Shown here: positions 1 through 64,000 of the stretch, one piece after another | Numbering within the stretch: position 1 is the first letter of the stretch | How the letters are laid out: each line of letters starts with the position of its first letter | Assembly: GCA_965207735.1 (NCBI GenBank) | Contig: OZ242296.1 | Location: 3,456,001 to 3,520,000, forward strand | From: Candidatus Versatilivorator sp. | GTDB lineage: Bacteria; Acidobacteriota; Terriglobia; Versatilivoradales; Versatilivoraceae | Direction of reading: 5' to 3' | Length of the DNA stretch: 64,000 nucleotides | Notes under the pieces: model-generated | Seen by the model: the letters and a program-made list of their open reading frames with translations, nothing else | What the model was told of the DNA's origin: nothing | The model's database searches: none | Translations under genes and position numbers: made by a program

Positions 1-2
1 GC

Positions 3-227
3 CGGCGGATCATCTTTGCCTCCAACCTGGGCGACCCCAGCGGCCGCAACTTCGATCTCTACCTGATCGACATCGACGGAACCAATCTGGAACAGGTCAC
101 CTTCGACGAGACTTTCGACGGATTCCCGATGTTCTCCCCGGACGGGAAGCAACTGGTCTTCGCCTCCAACCGCCACGGAAAAGTTCGCGGCGAGACCAAC
201 GTCTTCATCGCCGACTGGGTGGAGTAG
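3..227 (+). CDS. C-terminal part of a TolB-like/PD40 beta-propeller protein (5' end outside window)
   Basis: Manual translation RRIIFASNLGDPSGRNFDLYLIDIDG...FDGFPMFSPDGKQLVFASNR...VFIADWVE*; PD40 motif FSPDGKQLVFASNR; stop TAG at 225-227. Confidence 0.85.
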   Translation, partial: RRIIFASNLGDPSGRNFDLYLIDIDGTNLEQVTFDETFDGFPMFSPDGKQLVFASNRHGKVRGETNVFIADWVE

Positions 228-247
228 GCCCGACCGTTAAACGACCC

Positions 248-859
248 TTGGCTCCTTCTCCGCAAGCCGATTTCCTTCCCCGATCTTTCTTCGACCGCCC
301 CACCCAAACGGTCGCCCGTGAGCTGCTGGGTTGCCGTCTCGTTCGAAAGCTGGGCGGGACCCTGCTGGCGGCAACCATCGTCGAAACCGAAGCCTACATC
401 GGCGAGAAAGATCTGGCCTGCCACGCCAAAGCGGGCCGAACCCCGCGAACCGAGATCATGTACGGCCCCCCGGGATTCGCTTACGTCTACTTCACCTACG
501 GAATGCACTGGATGCTGAATCTGGTCACTGAGGCGGCCGGCTTCCCGGCGGCCGTGCTCATTCGAGCCCTCGAGCCGCTAGAGGGGATTGCACGCATGCA
601 GGAGCTCCGAGGCGGCAAGCCCCTGTCCCAACTGGCCAGTGGTCCGGCCAAGCTGACCCAGGCCCTGGGGATCGCCCGGGGAGAAAACGGGCTGGACTGC
701 TGCCGTCCCGACTCACCGCTCACCCTGGCCCGAGGGGAAGAGGTGCCGCCCTCCTCTGTAGTGGCGACGCCCCGCATCGGCCTGGGGCAGACACCCGAGC
801 CCTGGTTGTCCAAGCCTTGGCGATTTACCATCCGGGGGAATGGGTTTGTCTCGAGGTGA
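248..859 (+). CDS. mpg: DNA-3-methyladenine glycosylase (MPG/AAG family)
   Basis: Motifs VARELLG, IVETEAY, YVYFTYGMHW, AVLIRALEP, GPAKLTQALGI, TPRIG. Confidence 0.92.
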   Translation: MAPSPQADFLPRSFFDRPTQTVARELLGCRLVRKLGGTLLAATIVETEAYIGEKDLACHAKAGRTPRTEIMYGPPGFAYVYFTYGMHWMLNLVTEAAGFPAAVLIRALEPLEGIARMQELRGGKPLSQLASGPAKLTQALGIARGENGLDCCRPDSPLTLARGEEVPPSSVVATPRIGLGQTPEPWLSKPWRFTIRGNGFVSR

Positions 860-960
860 GAAAAATGGGGAGTCACGGAAGCCGGGCCGCCAGGTGAAGG
901 CTGATACGGAAGCGGAGATGCCGGACCGGCGCCGAGGATCGATATTTTTTTCCACTATGA

Positions 961-1105
961 ACATCGATAGACAGGATGAACAGGACGAGAGGGGGCTGCA
1001 CGAGAAGCTGGCTTGGCAGATGATCCGGTGTGGGCCTACGTATGCCCAGGATTACAAGACACCAGACTCGTAAAACCAAATCCTGTATATCCTGTCTATC
1101 GATGT
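961..1105. repeat. MITE/REP-like element with 17-bp perfect terminal inverted repeats
   Basis: acatcgatagacaggat (961-977) is the reverse complement of atcctgtctatcgatgt (1089-1105). Confidence 0.7.
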
Positions 1106-1309
1106 GAACTTAAAACATCGTCCCGAGGGGCAGTGCTGTGGGTTCAACCGGAGCCATGGCTGAAACATGCCGGCTCCGGCGCTTCCAAACCGACCATTCG
1201 CAAGCCTGTCCTCTCACCGCCGATACAGGTTACAATGGGGCCGCCCAACCGCCGCCACCGCGGTTCGCGGCCACCGACCCATGCCGGTCGACACTCGCCG
1301 AGGAGTTCC

Positions 1310-2251
1310 ATGCGCATTGCCATCGTGATGACCCCTATTTCCGATCACCACCTCCGACTGGCCGGCCAGGTGGGGGTCTCCGACGTGGTCATTCGCTATC
1401 CGGGACTGGAATATTCCGAACTGGCCGACCAGAAAGCTCGAATCGAGTCCTTCGGACTGGGGGTCTCGGTCATCGAGGGCTACCTGCCCATTGAGGACAT
1501 CAAGCTCGGGGGACCCCAGCGCGATGCCGAGATCGAGCAGATGAAGATCCTGATCCGCAACATGGGGCGAGCCGGGATCGGCCTGCTTTGCTACAACTTC
1601 ATCGCCGGTGGCGACTGGGCCAGGACGTCGGTCAACGAAAAAGGGCGCGGAGGCGCCCTGGTCACCGGCTTTGACCTGAGCGAGCTGCCGCAGGCCACTG
1701 CCTCGAAGGCGGGCCTGCCCTCGGCCGAACGCCTCTGGGAGAACCTGGACACCTTTCTGGAAAGAATTCTGCCCGTGGCCGAGGAGTGCGGGGTCACGCT
1801 GGCCATGCATCCGGACGATCCCCCGATCTCCAACTTCCAGGGTTTTCCGCGCATCATGAACAGCGTGGAAGGCTTCGAACGACTGGTCGGCCTGAGTTCC
1901 AGTCCGGCCAACGGCATCTGCTTCTGCCAGGGGACCTTCGCCGAAATGGGAGTGGATATCCCCTCCTCCATCCGGCGCCTGGGACCTCACATCAAATACG
2001 TCCATTTCAGGGATATCCGGGGGACGAGCAGCCGCTTTGTGGAGACCTTTCACGACGAGGGGCAGACCGACATGGTGGAAGCCATGCGGGCCTACCGCGA
2101 CATCGGTTTCAACGGCCCCATGCGGCCGGACCACGTTCCGCAACTGTCGGGCGAAGAAGCGGGCGAGGCCGGCTACACCACGCTGGGCCGGCTTTTTGCC
2201 GTCGGGTACATGCGAGGGTTGATGCAGGCCGTCGGTGAGAGTTCGGCCTGA
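1310..2251 (+). CDS. uxuA: Mannonate dehydratase family protein
   Basis: AGGAG RBS before ATG 1310; motifs CYNF, LAMHPDDPP, NGICFCQG, YVHFRD, ETFHDEG, MRPDHVP, GRLFAVGY. Confidence 0.88.
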   Translation: MRIAIVMTPISDHHLRLAGQVGVSDVVIRYPGLEYSELADQKARIESFGLGVSVIEGYLPIEDIKLGGPQRDAEIEQMKILIRNMGRAGIGLLCYNFIAGGDWARTSVNEKGRGGALVTGFDLSELPQATASKAGLPSAERLWENLDTFLERILPVAEECGVTLAMHPDDPPISNFQGFPRIMNSVEGFERLVGLSSSPANGICFCQGTFAEMGVDIPSSIRRLGPHIKYVHFRDIRGTSSRFVETFHDEGQTDMVEAMRAYRDIGFNGPMRPDHVPQLSGEEAGEAGYTTLGRLFAVGYMRGLMQAVGESSA

Positions 2252-2338
2252 TCCGATACCGCTACAAACGGGAAGACTCGGCCGTCTCCGGTGCGGGTCG
2301 ACCCTGAGGGCAAGCCTTGTTGCGTTTGCATCCCCGCC

Positions 2339-2947
2339 ATGATTAAGGTGATCTGCCTGGATATGGGCAAAGTCATCATCGACTACGACCCGACCATTCC
2401 GCTGGCCTCGCTCGGCGCACGCTCCCAACTGTCATTGCCGGAGATCAAGCAAGTCCTGACGGATAGGGAACCCCTGTTGCTATTCGACCGTGGCCACTAT
2501 TCCCGATCCGACTTCTACCGAACCATGTGCGCCCGCCTGCGGCTGGATGTCTCCACCGAGGAGTTCGAACAGCTCTGGACATCCCTGTTCCTGCCCGAGC
2601 CGCTTCTGGCGGAGTCCTTTCTGCTCAGCCTGAAGCGCCGCTACCGGCTCCTGATGCTCTCCAACGTGAATGAAGTCCACTTCGAGTTCATTTGGAAAAA
2701 CTATCCCCTGGTGCGCCATATCGAGGATCGGCTGCTGTCCTATGAACTGGGCTGCCTGAAACCGGAGCCCTCCATCTATCGGATCGCCATCGATCGAGCC
2801 GGAGTCCTCCCCGAAGAAATCTTCTTTGCCGACGACCGGCCGGAAAACGTCGAGGCCGCCCGGCAGGCCGGAATTGTAGCCACCTGCTTCCAGTCCGAGC
2901 GGCAGCTCAAGCTCGCCCTGGGCCGGGCCGGGGTGGTTGTCGAATGA
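2339..2947 (+). CDS. HAD-superfamily phosphatase (YihX-like)
   Basis: MIKVICLDMGKV motif I, LSN motif II, KPEPSIY, FFADDRPENV. Confidence 0.85.
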   Translation: MIKVICLDMGKVIIDYDPTIPLASLGARSQLSLPEIKQVLTDREPLLLFDRGHYSRSDFYRTMCARLRLDVSTEEFEQLWTSLFLPEPLLAESFLLSLKRRYRLLMLSNVNEVHFEFIWKNYPLVRHIEDRLLSYELGCLKPEPSIYRIAIDRAGVLPEEIFFADDRPENVEAARQAGIVATCFQSERQLKLALGRAGVVVE

Positions 2948-2989
2948 AGGCGCCCGGTTGAGCACGCCGGGCCGCCACCACAGGTTGAC

Positions 2990-3739
2990 TTGCGATTCCT
3001 GATCCTGGCCGACATCCACGCCAACCTGGAGGCGCTCGAGGCGGTCCTGGAGCGGGCCAGGGGTCAATTCGACCAGGTGATTTGCTGCGGCGACCTGGTC
3101 GGCTACGGCCCCGATCCCAACCAGGTGACCGAGGCGGTGCGGCAACTGGGTCCGGCGGTGATGGTTCGTGGCAATCACGACAAGGCCGCGGTGGGACTCA
3201 CCGATCTCTCTTTGTTCAACCCCTTGGCCAGAAGCGCGGCGCTCTGGACCCAGACTCAATTGTCGGAAGAGAATCGGCGCTACTTGCTGGCGATGCCCCG
3301 CGGACCGGCGGAGGGGAGCGGATTCACGGTGGCTCACGGGTCATTGCTGGACGAGGATCAGTACCTGCTGAACCTGGAGGACGCGCTGCAGAGCCTGAGC
3401 CTGGCGGCCCACGGGCTGACCTTCTTCGGACACACCCATGTTCAGGGTGGCTTCGCCTGGTTCAAGGATCAGAGGGCCGGGCCGTTGAATCCCGATCTGA
3501 GGAAAGGGGCTGCAGAAAGCCGGCTGCTGCTCGATTCGGAGAACCGGTACTTGATCAACCCCGGGGCGGTGGGGCAGCCCAGGGACGATGACCCGCGGGC
3601 GGCCTTTGCGGTCTTTGATCAGGAGAAGGCGCTGCTTTCCTACTTCCGGGTGGAATACCCGCTCGGGCGGGTCCAGCAAAAGATGAGAAAGGTCGGGCTG
3701 CCAAGCTACCTGGCCGACCGGCTGGCCCAGGGATGGTAG
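2990..3739 (+). CDS. Metallophosphoesterase (calcineurin-like)
   Basis: DIHAN, GDLVGYG, RGNHD, HGS, FGHTH, INPGAVGQPRD motifs. Confidence 0.9.
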   Translation: MRFLILADIHANLEALEAVLERARGQFDQVICCGDLVGYGPDPNQVTEAVRQLGPAVMVRGNHDKAAVGLTDLSLFNPLARSAALWTQTQLSEENRRYLLAMPRGPAEGSGFTVAHGSLLDEDQYLLNLEDALQSLSLAAHGLTFFGHTHVQGGFAWFKDQRAGPLNPDLRKGAAESRLLLDSENRYLINPGAVGQPRDDDPRAAFAVFDQEKALLSYFRVEYPLGRVQQKMRKVGLPSYLADRLAQGW

Positions 3740-3762
3740 CCCGGCGTCGTTTGGCCGATCCC

Positions 3763-4200
3763 CTACCGCAGGCCGACCCCGCTGACCTGGACCTCGGGAA
3801 CCACGTAGTTCCAGTCCCGGGGCAGGTTTTCAAAGGCCACCTGAAACTCGGCAACCTGCTGCGGAGCGATCCCGCGCTCACCCCCGTACTCCAGGGCCGT
3901 ACGGGCTTCCTTCAAGACCACCTGGTCGAGGGAATCCTTGAAGAAGAAGGTCAACTCCACTTTCCGAATGGTACCCTCCCCGTCGTTGGTCAGCGATCCC
4001 TCCACGTAGAAGACCTCGTCCCCCAGGAAGTTCTCCCCCTTGGCCAACCCCAGACTGGAGAGAGTCACCCGGTCCCTGTAGGCCTCCTCCCGAGCCGCTG
4101 TCTCCGGGTCGGCGGGGGGGCGGCTCGCGTCCCCGCAGCTCGCCGCGGCCCACAAGAGTAGCAGGGCTAACACCGCTGGGAATCGACGTTTGGCAGACAT
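3763..4200 (-). CDS. Putative lipoprotein with Ig-like (DUF3426/FxLYD-like) domain
   Basis: Hydrophobic leader ending in lipobox-like AASC; VEGSLTNDG...VELTFFFKD...IAPQQVAEFQVAFE pattern. Confidence 0.6.
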   Translation of the reverse strand: MSAKRRFPAVLALLLLWAAASCGDASRPPADPETAAREEAYRDRVTLSSLGLAKGENFLGDEVFYVEGSLTNDGEGTIRKVELTFFFKDSLDQVVLKEARTALEYGGERGIAPQQVAEFQVAFENLPRDWNYVVPEVQVSGVGLR

Positions 4201-4335
4201 GGCCGGAAAGTAGCACAGCCGTTGGGGGGTGTCAAACCTAGCCTGAACCTAGCCTGAGGCTGCCCCAAAGGCGGGCGCACGACCAAAAGATCTGATAGAG
4301 TCGGGAAGAAGCCCCGTAAGAATCCGGCGCGAATC

Positions 4336-4603
4336 ATGGCTACAAAGCGACTGCCTGGATGGCCGGCCATGTTTGCAACGACAGCCTTGCTGCTGCTCGG
4401 TGGGGGACCGCTTCGTTCACAACAGCGCGATCCCGCGAATGCGCAGGGACTCGGTATCGGCAACCCCCTTGCTCTTTCGGGTGGGTCTGCTGGTAAGCCT
4501 GACTCCACGCCTGGTCTTGCGAGGCGGGTACTCGCACATTCTCGGTTACCTGGATACGCCCGCCTCCCGCTCTTTCGAAACGGGAATCGGATTTCGTTTC
4601 TAG
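4336..4603 (+). pseudogene. Probable decayed outer-membrane protein gene
   Basis: Signal-peptide-like N-terminus in one frame (MATKRLPGWPAMFATTALLLLGG); beta-strand C-terminus ending ...FETGIGFRF* in another frame. Confidence 0.35.
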
Positions 4604-4613
4604 CCTGAAAACG

Positions 4614-5393
4614 ATGAAGGCGACACTCACCGGATTGCGTGGCTTGATGCTGGACCTGGACGGCACTGTCTACGAGGACAACCGCCTGATCCCCGGAGCC
4701 GCCGAAGCCATCGCCGCCCTCAGGGAGCGCGGGTTCCGGCTTCGCTTTGTGACCAACACCACCAACAAGCGACGAGAAACCATCCGGGACAAGCTCCATG
4801 TCCTGGGCATCGAATCCGATGCCTCGGAGATATTCACGGCTCCGGTGGCAGCCAGCCTGATGCTGCGGCGTCATCCGGAGGCCCGCTGCTGGGTGGTCAC
4901 CCGGGGCGACTCCATCCAGGAGTTCCAGGGCCTGAGACTGGACGAGGACCAGCCCGATTTCGTAGTTCTGGGCGATCTGATGGAAGGGTTTACCTTTGAG
5001 CTGCTCAACCGCGTCTTTCGCAAGCTGATGGACGGCGCGGAGCTGATTGCCATGCAGAAGAACCGCTACTGGCTGACCCGGGGGGAACTCACTCTGGATA
5101 TGGGGCCGTTCGTTGCCGCCCTGGAGCACGCCACCGGACGCATGGCCCGGGTGGTGGGCAAGCCCTCGCGGGAATTCTTCCACCTGGCGCTTTCGCACCT
5201 CGGACTGGCCCTGTATCAAGCGGTCATGGTGGGGGACGACTGGGAATCCGACATCGCCGGCGCCCAGCGCGCGGGCCTGCGAACGATCCTGGTCCAAACC
5301 GGCAAGTATCAACCCGCAGACGAGAAAAATCTCGATCCGCAACCGGACGGCGTCATCGAAGGCCTCGGCCGCCTGCCGGAGATCCTGGCTTGA
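4614..5393 (+). CDS. HAD-IIA hydrolase (LHPP/HDHD2-like)
   Basis: LDLDGTVY, FVTNTT, GKPSREFF, MVGDDWESDIAGA, LVQTGKY. Confidence 0.9.
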   Translation: MKATLTGLRGLMLDLDGTVYEDNRLIPGAAEAIAALRERGFRLRFVTNTTNKRRETIRDKLHVLGIESDASEIFTAPVAASLMLRRHPEARCWVVTRGDSIQEFQGLRLDEDQPDFVVLGDLMEGFTFELLNRVFRKLMDGAELIAMQKNRYWLTRGELTLDMGPFVAALEHATGRMARVVGKPSREFFHLALSHLGLALYQAVMVGDDWESDIAGAQRAGLRTILVQTGKYQPADEKNLDPQPDGVIEGLGRLPEILA

Positions 5394-5649
5394 CATAGAC
5401 GACTTTAAGGCCGTTCCCCATGGGTCCGCTGGTCATGTCGCCAAGCCCAACCGGCGCAAGCTCATTATTCCTCCCACCACCAACACTGCCAATTCGCCGA
5501 ACGACGGCGACGCCTTCGGCAACTGGAAGGGTAAATGTGCACGATTGAGAGCATTTCCGGGACCACGCTTCGTGACCAACCGGGCAAAAGGAAACAAATC
5601 ATCCTGGACTGAAGGTGCCGATCATTCAGTGTGCTAATGGCGTGAAATA

Positions 5650-5664
5650 TTCGCTGTTAGCGAA
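5650..5664. promoter_or_regulatory. Palindromic operator candidate upstream of the retron promoter
   Basis: TTCGCT-gtt-AGCGAA, perfect 6-bp arms, 7 bp upstream of the -35 hexamer. Confidence 0.5.
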
Positions 5665-5671
5665 ATAAGTC

Positions 5672-5700
5672 TTGACTTCCAGCTCCGAAATGTTTATTTT
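5672..5700 (+). promoter_or_regulatory. Sigma70-type promoter of the retron locus
   Basis: TTGACT (5672-5677), 17-bp spacer, TATTTT (5695-5700), directly upstream of the structured RNA. Confidence 0.6.
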
Positions 5701-5729
5701 CAAGATGTTTGGAAAATACGGAAGTAAAA

Positions 5730-5948
5730 GTCATCACACCCTGGGTTGGCTTCGGTCAACCCGAGGAGGGGAAACCCTCTACCGCTTACTGCAGCAATCA
5801 CCCTCTCTCCTCAGTGGTGGTCGCTGAGCGAAGCGAGACCCAACCAATGACCCGTTGGGTCTCTGACACATTTGGATTTAGCTGCCACGTTCCGTCTTTC
5901 TGTTGGTGATGACCTCATTCCGCAATTCGGCGGGTGAGCAACAGAAAG
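5730..5948 (+). ncRNA. Retron msr-msd-like structured RNA
   Basis: a1/a2-like IR gtcatcac 5730-5737 / gtgatgac 5906-5913; hairpins 5743-5762 (C-UUCG-G loop), 5766-5779 (GAAA loop), 5810-5828, 5835-5863 (10-bp perfect stem), 5914-5938; stem 5896-5905/5939-5948; lies upstream of a retron RT. Confidence 0.8.
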
Positions 5949-5959
5949 GAGGTGAGAAA

Positions 5960-6127
5960 ATGCTCTCACTGGGAACCAAACCGTGGCGGCGGCGACCGAA
6001 GAGCGGGGGTAAGCAGTGTAGATGGCTACGTAATCCGCGCCTGCTTCGGACAGCTATCCTTATAGGCATCTGGGCCTATCGTCTATGGAGGATTTGCCGG
6101 GCGCTTAATGGTATTTTCGGAGGCTAG
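5960..6127 (+). CDS. 55-aa cationic, hydrophobic small protein; candidate retron effector (type VI small protein)
   Basis: Strong SD AAGGAGGTGA before ATG 5960; MLSLGTKPWRRRPKSGGKQCRWLRNPRLLRTAILIGIWAYRLWRICRALNGIFGG; lies between the ncRNA and the HTH gene. Confidence 0.7.
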   Translation: MLSLGTKPWRRRPKSGGKQCRWLRNPRLLRTAILIGIWAYRLWRICRALNGIFGG

Positions 6128-6168
6128 GTCGCTTTCCACTGTGTCAAATTACAACCGGATTGGTAAGG

Positions 6169-6504
6169 ATGGCTGTTGACGTACTATCAGAAGCACTTCG
6201 GCTGATTCGAGTGTTTCACGATGTAAAACAAAAACAATTGGCGGAACAATTGGGTATCTCGAAGTCGTATCTTTCAGAGATCGAACGAGGTAAGAAAATA
6301 CCCTCCATTGAGGTCATTCAGAAATACGCCGCTGAGTTTCAAATGCCAGTTTCGTCCATTCTTTTTTTCGCCGAGCAGTTGGTCGACCCAAACCGGAAAC
6401 CTCCAGATGCCGACCGTGTAAGAGGAATCATTGCCGGAAGGGTCATCAGTTTCCTGCAGTTCATCGAAGCAAAAGCGAAAGAACATGCCGAAGAAGCGCA
6501 CTAA
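6169..6504 (+). CDS. XRE/Cro-C1 helix-turn-helix protein, retron-associated
   Basis: LRLIRVFHDVKQKQLAEQLGISKSYLSEIERGKKIPS; overlaps the RT start by 20 nt. Confidence 0.9.
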   Translation: MAVDVLSEALRLIRVFHDVKQKQLAEQLGISKSYLSEIERGKKIPSIEVIQKYAAEFQMPVSSILFFAEQLVDPNRKPPDADRVRGIIAGRVISFLQFIEAKAKEHAEEAH

Positions 6505-7375
6505 ATGCTACGCGGAGCAGGATAGCCCCTTCTATAAGCTCCGCTCGAAGGCGAAACTTGCAAATCTTCTCTTTCTCAACGTCGATAAATTAGAGTTTCT
6601 TGCGGAATCCGAGGACCTATACTTCGATTTCCCCAAGAAGAAAATGAGTGGCGGTTTCCGCCCGATCAGTGCGCCGCGTGCCGATCTCAAGATTGTACAG
6701 AAGAGAATTGCAGACTTGCTTCAACGCATCACTCCGCCGGATTATCTGTTTGCGCCGGTTTGCGGGCGTTCTTATGTGGACAATGCCAAGCGGCACTTGG
6801 GAGCCAGCTCAGTTCGACACCTAGATATCGAGGATTTCTTCCCGAGTTGCACCGCAAATAAAGTCATATGGTTTTTTCGAAAGCGAATGGAATGCTCCCC
6901 GGACGTTGCAGTACTCCTTCGTGGCGTTGTCACAAGGCGTGGTTCGTTGCCACAGGGCAGCCCATGCAGTCCGATACTAGCGTATCTCTGCTATGTGGAT
7001 ATGTGGGAAGAAATTGAACGCCTAGTAGGCGAGAGTAGTTGCCAACTGAGTGTCTACGCCGACGACCTGACAATTTCAGGAGAAATGGTCCCGGAGAGTC
7101 TTATTTGGGAAATAAAACAAATACTGTTCCGACACGGTTTCCGACACAAACGCAGCAAGGAACGGAGCAAGATATACAAACCTACAAAGATAACCGGTGT
7201 AATCCTCAATGGAAACCAGCTTCTCGTGCCGAACCGGCAGCACCAGAGACTCTATCAAGTTCGTCAGAAGTTGAAGGTTTCCCGCTCGCCTGAGCACCGC
7301 AGGCAGCTTAAGGCACAACTGGTCGGGCGAGAATCACAGTTCCGCCAGATTGTCGGAACTCCGCAAAGTCAGTAG
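6485..7375 (+). CDS. Retron-type reverse transcriptase (296 aa)
   Basis: Region X NAKRH (NAxxH), LDIEDFFPS, LPQGSPCSP, catalytic YADD, region Y ITG (VTG-like); no maturase, endonuclease or RNase H extension. Confidence 0.93.
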   Translation: MPKKRTKCYAEQDSPFYKLRSKAKLANLLFLNVDKLEFLAESEDLYFDFPKKKMSGGFRPISAPRADLKIVQKRIADLLQRITPPDYLFAPVCGRSYVDNAKRHLGASSVRHLDIEDFFPSCTANKVIWFFRKRMECSPDVAVLLRGVVTRRGSLPQGSPCSPILAYLCYVDMWEEIERLVGESSCQLSVYADDLTISGEMVPESLIWEIKQILFRHGFRHKRSKERSKIYKPTKITGVILNGNQLLVPNRQHQRLYQVRQKLKVSRSPEHRRQLKAQLVGRESQFRQIVGTPQSQ

Positions 7376-7385
7376 ACCCACCACG

Positions 7386-7417
7386 GGACTCTTGCTCAAC
7401 TGGCAAGAGAAGAGTCC
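7386..7417 (+). terminator. Stem-loop just after the RT stop codon
   Basis: ggactctt 7386-7393 / aagagtcc 7410-7417, or alternatively ctcttgc/gcaagag; no U-tract. Confidence 0.3.
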
Positions 7418-7649
7418 ATAAATAGCAAGTACTCTCCAACCGTGGACTAATCGACAAGAAACGAGGATATTGGTGTCGCGACATGTTTGCGGCATTGGCC
7501 GCTCGAGGGACAATGCGTCCCACCGCCGGTCCGCGTTCCGTCCGGTTGAGCTCCCAGAAATCAGCTTCGCCAGGATATGCTATCCTTTCCACCAAAAACT
7601 TCCTGGCTAATGAAGTGCTGGCATCATCTCCGATGAGAGACTGTGCAAG

Positions 7650-8831
7650 ATGAATCCTGAAACGAGTCCGTTCAGCCCCGGACAACCCGTGCCGATTGAG
7701 TTTTTTATTGGGCGCATCCGTGAGGTCGAGCGTCTGCGGGGCATGGTAAGGGCTAGTACACAAGGCAAATTCCGAATCGGATTTGTCAGCGGAGAACGGG
7801 GCATCGGCAAGAGTTCCCTGGCGTCGTTCGTGCGCTACCTTTCAGAGCACGAGAGCCAAGTCGCAGGATGGCATGTCTTTCTCGGCGGCGTTGAGGATTT
7901 GAATGAGATGCTTCGAAGGACCTTCGATCGCCTGCTGAAGGAAAGCATGGACAAACCCTGGCATGAGCAAATCAGGAACTTTTTTGGAAACCACGTGCGT
8001 CAAGTGGGTCTGTTCGGGGTCACTTTGGAGTTGAATCTCCAGGAAAGCGACTGGTCAACGCTCGCCCATGATTTCGTGCCGACCGTCAGGCGGCTTCTGA
8101 ACGAAATCAAGGACCAGAAGCGTGCGCTATTTCTCATCCTGGATGACATCAACGGTCTCGCGGGTTCCGAAGTTTTCGCCAACTGGCTGAAAAGCACCGT
8201 GGACGAGATCTCCACGTCCCAACAGAAAATGCCTCTCTGCATTCTAGTTGTCGGCCTTGAGGAGAGGCGCCAGGAGCTGGTGTCGAAGCAACCGTCTCTT
8301 GCGCGCGTCTTCGAGTTGATCGACATCGCCCCCTGGTCTGACGATGAAGCCATGGACTTCTACCGGAAGTCATTCGACGCCGTGGGCGCTAAGGTTGCCG
8401 ACAGCGACATGCGCCAACTCGTCCGATTCACCGGCGGACTTCCTGTTCTGGCCCACGAGATCGGCGACGCCGTCTGGCGCACGGCCGAGGGTCCGGAAAT
8501 CGAGTCAAAAGAAGTATGGGAAGGAATCTTGACCGCAGCCGAGGTGATCGGCCGGAAACTGCTGCAACCCCAAGTGTTCAGGGCAATTCGCAGTGAGCGT
8601 TACCGATCCATTCTTCGAAAAATGTCGGGCGCGCCCCGGATGAGCTTTGGAAGATCAGAACTCATGGGACGTCTGTCGGACAACGAAAGAAAGGTCATGG
8701 ACAACTTCCTGCGACGCATGAAACGGCTCGGAGCGCTGGAAACCGATCCCGAGGTCAAAGGTGGATACCAATTCCCCAACCTCCTCCACATGCTTTATTT
8801 CTGGATTGAATCCCAGCGGATTTCCCGATGA
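7650..8831 (+). CDS. Stand-alone AAA+/STAND-like P-loop ATPase with probable C-terminal winged helix
   Basis: SPFSPGQPV...FIGR N-terminus, Walker A GERGIGKSS, Walker B LFLILDD, TGGLP motif. Confidence 0.85.
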   Translation: MNPETSPFSPGQPVPIEFFIGRIREVERLRGMVRASTQGKFRIGFVSGERGIGKSSLASFVRYLSEHESQVAGWHVFLGGVEDLNEMLRRTFDRLLKESMDKPWHEQIRNFFGNHVRQVGLFGVTLELNLQESDWSTLAHDFVPTVRRLLNEIKDQKRALFLILDDINGLAGSEVFANWLKSTVDEISTSQQKMPLCILVVGLEERRQELVSKQPSLARVFELIDIAPWSDDEAMDFYRKSFDAVGAKVADSDMRQLVRFTGGLPVLAHEIGDAVWRTAEGPEIESKEVWEGILTAAEVIGRKLLQPQVFRAIRSERYRSILRKMSGAPRMSFGRSELMGRLSDNERKVMDNFLRRMKRLGALETDPEVKGGYQFPNLLHMLYFWIESQRISR

Positions 8832-8905
8832 ATGTACTCGTTGCCTGCGATCAGGGAAGTGCTGCTTTACCCCTTTGACAAACTCGGCTTGGTTAGCTCC
8901 ATTAG

Positions 8906-9091
8906 CGTCTGCTCCTTGTCGAATACCAGGGCGCGCACATTGCCGACAGCTCGGATACTGCTGAGAAGCGGACCGTTGGCGAGCTCTGGGAACGGAAAAG
9001 CGACGGTAAGGGCCTCTTTCTTGTCGCAGAAAATACGCTGGGCGGAAGGGATGTGCGCCAGCAGCTTATCGACAAGGTCAATCTCGCCTGA
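8906..9091 (+). pseudogene. C-terminal remnant of a type III restriction (Res-like) endonuclease gene
   Basis: Manual translation RLLLVEYQGAHIADSSDTAEKRTVGELWERKSDGKGLFLVAE...DVRQQLIDKVNLA*; resembles the VEYKG...EK...GELW tail of Res subunits; preceded by in-frame TAG and has no start codon. Confidence 0.6.
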
Positions 9092-9144
9092 ACTCCCGAG
9101 CCTCTTTCCCTCCCGGCGTAGCGTATCGGACTCTGGAAGACTTC

Positions 9145-11841
9145 ATGCGTGAGACTCTGCTTAGCTACCTGCCCGAGTTTCTGGACCGCGGCGAGGACAC
9201 GGCGCTTATGGGCCGGTCCGGGCTGCGGACCGACTACTGGTCCTATGGCAGGCTGGCCCGGACTTCCTTCCAGGTGGCCCGGGAACTGGGCTCACGGGGA
9301 CTCGGCCTGGGGGACCGACTGCTGTTGCGGGAAGACAACTCCCCCGAATGGGTGGCCACCTTCCTGGGGTGCCTGATGCGTGGGGTGGTCGTGGTTCCCC
9401 TGGATGTTCAGAGCTCTCCCGAGTTCGTGGCCGGCATCGAGCACCAGACCCAACCCAAGCTGGTTCTTGGAGGTGGCCCCGGCGCCTCACTTGATGACCT
9501 CCAGTCGCCGGTGGATTCTGTCGCGGCTCTTTGCCGACGCGCGACCGCACAGGTGCCGACTCCCGACTGGAGTCATGCCGGCAAGGTCACTGCCGACCAC
9601 CTGGCCGAGATCGTGTTTACCTCGGGGACCACGGCGGCGCCCAAGGGGATTCGACTCACCCATAGAAACTTGCTGGCCAATCTGACTCCACTCGAGACCG
9701 AGATCCGGAAATATGTCAAGTGGGCGGCTCCGGTCCATCCCATCCGCTTCCTGAGCCTGCTGCCACTCAGCCATGTCTTCGGCCAGATGATGGGCATTTT
9801 CGTGCCGCCTCTGCTTGGTGGCCAGGCTCTCTTTCTCAATACCCTCAATCCCTCTGAGATCATCTCGGCCATTCGCCGGGAGCGGATCTCGATGCTGGCC
9901 ACCGTTCCCCGCATCCTGGAGCTGCTGCGGGACAAGATCGAGCGGGACGAGGCCGCCCAAGATAGCCGGCCCCCGCTGGTCGAGCTTTTCGAGCGCAGCC
10001 ACGGTCATCACTGGCTGCGTCATTGGTGGACCTTTCGCCACGTCCGCCGCCGATTCGGCTGGAAGTTCTGGGCTTTCCTTTCGGGAGGCGCAACCCTCGA
10101 TTCCGGCACCGAGGAGTTCTGGAAGAGGTTGGGCTATGCCGTCATGCAGGGGTACGGAATGACCGAAACGGCGGCCGTCATCAGCCTTGCCCACCCCCTT
10201 CGACCCGGCCGCGGCTCGATCGGCAAACCCATGCCCGGCCAGGAAATCAAGCTGGACGAAGGGGGAGAGATCCTGGTGAGAGGCCGCAACATCTCGCCCG
10301 GCTACTGGGGGGCGGAGGATGCGCCCCTGACCGACGAGGAGGGTTGGCTGCGAACCGGGGACCTGGGCCAACGGGACGCCAGGGGAAACCTCTATTTCCG
10401 CGGCAGGCGCAAGGAGGTCATCGTCACCTCAGCGGGCTTGAACGTCTACCCCGCCGATATCGAAACGGTTCTCAACCGGCAACCCGAGATCGGCGCCAGC
10501 GCGGTGGTGGGAGTGAACGGAGCGCAGGGCCCCGAACCGGTGGCCGTGCTCATCCTGAGAAGCCCGGAGGCGGACCCTTCCACCGCGGTCCAACGCGCCA
10601 ACCAGCACCTCAGCCCCTACCAGCAGATCCGGCACTGGGTGGTCTGGCCCGAGCGCGATTTTCCGCGGACGGCCACTCAGAAGGTACGCAAGCGGGACCT
10701 GGTCCGGTTCGCGAGCCGGCAGGGAGCGGAACCGGGCGGTCAGGCTGGAGAGGAGCAGGGAAGCCTGCTGGGCGAAATCCTGACACTGGTCGAGGGCATC
10801 ACCGGGACCTCGCCGCGGCGGCGGGACCGCGAAGCCAATCTGACCTCCGATCTCAAGCTGGATTCCCTGGCCAGGGTCGCGCTGATCACCCAATTGGAAG
10901 ATCGCTTCCGGATGGACCTGGACGAATCCAAAGTCACCGAAGCTCTTACTCTGGGTGACCTGGAAAGGCTGCTCCGCCGCCCGGACGGTCTACCGGAGGC
11001 CGGCCGGGGCGAGGCGGCTCCTCCAAGTCCTGAAACCGGTGGCGACCCGCGGGCTCCATCGGGACCACGCCCGGACCCGGGCTCCTCGCGGTCGCACCCG
11101 GAAACTTCCGTCAGGCCCTGGCGCCCTTATCCCTACCCCTACTGGTCCTTGAGGCGGCCCGCCACCTGGATGCGCTTCCTGTTCCAGCACTGTCTCATCT
11201 GGCCGCTCACCCATTTGCTCTGCTGGACCCGGGTGCGTGGACGAAGACACTGGCGCGGACTTCGGGAGCCCGTGCTGGTGATCGCCAACCACGTGACCTT
11301 TTTCGATCCGGCGCTCGTCCTGGCCCGAATGCCCTGGCGCTACCGGAACCGCCTGGCTGTTGCCATGATCGGAGAAAGGCTGAGGGACTTTCGATACCCG
11401 CCGCCTGGGCGCGGGCTTGCCCGCTTCAGCGACTACCTGGCCTACGGCGCGACTGCCGGCGGGTTCAATGCCTTTCCGCTGCCCAGGCAAACCGGGTTCC
11501 GGCGCAGCTTCGACTACGCCGGGGAGGCCATGGATCGCGGCTACAGCGTCCTGGTTTTTCCGGAGGGATCACGCACCAGGGATGGCGAAATGCAGCCCTT
11601 CCAGGCTGGAATCGGGCTGCTGGCGGCCGGTCTGGGTGCCCCGGTCGTCCCCGCCAGGATCGAAGGATTGTTTGAGCTCAAGAAAAGGAGATTCGGAGGA
11701 ATCCGCTGGCCCTTCACCCGGCCCGGTCAGGTTTCCGTCACCTTCGGTCCACCGCTGCGGCCCTCGCCCTCGGACTCTCCCCAGGACCTGACCCGGGAGT
11801 TGGAGAAACGGGTCAGAGGATTGAGTCGCCGAAAGGCCTGA
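9145..11841 (+). CDS. Fused long-chain acyl-CoA/acyl-ACP synthetase, acyl carrier domain and PlsC-type acyltransferase
   Basis: AMP-binding FTSGTTAAPKG, GYGMTE, TGDLG; carrier motif LDSL; acyltransferase NHVTFFD and VFPEGSRT. Confidence 0.9.
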   Translation: MRETLLSYLPEFLDRGEDTALMGRSGLRTDYWSYGRLARTSFQVARELGSRGLGLGDRLLLREDNSPEWVATFLGCLMRGVVVVPLDVQSSPEFVAGIEHQTQPKLVLGGGPGASLDDLQSPVDSVAALCRRATAQVPTPDWSHAGKVTADHLAEIVFTSGTTAAPKGIRLTHRNLLANLTPLETEIRKYVKWAAPVHPIRFLSLLPLSHVFGQMMGIFVPPLLGGQALFLNTLNPSEIISAIRRERISMLATVPRILELLRDKIERDEAAQDSRPPLVELFERSHGHHWLRHWWTFRHVRRRFGWKFWAFLSGGATLDSGTEEFWKRLGYAVMQGYGMTETAAVISLAHPLRPGRGSIGKPMPGQEIKLDEGGEILVRGRNISPGYWGAEDAPLTDEEGWLRTGDLGQRDARGNLYFRGRRKEVIVTSAGLNVYPADIETVLNRQPEIGASAVVGVNGAQGPEPVAVLILRSPEADPSTAVQRANQHLSPYQQIRHWVVWPERDFPRTATQKVRKRDLVRFASRQGAEPGGQAGEEQGSLLGEILTLVEGITGTSPRRRDREANLTSDLKLDSLARVALITQLEDRFRMDLDESKVTEALTLGDLERLLRRPDGLPEAGRGEAAPPSPETGGDPRAPSGPRPDPGSSRSHPETSVRPWRPYPYPYWSLRRPATWMRFLFQHCLIWPLTHLLCWTRVRGRRHWRGLREPVLVIANHVTFFDPALVLARMPWRYRNRLAVAMIGERLRDFRYPPPGRGLARFSDYLAYGATAGGFNAFPLPRQTGFRRSFDYAGEAMDRGYSVLVFPEGSRTRDGEMQPFQAGIGLLAAGLGAPVVPARIEGLFELKKRRFGGIRWPFTRPGQVSVTFGPPLRPSPSDSPQDLTRELEKRVRGLSRRKA

Positions 11842-11873
11842 AACAACCGAGCGCTATCCGCAAAGGACACCCA

Positions 11874-12079
11874 CCCGGGAGCGCGGGCGTCCCGCCCGCC
11901 TTCTCTCCCTTTGGCTACCGCTGAGTTTTCCAGCGATGCGGCAGCCGGCCATCCTGCCGGCGGGAACCGCCTGGGTCCGGCCGAAGGAGAGCCATGGCGC
12001 CGGTGCCGGTCGATCCGGGTGGAGGAGATGGGCGAGGCCGCGGGAAGACTTGTGCGGGCGGGACGCCCGCGCTCCCGGG
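11874..12079. mobile_element. MITE, copy 1 (26-bp perfect TIR cccgggagcgcgggcgtcccgcccgc)
   Basis: TIRs at 11874-11899 and 12054-12079; interior aligns by eye with the reverse complement of 43210-43426. Confidence 0.8.
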
Positions 12080-12178
12080 GGGCTTCATCTCCTGACAGGG
12101 TCACACCAGGGACGCAAAATTGCAGGAGCATTCCGGCACCGCACGGACAGTCAGGGCCGTGGGCCGCCGCGAGGGAAT

Positions 12179-13297
12179 TTACAGCTTGCCGGCGATGGCC
12201 TCGGCCATCTGAAGGGTGGTGCTGGCGCCTCCCATGTCGTAGGTCCGCACCCGGCCTTCGCGGATGACTTCTCCCACGGCCTCCTCCAGCCGTTGGCTCT
12301 TGTGATCCTCGGACAGGAAGTCCAGCATCATTTTGGCCGCCATAATGGTGGCGATAGGGTTGACCTTGGACTGCCCCACGTATTTGGGCGCCGAGCCGTG
12401 GGTCGGCTCGAAGACGGCCAGCCTCTCGCCGATGTTTCCGGAGCAGGCAAACCCCAGTCCGCCTACCATCTGGGCGCACAGATCCGAGACGATATCCCCG
12501 AACAGGTTGGGCGCGACCAGGACGTCATAGTCCAGGGGGTTCTTGAGCAGCCACATGGCCATGGCGTCCACGTTGGCATGGTCCCAGGCGATCTCCGGGT
12601 AGGAAGCCGCGATGCGCCCGGCCGCCTCCAGGAACAGCCCGTCGGTGGCCCGTACCACGTTGGCCTTGTGCACCACTGTCACCCTCTTGCGACGGTGGTC
12701 TCGGGCAAACTGGAAGGCAGCCCGGATGATCCGCTCCGAGCCCTTGCGGGAATTGATTTTGCAGGAGATGGCCCACTCGTCCGGAGCCAGTCCCTTGAAG
12801 GGAGCAAAGGAAGGCGAGATCTCCTCCAGCAGACGGGACAGTCTCTCCGGCACGGGATGAAATTCCACGCCGGAATAGAGATCTTCCGTATTCTCGCGAA
12901 AGATGACCAGATCGATTGCTTCTCGAACGTTGAGGGGATTGCCGGCAAAGGCCCGGCAGGGTCGCAGGCAAACGTAGAGATCGAAGAACTGGCGCAGGCG
13001 CACGATGGGGGAACGATAGACCAAGCCCTGGCCGCGGAGCCGCGGCGCCAGTTCCTGCCCGGCTTCTCGCGCCGGCTTGGAGGTGATGGCTCCGAACAGG
13101 GCGGCATCCACCTGCTTCAACAGGTCTATGGTGCGGCCGGGAAGCGGGTCTCCTTCCCGGCGCCAGAATTCCCAGCCAATGTCGCCCGGAAGATACTCCG
13201 CATCCAACCCTAGACGATCCAGCACGATCCGGGCGGCCTCCAGGACCTCTCCACCTATCCCGTCTCCCGGCAGCCAGGCGATCTTGTATTTGGGCAT
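12179..13297 (-). CDS. Isocitrate/isopropylmalate (possibly homoisocitrate) dehydrogenase family protein
   Basis: LPGDGIGGEV, FRENTEDLY, VHKANV, NLFGDIVSDL, FEPTHGSAPKY, NPIA motifs. Confidence 0.9.
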   Translation of the reverse strand: MPKYKIAWLPGDGIGGEVLEAARIVLDRLGLDAEYLPGDIGWEFWRREGDPLPGRTIDLLKQVDAALFGAITSKPAREAGQELAPRLRGQGLVYRSPIVRLRQFFDLYVCLRPCRAFAGNPLNVREAIDLVIFRENTEDLYSGVEFHPVPERLSRLLEEISPSFAPFKGLAPDEWAISCKINSRKGSERIIRAAFQFARDHRRKRVTVVHKANVVRATDGLFLEAAGRIAASYPEIAWDHANVDAMAMWLLKNPLDYDVLVAPNLFGDIVSDLCAQMVGGLGFACSGNIGERLAVFEPTHGSAPKYVGQSKVNPIATIMAAKMMLDFLSEDHKSQRLEEAVGEVIREGRVRTYDMGGASTTLQMAEAIAGKL

Positions 13298-13310
13298 GCA
13301 CACTCCATAA

Positions 13311-13481
13311 TACTACAGATATAGTATATTATTGGCGCATCAGGCGCCAGCTAATCCTTGGATTACAGGACGGCGAAACCGACTACCCGCTTTATCTACT
13401 ACTATACTAGTTTATATGGCTCCTTGGTCCTCCCCGAACCGGCGTGTCGTCCACTGCAATCTACTAGAATAATAGTAGATT
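13311..13481. promoter_or_regulatory. Three TACTA-N6-TAGT(A/T) palindromic operator-like boxes
   Basis: 13311-13326 TACTAcagataTAGTA; 13397-13412 TACTActatacTAGTT; 13458-13481 aatcTACTAgaataaTAGTAgatt (9-bp perfect arms). Confidence 0.65.
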
Positions 13482-13552
13482 CTCGACACCCCCCTCCAGG
13501 ACGGCAAAGCGCTTGCCCTCCCGAACGGCGTTCCGGCCGCGGCTTTCCGCCT

Positions 13553-14671
13553 TCAGCCCAGAAACCGTTCGATACCCACCTTGTCCAGGGGAATGCGGGG
13601 CTTTCGCCCCAGGACCAGATCCACCAGGACTTTCGCGGTGGCCGGCGCCTGCATGATGCCGGAGCTGGAATGGCCGGCGGCCCACAGAAAGCCGGCCGCG
13701 GCCCGCGGATCCGGACCGATAATGGGCAAGGCGTCGGGAGAAGCCGGCCGCAGCCCGGTCCAGATGTCCAGCATGGCCTGCTCCATGAGCCCCGGAAGAA
13801 CCGTGCTCACCACCCCGGCCAGATAGCTCAATCCTTGCGGTGTGATTTGCCTGCGGAACCCGATCTCCTCGTGAGTGGCTCCCACCACCACCCGCCCGTC
13901 CGGCCTGGGGGTGATGTAGCCGTAGCGGCCCCAGCGGTGGAGCGTGTGGCGCAAGCCGAGCGCGGGCCCCTCCAGCGACATGATCTGACCGTGATCGGGA
14001 GTGATGGGAACCGTGAGACTCGAATCCAGCATGCCGGCCCAGGCGCCGGCGGCGTTGATCACCCAGCCCGCGCCCAGCCGCTCTTGGCCGGACCGCACTC
14101 CCGTCACCCTGCCGCTGTCCCAGGTCAGGGAGGTCACCGGCCAGCCCGGGCGCATCTTCACACCCTTCAGCCGGGCCGCCCTGGCGATGGTGGCCGTGTA
14201 GTTGCGGGCGTCCAGAAACCGGCCTTCCGGGTGCAGGATCGCCGCCTCCAGGTTCTCCGGGAGCGACGGCTCCCGGCGCCGCGCCTCCGACCCGGCCAGG
14301 ATCTCCAGGGCTACGCCGGCCGCAGCCTGCTGTTCAGCGTCGGCGCTGGCCTCGGCGGCTTCCGCCGGACTCAGCGCCAGCGTCATGCTCCCCCGGCCGC
14401 CGTAACCCATCCGGCGCCCCGTTTCTTCGAACAGTGCCCCGTCGAGCTGGTCGTAGAGCTGCCTGGAGAGAAGCGTGGCATGGCGGAACCAGGGATCCCC
14501 CCGGGGATGGCTGGAGGGGCCGATGATGCCGGCCGAGGCCCAGGAGGCTTCCCGGGCCACCGGCCCCTTGTCCACCAGAGCCACTTCAAGCCCTTCCGAC
14601 CTCAAATAATAGGCGGCGCTGCAGCCGATAGCGCCTCCACCGATGATCACCACGTCCGGCTGCCTGGCCAT
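13553..14671 (-). CDS. Glycine oxidase ThiO/DadA-family FAD-dependent oxidoreductase
   Basis: DVVIIGGGAIG, ASWASAGII, VINAAGAW, TGLRPASPDALPIIG, AAGHSSSGI. Confidence 0.85.
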   Translation of the reverse strand: MARQPDVVIIGGGAIGCSAAYYLRSEGLEVALVDKGPVAREASWASAGIIGPSSHPRGDPWFRHATLLSRQLYDQLDGALFEETGRRMGYGGRGSMTLALSPAEAAEASADAEQQAAAGVALEILAGSEARRREPSLPENLEAAILHPEGRFLDARNYTATIARAARLKGVKMRPGWPVTSLTWDSGRVTGVRSGQERLGAGWVINAAGAWAGMLDSSLTVPITPDHGQIMSLEGPALGLRHTLHRWGRYGYITPRPDGRVVVGATHEEIGFRRQITPQGLSYLAGVVSTVLPGLMEQAMLDIWTGLRPASPDALPIIGPDPRAAAGFLWAAGHSSSGIMQAPATAKVLVDLVLGRKPRIPLDKVGIERFLG

Positions 14672-14995
14672 GGGTCCGGGCCCTTTCCCGGTCGGGACCG
14701 AGCCGTTAGAAACCGGCGTCTTCCCCGGGGATTCTCTGTTAGAATGGCTGTCCTTTGCGGTTCAGACAGACCTTCAAGATTGCCGGCAGCCGGGCGGAGC
14801 GGCTTTGCACGCCGCCAACAGTTGCGGGTGGACAGTCCGGGGTTCCCGACGGGCCGGCCACTCCGGCCTGCCCGTGTCCAGCCGGGCAGCCCCTGACACG
14901 TCCACGTGCAGCCGGTCCGGCAAACAGAGTGAGTCAAACACGAAAGCCAAGTCCAATGCAAGCCGGCCAACCCATTAATTCAACCAGGAGGATGC

Positions 14996-16756
14996 ATGCC
15001 TGACAGGAAAGATTCCGTTCCCAACCTCTCGCGCCGCCGGTTCATGCGAACCACCGTCCTGGCAGGCACGGCCCTGGGTCTTAACTCCGCGGCGCCCGGG
15101 TCCGCGGCGCCCGGGTCCGCAGCCGCCACTCCCCTGAAAAAGGCCCGGCGACCCGGAAAGTCCTTCACCGGAAAACGGCCGGAAGACTATCGGGTGGTGC
15201 TGCAGGACATCGGCGACCCCCTGCTGCGCATGCCCTGGCCACCCACCCCCGAGGGCCTGGTGGAAGGTTCGATCGGGGCGCTGAAGGACTCTGCCGTCAG
15301 CATGTACGCCTTCGGCATCAACCACGCCGGGGGCACCACCCACTGCTCCAAGCTCTACCCCATCATCGGCGAAGAACAGCCCGTCCTCAAAAGCGGCAAC
15401 ACGCTGCGGATGATGCAAGCCGTCCAGCGTCTGTGCGAGGCAGGACACGACCCCCTGACGCTCATGTGCGACGGCGGGCACAAAGCCGGCCTGGACGTGT
15501 TCCTGCGCCTTCGCATGAACGATCACCACGACCGCTGGGGCGACCGGATCGGCCTGGACAAGCCTTCCCGACTTCCCAAGGACCATCCGGCCGAGCCCTA
15601 TTTCTACACGCCCAAGTGGAAACGGGAGCACCCCGAGTGGTTGATCGGAGATCGCCATGCTCCCTATCCCGACACCAGCTTCCAGTACATGCAGGCCAGC
15701 GCCGGCAACTACGCCATCGGTCCTTATCGCGACCTCATCTTCAACCTGGCTGCAGAGACCCTCACCCAATACGACTTGGACGGGTTCGAGCTGGACTTCT
15801 TCCGGTCCCCCTTCCTCTTTCCCATCTATGAAGCCTACGTGCAGCGCCACGTGATGACCGAGCTGATCCGCCGCATCCGCCGGGTTGCCGACGAGCAGGC
15901 GGCCAAGCGAGGCCGGCCCATCTTCCTTTCCGCCCGGGTCCCGGCCACCGTCGACCTCTGCCTGCGCATCGGGATCGATCTGCCGGTCTGGTTCCAGGAG
16001 GGGTTGCTGGACATGGTGGTGGTCAGCAACGGACTCTCCCCCTTCAGCACCCCTTGGGCGGAGTTGTCCGGGTTGGGCGCCAAGCACGGCATTCCCGCTC
16101 TGGCCTGCTTTACCCATGCCCGGCCCACCCGGGAAGGCCGGGAATCGCTGCGGGCGGCCACCCACCGCGCCTTCTCCTCAGGGATCACGGGCATCCAGTT
16201 CTGGAACTACTTCTACCGCATGCCCCACTACCACCGGCCAGGAGAAAATCCCCTGGACCTGAGCTTTACCCACGATCTGGTCGATGCGGACCTGGTGAGA
16301 AACGGTCCCAAGAAATACCTGCTGGACGGCAGCCCTCACACCGGGAGCATATTGACCGGGACTTTCGGCCACGCCGAGTGGCCCGGACAGACTCCGATGA
16401 TGATCGGACTTTCCACCGACGGCATCGGCCACCGGGTGGCCTTCGACATCGCCGACGACCTCGGCCGGTCCAAGCCCCAGGGGTCTCCGCGGGTCTGGAT
16501 CCGCATCGTGGATCTGGCTCCCGAGGATCGATTGGAATTCGCCTGGAACGGCAAGCCGATTCAACCCGATCCCAAAGCCTTTGCCGGAATCATCCTGAAG
16601 GACAGCCACGAATTCGAGTTCGAGCTCGATCCCGCCGACGTGCGGCCCGGCGAGAACCACCTGGAGATCAAGCTGCTGGAGCGGCACGCCCGGCTCGATC
16701 CCTACGTTACCCTGGTGGACGGGCGTTTGAGCATCCCCGAATTGAAGGGCGCCTGA
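14996..16756 (+). CDS. Tat-exported glycoside hydrolase-like TIM-barrel protein (GHL10/DUF187-like)
   Basis: CCAGGAGG RBS; SRRRFM Tat motif; RLRMNDHH, HPEWLIG, YDLDGFELDFFR, W..EGLLD; C-terminal beta domain. Confidence 0.7.
   Translation: MPDRKDSVPNLSRRRFMRTTVLAGTALGLNSAAPGSAAPGSAAATPLKKARRPGKSFTGKRPEDYRVVLQDIGDPLLRMPWPPTPEGLVEGSIGALKDSAVSMYAFGINHAGGTTHCSKLYPIIGEEQPVLKSGNTLRMMQAVQRLCEAGHDPLTLMCDGGHKAGLDVFLRLRMNDHHDRWGDRIGLDKPSRLPKDHPAEPYFYTPKWKREHPEWLIGDRHAPYPDTSFQYMQASAGNYAIGPYRDLIFNLAAETLTQYDLDGFELDFFRSPFLFPIYEAYVQRHVMTELIRRIRRVADEQAAKRGRPIFLSARVPATVDLCLRIGIDLPVWFQEGLLDMVVVSNGLSPFSTPWAELSGLGAKHGIPALACFTHARPTREGRESLRAATHRAFSSGITGIQFWNYFYRMPHYHRPGENPLDLSFTHDLVDADLVRNGPKKYLLDGSPHTGSILTGTFGHAEWPGQTPMMIGLSTDGIGHRVAFDIADDLGRSKPQGSPRVWIRIVDLAPEDRLEFAWNGKPIQPDPKAFAGIILKDSHEFEFELDPADVRPGENHLEIKLLERHARLDPYVTLVDGRLSIPELKGA
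15086..15120 (+). repeat. 15-bp tandem repeat (2.3 copies) in the signal-peptide region
   Basis: tccgcggcgcccggg x2 plus tccgc; encodes SAAPG-SAAPG-SA. Confidence 0.8.
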
Positions 16757-16800
16757 CGGCCGGGGGCTCCTTCCCACAAGCAATCAAGGAAAAGAGTTAT

Positions 16801-17110
16801 CCACGAAGGGGCACGAAGAACGACGAAGGGCCACTAAGGGGTTGGAGAAAGCTCAAGAGGGATCGGCCAAGGGTCGGCAAGGGAGAAGAGCTTTCCAACA
16901 AGGGCGCTAAAGGATCTGTTGGGGGGGCAAGAGATGAATCGGCGAAGGGATTCCAAGGGGTTGGAAGAGACTCGAAAGGGATCCGTGAAGGGCCACCAAG
17001 GCCCCTGTGGTTTCCCAGAAACAAGCGCTCGATCATCGAGCCAGCCAGTTTCCTGAGCGGCAGCTTCTCGTTCTGTTAATCCTGTCTATCCTGTGCATCC
17101 ATGTTCAATT
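16801..17110. repeat. Intergenic mosaic of REP-like repeats
   Basis: cacgaagaacgacgaagggccactaaggg recurs inverted near 43509-43538; atcctgtctatcctgtgcatccatgt resembles the right end of the 961-1105 element. Confidence 0.5.
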
Positions 17111-17223
17111 TGTAGAAAACCGGTTCAACGGGACATGGTCCTTGTTCCCGATGGGCCATGAAGGTTCGTCGTCTCACTCACGTACGATCCGCCCGGCAGG
17201 GCGGGGATTGAACTCGTCCGTCA

Positions 17224-19431
17224 ATGTCGTTTCGACTGAACAGCAATAGCCGCCGTCAACTCCTGCTGGCTCTGCTGCTGATTGGCCTGGCAGCCTTCTG
17301 CCATCGGCAGGAAGCGCCGCCGGATGCCAATCCGGCCAGGGCCCCCGCCGCCCTCCAGGACCTCTACGGCATCTTCAGCCATGAGATCAGACCCGAGGCG
17401 GTCGGCAACGTCTACCAGGCGGTGGGCAATCGCTTCCAGTTGGAGGGAAAGCTCTACGCCGCGGTCCTGAAGGCCCTCAATGCCTACGACATCCTGCAGG
17501 AGACCACCCGCCTGCCCGAAGCCGACCGGGAACGGCTGCTGCCCAGAAGCCGGCAGGAAGCCAGCGAGGCGTTTGCCGCTCTGAAAGAATCCCTGGACTG
17601 GCCCCGCATTCGGATCGAGGTGGGTGCTGAGGAATTTGCGCTCCAGAGTCTTCCCCAGCTCGACCTTTACCGGGAAATCCCGCAGCCGATTCTGCTCACG
17701 CTTCACAACTCCACTTCCGAGACCAGAATGCTTTCTCTCGGGAGTTCCGGTCTGAGGCTGGAGGTGGACACCCTGGAGGTGGCTCCCTCGGCCACCCGGC
17801 ATCTGCTGGCCCAAATCGATTCCCCCGAGACCGGGGAGGGTGCGGCCTGCCTTTCAGTGACGTCCGAGGGAAGGAGCGTGACCTGGCGCCTCCCCTTCCG
17901 GGTCGCGGAATCCGGTCTGCTGGAGGGGCGGCTGGTGGAGTCTGAGGGCGGCGTCCCCACCATCGGCCGGATTCGAGTGACTGACGAGGAAGGGCGTTAC
18001 CGAGCACCACTCGAGGCCGGCTACGGTTTGGTTCTGCGTCCGCGGAGGGATCCCGCCCGCTGGAGCTATGCTTCAGGAAACTTCCGCCTGCGAGCCCCGG
18101 CCGGCAAGATCCGGATTTCCATCCGGCGCGGCCTGGAATATCTACCCATCGACGAGGATCTCGATCTGGAGGCCGGTCAGACCCTGCGTCGCACTTTTTC
18201 GCTCAACCGGTGGGCAAACATGGAGCGGGAGGGCTGGCATTCCGGAGACACCCACATCCACATGCTGGATCCGCCCAGCGCCCTCTTCGAGATGCAGGCG
18301 GAGGACCTGCGGGTCGGCAATGTCCTCGTGCTGGAACATATGGGAAAGACCTACTCCAGGGAGCACTTCCGGGGCGAGCTGGACCCGATTTCCGATCCCC
18401 GGCACCTGGTCTACTACAACCAGGAGTACCGCAACCAGACCCTGGGCCACGTCAGCCTACTCAACCTCAAGAAGCTGGTGGAGCCCATCTCCACCGGCGG
18501 ACTGGCCGTTCCCGAGACCACCGTTTACCGCTATTCCTACCTGAGACCCTCCCGCAAGGGGTTCCCCCGCCACGGCCAGGCCGGCTGGCCCGACGCCCTG
18601 GTGCTGGACGCCATGCGGGAAACCCACCGGCAGGGAGGGTTGGTGAACTGGGCCCACCTGCGTCCTGCCCAACTCGAGTTCCCCATCGACATGGTCTTCG
18701 GCGGGATCGACACCGCCGACATCCTGACCCACACCCGGTTGCCGCAAACCCTGAAGCTCTGGTACGACCTGTTGAATTGCGGCTTCCGCTTGCCCGCCAC
18801 TGCAGGAACCGACCGCATCGCGCCCGAGGAGCCGGTGGGGCATCAGAGGGTCTACGTCAAGCTGCACGGCCCGCTCACCTACCCCGCATGGATGGAAGGA
18901 CTGCGCCTGGGCCGCTCCTTCGTGACCAACGGACCCATGGTGAGCCTTGCGGTGGACGGCCGGGGGCCCGGAGAGACATTGACGCTCAGCAACCCCAAGG
19001 TCCTTCGCATCCAGGCCCGGGGGCGCTCCCTGCGGCCCTTTGAGCGGCTGGAGATCGTGGTCAACGGGAAGGTGGCGGCCAGCGTTCCGGCTCAAGAACA
19101 GGGCCGCCGCGCGGAACTCAGTCTCGATTATCCGGCCGACCGGAGCCTGTGGATTGCGGCGCGCTGCATGGGGGGATCCCCCGAAGAAGCCTCCATCTGG
19201 ACCCATCCCCTGTTCGCCCACGCCAACCCGGTATATATCGACTATCCGGGAAGGGACCTGGCTGAGGCCGAGAGCGCATGCTATCTGCTCGACTTCCTGA
19301 AGCCGCTGGAGAAGTGGGCTCGCGAGGAAGCCTACTTCGAGAACCCGGCACAGAAGGACCGGGCTCTGGCCACCATCCGCCAGGGCATGGATTTCTACCG
19401 CCGCCTGTGTAACGGCGAAGGCAAGAACTGA
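17224..19431 (+). CDS. Exported CehA/McbA-family (PHP-like) metallohydrolase
   Basis: GWHSGDTHIH, QEYR...LGH, WAH, WYDLLNCGFRLPATAGTD, GRSFVTNGP, FAHANPVY. Confidence 0.8.
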   Translation: MSFRLNSNSRRQLLLALLLIGLAAFCHRQEAPPDANPARAPAALQDLYGIFSHEIRPEAVGNVYQAVGNRFQLEGKLYAAVLKALNAYDILQETTRLPEADRERLLPRSRQEASEAFAALKESLDWPRIRIEVGAEEFALQSLPQLDLYREIPQPILLTLHNSTSETRMLSLGSSGLRLEVDTLEVAPSATRHLLAQIDSPETGEGAACLSVTSEGRSVTWRLPFRVAESGLLEGRLVESEGGVPTIGRIRVTDEEGRYRAPLEAGYGLVLRPRRDPARWSYASGNFRLRAPAGKIRISIRRGLEYLPIDEDLDLEAGQTLRRTFSLNRWANMEREGWHSGDTHIHMLDPPSALFEMQAEDLRVGNVLVLEHMGKTYSREHFRGELDPISDPRHLVYYNQEYRNQTLGHVSLLNLKKLVEPISTGGLAVPETTVYRYSYLRPSRKGFPRHGQAGWPDALVLDAMRETHRQGGLVNWAHLRPAQLEFPIDMVFGGIDTADILTHTRLPQTLKLWYDLLNCGFRLPATAGTDRIAPEEPVGHQRVYVKLHGPLTYPAWMEGLRLGRSFVTNGPMVSLAVDGRGPGETLTLSNPKVLRIQARGRSLRPFERLEIVVNGKVAASVPAQEQGRRAELSLDYPADRSLWIAARCMGGSPEEASIWTHPLFAHANPVYIDYPGRDLAEAESACYLLDFLKPLEKWAREEAYFENPAQKDRALATIRQGMDFYRRLCNGEGKN

Positions 19432-19487
19432 CCGGACGGCCGCCTTCGACTCTTGTGGCCCGCTGCCTCAACTATCCGAGGAATCCC

Positions 19488-21674
19488 ATGACCCCCTCAG
19501 CCAAACTCAGCCTGATCCTGCTGATCTGCCTGACCGTTGGTTCCTGCGCCCGGTCCACTGACGGCCCGACCCCAACGGGAAACGATGGGGCGGGAAACTG
19601 GAAACGGGACCAGCGCAGCTTCGTCTACCTCTCGGAGAGACGCGCCCGCTATGCCGGGATCACCCGCACCGCCGAGGGCCGGCTGCTGACCCTGTTCACC
19701 CACCAGACGGCGCAACAGGAGCGGGACGGCTCGGGAGATCTCCAACTGGTGCGCAGGACCCGCGACGGGGATTGGTGGTTTTATCCGGAGACGATATTCG
19801 AAGGCCGCCAGGGAGAACCCCGGGCCATGGGCACCCTGACCACCCTGGAATCCGGCCGCATCATCGCCCCCTTCGCCGAGCTGAACGACGGCGCCGCCGG
19901 CAGCCGGCTGCGGATGCTGGCTTCCGAGGACCACGGCGAAACCTGGACAGCCAGTGCGCCCCTGGGGACCCACCCCCTGACTTGGGCCATGCCCTATGGA
20001 AGACCCTTCGAGGCGGGCGACCGGGTGCTGATGCCTGTCCACGGGGCCGTCAGCCAGGAAGACCTGGCGGCCACCCGACTGCAGACGGGCCTGCTGCAAT
20101 CCACCGATGGCGGCAAGAGCTGGGGGGATTGGATGCCGATTGCGGTTCCCGGCCCGGAGGCGGACCTCAGCTACGAATTTCCGGCGGTGCTGCCCCTGAA
20201 GGACGGGACCTGGCTGGCGGTCCTCACCCAGAGGCAGTTGAAGAAGCGTCCCGGGCTGCCCCTGGACATTCCGCAGACGCTGGTGCGGTCCTACAGCACC
20301 GACCAGGGCCGGAGCTGGACCCGACCCGAGCCCCTGTGCGTCGGCTCCTGGGCCAGCCTGACCCCCATGGGCGACGGCACGGTGGCCTGCTCCTTCGCCC
20401 TCTGGTCGGCCTGGGGCAGCATGGAAGTCATGTTCAGCGACGACGGCTTTCGAACCATCGGCCACCGGACCCCCTTCGTGGAACACAACTGGCTGCCGGG
20501 CTTTGGACCCAGCGGTTGGGGCGGAGGCTGGGCCCGGGATCCCATTCCCCTGCCGCCGGTGGTCCCCAACCTGCAAGGGGACTGGAAGGCCGGCCACTAT
20601 GGGTTTTCCTCCGGCTTGGCTCTGGACGAGGACCGCTTGATGCTGGTGCTGGGACAGCGGCAAAAGGGAAGCGGCTACACCGACCCTCCCCACGAAGTGA
20701 ACCTTCCCATCGAGAAGGAGCGGATCGAGACCATTGTCATGAAGCGGGTGCAGAAGCCCGCGGCCCCGGCCGCCGAAACTCCCCGTGCCCATGGTGAGCC
20801 GGACGGGCAATGGTATCTGGCCGAGAGATGGCCCGAGGAGGAGTGGCGCCGGAAAGTCGGGCAGCCGCCCAACGACGTGACCCTGGTGCTCAAGTCGGGG
20901 CGCTGGATACGCCTCACCGCCCAATACACCGTTCCCCACCAGCACGGACCCGGCAGAATCCTGGGGCGGGAGCGGGGCTACTGGGTCTGGAAGTCGATCG
21001 ACGGCCTCCACTACCGGACGCACCTGCAAGGCTCCTATTCCGATGATCAGGGGAAGACCTGGAAACAGGCCAAGGTGGAGGACCCGGTGCCGCTGGCCGC
21101 GGCCGTGCACCTGGGGGGTGTGGCCTTTGAAGAGCCGGATGGAACCCTGGTGGCTCCCGTCTACGGCTACCTGAACCAGGACGACATGTCGGTCTCCCTC
21201 TACGTCTCCGCCCTGGTGAGGTCCCACGACGGAGGCGCATCCTGGAGCGACTGGAGCATCATCGCCTTCGACCGGAAGGACCGCTACACCGCCTACAGCG
21301 AGACCCAGGTCATGGCCCTCTCAGATGAGACCTGGGTGGCCTTTCTCCGCAGCGAAAACCGCAGCTACGTCCCGGTAATGAGGGCCGTCATCTCCCGAAC
21401 CCTCAGCACCGACCGGGGAAGGACCTGGAGCCCGCCCCAACCCACTGCCGCGGCCGGTGTGACGGCCGGACTGCGGCTGCCGGACGGAGGCATTGCCCTG
21501 TCGGCTCAGAACACCTGCGGCTGGGGGCTGGCGGTCACCTACAACTACGGCCACACCTGGAACTACGTGCTGCCTGCCACCTACTTCTCGGCCCGGGCCG
21601 GCGTGATCGACGACAAGTCCTTCTGGCTCCACGACGCCCACGGGGGGATCGTGTCCATCTACCGCAGGCCCTGA
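19488..21674 (+). CDS. Sialidase-like BNR/Asp-box beta-propeller lipoprotein (two propeller regions)
   Basis: Lipobox-like VGSC; Asp-boxes SEDHGETW, STDGGKSW, STDQGRSW, SDDQGKTW, SHDGGASW, STDRGRTW. Confidence 0.8.
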   Translation: MTPSAKLSLILLICLTVGSCARSTDGPTPTGNDGAGNWKRDQRSFVYLSERRARYAGITRTAEGRLLTLFTHQTAQQERDGSGDLQLVRRTRDGDWWFYPETIFEGRQGEPRAMGTLTTLESGRIIAPFAELNDGAAGSRLRMLASEDHGETWTASAPLGTHPLTWAMPYGRPFEAGDRVLMPVHGAVSQEDLAATRLQTGLLQSTDGGKSWGDWMPIAVPGPEADLSYEFPAVLPLKDGTWLAVLTQRQLKKRPGLPLDIPQTLVRSYSTDQGRSWTRPEPLCVGSWASLTPMGDGTVACSFALWSAWGSMEVMFSDDGFRTIGHRTPFVEHNWLPGFGPSGWGGGWARDPIPLPPVVPNLQGDWKAGHYGFSSGLALDEDRLMLVLGQRQKGSGYTDPPHEVNLPIEKERIETIVMKRVQKPAAPAAETPRAHGEPDGQWYLAERWPEEEWRRKVGQPPNDVTLVLKSGRWIRLTAQYTVPHQHGPGRILGRERGYWVWKSIDGLHYRTHLQGSYSDDQGKTWKQAKVEDPVPLAAAVHLGGVAFEEPDGTLVAPVYGYLNQDDMSVSLYVSALVRSHDGGASWSDWSIIAFDRKDRYTAYSETQVMALSDETWVAFLRSENRSYVPVMRAVISRTLSTDRGRTWSPPQPTAAAGVTAGLRLPDGGIALSAQNTCGWGLAVTYNYGHTWNYVLPATYFSARAGVIDDKSFWLHDAHGGIVSIYRRP

Positions 21675-21908
21675 GCCGGCGCTTCTCACCCGCTGCGCCG
21701 CTCGCCCCAAACCCTGGCACTGCATGGAGACAGATTATTGTAATGATAGTCGCCAGGCGGCAGCCTGGAGCTCCAGTAAGCCGCCAAGGCGGCGGCAGCA
21801 GGTAGCCGTGGGCGTAAGCCCATGGAAAACTAAGCGCTTACGTTGAGCCGCGTAGGCGGCGGCAGCAATCCCCCGGCCAGGAATGCTGACTAGGTCCGCA
21901 GGCCGACC

Positions 21909-22045
21909 TCAGGCAGCCGGCGAGTACCTGACCGTGAGCCAGACCCCGCGCAGCCTCAGCCCGTCCCGGCGCCTGCCGCCCTTTTCAACCCGGACCTCCA
22001 GCCGATTCATCCCCTGGCGGACCCTTGCCGCTTGAACCGGACAGC
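21909..22045 (-). pseudogene. Duplicated C-terminal fragment of the neighbouring GHL10-like gene
   Basis: CPVQAARVRQGMNRLEVRVEKGGRRRDGLRLRGVWLTVRYSPAA* versus CPVQAETVRQGINRLEVRVEKSGRRRDGLRLRGVWLTVKYPPVA*. Confidence 0.85.
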
Positions 22046-22047
22046 GC

Positions 22048-22165
22048 TGGGGACGTTGTTGAATTGCTGGAATAAGTTGTAAAGAGTGCGTAGGAAACGC
22101 CATTGAATCAAAGCAATGCAGGGGCGGCTCATCGAAGTTATTCCAGTAATTCAACAACGTCCCCA
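22048..22165. mobile_element. 118-bp MITE with 28-bp TIRs (1 mismatch)
   Basis: tggggacgttgttgaattgctggaataa 22048-22075 / ttattccagtaattcaacaacgtcccca 22138-22165. Confidence 0.85.
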
Positions 22166-22361
22166 ATTCACGCTGCGTGGAGACAGATTATTGTAATGAT
22201 AGTCGCCAGGCGGCAGCCTGGAGCTCCAGTAAGCCGCCAAGGCGGCGGCAGCAGGTAGCCGTGGGCGTAAGCCCATGGAAAACCAAGCGCTAGCATTGAG
22301 CCGCGTAGGCGGCGGCAGCAATCCCCCGGCCAGGAATGCTGACTAGGTCCGCAGGCCGACC

Positions 22362-24011
22362 TCAGGCAACCGGAGGGTACTTGACCGTGAGCCAGACCCC
22401 GCGCAGCCTCAGCCCGTCCCGGCGCCTGCCGCTCTTTTCCACCCGGACCTCCAGCCGATTGATTCCCTGACGGACCGTTTCCGCTTGAACCGGGCAGCCA
22501 AGGCGCTCCAGGTCTTCCGGAGCATCCTCCCCGGCGGGCTCGCCGGCTTCAAATGCCAGCTCCTCTCCATTGAGGCGGCCAGCGACCCGTTCCCCAAGGC
22601 TAAGGCCTTCCACCTCCAGCTCCAGGCGGACCCCGGCCGGCCGGCCCGAGCGCCCGGCGGCCTCCAGGTCATCGCCCACCGGCAGCTCAACCGCGGCGGC
22701 CGGCCCCGGATTGCCCCGGCTCAGCTCCAGGGGAAGCTGGCCCGGGTGGCTGGCGATGGCGTAGGGTCCGATGTCCTGGATGTAGTCCACCCCGAAGCGC
22801 TTGTCCCGAAACTGCAGGCTTGAGGCCGACTGAATATCCTCCAGAAGCCCGTAGGCATCGGGTACCGGCCGGCCGTAGGCCAGCATGGGCACCTGGCGGT
22901 AGTGGTAGTTCCAGAGATAGATCCCGTCGGCTCCGGCCGAGAAGATATTGGAGGCCGCACCCCGCATGGTCTCATCCGAACCAAACACCTTCAGGCCGCA
23001 GTTGATGCAAGGGTAGACGGGAACCTCGTGGCGGTGCCCCAGCGTCACCAGCTCCCGGGCCGGATTGGTGAAGACCGTGTATCCCCCGCCGATCAGCATC
23101 CGGTCCACCCAACCCTGCTTGAGCCAGGTCTCCACATCCAGACCGATGCCATTGCAGGCCGCCAGGGTCCCCGGAACCCTGACGCCCAGAAGCAGGGGCC
23201 TTTGACGGGATTCCGACACCTTCCTCACAATCCGGTGAGCCCCCTGGATCAGGTTGTTCATCAGAGCCGCTCCCGCTTCCTCCTCCCCGGGCTTGAAGTA
23301 CCAGGGCATGCGGAAGAAGTTCAGGTCCACCCCGTCCAGGTCGTAGTTCTCGGCGGTGTGACGGACCCACCACAGCCGGTCCTCCCGCACTTCCGGTATG
23401 GCGAAATTCAGGCCGGACCACCTGGCCGCCTCCAGGGTGGTGAAGGGGCTTCCCTTCTGGCTCTGCTCTCCCAGCAGCCACTCCGGATGGGCCACCTTCG
23501 GGGGATAGACCAGCTTCCCTTCAGGCATCCCGAAGGCATCGTGGGTGTCGTTCATGCGGATCGACCCGAAGACCTCCAGTCCGTGGCGGTGGATGCCCTC
23601 GGCCATGACGGGCGTCGGATCGTGGATGGCCTCATTGAGCGGCCGGTCCTGCTGCTGGGTCTGCCAGTAGCGGGTCTGTCCGGGACCCTGGGCGATGCCC
23701 CACATGATGCACCAGGCGATGCTGTCCACCGGCGTCCCCAGGATGGGCTCGAGGCGCAGCCCCAGAAAAGCCTCGGCTCCCTTGGCCGCCTCGGGGTCGT
23801 AGACCAGGTCCCCGTCGTCATCCAGGATCAGCCGCCGCCCGCGTTCCACCGCCCTGCGCCGCGCCTGCTCGAGCCCCTCCTGCCTCCCCGCGCAGCCCGG
23901 CAGTCCGGCCAGCCAGGAGCCTCCCGCCAGGGCCCCGGCCGTCCCCAGGAAACGCCGGCGAGTCAAAGCCGCCGGCTTCCGCCCTTTTACGATTCCGTCA
24001 TCGATCCTCAT
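22362..24011 (-). CDS. Tat lipoprotein, glycoside hydrolase-like TIM barrel (paralogue of 14996-16756)
   Basis: GGAGG RBS; TRRRFL Tat motif and LPGC lipobox; SIRMNDTHD, HPEWLLG, YDLDGVDLNFFR, WLKQGWVD, GADGIYLWN. Confidence 0.75.
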   Translation of the reverse strand: MRIDDGIVKGRKPAALTRRRFLGTAGALAGGSWLAGLPGCAGRQEGLEQARRRAVERGRRLILDDDGDLVYDPEAAKGAEAFLGLRLEPILGTPVDSIAWCIMWGIAQGPGQTRYWQTQQQDRPLNEAIHDPTPVMAEGIHRHGLEVFGSIRMNDTHDAFGMPEGKLVYPPKVAHPEWLLGEQSQKGSPFTTLEAARWSGLNFAIPEVREDRLWWVRHTAENYDLDGVDLNFFRMPWYFKPGEEEAGAALMNNLIQGAHRIVRKVSESRQRPLLLGVRVPGTLAACNGIGLDVETWLKQGWVDRMLIGGGYTVFTNPARELVTLGHRHEVPVYPCINCGLKVFGSDETMRGAASNIFSAGADGIYLWNYHYRQVPMLAYGRPVPDAYGLLEDIQSASSLQFRDKRFGVDYIQDIGPYAIASHPGQLPLELSRGNPGPAAAVELPVGDDLEAAGRSGRPAGVRLELEVEGLSLGERVAGRLNGEELAFEAGEPAGEDAPEDLERLGCPVQAETVRQGINRLEVRVEKSGRRRDGLRLRGVWLTVKYPPVA

Positions 24012-24020
24012 GGGTCCTCC

Positions 24021-24041
24021 GGTATCCAGCATGTATCGCAT
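24021..24041 (-). pseudogene. vapC: 7-codon N-terminal remnant of a VapC toxin (MRYMLDT)
   Basis: ATG overlaps the vapB stop (TGATG); MRYMLDT is the typical VapC start; reads in frame into the downstream hydrolase gene. Confidence 0.7.
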
Positions 24042-24274
24042 CAAAACGCGACTCGGCAGCCATCCGTCAACTCGGGACGGTCGGCCATGAAATCCTCCCC
24101 CACGGGAGGCGCTTCCTCGGCATAGGATGTCCACGTCTTGCGAAGCGGCGCAATGACCAATGCCTCACCTTCCTTGCGGATTATCACCTCATCCACACCC
24201 TCGAACCGAAACGCTTTCGGAATTCGAACGGCCTGACTGCGACCGTTGAAAAACAGCTTGGCGGTAGCTTGCAT
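24041..24274 (-). CDS. vapB: VapB/VagC AbrB-type antitoxin (orphan)
   Basis: GAGGAG RBS; TAKLFFNGRSQAVRIPKAFRFEG...DFMADR. Confidence 0.88.
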   Translation of the reverse strand: MQATAKLFFNGRSQAVRIPKAFRFEGVDEVIIRKEGEALVIAPLRKTWTSYAEEAPPVGEDFMADRPELTDGCRVAF

Positions 24275-24540
24275 AACCACTCCTCGACTCGGACTGACAC
24301 CGTAACTGCATCGCAGCCTATATCACAGGAATTTGCCAAAGAGCAAAAAGACGCAAGAAACCGCTCTGAGAAGGTTGGCAAGACTTCTTCGCGTCTTCAT
24401 GCGCACCACACGCCTGGAGACCGTATGGAGAACAGGGAGAACAATTGATCCGACTGCCCGGAGCGGATTATTTGCTTTATGACCCGGTTCATGGCATAAG
24501 TAAATAAGAAAATCGTCAAGTACGAAAAAGGTATTGTGAT

Positions 24541-24810
24541 ATGAAAAAAAACAAGGACACCTCATCCAGGAAAGGCGGATTGGATCTTGTGAGGGTCCGG
24601 CGGGCAGGGCAGATTACGCTGTCCCGCAAGGTGCGGGAAGCCATGAATCTGGGAGAGGGCGACTACTTGGAACCCCGGTTCACGGAAGGCGGTGTCTTGC
24701 TGCGGCCAGTGAGTGTACGCTCTCGGGAACCGTCGGCGGCTCAGGAAGCGGAGATTTTGGATGTAGTGAACCAGGAACGCCGGAAGTATGCCAAAGAGCG
24801 CCGTCATTGA
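24541..24810 (+). CDS. AbrB/MazE/SpoVT-family antitoxin
   Basis: VRVRRAGQITLSRKVREAMNLGEGDYL; overlaps the PIN gene. Confidence 0.85.
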   Translation: MKKNKDTSSRKGGLDLVRVRRAGQITLSRKVREAMNLGEGDYLEPRFTEGGVLLRPVSVRSREPSAAQEAEILDVVNQERRKYAKERRH

Positions 24811-25219
24811 TACCTCCGTTTTGGTGAGTGCCTTTCTGTTTCGGGAGAGTGTGCCTGGACGGGTCATTGAACTTGCTGAGCGGAACGTTTACACCCTTTA
24901 TCTTTCCCCGATTTTGATGGAAGAAGTGACGCGGTCACTTCACCATCCGCGCCTGCAAAAGGCCTATGGGTATGCGGACGCGGATGTGCGAGTCTGGTGT
25001 CACACTTTGAAGACAATTGGGACGGTGTGGAAAAAGGCATTGCCGGACATTGGGTCTGTGTGTCGTGATCCTGATGATGAACATGTGATCGCGTGCGCGC
25101 ATGTCGTGGGTGCGTCGTGGATAGTAACAGGCGATCATGACTTGCTTGACCTTGAGGGGTATAAGGGAGTGCGAATCGTGTCTGCCCGAACGTTCCTGGA
25201 AGAAATGGCGGTTCTGTAG
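24788..25219 (+). CDS. PIN-domain toxin (PIN_3/TIGR00305-like)
   Basis: AVIDTSVLVSA, CRDPDDEHVIACA, IVTGDHDLLDL. Confidence 0.88.
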   Translation: MPKSAVIDTSVLVSAFLFRESVPGRVIELAERNVYTLYLSPILMEEVTRSLHHPRLQKAYGYADADVRVWCHTLKTIGTVWKKALPDIGSVCRDPDDEHVIACAHVVGASWIVTGDHDLLDLEGYKGVRIVSARTFLEEMAVL

Positions 25220-25544
25220 TCCTGAAACAAACGCCTGCGCCTGGTGGCTGGAAACCGGTTCATGGTCGAGCATGGGCAGATTGTTGATTCACATCGATGT
25301 TCAATTTATGGTCCTTCTCGATGGATCTGCCCAGTCGCGGGGGGCGGGCGCCCGGCCCGCAGGCAAACGGGAGTCTCCCAAAGGGGACAAGCCGGCTTTC
25401 AGAGAAATCGCCCGCCGGATACCCCCCACCGCACCATCGGGACGACACCAACGGGACAAAAGTGCAGAAGCATTTTGGCGCCAGTTGTCGTTGAAGGAGG
25501 TCCATCAGCCCTCGCGCCTATTCGTGTTCATTGGTGGTTCGTCT

Positions 25545-28705
<3,161 letters not shown>

Positions 28706-28709
<4 letters not shown>

Positions 28710-28981
28710 TTGCCTGTTTTTTCAATGAAGGGAATCGGGCGATGGGATCTTCGCTCCGGCACCTCCAGATTGGTGCCGCGCGGCACGTTCTCTACGAGCC
28801 ACTGGCCGAGAGGCTTGCGGGGCCGCGTTTTTTCCTCCCACACCCTCGCGGGCACCGCCACGAAGGGCTTCCGGGTACCGATGCGCTGCGGCCCCTCTTT
28901 CTCGGCCAAGCGCAGGACCTCGGACAGACGGGCCTTGGCCTCGGCGACGGTCCAGACGCGGTTGGGGGCGGTCTTGTTTAC
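28706..28981 (-). pseudogene. Orphan Phd/YefM-like antitoxin lacking a canonical start codon
   Basis: (V)NKTAPNRVWTVAEAKARLSEVLRLAEKEGPQRIG...; AGGAG plus 7 nt precedes GTA; stop overlaps the hsdR start (GTGA). Confidence 0.65.
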
Positions 28982-29063
28982 GGTTACGCTCCTGAGCGGA
29001 GAATATGGTCCAGTATTAAAGAGTGAGGAGAGCGATCTTGGACACGGGATCCGGTGATATTAG

Positions 29064-31147
29064 CCCATCTTTAACACGGCTTCCAAGTATACGTTTATTA
29101 TCAACAGGTTACAAAAGGCTCAACGCGCAAGTGGCACTACAAACGCGTTGAAACCGGAGATTTTGGAGGAATCAGACGATCATCTTGCGGATCCCTCCAG
29201 GAGAGGGATCGATGCCCAGGGCGTCGTAGATGGCCCTCTGATCGGGTTCGGCCCGTGTGGCCTTGCGGACGTGCAAGGTCCGCCCGTCCTGACGCCGGAA
29301 GGTGACCGTGACCCGCTGCTGTCCTTCCAGGATGCGCCGCAGCGTGGTCCAACTGGAGGCCTCGCCGCGCTGCTTGAGGCGTTTGCGGATGACCTGCACC
29401 AGTTGATAGGCGATGACCGTCAGAAACAGGTGACCTTCCGAGCGCACCGGCTTGTGATGATAGATGGGCCGCAGGCCCAGCTCGGACTTCAGGGAGCGAA
29501 ACACCGCTTCCACGTCGGTCAGAGTCGTGTAGGTACGCCAGAGACTTTCCTCGTCCCAGTCAGTCTGGTTGCTGCGCAGGCAGTAGACCCCCGGATGGGT
29601 GGCCATCGAGCCCTGGCGGGGACGGTGCTTCCATCTCAGCGCTGTCGCCTTGCGGCCGCTCTCGTCGGTGAGGACCTCGATGCTGTAGTGTTGCCCCACC
29701 CCGCGGCTCTGTTCCTTCAGCCGCCCGATCCTCTCCCGGACCTTCTCGACGCCTTTGTGAGTCCGCGGCCGGGAAAGCCCCTCGGAGAGTCGGGTGAGCC
29801 CCTGCTCGAAGCGCCGGCTGAAGCGCTCCACGATGCCCTTCTCCTTCTCAGCCCGCTGCTGTGAGCGGCAGTAGAGACGCACTTCCTGCCCGTCGTCGGA
29901 GATCTCCTTGTGGAGCTGCAGCTCGGCCTTGGAAGCCGTCTCCACCGTCACGGCCGCCTCGGCATCGAACTGCCTCCGGCCCTGGCGGCTGGCCACCAGG
30001 TAGCGATACCCTTCCTCCCTCAACCACTGGATCCGGTCCTCGGTCGCCACCCCCCGATCCATCACCACCAAGGCTCCCCGGGGCGCCTCCAGCGCCTCCA
30101 GCATCCCCTCCAGGGTGCGGGGCTCATCCACCCTACCGGCAAAGACCTCCGAGCGGCGCACAAACCCCGCCCCGTCCAGCACCAACCCCAGCGTCAGCAG
30201 CCGACAGTCGCTGCGCTTGTCCTTCGAGTGGCCCCGCTCGGCCTTGGGCTGATGGCTGGCCGCCCCTTCGAAGAAGGTGTTGGTCAGATCGAACAGGGTG
30301 ACGGTCGGCTCCAGATCGAACAACCCCATGGCCCGGGTGAAGAGGTGACGCTCGATGGCCTCCCGATGCTTCATCAGCGCGTCCGAGGCCCGATACATCT
30401 GCATCAGACTCAGGCTCTCGAAGTCAACCTCCAGCAACTCGCCCAAGCCGCTGCGCCGCCTGAGCCAGCCCCAGGTGGCCCTCTCCGAGCCCGGTCGGGC
30501 CAGACGGCCTACCATGGCCCCCAACGCCGCTGCCCGCATCGGTCCGTTCAGCCCTAACTCGGTCAGCAGATCCCCCAGCCCCAACTGCTCCAGCGCCCAG
30601 CAACCGACCTGCTCCACCCCCACGCTGCGCGGACGTGTCAAGGCCACCGAATCCACCTCGACCGTCTGCAGGTCCTCTGAGGCGGCCTCCCCGCCAACGC
30701 CGGTCACGTCGGCTTCGCCCTCAAGCAAGCGCTGGGCCATGCGTTGGGCTTCCTCCTCCAACGGGGTGGAAGCCACCGGCAAGAGAGGCAACTGACCGGT
30801 GAGGATCTGATCGAGACGGCGGCACAACAAGGGCCAGTCCTCACGGGGGATCGAGAAGTGTCGACCGAGGTTGAGGAGGGTCTGCTGGCGGACCTTGCCA
30901 CTGACGCGATGGGAGCGGACGAGGCGGTGGGTGAAGTAGGTCTGTCCGGAATGGAGGCTGCGGGTCTGGGTGCGTCGGATGAACATGGGAGGGACGCTAC
31001 CAGAGGAGAGAGAGGGGGTCAAGCCCATCCCATACGATTATGGCACTACATTCACCTCCTCAACCAAGAATCAACAACTTACGGGTGGTTTTAGGCTAAA
31101 ATGGGGGTAAAATACCTCAAATCGGCCGTTTCTTTGTTAAAGATGGG
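29064..31147 (-). mobile_element. IS1634-family insertion sequence, 2084 bp
   Basis: 13-bp TIRs cccatctttaaca / tgttaaagatggg; TTAG direct repeats at 29060-29063 and 31148-31151. Confidence 0.92.
29172..30986 (-). CDS. IS1634-family DDE transposase
   Basis: MFIRRT start; FDLTNTFFEG, GHSKDKRSD, VVMDRG, VEAVFRSLKSELGLRPIYH. Confidence 0.92.
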   Translation of the reverse strand: MFIRRTQTRSLHSGQTYFTHRLVRSHRVSGKVRQQTLLNLGRHFSIPREDWPLLCRRLDQILTGQLPLLPVASTPLEEEAQRMAQRLLEGEADVTGVGGEAASEDLQTVEVDSVALTRPRSVGVEQVGCWALEQLGLGDLLTELGLNGPMRAAALGAMVGRLARPGSERATWGWLRRRSGLGELLEVDFESLSLMQMYRASDALMKHREAIERHLFTRAMGLFDLEPTVTLFDLTNTFFEGAASHQPKAERGHSKDKRSDCRLLTLGLVLDGAGFVRRSEVFAGRVDEPRTLEGMLEALEAPRGALVVMDRGVATEDRIQWLREEGYRYLVASRQGRRQFDAEAAVTVETASKAELQLHKEISDDGQEVRLYCRSQQRAEKEKGIVERFSRRFEQGLTRLSEGLSRPRTHKGVEKVRERIGRLKEQSRGVGQHYSIEVLTDESGRKATALRWKHRPRQGSMATHPGVYCLRSNQTDWDEESLWRTYTTLTDVEAVFRSLKSELGLRPIYHHKPVRSEGHLFLTVIAYQLVQVIRKRLKQRGEASSWTTLRRILEGQQRVTVTFRRQDGRTLHVRKATRAEPDQRAIYDALGIDPSPGGIRKMIV

Positions 31148-31151
31148 TTAG

Positions 31152-32195
31152 TCATGTAGAACGATCTACAACGAATGGCTGCCGACCGGCAACTTCGGTC
31201 ATTTGTAGATGTTTCGCCTTGAAAAACTTTATGAGCGCTTGAGCGTACTTGTCCATAGGCTCCAAATCGACGATCACTGATAACTCCTGGCCTGAGCAGG
31301 TCAAAGCCACTCCTGACAACTCAAATTTTTGGTTTACAGTACGTTTGGCTGTAGGTAACAAGACCCAATATCGGCCCTGAAAACTGAAGGGATAACGTAC
31401 CATCTTCGGCCTAGTTTCGTCCGAAAACACCCCGATACACGCCCTGCAGTCAAACCAAGAATTATAATCGGAGATTATGAGCCCATGCTCGTTGAGCACG
31501 TTGAGGTTGCCAAAGTCGAGTCCGTATTCTTGCAGCGCATTGCTTGCTGCATTACTGCCCAATGAAGGAACTCTGGCATCAATGAACTGATTCTCATCCA
31601 GTCTGATTGATACACAGGCAGAGCACAGCGTTCTAAAAAGGGCAGCGGACGCCCGATCAAGATTTTTCAGAATGCTTAGAGTTTTGATGGACGTGCTTCT
31701 GGGCCGTTCAACCTCGCCAGCGAGTACTTTCGCCCAAAGTGTTTGCATCTCGCGCGAAGATACATCTTGTATTTCGCTAAAGAACCGAGCAGTCCAGTCG
31801 TGATCAGGCTCTTGATTCGGGACGTCTTTTCCCCCTAGCTGCGCGGCAGCTTGCCTCACGACCGCTCCAATATTTCCTTGTCTCTTCTCCTCTTGGAATT
31901 GAATTCTCTGGTTCACCGTCTCGGCAATGGTCAACTGTCCCCGTATGGCTGTGTTTGAGGGTGTTAGTCTCTCGCGCGCGTCCGCTTGTGCGATTGCGAT
32001 AGTCTGCAATGCGCTTGATTGCCCTTCAGCCAGAATTTTTTGGGCCGTTACGTCGCCATCTGCAGCTATCCGCTTAGCTTCAGCTTCTCGCCGTGCTCTC
32101 CAAGACGCCAACATTGGACCAGCAACGCTACCTATTCCGCTCGCTGCATAATCCAATAGTTTTTCTAGCGCAGGAACATTTACGTTTAAGTCCAC
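31152..32195 (-). CDS. DUF2806-domain protein
   Basis: EEKRQGNI...PDHDWTARFFSEIQDVSSREMQTLWAKVLAGEVERP.S.S.KTL signature. Confidence 0.8.
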   Translation of the reverse strand: MDLNVNVPALEKLLDYAASGIGSVAGPMLASWRARREAEAKRIAADGDVTAQKILAEGQSSALQTIAIAQADARERLTPSNTAIRGQLTIAETVNQRIQFQEEKRQGNIGAVVRQAAAQLGGKDVPNQEPDHDWTARFFSEIQDVSSREMQTLWAKVLAGEVERPRSTSIKTLSILKNLDRASAALFRTLCSACVSIRLDENQFIDARVPSLGSNAASNALQEYGLDFGNLNVLNEHGLIISDYNSWFDCRACIGVFSDETRPKMVRYPFSFQGRYWVLLPTAKRTVNQKFELSGVALTCSGQELSVIVDLEPMDKYAQALIKFFKAKHLQMTEVAGRQPFVVDRST

Positions 32196-32337
32196 AGCCT
32201 TTGCTCCCGACCGGTTGGGTCCAAACTACCCATGGCTCTGTTATCTGACCATCAACTAGGATTGTGCTCTGTTTCCCCCAACCGGTAGCTTCCCAGAGAA
32301 TACCTTCGGCAGCAGCGAGTCACTGAGGGCGGCGAGA

Positions 32338-33183
32338 CTACCACTCAATTGGAGTCAACCTTGGACTCAGTTTGTCGGCAACTTTGGGCACCCAACTGTC
32401 ATTGTGGCGATAAAACACGAAGCGCTCCGCCATAAAGGCCACACGACGATCAATTTCCTTGACTAGCGGCGGCCTCGCCTGAACGAAAAAAAGCCCCTCA
32501 CGCGGCCCCTGCCAACAGCCGTATAATGCAACGTGAGATGACAAAGGGAAACTGAACTCCCCAAAAGGCGGTTTCAACCCGTACCCCTCATCGAAGAACA
32601 CCGGATTGTCACAGGTGAGAAAGTAATGTGAGTCGTCTGCTATGATAACTCTCCATGTCATGGAAAAGATGCAGTGAATCATAACCGGCGAAATCCATTG
32701 ACGACGGATAAGAGCGTCTTTCATTGAAAGTCGCTTGCTGTCAAATTTCCCCTCCCATTCCTCGATCTCGTGTAGTAGTTCTTCCTGCGATAAATTGAAT
32801 CTCGATGCCTCTAACCCAAGATTTCCTTTGATCTCTGATAACAGTTCGCTTTTCACTTGAGGGGCTTTCTCAATCATTTTTCGCCTATTACGCGGCCCCC
32901 TCTTGATCATTGATTCCAAATAAACTGCGACTGCTCGTCTACCTTCCACTCCAACCTCCTGGCCATTTCGCAGTCGATCGAGCGGATCTTGAGCGGGACC
33001 TTCGATCTGGTCGCTCAACGCACGCTCATCTTCCTCACTATAAAATCCGCTCGATTGCGCCACATTCTTAATCGGAAGTCGTTTAAACTCCTTCGAACAT
33101 TTGTCATACATCCAGCTTTTGTCCGGGTCCTCCGGTGTTGCAAAGTGGCGTAGGTAGTGTTGTGGAAGGTAGTGCTGTCCCAT
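32338..33183 (-). CDS. DUF4238-domain protein
   Basis: N-terminal QHYLPQHYLRHF, FYS..E, FLTCDNPV, FPLSS motifs. Confidence 0.8.
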   Translation of the reverse strand: MGQHYLPQHYLRHFATPEDPDKSWMYDKCSKEFKRLPIKNVAQSSGFYSEEDERALSDQIEGPAQDPLDRLRNGQEVGVEGRRAVAVYLESMIKRGPRNRRKMIEKAPQVKSELLSEIKGNLGLEASRFNLSQEELLHEIEEWEGKFDSKRLSMKDALIRRQWISPVMIHCIFSMTWRVIIADDSHYFLTCDNPVFFDEGYGLKPPFGEFSFPLSSHVALYGCWQGPREGLFFVQARPPLVKEIDRRVAFMAERFVFYRHNDSWVPKVADKLSPRLTPIEW

Positions 33184-33234
33184 TGTTCCTGAAGTTTCAG
33201 CTTAATCGACGTGAACGATGCCGAGGTCCGAGGT

Positions 33235-34584
33235 TCAACTTGTCTTGTGCGCCGCTTGCTTTCCGTCCCGTAACTTGCCCGAGATGAGTTTAGGCAGAAG
33301 CGCGTCTCGGACAGCTGTGAGGAAACGGGATTCTTGAATTGAAGAAACGATGCGATCAATCGGTGGCTGAATCGACCTAGTGAAGACCGCCGCCAATTTC
33401 TGACGGGGCAATGGAACTTGATAACGGGACATGTCGGTCCAGTTCGTGCGCGGCATTCTTGTCCCAGTGGATGTGGCGTCTGTGTAATGCACAAACTCGG
33501 AGCTCGACGCATGACCGAGCACGAAACCAAACCATTCATCGGACACTGGAGAGATGACCACAATGTCGGTTGAACATACACCTCCAATAGGAGCGACACC
33601 TACCTTGTGGAAGTACGGCCGGAGTTTGCCGAAGAGAATGTCGCGTTGCTCGAACCTGAACTTACTGCTAGCCAAACCACCCGCCGTACCCCATTGCGAA
33701 AGTGCGATACAACGCTTGGGCATGTGCTCAAGCGCGATGTAGGGGGTGCCGGCGTCAATTTGTTCTGGACTCACTCCACGCCGACGTTGGGCTGCACACT
33801 CCCCCAACGGCTTCACCTCCCATCCCTCCGGTATCGGACCGAGTTCAGAGTCCACAAAGCTGTCGGGGAATAGGGCCGCGATGTCGGGTTCCATGCTGTT
33901 GAGGTAAGCGCGGGCCCGTTCGACACTCCAATCATTCCCCTCTTTATGGGGAGTCGCAGCGTGATGTTTGAGGGTGGCTTTGGCGTGGACGGGGTCGAAG
34001 TCGACGAACCAGGATTTGAACAGCGCCCGAGCCATCTCCTCCAGCGTCTGGTTCATCCGCCGGTTCAACTCGATCTTGTCGTCGAGCGAACCGAGGATGT
34101 GGGCGATGGCGCGCTGTTCCGGGAGAGAAGGCACTGGCAGACAGAAACCTGGAATGTCAGCGCATTTCAAACTGTCGAAGACCGCTCCAACGTTGATATA
34201 CATGGCAACTTGCTCCCACCATCGAGGACCACGCACAAGCCAACGCAAGAAAGGCTTGAAGATCTTTGTCCCATCGGATCGGAGCAAGACCAGATTCTGA
34301 CCCAGCGCGAATTGGAGACTCTTCGGCACAAATCCGGTCTCTCCGGGATTGCACCGTCGAGAGAGAACGATATCGAATGGTTCGGGATGAGCTTTCCGCG
34401 TCCATTCATCAAAGTGTTTACGTGTGATCCGGCGAACTCCATTCAGATTGATTCGGCCGTCCTTGACCTGAGGGATAGCGACGTAGGGATAACCGCGTTC
34501 TGAAGCCGGTGGAGTACGGTGCTCGCAGTCGATCAGTGAAACACCCGCCTCACGCAGCGACATAATCAGCCACTCACTCGCCAT
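33235..34584 (-). CDS. hsdS: Type I R-M specificity subunit S
   Basis: Two TRDs with conserved spacer EQRAIAHILGSLDDKIELNRRMNQTLE..A.ALFKSWFVDF; C-terminal RDALLPKLISG. Confidence 0.95.
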   Translation of the reverse strand: MASEWLIMSLREAGVSLIDCEHRTPPASERGYPYVAIPQVKDGRINLNGVRRITRKHFDEWTRKAHPEPFDIVLSRRCNPGETGFVPKSLQFALGQNLVLLRSDGTKIFKPFLRWLVRGPRWWEQVAMYINVGAVFDSLKCADIPGFCLPVPSLPEQRAIAHILGSLDDKIELNRRMNQTLEEMARALFKSWFVDFDPVHAKATLKHHAATPHKEGNDWSVERARAYLNSMEPDIAALFPDSFVDSELGPIPEGWEVKPLGECAAQRRRGVSPEQIDAGTPYIALEHMPKRCIALSQWGTAGGLASSKFRFEQRDILFGKLRPYFHKVGVAPIGGVCSTDIVVISPVSDEWFGFVLGHASSSEFVHYTDATSTGTRMPRTNWTDMSRYQVPLPRQKLAAVFTRSIQPPIDRIVSSIQESRFLTAVRDALLPKLISGKLRDGKQAAHKTS

Positions 34585-34587
34585 TCC

Positions 34588-34908
34588 TTACTCCTCTCTC
34601 CCCACCAACACCACATGATCGCGTTCGATCTCGTGGTGAAAGCTCTGCGGCAGCCGCGCCCAGTCCCGCGCTTCCACCAGGAAAGGAATGGTGGAGTCAC
34701 GTAGCGCCTCCTCGAAGTCGGCCAACCGTGAGAGATCAATCTTGGCGAGGCCGGAGCCGCGTAACACCAGATCCAGGTCGCTGCCTTCGTGGCTTCGGCC
34801 ACTGACGCGGCTGCCATAGGCCCACACCTCCACACCGGGCAGATGCCGGCGCAGCAGCGCCTCGATCTGCTGCCGGTGCCTCGGCGACAGATGGAACCGC
34901 TCAGTCAT
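34588..34908 (-). CDS. Minimal nucleotidyltransferase (MNT antitoxin)
   Basis: VWAYGSRVSGRSHEGSDLDL (GS-x10-DxD). Confidence 0.9.
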   Translation of the reverse strand: MTERFHLSPRHRQQIEALLRRHLPGVEVWAYGSRVSGRSHEGSDLDLVLRGSGLAKIDLSRLADFEEALRDSTIPFLVEARDWARLPQSFHHEIERDHVVLVGREE

Positions 34909-35323
34909 CTTCCTCCTCTTCGATCACCTCGGCCAATTCCCTTGCATCGGCGAGAAAGGCTGGCAAGATCTCCAGGGTGGATTCGGCAAAGTCTTTGCCG
35001 TAATTGTGGGCGGTATCGTTGCGATTGTCGCGGTACTTCAGCCAGCGTTCGCAGGTGTCCAGGTCGATCAGGTCATGCTTGGCCGCGTGCCGGAACAGAT
35101 CCTTGAATACAAGGCGGTCCGCTTGGCGGTTGCTGGCGAAATAGGCGCCGAGACGCTTCTTCAGCAACTTGCCGCTCTGCTCCAGCACAATTTCAAACTC
35201 CTTGACGCAGGCCGCGCGATAGATGTCGTAGGTAATGTCATCCGGGTCGCTGCGCTTGAGTTCATTCAAGGCGCGCTCCAACGTGTTGAGGCAGCGTCTT
35301 AGGAATTCCGTGTTGATGTTCAT
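34901..35323 (-). CDS. HEPN toxin (nucleotidyltransferase substrate-binding, HI0074-like)
   Basis: [20 protein letters not shown]; RNDTAH (R-x4-H) motif. Confidence 0.9.
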
Positions 35324-36948
35324 GATCCCTCACCATCCCCAAAGCCCAACTGCGTCAGGTTTTTCTCAATGGCCGCATCCAGTCTAACTGCCTCGGCCTG
35401 CTGCTTGCGCCACTGGGCGGCGAGACGCTTCATCTTTTCCTCGAACGGCTCGCCGTCGTCTTCCTGCGCTTCCGCCCCGACGTAGCGGCCGGGGGTGAGC
35501 ACATGGCCGTGCTTGCGAACCTCCTCCAGGGTGACGCTCTTGCAGAAGCCCGGAACGTCCTTGTACTCGTCAGCGCCACCCTCATCCCGTTCCTCCTCCT
35601 TCGAGGGAGCGGAAACACGGTTGCGCCAAGCCTGGTAGGTTTCGGCGATGCGGGCAATGTCCTCCTGGGTCAACTCGCGGTGGGTGCGGTCCACCATGCG
35701 GCCGAGCTTCCTTGCATCGATGAACAGGATCTCACCGCTCCGCTCACGTCGGCGCGCCAGAAACCAGAGGCAGGCGGGAATCTGGGTGGAGTAGAAGAGT
35801 TGGCCCGGCAAAGCGATCATGCAGTCCACCAGGTTGGCTTCGATCAGGGACCGGCGGATGTTCCCCTCGCCCGACTGGCTTGACGACATGGAGCCGTTGG
35901 CGAGCACGAAGCCGGCCGCGCCGGCGGGCGACAGGTGGTGGACCATGTGCTGCACCCAGGCGAAGTTGGCGTTGCCCTTGGGTGGGACGCCGTATTGCCA
36001 GCGCTGGTCCTGGGTGAGCCGCTGGCCGCCCCAGTCGGAGACGTTGAAGGGTGGATTGGCCAGGATGAAGTCGGCCTTGAGGTCGGGATGGCGGTCGTTG
36101 TGGAAGCTGTCGCCGTGGGCGATCTGGCCCTCGATGCCCCGAATGGCCAGGTTCATCTTGGCCAGTCGCCAGGTGGTGTAATTGGATTCCTGGCCGTATA
36201 TGGAGATGTCGCCCCTGGCCTGTCCGCCGTTGCCGTTGCCGCTGGCGTGAGCCCGTATGAATTCCACCGACTGGACGAACATGCCGGAGGAACCGCAACA
36301 GGGATCGTAAACGCGACCCCGCCAGGGCTCCAGCATCTCCACCAGCAGCTTGACTACGCAGCGGGGGGTGTAGAACTCGCCGCCCTTCTTGCCCTCGGCG
36401 CTGGCGAACTGGGAGAGAAAGTACTCGTAGACACGGCCCAGCACGTCCTTGGATTGGGCTTCCTTGTCTCCCACCCGGATGTTGCTGACGAGGTCGATGA
36501 GTTGGCCCAGTCGCTGCTTGTCGAGGGAGGGGCGGGCGTAGTCCTTAGGCAGCACGTCCTTGAGCACCCGGTTGTCGTGCTCGATGCCGGCCATGGCGCC
36601 GTCGACGAGCTGGCCGATGGTAGACTGGCGGGCTTGGGACTTCAGATTCGCCCAGCGTGCCTCCGGCGGCACCCAAAAGATATTCTCGGCGATGTACTCG
36701 TCACGGTCCTCGGCGGCCTCGCTGCCCCATTCGGCCACAACCGCCGCATGGCGCTCTTCGAAGGCGTCGGAGATGTACTTCAGAAAGACGAGGCCCAAGA
36801 CGACGTGCTTGTACTCGGCGGCGTCCATGTTGCCGCGCAAGGCGTCCGCCATCTTCCAAAGCTGGGCCTCGTAGCCCGTGATGGCGCCGTCGCCCCCGGG
36901 CTTTGCGTCTGTCTTGGAGGCTGTTTTCCCCGATTGTGCGCTTGCCAT
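35320..36948 (-). CDS. hsdM: Type I R-M N6-adenine methyltransferase subunit M
   Basis: [41 protein letters not shown]. Confidence 0.96.
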
Positions 36949-37152
36949 GGTTTCCTTTTCTCTCAGGCAATCGATGGGTCGTTAACTGCTTCCGGCTCTG
37001 GCCTCCGGAACTGCCGGGCAACTACACCGGGTGGTCCTTCCTTGGAGTTCTCTTCACTGTAATCGTGAGCCGTACCGATGCAGTCGTCGGCGCAATCCAA
37101 CCCTTCCTGCAGCGGCACGGCAAACCGCTGCACAGTTGACGTCGCCCCGGTG

Positions 37153-37443
37153 CTACCTGCCCGCGGCCGCCGTGGGCAGTTCACGCACGGCAGCGCCGGC
37201 CCGTTGCTGAGCGACGGCGAGGTCGAATTGTGTCTGGAGGTTCAGCCAGAATTGGGGGTCTATTCCGAACCAGTGCCCGAACCGTAACGCGGTATCGCCG
37301 GTTACGGAACGCTTGCCGGCGATGATTTGACTTACCCGGTTGGGTGGCACATCAATCTGACGGGCAAATGCCGTAGGGCTCACGCCAAACTCGGCCAGCT
37401 CGTCTCTCAGAATCTCGCCAGGGTGAACGACGCGCTTCAACAT
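37153..37443 (-). CDS. higA: HigA antitoxin
   Basis: HPGEILRDEL...VTGDTALRF...FWLNLQTQFDL. Confidence 0.93.
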   Translation of the reverse strand: MLKRVVHPGEILRDELAEFGVSPTAFARQIDVPPNRVSQIIAGKRSVTGDTALRFGHWFGIDPQFWLNLQTQFDLAVAQQRAGAAVRELPTAAAGR

Positions 37444-37463
37444 GCCAACGTCCCTCCTCTCGA

Positions 37464-37745
37464 CTAATGGTAGTCCACAATCTCAACGCCGGTTGGCCCC
37501 GGACCATCGGGCCAAGCAAAGCAGATGCGCCATTGCCGATTGATGCGGATGGAATACTGTCCTTCTCTCTCGCCACTGAGGGCTTCCAGGCGATTGCTTG
37601 GCAGTGCCCTCAGGGTGTACAGCGAGGGCGCTGCGTTCAGGATGGCCAGCCGCTTGGATGCTTGCAGTTCGAACCCCTGGAATGCGGCTACGAACTCGCC
37701 GGCGGCGAAGCGCTCCGTGCGCTTGTCCCTATAGCTGAGTATCAT
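37464..37745 (-). CDS. higB: HigB toxin (RelE/ParE plasmid-killer family)
   Basis: MILSYRDKRTE...PSNRLEALSGEREGQYSIRINRQWRICF...VEIVDYH. Confidence 0.93.
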   Translation of the reverse strand: MILSYRDKRTERFAAGEFVAAFQGFELQASKRLAILNAAPSLYTLRALPSNRLEALSGEREGQYSIRINRQWRICFAWPDGPGPTGVEIVDYH

Positions 37746-37753
37746 GCGGGAGT

Positions 37754-37791
37754 AGCATATGGACTATGACGCTTGACGTCAAGAGTCATAG
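37754..37791 (-). promoter_or_regulatory. higBA promoter with overlapping 28-bp palindromic operator
   Basis: Minus-strand TTGACG-17-TATGCT ending 8 nt before the higB ATG; palindrome ctatgacgcttgacgtcaagagtcatag at 37764-37791. Confidence 0.7.
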
Positions 37792-38184
37792 GGGTTGAAC
37801 ACCGGAACGCCCGTCGGCTCGAAGTGCTTGACGTTGCGGATCACCACGGTCAGGCCGGGCTCCAGCGCCGTGGCGGCAATGATCAGGTCCGCCGCGCCCA
37901 AGGTCGCCGGACAGACGCCCCCACCGGCGTGCAGTGGGGACGTCGACGTCGAGAACCCGGTCGCCGTACCAGGCGAGCACTCTGTCAAGCCAGATGGACA
38001 ACTCCCGGGCGAACGATGGGTCACGGCGCTGCTGTTGGGCGATTCCATGCTCTATTTCGCCAATGGTCACTGCGCTCAGGTACAGGTCTGCCGTCCGCTG
38101 GGCCTGCAACCACCGGACCATCTCCGGATGGCGGTCCCGTCGTCGCAGCGCCGACAGCACGTCGGTGTCAATCAGGAACATCAC
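37779..38184 (-). pseudogene. vapC: Frameshifted VapC/PIN toxin
   Basis: MFLIDTDVLS...RRWGRLSGDLG in one frame; ADLIIAATALE..LTVVIRNVKHF...VFNPYDS* continues in another frame near 37895. Confidence 0.85.
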
Positions 38185-38435
38185 AGGTCCAGCGGGCGGG
38201 TCGGTAATGGCAGTCTGTCGAAATCCTGGTCATCCCGCGGGATTTCCAGCAGCAACCCGGCCAGCGTCGGCGCATTGGCTTTCTCCAAACGGCACAGGCG
38301 CTCGTACTCTTCTGCCGCCAGCACGACGACGGCAGGCTTGCCACGGCGGGTCACCCGCTGTGGTGCGCCGCCGAGGGCGGCGTCGACCACGGCGCTGAAG
38401 CGGTTCTTGGCGTCCTGCAAGGGCCAGTCGGTCAT
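38181..38435 (-). CDS. Phd/YefM antitoxin
   Basis: WPLQDAKNRFSAVVDAA..G.PQRVTRRGKPAVVV. Confidence 0.9.
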   Translation of the reverse strand: MTDWPLQDAKNRFSAVVDAALGGAPQRVTRRGKPAVVVLAAEEYERLCRLEKANAPTLAGLLLEIPRDDQDFDRLPLPTRPLDL

Positions 38436-38527
38436 GTGTGTTCTCCTGTCTAGACTAACTGGCTAGATTTTGCTGCAGGGCGGGGCACAGCTTCAAGAGG
38501 CATAACCACTTGCGGAAAGCGTCTCCA

Positions 38528-38782
38528 TCAATCCAGCCCATCGGCAACCGCCGCCTCCAGAGCGCTCCAGTCTTCCTGTTCAGCGGCCATGGCGCCATAG
38601 GTCTCTTCCCAGGAGAGCCTGTTCTTTTGCTTGCTATACAAAAGGACTCCGTCCTCCCTCTCCTCCAGGACAAGCGTTCCGCTCCAGCCATGCCTTTGCA
38701 AAAGGACCCTTGGGAGTACGATTGCTTTGGAGTGGCCGATAGCAATCAGCTTGACGACTCTTGTAATCCGTGGTTTGGCCAT
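38528..38782 (-). CDS. AbrB/MazE-type antitoxin (orphan)
   Basis: KLIAIGHSKAIVLPRVLL...LSWEETY.AMAAEQEDW...ADGLD; followed by a TGATG overlap into an 11-codon stub. Confidence 0.75.
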   Translation of the reverse strand: MAKPRITRVVKLIAIGHSKAIVLPRVLLQRHGWSGTLVLEEREDGVLLYSKQKNRLSWEETYGAMAAEQEDWSALEAAVADGLD

Positions 38783-38934
38783 TTTCAAGGGTCCATTGAA
38801 CAAGCAAACGAAATTACAGCAATTACCATCTCGGCCGCCGTGTCGCTTGATTGACGTGCCTAAGATAAAAAAATCGTACCATAATGGGCGGTCGGCTAGT
38901 CGGCCGGAAGCAGGTGCCCGATCGGGGGTAGGTC

Positions 38935-40944
38935 TTGGCGAAGAAACCGAATAGAGCGAAACGGAAACCCCGTGCGGGTACCTCGCCCTCCGGGCCACGA
39001 TTCTCCTTCGGTGGCTCGCGCCTGTGGGTTCCGCTTTTGCTGTTTGTGGTGGTGGTCGGCGTCTACCTGCCGTCGGTGGACCATGGGTTTCTCTATGACG
39101 ACTACGAGGTGATTCTCTCCAACGCTCCTTTGCGCTCGGTTCAGGATCTTGGGCGCATTCTGACGGAGAGGCACTTCCTCAGCCTGCCCTATTACCGTCC
39201 GGTGGTACGCTCCTCGCTGCTGCTGCAAAGAAGCCTCCACGGAGACGAGCCCGGCCCCTTTCACCTCTTCAACGCCTGCGTGGCCGGACTGATCGCCATC
39301 ATTGCCTACGCCCTGCTGAGGCTGCCGGTCTTCGGCTTGCGGCCTCGCTGGGCATGGCTGACCGCCGCCGTCTTTGCCCTGCACCCGGTGGCTTCCTCCT
39401 GCGTCTACCCCATCGCCTCGGGACGCGAGACCCTGCTGCCGGCCCTGTTCGTCCTGCTGGCCCTCTACTGCTTCCTCAGGCCCGGGCCATGGTGGCGGGT
39501 GGGCGCCTCCGTCTCGTTCGCTCTGGCCCTGTTCGGCAAGGAGCAGGCGGTGGTCACCCTGGCGGTCTTCGTGCTGGCCGACGCTCTGGGCCTGACCTCG
39601 GCGGCGCCCGGCCGCAGCCTCCGCCGCTGGGTGGTCCGCTACTGGCCGGAGGCCGCTATCGGCGCCCTCTACTTCTCCATTCGCCACTTCCTGTTTGCAG
39701 GCGGGGAGTATCGCCTGGGAGACCTGGGGCAGTTCGCTCTTTCCTACCTCTACGCGCTGCAGGTCGTGACCGTCCCCTTCTGGGAGATGGTCTACGAGCC
39801 TCCGGCCCGGGTCTGGTTCAGCCCCTGGCGCCTGGCCGTCGCGCTGGCCATCGCCGGATGGGCTGTGTTGTGGATCCGGCGATCCTGGCCCGCGTTTCGG
39901 GCCCTGACCTGGTTCTGGCTGGGCTGGTTCGTTCTGACCCTGCTGCCGACGGCCAATCTGCTGGACCAGGAGGCCCCATTTGCCGAGCGCTACGTGTTTC
40001 TGGCCGCGCTGGGCCCGCTCTTTCTGCTGGCCCGGGTTCTCTCCAACCGCGAGAAGGAGGGAAGGCCCAGGCTCTGGACGGGCCTGGCCGTGGCGCTGCT
40101 GCTGGTGGTGGCCGCCCAGACCGTCGCCCGGGGCGCCTATTATCGAGATTATGAGGCCTTTTGCCGGCAGTGGGTCAAGACCGACCCCCAGTCGCTCAAC
40201 GCCCACAACAGCCTGGCGGTGGTTCTGACCATGGACGGCCGGCTGCAAGAAGCCGGCGTCCACTATGAAGAGGCCCTCAAAATCGCGCCGGACAGCGCTC
40301 AGGCTCGCAGCAACCTGGCCAACCTGCGCCTGCAGCAGGGGAGGCTTCAGGAAGCCCATGGCCTCCTGCAGGAAGCGTTGCGCCTGGACCCCGACTCCTT
40401 CGCCACCCACAACGCCCTGGGCGCCATGCTGCTGGGACAGGGCAGAATCGAGCAGGCCATTCCCCACTTCGCGCGGGCCATCAGCCTGAACTCGGAGAAC
40501 CAGCAGGGGCACGCCAACCTGGCCAACGCGCTGGCGCACCAGGGCAACACCCGGCAAGCCGTCCACCACTACCGCGAGGCCCTTCGCATCCATCCGGGCC
40601 TGGTCCACGTGGCCAACCGCCTGGCCTGGATCCTGGCCACCCATCCCGACCCGGCGCTACGGTCCGGCGCCGAGGCGGTCGATCTGGCCGAGAGCTTCTG
40701 CCGGCCGCCCAACGACGCCAACCCCATGTTCCTGGACACCCTGGCGGCAGCTTACGCCGAGACAGGACGGTTTCCCCAAGCACTGGAGACGGCCACGCGG
40801 GCCGCATCCCTGGCTTCTTCCATGGGTCAGCCTGAGCTGGCGGACCAGATCCGGCAGAGATTGGCTGCTTACCGGGAGCGCCGCCCGGTTCGCTACTCCG
40901 AGATTCAGTGGAGGACCTCCGGCACTTCCTTGAGGCACGATTAA
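38935..40944 (+). CDS. TMTC-like multi-pass membrane protein with C-terminal TPR repeats (putative O-mannosyltransferase family)
   Basis: FLYDD, YYRPV, FALHPV, K-E, AERYVF motifs followed by TPR repeats. Confidence 0.85.
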   Translation: MAKKPNRAKRKPRAGTSPSGPRFSFGGSRLWVPLLLFVVVVGVYLPSVDHGFLYDDYEVILSNAPLRSVQDLGRILTERHFLSLPYYRPVVRSSLLLQRSLHGDEPGPFHLFNACVAGLIAIIAYALLRLPVFGLRPRWAWLTAAVFALHPVASSCVYPIASGRETLLPALFVLLALYCFLRPGPWWRVGASVSFALALFGKEQAVVTLAVFVLADALGLTSAAPGRSLRRWVVRYWPEAAIGALYFSIRHFLFAGGEYRLGDLGQFALSYLYALQVVTVPFWEMVYEPPARVWFSPWRLAVALAIAGWAVLWIRRSWPAFRALTWFWLGWFVLTLLPTANLLDQEAPFAERYVFLAALGPLFLLARVLSNREKEGRPRLWTGLAVALLLVVAAQTVARGAYYRDYEAFCRQWVKTDPQSLNAHNSLAVVLTMDGRLQEAGVHYEEALKIAPDSAQARSNLANLRLQQGRLQEAHGLLQEALRLDPDSFATHNALGAMLLGQGRIEQAIPHFARAISLNSENQQGHANLANALAHQGNTRQAVHHYREALRIHPGLVHVANRLAWILATHPDPALRSGAEAVDLAESFCRPPNDANPMFLDTLAAAYAETGRFPQALETATRAASLASSMGQPELADQIRQRLAAYRERRPVRYSEIQWRTSGTSLRHD

Positions 40945-41040
40945 CCGTCAAGCACCGCCGCCCTATTCCCGATTCGTGGTAACCTTAGCCGCCCCTGCCG
41001 AGCTTGGGGATTCACGACCACGAAGAGGCCCCCAGATTCC

Positions 41041-41721
41041 ATGAAACATTCCGTTGCGTTCCTTCTCGATGCCGACAACACCTTGCTGGACAACGACCGC
41101 ATCCTGGCGGATCTCGTGGGCCACATCGAGCAGACGGTAGGCCACCAGGGGAAGCAGCGCTATTGGGCCATCTTCGAGGATTTGCGGGACGAGCTGGGAT
41201 ACCACGACTACCTGGGAGCCTTGCAGGGCTATCGCAATCGATATCCGCACGAGCCGCGCCTGATGTCGATTGCCTCCTTCATGCTCAACTATCCCTTCGC
41301 CGATCGTGTCTATCCGCAGTCGCTGGAGGTGGTGCGCCATCTCCAGCAATGGGGCGCGGTGGCGATCCTCACCGACGGCGACATGGTGTTCCAGCCTCGC
41401 AAGATGGAGCAGTCCGGCTTGGCCGAGGCCGCCGGCGGCAACGTGCTGATCTACGTGCACAAGGAGGAGGAGCTGGAGGACGTGGAAAGGCGCTATCCCG
41501 CCGACCACTACGTGTTGGTAGACGACAAGCTGCGGATCCTGACCGCCGCCAAGAAAGTGTGGGGAAGTCGCGTCACCACCGTCTTTCCCCGGCAGGGGCA
41601 CTATGCCCTGGACCCCGAGATCCTGGCTCAATTCCCCCCGGCCGACCTCAGCCTGGAAGGGGTCGGCGACCTGCTGACCTGCGAGTTGCCGGCCCTGATC
41701 CAGGCCGGACAGTCTTCCTAG
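41041..41721 (+). CDS. HAD-family hydrolase
   Basis: FLLDADNTLLDND, LTDGD, FQPRK, VDDKLRIL. Confidence 0.85.
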   Translation: MKHSVAFLLDADNTLLDNDRILADLVGHIEQTVGHQGKQRYWAIFEDLRDELGYHDYLGALQGYRNRYPHEPRLMSIASFMLNYPFADRVYPQSLEVVRHLQQWGAVAILTDGDMVFQPRKMEQSGLAEAAGGNVLIYVHKEEELEDVERRYPADHYVLVDDKLRILTAAKKVWGSRVTTVFPRQGHYALDPEILAQFPPADLSLEGVGDLLTCELPALIQAGQSS

Positions 41722-41909
41722 CCCACAGCGCCTCAAAACCTCCAGGCACTTATATCCATACCTTCAACAGGATTCCGCAGGCTCCGAGCGAATCATCGAG
41801 CTGGGATCGTGGGGAAAATGGAACGGGGCTTGCTGTTCTATACTTGTTGTGTTCCAGGTTCAGAGTTGTCACCCCTGATATCGCGAGTGACGACGCCCGG
41901 AGAGCGATC

Positions 41910-43178
41910 GTGCTGGACGAGCTGAGATGGACCTTGCGGTCGTTGGTCATCGACGCCCTGTTGATGCCGGAGTACCGGCGGAGTGGCGTGGCCTTCAACC
42001 CGCTGTCGGACAGGGCAATCCGCAATCCCTATCCCGCCTACGCCCGGCTGCGCGCCCGATCGCCGGTGCACCGCAGCCGGGTGCTGGACGGCTGGGTGTT
42101 CAGTCGCTACGCCGACGTCGAGGCCATCTTTCGAGATTACCGCCGGTTCTCCAACATGCCGACCAATCGAAGGGTGTCGAGGCGGGATGTCTACTTCATT
42201 CCGCCCCGGGCGGACTGGTCCCTGTTGTTCCTGGACCCGCCGGAGCATACGCGCCTGCGGGGACTGGTCAATCAGGCCTTCACCCCGCGGGCCGTCAACG
42301 CCCTCGAGCCCCATATCCGGCGGATCATGGTCGAACTGCTCGACGCCGTCGCTGACCCGTCCGGCTTCGACCTGATGGCGGCGGTGGCCGGTCCGTTGCC
42401 GGTGATCGTGATTGCCGAGATGCTGGGGTTGCCGCCGCAGGACCGCCTCCGATTCAAGTACTGGTCGAACCAGCGCGCGCGCATCCTCGAACCGCTCATC
42501 AGCCCGGATGAGCGAAAACGGGCCGCTGCCGCCGGCGAGGCGTTCGACGCCTACTTCATGCCCGTTATCAGAGCCCGGCGACTCCAACCGAAAGACGACA
42601 TCATCAGTGCCCTCGCAAAGGCGGAAGAGGAAGGGGATACCCTCAGCGAGCGAGAAATGCTGATCATGATGCGCATCCTGCTGGTCGCAGGCAACGAGAC
42701 CACCACCAACCTGATCGGCAACGGGATGCTGGCGCTGCTGCAGCATCCGGAGCAGTTGAAGCTCCTGCGGGAAGACGCCCGTCGGATACCGGGGGCAGTG
42801 GAAGAGTTGCTGCGCTACGACACACCGGTCCAGCTCGATATCCGCGCCGTGGTCGAGGATTGCGAGTTTCAGGGCTTTCGGATGCGCCGCGGCGATCCCG
42901 CCATCCTGGCCATCGGCGCGGCCAACCGCGACCCGGAGGTATTCGAAGACCCGGAGCGGCTGAACATCGAGCGTTCCAAGGGCAGCAACCTCTCCTTCGG
43001 CCGGGGCGTCCACCACTGCCTCGGTGCGCCCCTGGCGCGGTTGGAAGCCCGGGTCGCGCTGGAAGTGCTGCTGGAGCGCTTCAGCTCCATTCGGCTGCTG
43101 ACGGACCGTCCCGCCTTTCGCCGGGCCATCGTCCTGCGCGGGCTCGAGTCCCTCCCGGTCTCGGCCGTCCCTGCGTAG
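41910..43178 (+). CDS. Cytochrome P450
   Basis: DPPEHTRLR, AGNETT, EELLRYD, ANRDP, FGRGVHHCLG heme motif; GTG 41910 follows GGAGAG (start approximate). Confidence 0.92.
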   Translation: MLDELRWTLRSLVIDALLMPEYRRSGVAFNPLSDRAIRNPYPAYARLRARSPVHRSRVLDGWVFSRYADVEAIFRDYRRFSNMPTNRRVSRRDVYFIPPRADWSLLFLDPPEHTRLRGLVNQAFTPRAVNALEPHIRRIMVELLDAVADPSGFDLMAAVAGPLPVIVIAEMLGLPPQDRLRFKYWSNQRARILEPLISPDERKRAAAAGEAFDAYFMPVIRARRLQPKDDIISALAKAEEEGDTLSEREMLIMMRILLVAGNETTTNLIGNGMLALLQHPEQLKLLREDARRIPGAVEELLRYDTPVQLDIRAVVEDCEFQGFRMRRGDPAILAIGAANRDPEVFEDPERLNIERSKGSNLSFGRGVHHCLGAPLARLEARVALEVLLERFSSIRLLTDRPAFRRAIVLRGLESLPVSAVPA

Positions 43179-43209
43179 TTCAGTCCCTACTTACCAAGTC
43201 ATGCGAAGA

Positions 43210-43426
43210 GGCCCACCCGGGAGCGCGGGCGTCCCGCCCGCACAACACCGGCAAAGCCTCACCTATTCCCTCGACCCGGATCGACCGGCAAAGACGCCCG
43301 GGCTCTGCTTCGCCCGGGCCCATGCGGTTCCCACCGGCAGGGTGGACGGGTGCGCCATCGCAGGGAAACTGAGCGACAACCCAAGGGAGAGGATGCGGGC
43401 GGGACGCCCGCGCTCCCGGGTGGGCC
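43210..43426. mobile_element. MITE, copy 2 (inverted relative to 11874-12079)
   Basis: 32-bp TIR ggcccacccgggagcgcgggcgtcccgcccgc; interior homologous to copy 1. Confidence 0.8.
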
Positions 43427-43816
43427 GCTTTCGTTACGATTGCCTTTCAAGGGAGAGACGGCGCAACCGAACTGGCTGGATGGTTGCCTTGAATCCCGAT
43501 TTGACAATCCCTTGGTGGCCCTTCGTCGTTCTTCGTGGACTACGCTTTATTCGCTTGTTCGAAATTAAACCGCTCGTGCGACGCTGACGGCCTTGATCCA
43601 AGCCGGACAGCCTTCCTGACCCCGAAGAGTTGCAGCACCGAGAAAACGCGGCACTTGTTTCCGGGGCGAATCGGGCCCAAAATAAACATTGTCTGCTATG
43701 GGCCTTCAGTGGCCGCCAAGGGATTCTTGGAAATGTGAAGCATCGGCAGACCGCAAGAGAGGTTCGGAAGGGATGGAACCGGCGGTCTGAATAGAGGACA
43801 GAGAGGGGAATAGAGA

Positions 43817-44812
43817 ATGGACGCCGTGGATATCATCCTGCGGGTATTCCTGTGGGGCAGCGTGGTCCTGATCCCGATATTGCTCTTTTGGGCAGTGTTC
43901 GGGAGCAGGCTATCCGGCAGCGGGAAGCGGAGGCGGCCCAAGCCGCAAGCGGTACGGAGGCAGGGGTTCACTCCCCCACCGCCGAAAACCGGCAGTCCGG
44001 GTCCGGAGGTTTCGAAGAGCGCCACGGGCGGAGAGAGGGTGTCGCCCAAGCCTGATGTATCGAAACCCGTGGGCGGTCCGAAGCCCAAACCGGCGAGTGG
44101 GCGGGGATTCATTCTCCCGCCGCCGACGTTGGAAAAGCCGAGCCCGGAGGTTCCAAAAAGCGCTCCAACCGGGGAGGCTCCGTCTCCCCCACCTGCCGCG
44201 TCCGAACGCCCGGACGATCCCAAGCCCGAACCGATGAGCGGGCGGGGACTCATTCCCCAACCGCCGAGTTCCGGCAGATCGGGTCCGAAGGAATCAGAAA
44301 GCACCACGGCCGAAGAAGCGGCATCTGCAGAGCCTGACGCATCCAACCGCCTGGGTGAGCCGACGGCGCAGATGGAGTTCATCTCCAAAGTGGATTTCGA
44401 GCCGCGCCCCCTTCTCAACCAGGCGGAATACCGGATTCTCCGCATTCTGGAGAAGGTTGCCCAGGATATCCCCGGCGGCCATCGCGTCATGTCCCAAACC
44501 AGCCTGGGTCAAGTTCTGGCGCCCCAGCTTGCCTCGGCTTCGAAAGAAGCACGCGACCTTGCCTTTCGCTCCATCAACAGCAAGCGCCTGGACTTTCTGC
44601 TGATCGACGCTTACGGCATGCCCGTTCTGGCGGTGGAGTATCAGGGGCATGGACACTTTGGCGAGAGAACCTTCATGCGCGATGCCGTGAAACGGGAATC
44701 CCTCAGAAAGGCCGGCATCCGCTTGCTGGAGGTTCCGGCAGAATACAACACCGAGGACCTGGAGGGAGACATCCGCAAGGCATTGCCTTCGAACCCTGCC
44801 AGCCGACCGTAG
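43817..44812 (+). CDS. Membrane-anchored DUF2726-domain protein with Pro-rich repeat linker
   Basis: N-terminal TM helix; PLLNQAE, QTSLG, INSKRLDFLLID, AVEYQG.GH, RDAVK...AGI motifs. Confidence 0.8.
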   Translation: MDAVDIILRVFLWGSVVLIPILLFWAVFGSRLSGSGKRRRPKPQAVRRQGFTPPPPKTGSPGPEVSKSATGGERVSPKPDVSKPVGGPKPKPASGRGFILPPPTLEKPSPEVPKSAPTGEAPSPPPAASERPDDPKPEPMSGRGLIPQPPSSGRSGPKESESTTAEEAASAEPDASNRLGEPTAQMEFISKVDFEPRPLLNQAEYRILRILEKVAQDIPGGHRVMSQTSLGQVLAPQLASASKEARDLAFRSINSKRLDFLLIDAYGMPVLAVEYQGHGHFGERTFMRDAVKRESLRKAGIRLLEVPAEYNTEDLEGDIRKALPSNPASRP

Positions 44813-44940
44813 AACGTATTCCTACGATGGGATCCGCATCCAGCCGCTGGTCAATATCAGCCACAAGCAGCATGGGTTCTCGTTCCTGCTGGTCCGGGGC
44901 CGGCAACCCGGACTGAGCTACAGCATCTCCTTCTAGCCGA

Positions 44941-47900
44941 TCAGAAGCGCAGGCTGAGACCCACCTGCGCGCGCCGGGTGTCGCCGAGACCGCTGCGGAG
45001 CGTACCGTCGAAGTTGTAGAGGAGCGAGCCGACGGCGGGGTCGACGAAGTTGTCGGTGTTGGTCAGGTTGAAGATCTCGAAGATCGGTTCGATGGCGGCG
45101 GCGCCGAGCGAGAAACGCCGCGACACCCGCAGATCCCAGGAGAAGAACTCATTCTGCCTCCGCAGCGTGTTGCGCGCCAGGATGGAACCGTCGGCGCAGA
45201 TCCGGTCTGCCGGCTGGGCGGCCCTCTCGCCCCGGTTGGCGCACTGCTCGGAAACCGGTGACGGGGACAGATAGCGCACCACCTGGCTCAACTGCACCTG
45301 TCCCGGGAGGGTGGCCAGCACGTACCCGCTCACCTGATGGCGCCGGTCGCGATCCGACCAGCCGTACTCCGGCGACAGGTTGGCGGCGTGCGCGTACCGG
45401 AAGACGAACGGATCGCGCTCGTTGTCATCGTCGGAGCGATCGAACGCCAGCGTGTAGTGCGTCTCGAAGGTGATGGGCCAGCCGCCCAGGCCGCTGTGCC
45501 CGCGCAGTCCCGCGGTGAGCGCGTGATAGCGGGAGCGGGCGCTGCTCTCGGTGACGGTCAGCGCGTTGATGCCGCCGCCGTCCGGGTGCGTCCCGATCCC
45601 GAAGGGCGCCCCCAGGACCGCATCGTTGCGGTTGACGAAGCGGAAGAGGTTGTCGGTGCGGGCCTGGATGTATCCCATGCTGGCGACAACGCCGCGCCCC
45701 AGGTCGTGGTCGAGGGTGGCGCTGGACGACCAGGTGCGCGGCAACTCCAGATCGCGGTCCGCCGCATGGATGTCCGGCAGGAAGGGCGGTGACGCCGAGG
45801 TGTCGATCTGCTCGTGGATGGCAGGGACCGGACCCAGCCCCGGAGTGTTGCTGCTGCGAAAGAGGATCTGCTGGAAGGCGCCGTTGGTCGTCCGGTGCTG
45901 GGCGAATACGAGCATCGGGATGCGGGCGACGTAGGATCCGGCGTTGGCCCGCAGCACGGTGCGGCCGTTGCCAGCCAGGTCCCAGGCCAGACCCAGGCGG
46001 GGCTGAAGGTTGTCGAGGTCATCCGGAATCCGGCCATCGGACGGGAATAGCGGATCGTTCAGATAGGGAGCGAAGAAGGTGTCGGCCGGCTCGATGAACA
46101 TATCCGGGTGCCAGGCGCCGTCCCAGCGCAGCCCCAGGTCCAGGGTCACCCGTTCGTGCGGATGCCAGGTATCCTGAACGAAGAGGCCCAGCTCGTGCAT
46201 CGGGAACTGTTGGAGCCCGAGTTGCGCCGCCGGGACGCCCGGGACCGTCGCCGACTGCAGGTAGAGCAGGACCGGCCCGGCGATGGCGGAGCCGCCCGGA
46301 CACACCCCGGACAGGCTGGTCGACCCGTCCGAGCAAGTGACGTAATGGCTGCCGTGGGTGACGAAGCCGATGAAGCCCTCCACCGAATCGAACAGGTAGC
46401 GGCTGTTGGCCATCCCGATGAACTGCTGGCCGACGCGGGTCCGGTTGTACTCCACCCCGGCCTTGACCAGGTGGGTGCCGACGGCGAAGGAGAGATTGTC
46501 CACCAACTGAAACCGCGTGTCGAACGCGGGATCGATCGGCAGGAAGAAGGGCAGCCCGATGCGGAAGCCGTCGTCGAAGTCCATGGCGATGTCGGGAAAG
46601 GGCCGGCCGCCCAACTCGGCGAACTGGGGTGGGCCGGGCAGGCGCGCGCCGGGGAGCAGCGGTCCCCGGTACCCGCGCGGACGGTCCTCGCGCGCCCCCT
46701 GCAGGCGCAGCTCGTTGGAGAAGGCGTCGCTCAACAGCGAGCGCAGACTGGCGTTGACCGCATGCGAGCGATCCCCCTCGATCCCGTTGGCCGAGGCGCC
46801 CCAGGAATCGACGTCGAAGGTGCCGTTCACCTGCTCCGACCAGGTGTAGTTGTACTTGACCGAGGCCTGGTGGCGGCCGCCCAGGTTCAGATCGAACTTG
46901 GCCAGCAGCGAGCGCGCGTCGTCGGTGCGCCGGATCGGCCCGAATTCGTCGTCGAACAGTCCCGGCCAGCGTGCCTGCAGAAAGCGCTCCAGGCGCTGCA
47001 GGTTGGCCGGATTGCGGACTCGGCGGGTCGCCTGCTTGGTCTCGGCGGCCGCCTGCTGGTCGTAGGCCAGGAAGAAGAACGTCCTGTCCCGAACGAGCGG
47101 CCCGCCCACTGTCCCGCCCACCTGATTGCGGTGAAAGTCGGGCCGCCCGCCGCCGCGCGATTCCGGAAACGGGGCGGCGATCTCATCCCACTGCCCGAAG
47201 TAGTGGGCGGAGCCGGCCAGCCGGTTGGTGCCCGACTTGGTGATCACGTTGACGAAGCCGCCTGACGAGCGGCCGAACTCGGCGGTGGCGCCCTGATTCA
47301 CCACCACCAGCTCCTCGATGGCGTCCTGATTGAAGGTGAAGGCCGGACGCTGGCCGCCGCGCTGCTCGCCGAAGAACGGGTTGTTGAAATCCGCTCCGTC
47401 GACGATGAAGTTGTTGAAGATGCCGCGCTGGCCGGCGATGTTGAGGGCGTCGCCGTCCGGCCCCTGCGAGATGGACGCGCCCGGGGTGAGCAGCGTCAGC
47501 GTCATGAAGTTGCGGCCGTTGCTCGGGACCCCATCCACCACATCCTCCAGAACGCGCTGCGAGCTGGTGACGTCCGCGGTGTCGAGCGTTGGCTCCAGCT
47601 CGCTGACGACGGTGATGGTCTCGGTCGTCACGATCTTGAGCGCCACGGCCAGGTCGAGCATTTCCCCGACCCGCAGCCTGGCGCCCTGGATGCGCTCGGT
47701 GCTGAAGACGTCGGTGGCCGCCTTCACGGTCAGGTCGTAGGTCCCCGGCGGCAGCAGGGTGCGCGCAAACGTCCCGGACGACGAGGTCTCCACGGTGGTC
47801 CGGAAGTCGGTCTCCCGGTGCCGCAGGACAACCACCACCCCCTCAACCGGATCGCCGAGCGGATCACGGACCGTGCCGCGGATGGTGCCGGTGGTCGTCC

Positions 47901-48015
47901 CGGCCTGGGCGGCCACCGCGGGCGCGGTCTGGTGGAGGAGCATCGTGGCCAGCAACGCGGCGGCGATGGTGAAGGGGAGACGGCTCGGGAGGCTGATGGC
48001 GCGTGTGTTCGGCAT
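44941..48015 (-). CDS. Oar-like TonB-dependent receptor with N-terminal carboxypeptidase-regulatory-like domain
   Basis: GTIRGTVRD, GRNF, VDGAD, AEFGRSSGG.VN.ITKSGTN, FVQDTW, LGLRWD, C-terminal ..LRF; start approximate. Confidence 0.88.
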   Translation of the reverse strand: MPNTRAISLPSRLPFTIAAALLATMLLHQTAPAVAAQAGTTTGTIRGTVRDPLGDPVEGVVVVLRHRETDFRTTVETSSSGTFARTLLPPGTYDLTVKAATDVFSTERIQGARLRVGEMLDLAVALKIVTTETITVVSELEPTLDTADVTSSQRVLEDVVDGVPSNGRNFMTLTLLTPGASISQGPDGDALNIAGQRGIFNNFIVDGADFNNPFFGEQRGGQRPAFTFNQDAIEELVVVNQGATAEFGRSSGGFVNVITKSGTNRLAGSAHYFGQWDEIAAPFPESRGGGRPDFHRNQVGGTVGGPLVRDRTFFFLAYDQQAAAETKQATRRVRNPANLQRLERFLQARWPGLFDDEFGPIRRTDDARSLLAKFDLNLGGRHQASVKYNYTWSEQVNGTFDVDSWGASANGIEGDRSHAVNASLRSLLSDAFSNELRLQGAREDRPRGYRGPLLPGARLPGPPQFAELGGRPFPDIAMDFDDGFRIGLPFFLPIDPAFDTRFQLVDNLSFAVGTHLVKAGVEYNRTRVGQQFIGMANSRYLFDSVEGFIGFVTHGSHYVTCSDGSTSLSGVCPGGSAIAGPVLLYLQSATVPGVPAAQLGLQQFPMHELGLFVQDTWHPHERVTLDLGLRWDGAWHPDMFIEPADTFFAPYLNDPLFPSDGRIPDDLDNLQPRLGLAWDLAGNGRTVLRANAGSYVARIPMLVFAQHRTTNGAFQQILFRSSNTPGLGPVPAIHEQIDTSASPPFLPDIHAADRDLELPRTWSSSATLDHDLGRGVVASMGYIQARTDNLFRFVNRNDAVLGAPFGIGTHPDGGGINALTVTESSARSRYHALTAGLRGHSGLGGWPITFETHYTLAFDRSDDDNERDPFVFRYAHAANLSPEYGWSDRDRRHQVSGYVLATLPGQVQLSQVVRYLSPSPVSEQCANRGERAAQPADRICADGSILARNTLRRQNEFFSWDLRVSRRFSLGAAAIEPIFEIFNLTNTDNFVDPAVGSLLYNFDGTLRSGLGDTRRAQVGLSLRF

Positions 48016-48286
48016 GGCTTGACGCAGCGCGACAGGATTGTGACAACGCGGCCGCTTTGTCACCGAGCGGGCGCGAAATGGATTACGGACGCCTGATAGT
48101 ATACTGAACCGCGATCCGGCGCCTGCCGGAGCGATTCGTGCAGCTCAGTCGCGAACGGCCGAGCGACTCGCGGGCAGGACTCGCGGGCAGCCATCGGAGA
48201 GTTTCTTGAGGCCTTTCCAGACTGCGTCACGGTATGATGGCCGGCACCGGGTGTCAAGAGACACAGGGGACACAAGGGACTAACCG

Positions 48287-51154
48287 ATGTTGGAAGGACG
48301 CTATCTCGACCTGTTCCAGGACCTTTCCGGAATCATTCCCGGTGAGCGGCTCATCCGGGACGACCTGCGCACCCTGGCCTACGGGACGGACGCCAGCTTC
48401 TACCGCCTGATCCCCAAGCTGGTGGTCCGGGTCGACACCGAAGCCGAGGTGGGGGAAGTCCTGAGGCAGTGCCGCGCCCACCGGCTGCCACTCACCTTTC
48501 GCGCGGGAGGAACCAGCCTCTCGGGGCAGTCCCTCAGCGACTCGGTGCTGATGCAGTTGGGCACGGGGTGGCGGGGGATCCGAATCGAGGACGAGGGCAG
48601 GCTTATCACCTTGCAGCCCGGCGTGGTCGGCGCCCACGCCAACGCCCGCCTGGCTCCCTACCGGCGCAAGATCGGGCCCGACCCGGCTTCCATCAACGCC
48701 GCCATGGTGGGTGGCATCGCCGCCAACAACGCCAGCGGCATGTGTTGCGGCACCTCCCAGAACAGCTACCGCACCCTGGAGAGCATGAGGGTCATCCTTG
48801 CCGACGGCGCCGTCCTGGACACTCGCAGCCATGCCAGCAAGGATCGATTCCGCCAGGCCCGACCGAACCTGGTGGAACGCATCGGTCGACTGGCGGAGCG
48901 GACTCGGCAGAACGGGGAACTGGCCGGCCGGATTCGCCGCAAGTTCAAGATGAAGAACACCACCGGCTACAGCCTGAACGCCCTGATCGATTTCGAAGAT
49001 CCCATCGACGTGATCCAGCACCTGATGATCGGGTCCGAAGGCACCTTGGGCTTCATCTCCGAAATCACCTACCGGACCGTGCCCGACCATCCCTACAAGG
49101 CCACCGCCCTGATCCTCTTCCCGGATATCAGGACCGCCTGTGAAGCCACCACCCTGTTAAGGAACTGTCCCGTCTCGGCGGTCGAGATCATGGACCGGGC
49201 CGGACTGCGCTCGGTGGAAGACAAGCCCGGCCTGCCCCTGGACCTGAAGAATCTGGACCCGTCGGTGGCAGCCCTGCTGGTCGAGACCCGGGGGGAAACA
49301 CCCGAAGACCTGGACCGGCACTTGGGAGCTACCACCCGAAGCCTGGCCGATCTGCCTACGGTGGAGCCGGTCGCCTTCACCCGGGACCCCGCCGAGCAGC
49401 TCCGCCTCTGGAACATCCGCAAGGGTCTTTTCCCCTCCATAGGGGCTATCCGGGAAATCGGGACCACCGTCATCATCGAAGACGTGGCCTTCCCCATCGA
49501 CCGTCTGGCCGAAGCCACCCTGCAGCTCCAGCAACTCTTCCGCAAGCACCACTACTCGGAAGCCATCATCTTCGGGCACGCCCTGGAGGGCAATCTCCAT
49601 TTCGTCTTCACCCAGGATTTCAACCGCCCCGAGGAAGTTCGCCGCTATCGGGACTTCATCGACGACCTCACCGAAATGGTGGTTCGCAGCTACGACGGCT
49701 CGCTCAAGGCGGAGCACGGCACCGGCCGCAATATGGCCCCCTTCGTGGAGTTGGAGTGGGGGGCCGAAGCCTACGGGCTGATGCGGAAGATCAAGGCCGT
49801 CTTCGATCCCGAAAACCTTCTCAACCCGGGGGTGATCCTCAACAGCGACCCCCGGATCCACCTCAAGAACCTCAAGCCCCTGCCCAAGGCCCACTCGGTG
49901 GTCGACAAGTGCACCGAATGCGGTTTCTGCGAGGTCAACTGCCCCTCCCGGGACCTGACCCTTACCCCTCGCCAACGGATCGCGGTTTGGCGTGAGATCT
50001 CCCGGCTCCGATCCGGCGGCGGCAACCCCGCTCGATTGGTCGAGCTGACCGGTCGCTACGCCTACCAGGGCAACGCCACCTGCGCTACCGACGGACTGTG
50101 CGCTATCGCCTGCCCGGTCAACATCGACACGGGCAAGCTCATCAAGGACCTGCGTCGCCTTGAGATTCCCGCATGGCAAGACCGGACCGCCACCTTGCTG
50201 GCCGACCACTTCGGACTGGTTACGGCCTCGCTGCGGATGCTGTTGACCGCCACCCACCAGTTCCATCGGCTGTTGGGCCCGGAAGGCATGCGGCAAGTCA
50301 CGAATTGGGCTCGGAAGCTTTCCGGGAACCGGCTGCCGCAATGGAATCCCTACCTGCCCGGGGCCGCCGAAGTCTTGACCAAATCGGGTGACGAAGGCCG
50401 GTCGCCCTTGAAGGCGGTCTACTTCCCAAGCTGTCTCAGTCGGACGCTGGGCGTGGCCGGCGACAGTGGGGGCCAGCCCTCTCAGAACCGCAAGTTGGAG
50501 TTGCTGATGCGCAAGGCGGGCGTGGAGCCGGTCTATCCGGAAAACCTGGACAGCCTCTGCTGCGGGATGCCCTTTGCCAGCAAGGGATTCGAGCGGCAGG
50601 GAGCCCGCAAGCAGGAGGAGTTGCAGCGGGCTTTGAACCTGACTTCCCGCGACGGCCACTATCCCGTTCTGGTGGACACCAGCCCCTGTCTCTTTCGCCT
50701 GAAGGAATCGGCTCACTTCGACCCGGAGTTTTCCATCTACGAGCCGGCGGAGTTTATTCTGAAGGTACTGCGGCCGGGACTCACCTTCAGCAAGCGCGCC
50801 GGCCCGGTGGCCCTGCACAGCCCCTGCAGCTCCCGCAAGATGGGGCTGGACAGCTCCTTGCGACAGGTCGCCGAACTCTGCTCCGAGGAGGTCATCGTCC
50901 CCGATAGCGTGGGCTGCTGCGGCTTCGCCGGAGACCGGGGCTTCAGCCATCCGGAGCTGACCGCATCAGCCCTCGGCTCCCTGAAGGCCTCCCTGCCGCC
51001 CAGTTGCCCGGTGGGCTACTCCACCAGCAAGACCTGCGAGATCGGGCTGTCGCTGCACGCCCGCATCCCCTATCAGTCGATTGCCTATCTGGTGGATGAG
51101 TGCACGGAAGGGCGGGTCCGGCAGGGTGGGGGAGAGGACTCCGGGGACGGGTAA
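48287..51154 (+). CDS. FAD- and 4Fe-4S-binding oxidoreductase (D-lactate dehydrogenase Dld-II-like)
   Basis: GTDASFYRL, GSEGTLG, GSLKAEHGTGRN, CTECGFCEVNCP, CATDGLC...CP, CCG motifs. Confidence 0.9.
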   Translation: MLEGRYLDLFQDLSGIIPGERLIRDDLRTLAYGTDASFYRLIPKLVVRVDTEAEVGEVLRQCRAHRLPLTFRAGGTSLSGQSLSDSVLMQLGTGWRGIRIEDEGRLITLQPGVVGAHANARLAPYRRKIGPDPASINAAMVGGIAANNASGMCCGTSQNSYRTLESMRVILADGAVLDTRSHASKDRFRQARPNLVERIGRLAERTRQNGELAGRIRRKFKMKNTTGYSLNALIDFEDPIDVIQHLMIGSEGTLGFISEITYRTVPDHPYKATALILFPDIRTACEATTLLRNCPVSAVEIMDRAGLRSVEDKPGLPLDLKNLDPSVAALLVETRGETPEDLDRHLGATTRSLADLPTVEPVAFTRDPAEQLRLWNIRKGLFPSIGAIREIGTTVIIEDVAFPIDRLAEATLQLQQLFRKHHYSEAIIFGHALEGNLHFVFTQDFNRPEEVRRYRDFIDDLTEMVVRSYDGSLKAEHGTGRNMAPFVELEWGAEAYGLMRKIKAVFDPENLLNPGVILNSDPRIHLKNLKPLPKAHSVVDKCTECGFCEVNCPSRDLTLTPRQRIAVWREISRLRSGGGNPARLVELTGRYAYQGNATCATDGLCAIACPVNIDTGKLIKDLRRLEIPAWQDRTATLLADHFGLVTASLRMLLTATHQFHRLLGPEGMRQVTNWARKLSGNRLPQWNPYLPGAAEVLTKSGDEGRSPLKAVYFPSCLSRTLGVAGDSGGQPSQNRKLELLMRKAGVEPVYPENLDSLCCGMPFASKGFERQGARKQEELQRALNLTSRDGHYPVLVDTSPCLFRLKESAHFDPEFSIYEPAEFILKVLRPGLTFSKRAGPVALHSPCSSRKMGLDSSLRQVAELCSEEVIVPDSVGCCGFAGDRGFSHPELTASALGSLKASLPPSCPVGYSTSKTCEIGLSLHARIPYQSIAYLVDECTEGRVRQGGGEDSGDG

Positions 51155-51170
51155 GGCATCGGGGCCGGTC

Positions 51171-51446
51171 TCACCCCTTCTGCTCCCGGTCAACCTCCGC
51201 GCTTGCCAGGACCTCATAGAGGGAAGCCGCTTCGATCCTTCGGGTGTCTGAGCCGGGCAGGCGAGCCACCTTCACCCTCAGCGTTCCAAGCCTCTGACGG
51301 CACTCGATCAGATCCCCGACCTTGATCGACTTGCCCCCCTTCGACACCTGCCCGTTGACCGAGACCGCTCCCGCCGCGCAGGCTTGCTGAGCCAAGGTCC
51401 GCCGGGAGATCAGGCGGGACCTTTTCAGGAATAAATCCAACCGCAT
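51171..51446 (-). CDS. S4-domain RNA-binding protein (YabO/Hsp15-like)
   Basis: MRLDLFLKRSRLISRRTLAQQACAAGAVSVNG...K..K.GD. Confidence 0.9.
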   Translation of the reverse strand: MRLDLFLKRSRLISRRTLAQQACAAGAVSVNGQVSKGGKSIKVGDLIECRQRLGTLRVKVARLPGSDTRRIEAASLYEVLASAEVDREQKG

Positions 51447-51479
51447 GGATATGGATTCGGGTAGGGGAGAGGCGGGAAC

Positions 51480-52559
51480 TTACTTCTTCTGCTGTCCCTC
51501 GAAGGCCGCGGGCGGGGGATCCTCGCCGACAGGCTGATCCCCATCGGCAGAGGCGGTCGCCACCTCGGACCCGCTGTCCAGGTAGCCTTCCTTGAGACGG
51601 ATGTAGCTCTGGCGGCGCAGCTTCTCCATATACTTCCGAAGGGCCGGGAGCGCCTTGTCCTCAACCAGCTTGTTGCGGATTTGATCCTTGACCACGTCCA
51701 GGGGTTGAATGCCGGCCACGTTTTTTTCGATCACCTTGAAGATGCGGAGGCCTCCCTGGCCTTCTACAATGTCGGTGATCTGACCTCGCCGCAGTGAAAA
51801 GACCATCTCCTCGATCTCCTTCAGGAGCATTCCTCTGCGGAAAAATCCCAGGTCCCCCGCCTGCTTGGCGGTCGGCCCGTCGGAATACTGGGCCACCAGC
51901 TCGCCGAACAACTCTCCGCCCCTGGCCTTCTCCAGCACTTCCTCGGCCCTCTTCCGGAGCCGCTCGACGTCGGAAGGATCCTCTCCGTTGGAGGCGATCA
52001 GAATCTCCTGGAGCCGCACCTGTTCCGGCCGATCGAACTTATCCCGGTTGGCCTCGTAGAAGGTCTCGATTTCCTCGGTCGAAATCTGGATGCGGTAGTA
52101 GACTTCCCGCCCCAGCACCTGTTCTCTCAGGCTCTGTTCTTTGATTCTCTTTCTGAACTCGACGGGATTGATGCCCTGACCGCGCATCTCCTGCTCCAGG
52201 GCTTCGATGCTGGGGAGATTGTTCTCTTTTCGAACCCGGTCCAGATACTTGATGATGTCGGTATCGGCGGTCATCCCCAGTTCCACTGCCTTCTGCACCA
52301 GGAGCCGTTCCTCGATCATGTTCTTGAGCAGATCCTTTTCGCCCTCGCTCACGGCCTGCGCCAGTTCTTCTCCGGAGAGCTTTTGCCGCGCCTGGACTCG
52401 GAGCTTGAGCAGGTTTACGGCTTCCTCGTACTCCGATTTGGTGATGATGTCGTTGTTGACCCGGCAGATGATCTCCTCGAAGACGATGGTTTCCGCCAGA
52501 GACGTGCCAGACAGCAGCAGCACTCCAGCCAGCACCCCGTGAGAAAGCCTTGTCTTCAT
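51480..52559 (-). CDS. SurA/PrsA-type parvulin peptidyl-prolyl isomerase
   Basis: GAGGAGG RBS; signal peptide; VNNDIIT, GELFGELVAQYSDGPTA..AGDLG. Confidence 0.85.
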   Translation of the reverse strand: MKTRLSHGVLAGVLLLSGTSLAETIVFEEIICRVNNDIITKSEYEEAVNLLKLRVQARQKLSGEELAQAVSEGEKDLLKNMIEERLLVQKAVELGMTADTDIIKYLDRVRKENNLPSIEALEQEMRGQGINPVEFRKRIKEQSLREQVLGREVYYRIQISTEEIETFYEANRDKFDRPEQVRLQEILIASNGEDPSDVERLRKRAEEVLEKARGGELFGELVAQYSDGPTAKQAGDLGFFRRGMLLKEIEEMVFSLRRGQITDIVEGQGGLRIFKVIEKNVAGIQPLDVVKDQIRNKLVEDKALPALRKYMEKLRRQSYIRLKEGYLDSGSEVATASADGDQPVGEDPPPAAFEGQQKK

Positions 52560-52813
52560 GGTCCCTCCTCCTCGAACTCCCCCTGACGGGCAGAACCCGG
52601 ATCTTTCCTTTAAGCGCATACCCGATGTTAACCGAAAACTCCCCGGAAGTTAACCCACCCGTGTCAGAGGGGGTGTACGACCCATTGCGGGGAGAGGAGT
52701 GTAGCGCATTCCGGCAGCCGTGTGCCAGGCGTCGGTTGCCCCCCACCGCTACATCAGTGCTGCACGACGAATTTTACACAAGGCTCATGGTTTACACGCT
52801 GCTGACGGAGGAC

Positions 52814-55800
52814 TCAGGAAGCCAGTTCGCCCAGCAGCCCTTGCACCGAGGAAAGCAACTCCCCCTGGGAGACGCCTGCCGACCGAAGCCTCAATTGACC
52901 TCCCGGGCTCACCGAGAGTCCGGGGACACTGGAGACGGTTTCCACCAGCTTGTGGGGCGGTATGGGGGTTCTGGGGTGAAAGGTGATGGCGATGCCCTGA
53001 CGATCTCTCTCCATCGACTGCACCAGAATCTTTTCCGCCAGGCGGCGCACTCTCATGTATTGCAGGAGCCTCTCGACCTCCTCCGGCAGCGGTCCGTAGC
53101 GGTCCTCCATCTCCTCCCGGAGGGCATCCATATCAGCGTCCAGCTTCAGGGAGGAGATGCGCTTATAGACGCTCAGCCGTTGATTTTCCTCGGGGATGTA
53201 GTCCGGCGGGATTTTGACGCTCACCTTGAGATCGATCTGGGTCTGGATCTCGGGGAGGACTTCCTGGCCCTCGAGTTCCCTGATGGTCCGTTCCAGCATT
53301 TGACAGTAAAGATCGAAGCCGATGGCGTTGACATGCCCATGCTGTTCCCCACCCAGCAGGTTGCCCGCACCCCTCAACTCCAGGTCCAGCGCCGCCACCT
53401 TGAACCCCGATCCCAGCTCGCTGAACTCTTTCAACGCCGCCAGCCGCTGCCGTGCGATGCCCGAGAGCGTCTGCCGCGGCGGGACCAGCAGAAAGGCATA
53501 GGCGCGGCGGCTGGAACGGCCCACCCGTCCCCGCAACTGGTAGAGCTGAGAGAGACCGAACCGGTCGGCTCGATTGACGATCATGGTGTTGACCAGAGGG
53601 ATGTCCAGGCCGTTTTCAATAATCGTAGTGGAAACAAGCACGTCGGCCTCGTGCCTCAGGAACTTGAGCAGGGTGGCTTCCAGATCCTTTTCCTTCATCT
53701 GGCCGTGAGCTACCAGCAGTCGAGCTTCAGGGCAGATTTCCTGGAGCAGTGCGGCAATGGAATCGATGGTCTCCACCTGGTTGTGGACGAAAAAGATCTG
53801 TCCCTGGCGTTCCAGTTCATTTCTAATGGCGTTTTGGATGACCTGGCGACTGAAGGGCAGCACCGCGGTCTGTATGGCCAGGCGATCCCTGGGTGGCGTC
53901 TCAATCACCGACATGTCCCGGATGCCCGTCAATGACATGTGCAGTGTTCTCGGAATGGGGGTGGCCGTCATGGTGAGGGTGTCGACGTTCTTCTTCAACT
54001 GCCTCAGCCTCTCCTTGTGAGCCACCCCGAAGCGCTGCTCCTCGTCCACGACCAACAGGCCCAGGTCCCGAAACCGGATGTCCTTGGAAAGCATGCGGTG
54101 GGTGCCGATGAGGATGTCGACCTTGCCGGTGGCCACCCGCTCCAGGATGGCCTTCTGTTCCCTGGGGCTCCGGAATCGGCTCAACATCTCAATGGTGATG
54201 GGAAACGCGGTAAAGCGCTGCCTGAAGCGCAGGTAATGCTGGTAGACCAGGATGGTCGTAGGCGCCAGGACTGCCGACTGCTTGCCGTCGAAGGCGGCCT
54301 TGAAGGCCGCGCGCATGGCCACCTCGGTCTTGCCGAAGCCCACGTCTCCACAGAGCAGCCGGTCCATGGGGCTGCTCAATTCCATGTCCCGGTAGAGGTC
54401 TCGAATGGCCTCCCTTTGATCCGGGGTCTCGGTGAACTCGAAAGCATCTTCGAATTCCTGATGCCAGTGGCTGTTGGCGGCAAAGCGGTATCCCGGCGCG
54501 ATCCTTCTCCGGGCATAGAGATCGAGCAGTTCCTCGGCCATGTCCCGGATGGACTTGCGGGCGCGGGCCTTGGCTCGTTTCCAGCTCACTCCTCCCAGCT
54601 TGTCCAGGGGAGGGTGGGCGCTTTCGCCGCTGCTGTGCTTTTGAACCAGGTCCATCCGCTCCAGAGGGACGTAAAGCCGGGCTTCGTCGAAATACTCCAG
54701 GATCATGAACTCCTGGTTCACTCCATCGCGGTCGATCTGCTTGAGCCCCCGGTAGCGGCCGATACCGTGGTCGACGTGCACCAGGTAGTCCCCCGGACTC
54801 AGCTCGCGGAAGTCGGACACGAAGGTCCCGCTTCTGGACCTGGATGGGGCCGGGTGGGAGAGGTACTCCACTTCATCGAAGACGTCCTCGTCCCCGAAGA
54901 TGCTGATCCCTGCCGAGCGGTGGCGGAACCCTTCCAGGACGTGGCCGACCACCACGGCAATCCGGGCAGGTGTCCCATTGGCCGGTCGGTCCTTGGCGCC
55001 GAAATCGCAAACGACCGGAAGATCGTATTCCCGCAGCATTTCCCCCAGGCGCTCGGCCCTTCCCAGGGAAGACTGCGCGAACAGCAGTCGAACGCCGGCT
55101 TCCAGCCACTGGCGCAGGTCCCGTGCCAGGCTTGCGATGTCGCCATGGTACTTTCGGAGGGGAGTTGTTTGGCAGTCAATGTGGATTGGGGGCGGATCGG
55201 CGGCCGCTTGAGACCCTGAATCGACCGTTCCGGCTGCCGTCTTGCCCGCGGAGGGGGACGGGGAGAGAGAGAGATCCAGCGGTTGGCCGGGGGCGGTTCC
55301 CAGTTGCTGCAGGTCGATGACCGGACGGCCCTCCAGCCGTTCCCCGACCTCGGCCAGGGAAACGCAGAGGTCTTCCGGATTCAAGCTGGGCCACCCGCGC
55401 CGGCCGAGCGCCTCCCGATCCCCGGCCATATCCGCCCACCAGTGGCGCAGCCCCTCCTCCAGCTCGTCCGGCTCATCCCTCACCACCACGAAATCGCCCG
55501 CGAAGTCCAGAAACGACATCTTCAGCGGAAGCGTCAGCCCGTGCAGGAACTCGAACCCCTGGAAGTGCTCCCCGCGGCTTGCTTGAACGACCTGGGTCTC
55601 GAAGAAAGCCGGAAAATCTGCGGGAGACCATCTCTCGGAAGCCTCCTGGCTCCACTCCCGCAGAGCATCGGGACCCACGAAGGTCTCTCTCATTGGAACG
55701 GGAGTTACGCTCTCGAGCCGCCCCACCGACCGCTGCGAACTGACGGAAAACTCCCGGAGCGACTCGATCTCATCTCCGAAGAACTCGATGCGGGCGGGGT

Positions 55801-56485
55801 TGGGGCTCCCCGGGGGATAGATATCCAGAATCCCTCCCCGGCGGGAGAAGGTTCCCACACCGGTCACCGGCTCTTCCTTGACGTACCCTGCCCGTTTCAG
55901 GTAGGCGATCAGACCCTCCAGGGAGATCTCTCTGCCCAGAGCCAGTTCGGGCACCTGGCGGAAGTCGGGGAGAAATTCCGGCAATCGAGCCAACAGTGCC
56001 GTGGGGCCGCAGAGCAGAATATCCAGGGTTCGCCGGTGAATCTTCCAGAGAGCCAGCGTCCGCTGCTCCACCGCCTCGGCATGGGGAGACAGACCGCTAT
56101 AGGGCCCCGGCTCCAGTGCGGGAAAGGTGGCTACACGCTCCCCCGGGTTTTCGGAGAGGCTGCGATGATAGAAGGCCGTGGTGGCGGCCATGGCCTCCAG
56201 GTCAGGCACGCCGGCACTGAGGAACAGAATGGGGCGATTCAGGATCCGATGCAGGAGAGCCAGGTAGGCGGGTTTTGCGGACGGCGTGATGCCGGACAGG
56301 GTGATCCAGCAGGATGCGGAATCGACCTGACGGGGAATCGACTGGAGGAGAGGGTCCTGCGCCAGTTGGGTAAGCAGATGTCGGGTAGCCAAATCGATCG
56401 GGAAACGAGTTCGGAAGGCCCGGGGCTCGGCCACCGGGTCAACCCCGCTAAGCCTGCCGGCCGTAGCGGCGAAGAATGCGCTCAA
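52814..56485 (-). CDS. mfd: Transcription-repair coupling factor
   Basis: CarD-like [52 protein letters not shown] domain; start uncertain. Confidence 0.96.
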
Positions 56486-56939
56486 TGATTGCGCTAGAGG
56501 ACTGCCCCTCCAGGTAGGGCAGGGGAACCACCCTGCCGCCGGCCGCCTCCACCTCCTGGCGTCCCACGATGGTTTCCACCGTCCAGTCGCCCCCCTTGAC
56601 CAGCACGTCGGGAAGCAGGGCCGCGATCAGCCGCTGGGGCGTATCCTGGTCGAAGACCGTAATGTAATCGACGCTGTCAAGCCCCGAGAGCAGGCGGGTC
56701 CGTTCATCCTGGGTCAGGATGGGCCGCATGGGGCCCTTCAGGTCTCTGACCGAACGATCGCTGTTGACACCGACAATCAGGACATCTCCCATTTGCCGGG
56801 CGCGCCTCAGGTAGTCGATATGGCCGGGGTGGAGCAGATCGAAGCATCCGTTGGTGAAGACCGTCCGTTTGTTCTGCTGCCGCAAGCGATCCCGTTGCGC
56901 CAGCAGATCCTCCAAGGCCAGAATCTTCCGCAGAGACAT
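56448..56939 (-). CDS. rfaE2: D-glycero-beta-D-manno-heptose 1-phosphate adenylyltransferase
   Basis: [37 protein letters not shown]. Confidence 0.92.
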
Positions 56940-57108
56940 GTTGGAAACCGACGGGGAGATCGGAGGTAGGGAGCAGGGATAGCAGGCCGGGATTATAGCA
57001 CAGCCCCGGTGCCGGCCAGGGGAATCCTCCGGGACTTGCATGGCCGGAGTCGACGTGCTGCCATTCGACTATCGAACCCTTCGCCGGAGGCTGCTTCGGA
57101 AGGCGACC

Positions 57109-58119
57109 TCAGTTCTCTGGCAGGTCCTGACGACCGGCCCCCACTGAGACCTCGGCTGCGCGAAGCCGCATTCCCATGCGTTCCAGCAGATCGCGGTCCA
57201 GGTCAGCTTGGGGGTTGGGAGTGGTCAGCAAGCGCTCCCCCATGAAGACGGAATTGGCGCCGGCAAGCAGGCAAAGCGCCTGGGCTTCATCCGAAAGCGA
57301 CAGGCGCCCGGCGCTCAAGCGCACCATGGCCTCGGGCATCAGGATCCGGGCGGTTGCGATCATGCGGACCATTTCGAAAGGGTCCACGGCTCCCTGATCC
57401 GCCAGCGGGGTCCCTTCCACCCGAACCAGCAGATTGATGGGCACGCTCTCCGGGTGGGGATCCTGGGTGGCCAACTCCTCCAGCAGACGCCAGCGGTCCC
57501 GGCGGCTTTCCCCCATCCCGATGATCCCGCCGCAGCAGACGCTGATGCCGGCGTCTCTCACCCGCTCCAGGGTTTCCAGACGGTCCCGGTAGGTCCGGGT
57601 GGTGATGATTCGACCGTAGAATTCGGGTGAGGTGTCCAGGTTGTGGTTATAGGCCGTCAGGCCCGCCGCGGCCAGCGCTTCTGCCTGGGGCTGCGACAAC
57701 ATCCCCAGCGTGCAGCAGGCCTCCATGCTCAACTCCCTGACGCCGCGCACCATGGCCAACACGTTGTCGAACTCCTCACCTTCAGGAGCCTGGCGCCAGG
57801 CCGCCCCCATGCAAAAACGGGTTGCGCCCTGCCGGCGCGCCTCCCGTGCAGACTCCAGCACCTGCTCCGGATTCAACAGCTTCTGGCCGGCAACCTCCGT
57901 ATCGTAACGGGCCGATTGCGGGCAGTAGCCGCAGTCTTCCGGGCACCCCCCGGTCTTGATGCTGAGAAGCGAACACCCCTGCACCTCCTCGGCGCAGTGG
58001 TGCCGGCGGTGCAGGCTCTGGGCGCGAAAGATCAACTCGGGAAAGGGCAAGGTGTAGATACCCTCGATTTCTTCCAGGCTCCAGTCATGACGGATGGGGC
58101 TCGAATCGGGCTGCTTCAT
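57109..58119 (-). CDS. bioB: Biotin synthase
   Basis: [38 protein letters not shown]. Confidence 0.97.
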
Positions 58120-58194
58120 CTTGGCGCTCTTCCTCGACTCCGGTTGGGGTCCCGGCCCGGCTGCGTCGGGCGTTCCTCCGGCCCGGGTGGCGGC

Positions 58195-59694
58195 TCAGGA
58201 GTAGATCTCTCCGTACTTGGCCTTCAGGTAGCTCACGAAGGGCTCGGCCCTCAGTTCCTCGCCCGTAACCCGATGGACTAGGTCGGCGGGCATGAATTTC
58301 CGGCCATGGCGATGGACGCTTTCTCTCAACCAGCTTAGCAGCGGCGAAAACTCTCCGCGTTCGATGTCCTCCGGGATGCCGGGGATCTCCTGCCTGGCGC
58401 GATCGTACAACTGCACCGATATCAGATTCCCCAGGGAATAGGTGGGGAAATAACCGAAAAGGCCGTGGGACCAATGCACATCCTGGAGCACCCCCAGAGC
58501 GTCGTTGGGCGGAGTGATCCCCAGATAGTCTCGCATCTTGCCGTTCCAGGCCTCCGGCAGGTCCGCCACAGGTAGGCTGTCCTCGACCAGTTGGGCTTCC
58601 AGCTCGTACCGCAGCATGATGTGCAGATTGTAGGTCACTTCGTCGGCCTCCACCCGAATGAGCGAAGGCTCGACACGATTGATGGCCCGATAGAAGGCTT
58701 CCGGCGAGCAGCCGGCCAGCTGCCGAGGAAAGGTGCGCTGAAGCCGCGGGTAGGCGAATTTCCAGAACCCTCGGCTCCGGCCCACCAGATTTTCCCACAA
58801 CCGCGACTGGGACTCATGAATGCCCAGGGAGGTGCCGCTGCTCAGGGGGGTGCGCTCCAGGGCGGGGCTCACGCCCTGTTCGTAGAGGGCGTGGCCCGTT
58901 TCGTGGAGTGTTCCGAACAGGGCCGAAGGGAGGAACCTCTCGTCGAAGCGGGTGGTGATGCGAACGTCCCGATTGGAAAAAGAAGTGCAGAAGGGATGGA
59001 CCGACTGGTCCTGGCGGCCGCCAGTGAAATCGAAGCCCATCTCCTGCGCCATCTCCAGGCCAAAGGTCGTCTGCTTTTCAATAGGGAAGCTCTGGCGCAA
59101 GACTTCATCCTGGACGCTCTCCAGCTTTTGGGAGATTTCCTGCACCAGCGGAACCAACCCGCCCTTCAAGTCGGCAAAGAGCCGGTCCAGTTCCGCCGAT
59201 CGCATGCCCGGCTCGTACTGGTCGAGCAGGGCGTCGTATCGTCTCTCCCGATATCCCAGGCAGTCGGCCAGCTCTCGCTGGAGATCCACCAGGGTCTGCA
59301 GCGTGCTTCGAAACAGGCCGAAGTCGGACCGGCCTCGGGCCTTAACCCAGACTTCCATCCCAAGCGAGGTCCGCCGCGCCAACTCCTCCACCAGCGATGG
59401 CGGAATGCTGCGAGCCTTGTCGTAGTCCCGCCGGGTCAGTCGAACCAGGCTGGCGTCGTCCGAATCGTAGCTCAGGGCCTGGGTCTCGGAAGCCGCGTCT
59501 TCCAGCCAGGCACCCACCTCCTCGGAGACGAAGCGTCCATGGGCGAGCTTCTCCAGGGTGGCGATCTGTTCGGCGCGCGCCGCCGCCCCGCCGCTCGGCA
59601 TGTAGGTCTGCTGGTCCCAGCTCAGCAGCGCGGCAGCCGCCTTGAGATCGGAAACCTCCGCCATCCTGGTTTTGAGTTTACTAAGCTGACTCAT
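58195..59694 (-). CDS. Carboxypeptidase M32 (Taq)
   Basis: HPF, HETGHALYEQ, HESQS, IRVEADE, LQDVHW, GYFPTY. Confidence 0.95.
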   Translation of the reverse strand: MSQLSKLKTRMAEVSDLKAAAALLSWDQQTYMPSGGAAARAEQIATLEKLAHGRFVSEEVGAWLEDAASETQALSYDSDDASLVRLTRRDYDKARSIPPSLVEELARRTSLGMEVWVKARGRSDFGLFRSTLQTLVDLQRELADCLGYRERRYDALLDQYEPGMRSAELDRLFADLKGGLVPLVQEISQKLESVQDEVLRQSFPIEKQTTFGLEMAQEMGFDFTGGRQDQSVHPFCTSFSNRDVRITTRFDERFLPSALFGTLHETGHALYEQGVSPALERTPLSSGTSLGIHESQSRLWENLVGRSRGFWKFAYPRLQRTFPRQLAGCSPEAFYRAINRVEPSLIRVEADEVTYNLHIMLRYELEAQLVEDSLPVADLPEAWNGKMRDYLGITPPNDALGVLQDVHWSHGLFGYFPTYSLGNLISVQLYDRARQEIPGIPEDIERGEFSPLLSWLRESVHRHGRKFMPADLVHRVTGEELRAEPFVSYLKAKYGEIYS

Positions 59695-59976
59695 TTCCCC
59701 CCGGCAGCCTGCCCGCCCAGTCCAGGATTCCAGCCCCGGCGAGACTTGCGGGCCCGGAATTCATGGCTTTTCCCTCCTCGGTCGGAGCGCGAGTATACCA
59801 CAGGGAATCGTCTGGATTTTCCTCAGCTTGTGATGTCCTTTCCGGCGTGGTAGGGTTGCTGCACCGCGGCGCCTCACCCCCACCGGCACGGCGGCACCCG
59901 TCCCTAAAGCGGCCTCCCGCAGCTGCAATCTCAGGGCCCGCTACCCCGGATGCTTCCGGACCCGGAATCGACCTCG

Positions 59977-60999
59977 ATGAAAGTCCTGCTCCCCTGGACC
60001 GTCAGCCTGAGCCTGACGCTTCTGGTTGGTTCACTGATTTATTTCAGCGTTCCCGACTGGGCGCAGTCCTGGAGAGTGATGTTGCAGGGGCGGCCGGCCT
60101 ATCTGCTGGCCGGCCTGGGGATGACCCTGCTTCACATGGGACTGCGCGCCTGGAGGTGGGGAGTCCTGCTGTCCCCCGTCAAGCATCCCTTGGCCTACCA
60201 GGGCCTCTTTTCCCTGACGGTCGCCAAGTACGTCATCAATCTGATCCCCCCGCGCGCCGGCGAGGTGGTGGCCTCGGTGGTGCTGGCCAGGAAGGAAAAG
60301 ATCCCGGCCGCCTCGGTCATCGCCACCTCTCTGCTGGAGCGGATTCTGGACCTCATCACCGTGATCGGGATCTTTGCGGTCTACCTGGCTCTTTTCTCCG
60401 GTCAGCACCCGCCCAATTCCGAGCGGGGCCACGAAATCATGCTGGCCATCCAAAGATTTTCGCTGATCGGGGTCCCCATCCTGGCCCTGGCTTTGCTGGC
60501 CCTGGTCTACCTTGCCGGGCGTCGGGACTGGACCGGAAGGATTCCGGGGCGGCTTTCCCGCATCATCGTTTCCTTTGGGGATGGCTTCCGGGCACTGCGA
60601 AAGGACGGGGAACGGGTTGAAGTTGCGGTGCTCTCGCTGGCAATCTGGATCACCATCACCTTGCAGCTCTGGTTTCTGGCCAGGGCCTACCTGCCCGATT
60701 TCCCTCTGGCGGGCGCGCTTCTGCTAACGGTGATTACGGTTGCGGGGGTCGCCATTCCCACGCCGGGAGGGGTGGGCGGGTTCCAGTTTTTCATGCAACT
60801 GGCCCTGACCCACTTCTTTGCGCCCTTCCTCTCAACCCAGGACCCGAGCTCACAGGCCGCCGGCATCAGCAACGGCTGCTACCTGGTCTCAATGGTTCCG
60901 ATCCTGCTGCTCGGATTCGTTCTGCTTCATCGAGAAGGACTTTCCTGGAGCAGAATCTCCAGAATTGCCAGCGAGAAGCCGGCTACCGCGGAGAGCTGA
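59977..60999 (+). CDS. Lysylphosphatidylglycerol-synthase TM (UPF0104, flippase-like) membrane protein
   Basis: LRAWRW, N..P.RAGE, ERILD, PTPGGVG motifs; multiple TM helices. Confidence 0.85.
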   Translation: MKVLLPWTVSLSLTLLVGSLIYFSVPDWAQSWRVMLQGRPAYLLAGLGMTLLHMGLRAWRWGVLLSPVKHPLAYQGLFSLTVAKYVINLIPPRAGEVVASVVLARKEKIPAASVIATSLLERILDLITVIGIFAVYLALFSGQHPPNSERGHEIMLAIQRFSLIGVPILALALLALVYLAGRRDWTGRIPGRLSRIIVSFGDGFRALRKDGERVEVAVLSLAIWITITLQLWFLARAYLPDFPLAGALLLTVITVAGVAIPTPGGVGGFQFFMQLALTHFFAPFLSTQDPSSQAAGISNGCYLVSMVPILLLGFVLLHREGLSWSRISRIASEKPATAES

Positions 61000-61129
61000 C
61001 CACGCCGCCGATTTTCACTCACGGGACGAGGAGTTTGCCCCCCAATTCCGCAAAACGTCCTTCAAGAAACTCAAGTATCACTCCCCCCTTGAGTAGGAGG
61101 TGGAACGGCGGAAGGGGGCGGCAGAAACC

Positions 61130-62287
61130 TCAGGCGCTGAGGACCGCTTGCTGTTTGCTCTGGATGGAGGCGAGCAGCCGGTCAAAGGCGTCTGCGAACA
61201 GCTTGACGCCGTCGTCCTGCAACTTGAGGGTCACCGCGTCCATGTCGATTCCCAACTCTTGCAGCTGGACAAACGTCTGGCGGGCAGCCTCCATGTCCTC
61301 TTCCAGGGTGGCTCTCGCCACCCCGTGATCCCGGAAGGCCGCAAGAGTGGGCAAGGGCATGGTGTTCACCGTGTCGGAGCCAATCAGCGTTTCCACGTAG
61401 AGCACGTCCCGGTAGCGGGGATTCTTGGTGCTGGTGCTGGCCCACAGCGGGCGCTGCACCCGGAAGCCTTGTCGCTCGAGACCGAGGAAGCGGCTTCCGC
61501 CGAAGATCTCCCTGAATTTCCGATAAACCAGGCGCGCATTGGCAACAGCGGCGCGACCCTGCAGCGTTCGGCAACGTTCTCTCTCGGCGGCGCTGCCGGC
61601 TGCCGCCTCCAGCTCTTGGAGCAGCTTGTCGACCACGGTGTCGACCCGGCTGACAAAGAAGCTGGCCACCGAGGCTACCGGGGCGGTCCGGCCGGAGGCC
61701 ACCAGGGTCTCGATCCCCTGCAGGTAGGCCTCGGCCACCCGAAGGTAGTGCTCCATGGAAAACATCAGGGTGACGTTGACGTTGATACCCTCTCCCACCA
61801 GCTGACGGATGGCGGGCATTCCGGCCGGGGTCGCGGGAACCTTGATCATCACGTTGGGTCTGCCCACGGCTTTCCACAGGCGACGGGCTTCCTCCACGGT
61901 TTCCCGGGTCCGGCAGGCCAAGTGGGGCGAGACCTCCAGACTGACGTAGCCATCTCCTCCCCCGGTCGTTTCGAAAAGAGGCCTGAACTGATCGGCCGCG
62001 CCCTGAATATCCTGGATGGCCAGCACTTCGTAGATCCGGGCGGCGGAGAAGCCGGCCCGGGCCATGGTGCGGATCTCCAGGTCGTACTCGGCGCCGCCGT
62101 CGATGGCCTTCTCGAAGATGGAGGGGTTGGACGTCACCCCGCGCAAGCCATCCTCGGCAATCAGCCGCCGCAACTCGCCCGAATCCAACAGGGTTCGGCT
62201 TATGGTGTCGCACCAGACACTCTGACCCAGTTGCTGCAAGTCCAGGAGCGGACTCGTGCCCTTCCCGCCCAGTTTCCGGTTGCCCAT
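61130..62287 (-). CDS. tal: Transaldolase
   Basis: GQSVWCD, GVTSNPSIF, VSLEVSP, MIKVPAT, SFFVSRVD, RPLWASTSTK. Confidence 0.95.
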   Translation of the reverse strand: MGNRKLGGKGTSPLLDLQQLGQSVWCDTISRTLLDSGELRRLIAEDGLRGVTSNPSIFEKAIDGGAEYDLEIRTMARAGFSAARIYEVLAIQDIQGAADQFRPLFETTGGGDGYVSLEVSPHLACRTRETVEEARRLWKAVGRPNVMIKVPATPAGMPAIRQLVGEGINVNVTLMFSMEHYLRVAEAYLQGIETLVASGRTAPVASVASFFVSRVDTVVDKLLQELEAAAGSAAERERCRTLQGRAAVANARLVYRKFREIFGGSRFLGLERQGFRVQRPLWASTSTKNPRYRDVLYVETLIGSDTVNTMPLPTLAAFRDHGVARATLEEDMEAARQTFVQLQELGIDMDAVTLKLQDDGVKLFADAFDRLLASIQSKQQAVLSA

Positions 62288-62420
62288 CGAAACCTCCTGC
62301 AGTGAGTTTCGGAGACCTCGAGCCCCTCAGGTCCACCGACACCAAACTCTAATCCCCGCGCCCCGCCGACACAATCGAAAACCGCTAGCGGAAATCACAC
62401 CCTCCGGCGAGAACTGTGGG

Positions 62421-63899
62421 CTAGGGAATCAGCAAGCCATAGAGCCGATCATGGCGTTCCAGCGCCTTCCGGTATCGTTGATGTCGATCGCGGCAGGGAT
62501 GGAACCGCGGCCCCAGAGGGGTCTCCACTTTCTCAATGCTGCCAAGATAACCCAGGGCTTCCAGGGCCAGCAAGGCGGCGCCCCGGCTTGAGGCCTCCTT
62601 CACCGCGGAAGCCACCACCGGCTGTCCCAACACGTCCGCCATGATCTGCATCCAGACAGGCGATTGCAGAAGCGCCCCGCCGGAAGCCACGATCTCTCGA
62701 TCCCGCGGGACCACCGGCTCCAGCAGCCGAGCGATCTTGGCAAAACGGTAGGCCACCGATTCCAGTGAAGCCCGCAGGATTTCAATGGGACGGGTGTGCA
62801 AACTCAGGCCCGTGACGGCAGCCCGGGCTTTTGACTGCCAACCCGGGCTGCGTTCCCCGGCCAGGAAGGGGAGAAGGGTCAGCCCATGGGAATCCGGCTC
62901 CAGGTCCGCCAGTTGGCGCTCGACAGCCTCCGGGTCCCTGTCCAGCCGCAGCGTCTCGGTCATCCATTCGAAGAGGAGACCGCCGTTGCTGAGAGATCCT
63001 CCCATGACGAAGCGGCTCCGATTGGCCCGATAGCACCACAATCCCCGGGGAACCGCAGGCTGTTGGGTCTTCCCCATGACTCTCATGGCGCCCGAAGTGC
63101 CAACCATCAGGGCCAGGCGATCGGGCGTGCAGCAGCCGCTGCCCACGTTGCTGCAGGCCCCGTCTCCAACGGCGGCGACCCAGGGGATTCGACTCAAGTC
63201 GGGCCAGCGGCCGGCGAACGCTTGTCCCAGACCCGACAGCGGAGTGTCCAGGTCGATGAGGGGGGACAGCTGGTTCCGCTCCAGCGGCAGGACCTGCAGA
63301 ATCCCCTGGTCCCACTCCAGGCGGTCCTGATCCAGAAGCCCCGTCCCCGACGCCATGGAAAGGCTGCAGCGGTTGACGCCAAACAGTTTCAAATAGGCAT
63401 ATTCCCCGAACGACATCCAACCGGTGACCCCGCGAAACCGCTCCCGATGGGACCGATACAGCCACAGCAGCTTGGCCGGCAGGTAACTGGGATGGAGCGG
63501 ACAGCCGGTGCGAGCGTGGTACCGGCTTTCCTCCACGCGGCTGCGGAGCTCCTCCGCGGCAGCCGCGCTGCGGGTATCGGCCCAGGAGTAGACCGGGGTC
63601 AACGCCCGACCCTTGGCATCTACCCCCACCAGGTTGTGCCAGAAAGTGGACATGGCAACGGCTGCAATCCCCGCACGGCGGCGGCCACTTCGGGCCAGGA
63701 TCTCGTCGATCACCTCCACCACCAGCTTGAACAGGGCGTCGGCGCCCACTTCCACCCCGCCGTCCGGAGTGGTTGCGAACTGATAGGGCCTTCGAGCCTC
63801 CAGACCGGGCAAGGCCCGGCCGCAATGGTCATGGATGGTGGCTCGAACCGAGGAACTCCCGGCGTCAACGGTGAGAATCAGAGGATCGTCAGCGCGCAT
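62421..63899 (-). CDS. gntK: Gluconokinase (FGGY family)
   Basis: VDAGSSSVRA, SWADTR, GDGACSNVG, GTSGAMR, PFLAGERSPGW; adjacent to tal. Confidence 0.85.
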   Translation of the reverse strand: MRADDPLILTVDAGSSSVRATIHDHCGRALPGLEARRPYQFATTPDGGVEVGADALFKLVVEVIDEILARSGRRRAGIAAVAMSTFWHNLVGVDAKGRALTPVYSWADTRSAAAAEELRSRVEESRYHARTGCPLHPSYLPAKLLWLYRSHRERFRGVTGWMSFGEYAYLKLFGVNRCSLSMASGTGLLDQDRLEWDQGILQVLPLERNQLSPLIDLDTPLSGLGQAFAGRWPDLSRIPWVAAVGDGACSNVGSGCCTPDRLALMVGTSGAMRVMGKTQQPAVPRGLWCYRANRSRFVMGGSLSNGGLLFEWMTETLRLDRDPEAVERQLADLEPDSHGLTLLPFLAGERSPGWQSKARAAVTGLSLHTRPIEILRASLESVAYRFAKIARLLEPVVPRDREIVASGGALLQSPVWMQIMADVLGQPVVASAVKEASSRGAALLALEALGYLGSIEKVETPLGPRFHPCRDRHQRYRKALERHDRLYGLLIP

Positions 63900-64000
63900 T
63901 TCAGTAGCTTGTCGGTCCGATTCTAGTGGCTTCCGGTTATACACCGTGCTGGGCGCGCTCTGGCTTGTCCTCTTTCCCTCAGCCCATCCATGCTCGCTCG

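Follow-up and report, generated by a model that had tools for sequence, protein, structure and literature searches.

The locus at positions 5650-7375 of the window, by which the whole analysed stretch of 64,000 nucleotides is meant, raises the question of whether it encodes a complete retron, to which kind such a retron belongs, and how its RNA, its small protein (SP), its helix-turn-helix (HTH) protein and its reverse transcriptase (RT) would act together. A sequence-only reading had listed a promoter, a structured RNA, a 55-aa open reading frame, an HTH gene and an RT, and all of these parts are present. The three frames (SP, HTH and RT) are open, and the motifs, the palindrome and the RNA helices are intact. 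The features are as follows:

5650-7375, + strand: type VI retron cassette (palindrome, promoter, structured RNA, SP, XRE-HTH and RT)
5650-5664, no strand: palindrome TTCGCT-GTT-AGCGAA, putative operator for a dimer of the HTH protein, lying 7 nt ahead of the -35 box
5672-5700, + strand: predicted sigma70 promoter TTGACT-17-TATTTT; a -35 box starting with TTG lies 5-9 nt past the palindrome in 52 of 70 loci
5707-6146, + strand: predicted hybrid RNA (non-coding part and SP mRNA), about 440 nt with putative ends; fold z -3.8
5709-5736, + strand: 5' leader, predicted to touch the riboregulator arm at three short stretches (helices 1-3)
5743-5780, + strand: two msr-like stem-loops, putative RT recognition site (helices 4 and 5)
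5783-5864, + strand: putative msd template of 82 nt, a long variable stem and the hairpin 5835-5863
5865-5876, + strand: 5' arm of an a1/a2-like inverted repeat, pairing with 6135-6145
5881-5990, + strand: riboregulator arm, closed by 5881-89 with 5982-90
5960-6127, + strand: SP of 55 aa, putative toxin; conserved in a 46-row alignment
6135-6145, + strand: 3' arm of the inverted repeat, putative primer end, pairing back to 5865-5876
6169-6504, + strand: Cro/C1 (XRE) HTH protein of 111 aa; HTH_3 at E 8e-14, PADLOC HTH_VI
6485-7375, + strand: type VI retron RT of 296 aa; PADLOC RT_VI at E 1e-93, frame open and catalytic motifs intact
7650-8831: AAA/STAND-like ATPase gene, accessory cargo of the same hotspot, which four congeners have without the retron

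The NAxxH, YADD and ITG motifs reported from the letters are all read in the RT, as NAKRH at aa 100, YADD at aa 191 and ITG at aa 236. The residues N100, H104, D114, Y191, D193, D194, T237 and G238 are invariant in 17 homologues, and all 13 matches among PDB sequences are retron or unnamed RTs. The passages of Mestre 2020 (PMC7736814) on type VI retrons describe a clade 3 RT, a Cro/C1 HTH gene upstream of it or overlapping it, and a small protein gene upstream of the HTH gene. In the analysed locus the HTH gene overlaps the RT start, as had been noticed before, the two sharing 20 nt; the SP gene precedes the HTH gene, and RT_VI is the top profile of the RT. The PADLOC check agrees with the type VI assignment already proposed, the best profiles being RT_VI with 311 bits (runner-up 152) and HTH_VI with 107 bits (E 9e-32; runner-up 35). 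The RNA, SP and HTH are also kept beside homologous RTs. On sequence grounds, the locus almost certainly belongs to the type VI retron family as an Acidobacteriota member; it is of the short-SP lineage and, by analogy, likely defends by abortive infection. The word "uncharacterised", used for it earlier, is right for this member only, whereas the family itself has already been worked out experimentally in two systems, Retron-Vpa2 and Retron-Sen3. The expectation that standard annotation would miss the system largely held: the Rfam search of the locus RNA gave no match, and the PADLOC SP_VI models miss the SP.

The homologues were drawn from GTDB (9 loci), plasmid and phage records (18), viral contigs and metagenomes, the metagenome loci being the best 80 of 417 matches and biased toward HTHs resembling that of the window. 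An HTH was present in 179 loci, and the 161 with at least 620 nt upstream formed 92 clusters; the Vpa2 locus was not among the plasmid matches. In the RT tree, which like the second tree used here is a quick search with SH-aLRT values only and no bootstrap, the window RT falls among the short-SP RTs (33 rows, SH-aLRT 96) and is separate from the lineage with SPs of 77-81 aa (98). A TIR-domain gene is located downstream of the RT in three alphaproteobacterial plasmid loci (L015, L017 and L019).

The AT-rich character of the DNA was confirmed, with a GC content of 50.3% for the locus versus 61.9% for the genome, an equally low value being found in 0.2% of 2991 genome tiles. The placement "between housekeeping genes" proved incorrect, the right neighbour being the accessory AAA/STAND-like ATPase. 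This ATPase was rejected as a part of the system, given that it is found at the same site without the retron in G001, G002, G007 and G008. The RT is present in 2 of 13 congeners, in 0 of 27 further relatives searched, and in 0 of 400 further genomes of a phylum sample at E 1e-25. One congener (G009, locus L001) holds the retron intact at the same site with an RT identity of 83%, and the other (G001) carries a frameshifted RT at a different site. In four of the 13 congeners (G003, G006, G010 and G012) the site is empty, the HAD gene lying 30-70 bp from the AMP-binding gene, and the remaining ones carry different cargo between these two genes; the site is a variable insertion spot. Because the RT is frameshifted in one congener and IS elements interrupt the homologous loci L008 and L009, retron decay is common. 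In G002 a pentapeptide-repeat-like gene takes the place of the retron (L207:419-1876). The approximately 250 nt upstream of the palindrome (window 5394-5645) are single-copy in the genome and common to L001, and the loose ends at window 5386-5393 in sequencing runs X3 and X4 are other alleles following the HAD gene.

At a distance of 1.1 Mb, the host genome contains another type VI retron, which belongs to the long-SP kind (L208:1580-3474; G000:C1 about 4582080-4583970). Its 81-aa SP matches SP_VI, its HTH matches HTH_VI, and its RT scores 234 bits with RT_V and 226 bits with RT_VI; the RTs of the two retrons are 30% identical. An imperfect palindrome, TTGACT-CAG-TGTAAA, precedes a -35-like box of this second locus, and a viral scan with its RT found nothing.

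The structured RNA was formerly described as a unit of about 220 nt upstream of the reading frame. Its folding is indeed well beyond that of shuffled sequences (z -5.4 for 5715-5990, with 0 of 200 shuffles equal), but the predicted unit covers about 440 nt and reaches into and past the frame, with helices extending into the SP gene and beyond its stop codon. In 24 close-clade homologues, which were hand-picked and from which the structure itself was derived, so that the figures favour it, the 71-pair structure is paired in 93.8% of cells and shows changes on both sides in 49 pairs (shuffles reaching this: 0 of 500); the two-sided cells number 229 versus 56 in shuffles, and slid controls are 36-53% paired. 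Within this set, the msr-like helices 4 and 5 are paired in 97% and 100%, with two-sided changes in 10 of 12 pairs, and the stem covering the ribosome-binding site (RBS), 5896-5905 with 5939-5948, is 98.3% paired, with two-sided changes in 9 of 10 pairs. It is followed by a start-codon hairpin at 5951-5970. The putative template has a length of 78-94 nt across the 24 homologues (82 in the window), and its DNA copy folds with z -3.4 and the loop GGTCATTG. On this comparative evidence, the predicted RT-binding hairpins, the template, the stem over the SP RBS and the SP frame all lie on a single RNA of about 440 nt. The promoter claimed before is present as a promoter-like site; a motif scan by itself does not exceed chance (2 sites where 1.5 are expected), but the location is conserved among relatives.

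The a1/a2-like duplex has a cognate mean of -9.4 versus -6.7 kcal/mol with permuted partners, and 0 of 300 permutations were as good. An alternative a1/a2 stem, 5875-81 with 6124-30 and a branching G at 6131, was rejected because 6127-33 pairs with 5991-97 with better covariation. Across the 24 loci no branching G is conserved at or after 6141-6149, the highest count being 15 of 24 at a position within the stem, and since the 3' arm is without a conserved G after it, canonical branch priming is not evident.

Two direct repeats link the template with the riboregulator arm: repeat 1 (CAATGAC, 5845-51) in the loop of the msd hairpin 5835-5863, and repeat 2 (TGATGAC, 5907-13) in a bulge of the RBS-covering stem. 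In the window they are identical at 5 of 7 nt, and their pairing would include two wobbles. The leader contacts the same arm at three places, 5709-12 with 5976-79, 5719-23 with 5890-94, and GTCATCA at 5730-36 with repeat 2; these helices (1, 2 and 3) are paired in 94.8, 86.6 and 89.9% of cells in the 24 homologues. Over the first six positions of the repeats in 24 loci (144 cells), mismatches number 0 between the DNA copy of repeat 1 and repeat 2, 1 between leader and repeat 2, and 7 between leader and repeat 1. Pairing of the leader with repeat 1, the nested choice of RNAalifold, is possible but a poorer fit, with 83.3% of cells paired as opposed to 89.9% for repeat 2. In the leader, a 5-mer that could pair with both repeats was counted in 17 of 24 close loci, where 2.9 were expected, and in 33 of 54 distant ones, where 7.2 were expected, a count from which seven clusters without a reliable SP call were omitted and in which some matches may be other pairings. 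The triple recurs with lineage-specific sequence, and by this comparison a 5' leader complementary to both repeats is conserved. The pairing of leader and repeats is not described in the text of Zhang 2025, although it may be drawn in its Fig S4, the comparison having covered the text. In the folding model, blocking 5902-5913 leaves the Shine-Dalgarno (SD) sequence paired (0.21), whereas blocking 5896-5913 opens it to 0.69; as it opens only when the whole 5' strand 5896-5913 is blocked, the 7-nt pairing alone may not suffice.

The 55-aa frame is present as reported, and is preceded by GAAAGGAGG; its SD, earlier called strong, is for the most part paired in the prediction (mean unpaired 0.21). 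The SP contains 13 K/R and no D/E, with a basic N-terminus and an amphipathic C-terminal helix whose hydrophobic moment is up to 0.68. Substitutions in codons 21-50 are distributed 140/101/211 over the codon positions among 12 relatives, and a basic, amphipathic frame of 48-70 aa lies upstream of the HTH gene in most RT-bearing clusters. No Pfam, NCBIfam or PADLOC match was obtained for the SP. The PADLOC SP_VI models match neither it nor 7 relatives, and two of them match the 81-aa SP of the second retron. The best ESM Atlas matches (0.84) are unnamed clusters and serve as a lead only. The pattern K15/I39/F43/F45 of the Vpa2 SP fitted none of the collected SPs by eye. In run X3, contigs break at CTAG (window 6124-6128) with inverted-repeat loose ends, and from these ends, the SP stop codon of that population appears to be occupied by an IS or MITE.

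The HTH protein has the recognition helix SKSYLSEIE at 6259. The usual start codon of the family reads GTA here (6181-83), as it also does in a contig from a second study, so that the in-frame ATG at 6169, four codons upstream, must start the protein, a shifted start with a weak SD; L001 has both ATGs.

The palindrome at 5650-5664 was absent from the sequence-only reading. It was first spotted by eye in eight loci, which are themselves within the following counts: among 75 clusters that have both an RT and the canonical helix, 70 match it at 10 or more of its 12 arm positions, a level reached by 0 of 73 control windows and by 0.7% of shuffles. Among the five clusters missing it, L008 lost the RNA to an IS element, and L017, L124 and L159 keep variants with 9 of 12 positions in place. 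It was found in none of six HTH-only clusters with other helices. Its sequence is kept across Acidobacteriota, Pseudomonadota, Cyanobacteriota and Bacillota, and Staphylococcus, Acinetobacter and Serratia loci carry it too (11/12). At 10 of 12 arm positions the information is at least 1.5 bits, and the spacer is free (0.09-0.31 bits). Locus L216 was not taken into the set. The perfect copy is unique in the host genome; a host-wide regulon was rejected, as 43 of 51 near-matches are one sequence within a multicopy element. This element, identical at 43 places in G000, reads like a transposase gene and suggests a recent IS expansion.

Of eight RT clusters with a diverged helix, the near-canonical L176 keeps the palindrome and the other seven (L023, L024, L047, L055, L064, L090 and L068) are without it at the promoter, the match in L090 lying about 60 nt further upstream. 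The seven are all type VI retrons carried by prophages, and their recognition helix is decayed. They comprise L068 and a single clade of the other six and lie nested among carriers, so that in this tree the joint loss of palindrome and helix would rest on one or two events. Five of them have, by eye, an extended -10 promoter of the form TG-n-TATGAT. A symmetric variant, ACT-N3-AGT, accompanies V or I at position 1 of helix 3 in 3 of 3 loci and is found in 0 of 75 with other residues; these variants fall in two separate lineages, and the specificity switch rests on about two events. The text of PMC3351150 describes R35 of C.Esp1396I, the first residue of helix 3, as reading a guanine of a GACT-N3-AGTC site, a residue matched to the HTH helix position by eye. 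From this pattern of conservation and covariation, the palindrome is likely the operator of the HTH protein. Repression rather than activation is slightly favoured because the spacing between palindrome and -35 box varies from 5 to 9 nt.

Further sites resembling the operator were noted. A second palindrome-like TTCGC...GCGAA stands directly before the HTH ribosome-binding site in two plasmid loci (L015:1170 and L017:1171). In an Enterococcus plasmid (L210) the half-sites are inverted, AGCGAA-TTTAA-TTCGCT, upstream of the -35 box, possibly as two adjacent operators. Inside the msd, TCGCT-G-AGCGAA at window 5821-5832 resembles the half-sites, and GCGAA stands at this place in 15 of the 24 close loci; a role of the msDNA as a decoy for the HTH protein is conceivable.

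The mechanism proposed for the window retron follows Retron-Vpa2. The text of Zhang 2025 (10.1101/2025.10.22.683967) assigns Vpa2 to the "Large" lineage and describes a hybrid RNA of about 470 nt with a hidden RBS, a full-length msDNA of 86 nt, three RNA arms, and 7-nt direct repeats, one in the msd loop and one in the riboregulator, the msDNA triggering toxin translation. At rest, the leader would pair with repeat 2 and two neighbouring segments, helping to keep the RBS arm shut, and the RT, HTH protein and RNA would form a complex with little msDNA, as demonstrated for Vpa2. By analogy with that system, phage recombination proteins would let msDNA of about 82 nt accumulate, whose 5' loop GTCATTG, complementary to repeat 2, would displace the leader and open the RBS. 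The SP, cationic and amphipathic, would stop growth, probably at the membrane, to judge from Vpa2 and from its composition. An HTH dimer would bind 5650-5664 at its own promoter, and the HTH protein likely also restrains the RT. A translational switch of the SP triggered by msDNA, as in Vpa2, is a probable reading by this analogy. It also enters the best explanation overall, held with fair confidence: an abortive-infection type VI retron in which msDNA unlocks a toxic SP and the HTH protein restrains the RT and binds the palindrome. Beyond the window, type VI HTHs may well regulate their own operon through a family-wide TTCGCT-N3-AGCGAA (ACT-N3-AGT with V or I), together with a lock-and-key leader and perhaps 3'-end priming.

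A different mode of action has been demonstrated for Retron-Sen3, which has the same gene order and a predicted sequestered RBS. According to the text of Garcia-Rodriguez 2026 (10.64898/2026.04.27.721009), Sen3 belongs to cl2075, with a 79-aa SP bearing an N-terminal extension; its msDNA (112 and 145 nt) is constitutive, the SP is controlled post-translationally, and the trigger is RecBCD inhibition. Since Sen3 makes its SP constitutively in spite of a predicted hidden RBS, such an RBS is no proof of a translational switch. Applied to the window, msDNA and SP would both be constitutive, the HTH would be a protein antitoxin, the RNA a scaffold, and phage attack on end-resection would free the SP. 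The helix moment of the window SP, near the value of about 0.6 given in the preprint for Sen3 (the scales may differ), would suit this. It is nevertheless unlikely: the SP is 55 aa long, without the N-terminal extension or an SP_VI match, the RT stands outside the long-SP lineage, and the direct repeats with their covariation fit the Vpa2 switch. Moreover, in the host genome, rated 100% complete, RecC had no match and RecB and RecD were below the cut-off. An AddAB-like pair is present, and with this pair and no RecBCD found the trigger cannot literally be RecBCD inhibition.

The palindrome could also be an insulating terminator hairpin or a host-factor site, the retron reading itself remaining right. 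The A/T runs which flank it in many loci, as in intrinsic terminators, would agree with this. That its sequence and not just its symmetry is kept across phyla around a free 3-nt spacer, that it is unique in the genome and followed by no T run in the window, and that it is gone from the promoter in 7 of 7 decayed-helix clusters and covaries with a helix residue, make this improbable. Still less probable is a decaying, silent relic, as the shifted HTH start, the SP stop codon broken by an insertion in one other population and the frameshift in one of two congener copies might suggest; against it stand three open frames with intact motifs, operator and helices, the intact L001 at the same site, and a G-U pair in the first stem-loop that is G-C in another strain. 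The operator-controlled, msDNA-triggered retron is the preferred reading.

The comparative result, that is the likely family-wide operator and the leader detail, weighs more than the locus itself. In its passages on type VI, Mestre 2020 (PMC7736814) only guessed at transcriptional regulation by the HTH, and both mechanistic preprints, in their texts, treat it as RT partner or antitoxin; the strings "operator", "palindrom" and "transcriptional" occur 0 times in the main text of Zhang 2025 or Garcia-Rodriguez 2026. No report of a type VI retron operator was found in the literature searched, which covered texts outside figures, supplements and subscription journals. According to the text of Zhang 2025, the Vpa2 constructs were placed under an added T7 promoter, which could have masked operator control. 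With a precise site of 15 bp, of which nature supplies both losses and variants in specificity, DNA binding by the HTH protein can be tested, and the decayed-helix prophage retrons offer natural controls for the operator model. If the model is true, a single protein couples control of the RT to transcription of the RNA that bears the toxin; the leader, in the lock-and-key scheme, would keep hold of repeat 2 until msDNA of the same sequence takes its place; and the 3' end of the RNA itself may serve as primer for reverse transcription, with no branching G involved. The leader/repeat triple and the lack of a conserved branching G bear on the opening of the RBS by msDNA and on the priming by the RT, and a host in which no RecBCD was found probes the generality of the reported triggers.

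Compared with known systems, the window retron shares with Vpa2 (RT WP_069548583.1) the gene order, the three-arm hybrid RNA across the SP (about 440 versus about 470 nt), the 3' end pairing back and YADD, as well as an RBS and AUG in two stem-loops and 7-nt direct repeats, these last compared with the text of Zhang 2025 alone. The SP has 55 aa in both systems and that of the window is likewise outside the four SP clusters, and the template measures 82 versus 86 nt. The kinship rests on architecture and SP size and not on sequence identity. Unlike Vpa2, it resides in an Acidobacteriota host with an AddAB-like pair, and it has a putative operator palindrome and a leader complementary to the repeats, which the text of Zhang 2025 does not tell of Vpa2. 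With Sen3 it shares the SP-HTH-RT order and a transcript over the SP with long-range pairing beyond the stop codon; it differs in its short SP without the N-terminal extension of the Sen3-like (cl2075) SPs (55 versus 75-79 aa) and in a host without RecBCD found. The second retron of the genome looks nearer to the Sen3 kind. A tandem OL/OR arrangement as in controller (C) proteins, with a second operator over the -35 box, was rejected as not general (a second GCGAA in 7 of 79). With the restriction-modification controller proteins C.Esp1396I and C.BclI the HTH protein has the XRE fold in common, C.BclI being among its PDB matches (E 9e-6), and so is a palindrome with a 3-nt spacer beside its own -35 box; in contrast to them, its C-terminal half differs and its partner is an RT.

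Follow-up and report, generated by a model that had tools for sequence, protein, structure and literature searches.

A conserved RNA switch over the effector start site of a type VI retron and its likely opening by reverse-transcribed DNA

Introduction

How is a retron RNA that folds over the ribosome-binding site of its own effector gene opened? Canonical retrons, for example Retron-Eco1, comprise a reverse transcriptase (RT), msr hairpins, an msd hairpin and an inverted-repeat priming helix; a branching G that directly follows the 5′ arm primes reverse transcription, and a toxin is held in check by the msDNA produced. A preliminary description of a locus in Candidatus Versatilivorator sp. 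proposed the inverse, namely that reverse transcription removes an RNA strand that hides the start site and so switches translation on, and it pointed to a derepression model of this kind for a type VI retron. Such a model is indeed in print: for Retron-Vpa2 of Vibrio (type VI ‘Large’ lineage; RT WP_069548583.1), the main text of Zhang et al. (bioRxiv 10.1101/2025.10.22.683967) reports that translation of the small protein (SP) needs an active RT and is blocked by a dead one. The inverted retron logic is thus already known and, by analogy, probably applies here.

According to the same text, Vpa2 makes a 470-nt hybrid RNA in which the SP ribosome-binding site and start codon lie in two stem-loops and the 3′ end wraps back as an a1/a2-like helix, while a helix-turn-helix (HTH) protein represses the RT. 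Its msDNA, sequenced from a single band, measures 86 nt and carries the loop repeat within a 5′ extension of 23 nt, and full-length but not 5′-truncated msDNA supplied in trans switched SP on (bioRxiv 10.1101/2025.10.22.683967). The authors propose that 7-nt direct repeats in the msd loop and the riboregulator loop allow base pairing between msDNA and riboregulator, without settling the details; RNase H is named in that text as a reagent only.

Here we find that the switch in the Candidatus Versatilivorator locus is real and conserved, that it is of the kind described in 2025, and that the cis route first proposed for its opening is disfavoured. In the reading we prefer, which we consider probable, a lock helix and a start-codon hairpin hide the SP start site in the type VI retron RNA, and pairing of the msDNA 5′ loop with a repeat in the lock (R2, 5907–5913) opens it.

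Results

A type VI retron with an SP gene behind its RNA

Coordinates are positions in the window, the whole 64,000-nt stretch of contig OZ242296.1 (Candidatus Versatilivorator sp.) that was analysed. The locus is a type VI retron, with structured RNA, SP, HTH_VI and RT_VI in that order:

5672..5700, + strand: putative sigma-70-like promoter, with a transcript start probably near 5707
5741..5780, + strand: two msr-like hairpins (predicted folds), with an invariant GGG in the second
5960..6127, + strand: SP gene, encoding 55 aa with a basic N-terminus and a C-terminal half that is hydrophobic; product predicted to be a toxic effector
6169..6504, + strand: HTH protein of type VI retrons (PADLOC HTH_VI, E 9.9e-32)
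6485..7375, + strand: type VI retron reverse transcriptase, 296 aa (PADLOC RT_VI, E 1.5e-93)

The first description had called this a retron whose structured RNA hides an SP ribosome-binding site, and the RT_VI and HTH_VI matches, together with the stems described below, bear this out. The RT scores far better with RT_VI (E 1.5e-93) than with the next-best PADLOC family (E 6.5e-45), and the features by which type VI is recognised were found: a clade-3 RT with an intact YADD catalytic motif, an HTH protein of Cro/C1 type, and a small protein encoded between the non-coding RNA and the HTH gene, the latter being an ORF of 51–62 aa in 33 of 37 aligned loci (the script left the start unassigned in the other four). 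The HTH gene overlaps the start of the RT gene by 20 nt (6485–6504); the HTH start codon common to most homologues is replaced in the window, and the protein likely begins four codons earlier. SP matched no profile in Pfam, PADLOC or NCBIfam, and a homologue search returned three close proteins only. It is predicted to be toxic because the Vpa2 SP, likewise of 55 aa, serves as the model.

The retron stretch is lower in GC (48–52%) than its flanks (61–68%). The candidate promoter is the sole promoter-like match in 5500–7700, a region in which 1.8 are nevertheless expected by chance; a TTG-type −35 element follows the upstream palindrome (see below) in the homologues inspected too. An Rfam search gave one chance-level match and none inside the retron, and a distant blastn search of 5700–7375 against E. 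coli genomes gave no match.

The surroundings of these loci vary. Directly after the RT, in the same lower-GC stretch, lies a gene for an AAA_16/STAND-like ATPase (7650–8831), possibly another defence gene, and a second, distant RT (30% identity) is encoded elsewhere in the same genome (L011; G000:C1:4583044-4583781). Three plasmids (L143, L145 and L147) carry a TIR-domain gene 3′ of the type VI RT (about 2411–3430 in those loci), and in L008, L009 and L024 an unrelated insertion-like sequence stands in place of the RNA and SP region upstream of HTH or RT.

Homologous RNAs

RT searches yielded 51 viral loci, 9 genome loci and 80 metagenome loci (the best 80 of 570), and 2 more came from the own genome. 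Of these 142 RT loci, 45 were matched by a DNA profile built iteratively from the RNA region. Once the self locus, three duplicates and partial matches had been removed, 39 sequences including the window were left; the alignment used here (A2) holds 37 of them, with a mean column identity of 46%, the two without a 5′ end being omitted. RT identity to the window ranges from 43 to 83% across the set, and the closest RT loci among the matches listed are labelled Candidatus Versatilivorator and Terriglobia. Column-based paired fractions were 57.8% for the P1 helix, 62.8% for IR1:IR2 and 52–63% for the start-codon hairpin (elements defined below); these counts are lowered by alignment slips, and per-sequence tests were therefore used. 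Automated assignment of the lock or the Shine-Dalgarno sequence (SD) was wrong in four rows (L014, L019, L023 and L041). For the repeats, we counted core cells, defined as repeat positions 2–6 in each of 37 sequences (185 cells).

A lock helix and a start-codon hairpin hide the SP start site

The RNA ahead of and around the SP start contains the following elements:

5895..5905, + strand: lock strand, pairing with 5939–5949
5914..5938, + strand: inner hairpin with a GCAAT loop (exact GCAAT in 14 of 37 sequences)
5946..5970, + strand: SD AAGGAGG (5946–5952), split between the lock and the start-codon hairpin

In the preliminary description the lock strand was an anti-SD sequence, ctttctgttg (5896–5905), pairing perfectly with caacagaaag (5939–5948). 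The two are exact reverse complements; the hairpin at 5914–5938 exists as claimed, and so does the second hairpin (5951–5957:5964–5970) with the AUG (5960–5962) in its loop. A further claim, that the lock can be extended over AAGGAGG, stands in part: U5895:G5949 can be added, whereas C5893:G5951 cannot, since G5951 is needed by the second hairpin and cannot serve both stems. In addition, 5890–5895 has a conserved alternative partner in 5718–5723.

The 80-nt segment 5891–5970 folds at −32.3 kcal/mol (z −3.76), a value equalled by 1 of 200 shuffles. A perfect 10-bp inverted repeat occurs in 4.7% of 300 mononucleotide shuffles of 5700–6170, and an 8-bp repeat in 69%, so that an 8-bp arm such as the one described in the next section needs covariation, which is present. 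For the lock itself, 5896–5905 against 5939–5948, both sides change in 8 of 10 pairs. Among the 33 sequences with an assigned start (four rows misassigned), 31 have a lock helix of 7–12 bp, and 32 of 33 homologues have a hairpin around the start codon, with a median z of −2.6. The SD is usually divided between both stems; it is untouched by the lock in 9 of 33 rows, 6 of which are correctly assigned. Both stems thus recur with altered sequence in homologues, as expected of real, conserved structures.

The predicted cost of opening the region from SD to AUG is 14.8 kcal/mol in the window, falling to 8.6 without the lock strand and to 8.7 without the whole non-coding part. This agrees with the claim that 5896–5905 is the main strand hiding the ribosome-binding site. 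Removal of the lock strand lowers the median cost in 33 homologues from 12.1 to 8.5 kcal/mol, with no drop in three of them (L003, L004 and L007).

Two further elements were noted. The GCAAT loop (5922–5929) is also seen in several distant loci and may be a protein or tertiary contact. A helix between 5881–5888 and 5983–5990, pairing RNA with the SP codons for arginine, is predicted by folding to close the lock arm, and the codon run is conserved.

A leader predicted to pair with both ends of the lock

Pairing partners for the lock loop and the lock foot lie close to the transcript's 5′ end and are listed here with the two repeats:

5718..5723, + strand: P1 (ACGGAA), leader strand complementary to 5890–5895 at the foot of the lock
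5730..5737, + strand: X, leader anti-repeat (GTCATCAC), complementary to R2 and with the sequence of the predicted msDNA loop
5845..5851, + strand: R1 (CAATGAC), in the loop of hairpin 5835–5863; its DNA copy is the predicted key
5907..5913, + strand: R2 (TGATGAC), riboregulator copy in the one-sided loop of the lock, previously taken as the 3′ a1/a2 arm

The 8-nt one-sided loop 5906–5913 is the exact complement of 5730–5737, and the pseudoknot pairing noted at the outset is real. X and R2 pair in 87.6% of cells by column and in 182 of 185 core cells. One of the pairs is AU in 14 sequences, CG in 12, GC in 6, UA in 3 and GU in 1, and unpaired in none, so that all four Watson-Crick types occur; moreover, X changes together with R2 on all five branches on which R2 position 4 changes. 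The P1 helix, of 3–9 bp, has GGA and TCC in 37 of 37 sequences (the script picked a second GGA in five rows).

We looked beyond the alignment in a distant set of 15 loci with enough upstream DNA, 7 from plasmids and 8 from metagenomes. Eight of them showed the four-part pattern in the geometry expected, one (L061) had off-geometry matches and six had none; of 150 shuffles, 9 gave a match. These distant loci carry other P1 pairs, including GGGG:CCCC, AGAGA:TCTCT and CAGAG:CTCTG.

The leader is therefore predicted to be able to dock at both ends of the lock, bearing the same sequence as the msDNA key. Such a clamp, consisting of a third complementary copy of the repeat plus P1, is named in the main text of neither preprint on type VI retrons (that on Vpa2 and that on Retron-Sen3, discussed below), although the Vpa2 covariance figure may show some of the pairs. 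X may act as a guard over R2, and could equally be the activating strand.

One-way differences between R1 and R2 support pairing of the R1 copy with R2

R1 and R2 are identical at five of seven positions and wobble-compatible at the other two, and a 7-nt direct repeat is kept in the 37 sequences. A DNA copy of R1 would pair with R2 in all 185 core cells, 170 by Watson-Crick pairs and 15 by wobbles. All 15 differences from R1 to R2 are A-to-G (10) or C-to-T (5), leaving T:G or G:U wobbles, where the opposite polarity would leave 15 mismatches. On the HTH+RT tree, every one of these differences counts as its own parsimony step. The one-way polarity has a binomial probability of 3e-5 under a null of equal directions, which is a simple one, and other constraints also act on R1. 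We read the polarity as evolutionary support, obtained independently of the work on Vpa2, for binding of the R1 copy to R2.

The same comparison bears on a reading in which X is the activator rather than the guard. X would be held on R1 at rest and freed for R2 either by copying of R1 with RNase H action or by msDNA pairing with the msd, whereupon the GGA of the docked leader would pull TCC off the SD. X and R1 do pair in 175 of 185 core cells, a T at X position 6 accompanies an A at R1 position 2 (5 of 9 against 3 of 28 sequences; Fisher p 0.012), P1 resembles an anti-anti-SD in being a purine-rich leader strand with a pyrimidine partner, and the trans experiment reported for Vpa2 fits, because only full-length msDNA covers R1. 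Yet X:R1 has 10 mismatches where X:R2 has 3, and in the window offers 5 bp against 8 bp plus P1. Nor is one-way polarity predicted by release of X, since X:R1 is mismatched at 8 of the 15 differences. We regard this reading as unlikely, if the best of the alternatives, and prefer the one in which the copy of R1 itself binds R2.

Reverse transcription likely starts at the foot of the R1 hairpin

A second pair of inverted repeats suggests where the RT starts:

5780..5863, + strand: predicted msd template, 84 nt, with stem-loop 5783–5834 and hairpin 5835–5863 (putative ends)
5864..5876, + strand: IR1, pairing with IR2; adjoins the R1 hairpin foot and is the predicted primer-template junction
6135..6146, + strand: IR2, directly following the SP stop; predicted to end the hybrid RNA on its 3′ side and to serve as primer

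IR1:IR2 covaries and starts at the foot of the R1 hairpin. Across 37 sequences, cognate duplexes have a mean energy of −9.8 kcal/mol compared with −6.2 for non-cognate ones, and a median z of −2.3 against shuffles; the pairing is weak in some rows, with z above −1.5 in 6 of 37. R1 lies 11–22 nt from the start of IR1:IR2 in all 37 sequences, and the predicted msd measures 79–105 nt. The single-sequence fold of 5707–6150 forms neither IR1:IR2, P1 nor the long msd stem. With a start near 5863 the msDNA would measure 84 nt and carry the repeat at nt 13–19, within a 23-nt 5′ extension like that of Vpa2, and we conclude that the RT likely starts there, priming from IR2 on IR1, as the covariation and the analogy with Vpa2 both suggest. 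Priming at X:R1, which would give about 63–65 nt, like a shortened Vpa2 form, was considered and dropped, as it has more mismatches and that form is tied to RecBCD in the main text of the Vpa2 preprint.

This start differs from the one originally proposed, in which X:R2 is the priming helix, the RT starts near 5905 just inside the arm 5906–5913, and RNase H, acting in cis, takes away the lock strand. X:R2 does covary strongly and encloses msr and msd from both ends like a canonical a1/a2 helix, the predicted opening cost falls on loss of 5896–5905 both here (14.8 to 8.6 kcal/mol) and in 33 homologues (median 12.1 to 8.5), and a very short cDNA could escape 33-nt spacer capture. The three positions after X (7–9 from its start) are A in 33, T or C in 30 and A in 31 of 37 sequences, and the first of these, an unpaired A in the 33, could be a branch site. 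However, a branching G is missing 3′ of X, with G in at most 2 of 37 sequences at each of six positions after the paired core, and another covarying duplex, IR1:IR2, sits at the foot of the msd hairpin. A start at 5905 predicts 126 nt with the repeat at nt 55–61, as against the 86 nt reported for Vpa2 with the repeat in the 5′ 23 nt. Removal of the lock strand is moreover without effect in L003, L004 and L007, and the proposal leaves R1, the wobble polarity, IR1:IR2 and activation in trans unexplained. We therefore consider a start at 5905 improbable, and that part of the preliminary description unsupported.

A model for opening the lock

In the preferred reading, with a start near 5863 and the R1 copy as key, the lock and start-codon hairpin would hide the start site at rest, and the leader would clamp both ends of the lock, X on R2 and P1 at the foot. 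The HTH protein would hold the RT back until phage infection, as in Retron-Vpa2. The RT would then prime from the 3′ end of its own RNA (IR2 on IR1) and copy from about 5863 to 5780, turning R1 into its complement, a key that has the sequence of X and could displace X from R2. Opening of the lock, the weakest step, might follow from loss of the clamp and strain at the loop, or from an RNase H cut in the 7–9-bp DNA:RNA hybrid and subsequent trimming of the lock strand. Ribosomes would load on the opened site, and SP would arrest the infected cell.

When R2 alone is occupied, the predicted cost of opening does not fall (it is 14.8 kcal/mol with or without in the window, and its median rises from 12.1 to 12.9 in 33 homologues), so that the route from key to open site is unexplained by nearest-neighbour models, which cannot form pseudoknots. 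An RNase H cut with loss of the lock strand would close this gap, and to that extent part of the original idea is kept.

Constitutive SP restrained by HTH after translation, with the RNA stems merely dampening translation, is what has been shown for Retron-Sen3, whose ribosome-binding site is likewise predicted in a stem, but this is very unlikely here, where SP has 55 aa like that of Vpa2, as against 79 aa with an N-terminal extension in Sen3, and where a Vpa2-type pair of loop repeats is present and under selection.

A candidate operator upstream of the promoter

One conserved element lies ahead of the transcript:

5650..5664, no strand: palindrome TTCGCT-N3-AGCGAA, candidate HTH operator, 7 nt upstream of the −35 box

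With up to two substitutions the palindrome is present in 36 of 37 upstream regions, and it was seen in most of the distant loci inspected; the exact pattern occurs once in the 5.26-Mb genome. It is a candidate operator for the retron HTH protein. It is named in the main text of neither preprint; the words pseudoknot, operator and palindrome are absent from both main texts, and toehold from that on Vpa2. In the printed texts, then, leader clamp and palindrome both appear to be undescribed.

A further copy of the half-site AGCGAA stands where the msd stem has its base (5827–5834), and there a GCGAAG-like word is present in 29 of 37 sequences; for this reason, msDNA might bind the HTH protein.

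Discussion

The leader clamp, the wobble polarity and the candidate operator add testable detail, read from sequence comparison, to a switch already known. The Vpa2 authors left its RNA-level mechanism open, and the wobble polarity supports their proposal that the msDNA loop pairs with the riboregulator. Mutable elements can now be named (the leader strand that rivals the key for the R2 loop, the other leader helix, and candidates for the primer junction and the HTH operator), which makes the open step directly testable. They could also guide the design of DNA-triggered riboregulators.

A broader generalisation is conceivable, and we offer it tentatively. Type VI retrons might use a three-copy code, in which the leader is an RNA mimic of the key and forms a double-pseudoknot clamp, the RT converts a loop of the same sense to the complementary key, which displaces the leader, the RNA primes from its own 3′ end, and the HTH protein is also a transcription factor at the palindrome, with a half-site at the base of the msDNA stem.

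Retron-Vpa2 is the closest described relative in organisation. Common to both are the order RNA-SP-HTH-RT, a 55-aa SP, two stem-loops over the start, 7-nt direct repeats in the msd and riboregulator loops, and a 3′ inverted repeat after SP. Sizes are also similar: the predicted RNA is about 440–460 nt here against 470 nt, and the predicted msDNA 84 against 86 nt. The host group differs from that of Vpa2, and elements were matched between the two by the description in the paper. The extra leader copy of the repeat, P1 and the palindrome go unnamed in the Vpa2 main text; its figures or supplements may show them.

Retron-Sen3, of the type VI cl2075 lineage, is controlled after translation, and its main text describes a 79-aa SP with an N-terminal extension and constitutive DNA of 112 and 145 nt (Garcia-Rodriguez et al., bioRxiv 10.64898/2026.04.27.721009). 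It resembles the locus studied here in its SP-HTH-RT order, a ribosome-binding site predicted to be sequestered, and IR1-IR2 pairing across the SP gene; it differs in SP length, in post-translational control, and in that direct repeats are unnamed in its main text. A literature search, which covered sources other than subscription journals, found no further mechanistic paper on type VI retrons.

Compared with canonical retrons, the Candidatus Versatilivorator locus has no G after the 5′ arm, and its primer is predicted to lie downstream of the effector gene. Type I toxin mRNAs such as tisB, timP and zorO, as far as the accounts consulted describe them, are alike in that their structure keeps them silent and that processing or a pseudoknot switches them, but unlike the present locus they have no key of reverse-transcribed DNA.
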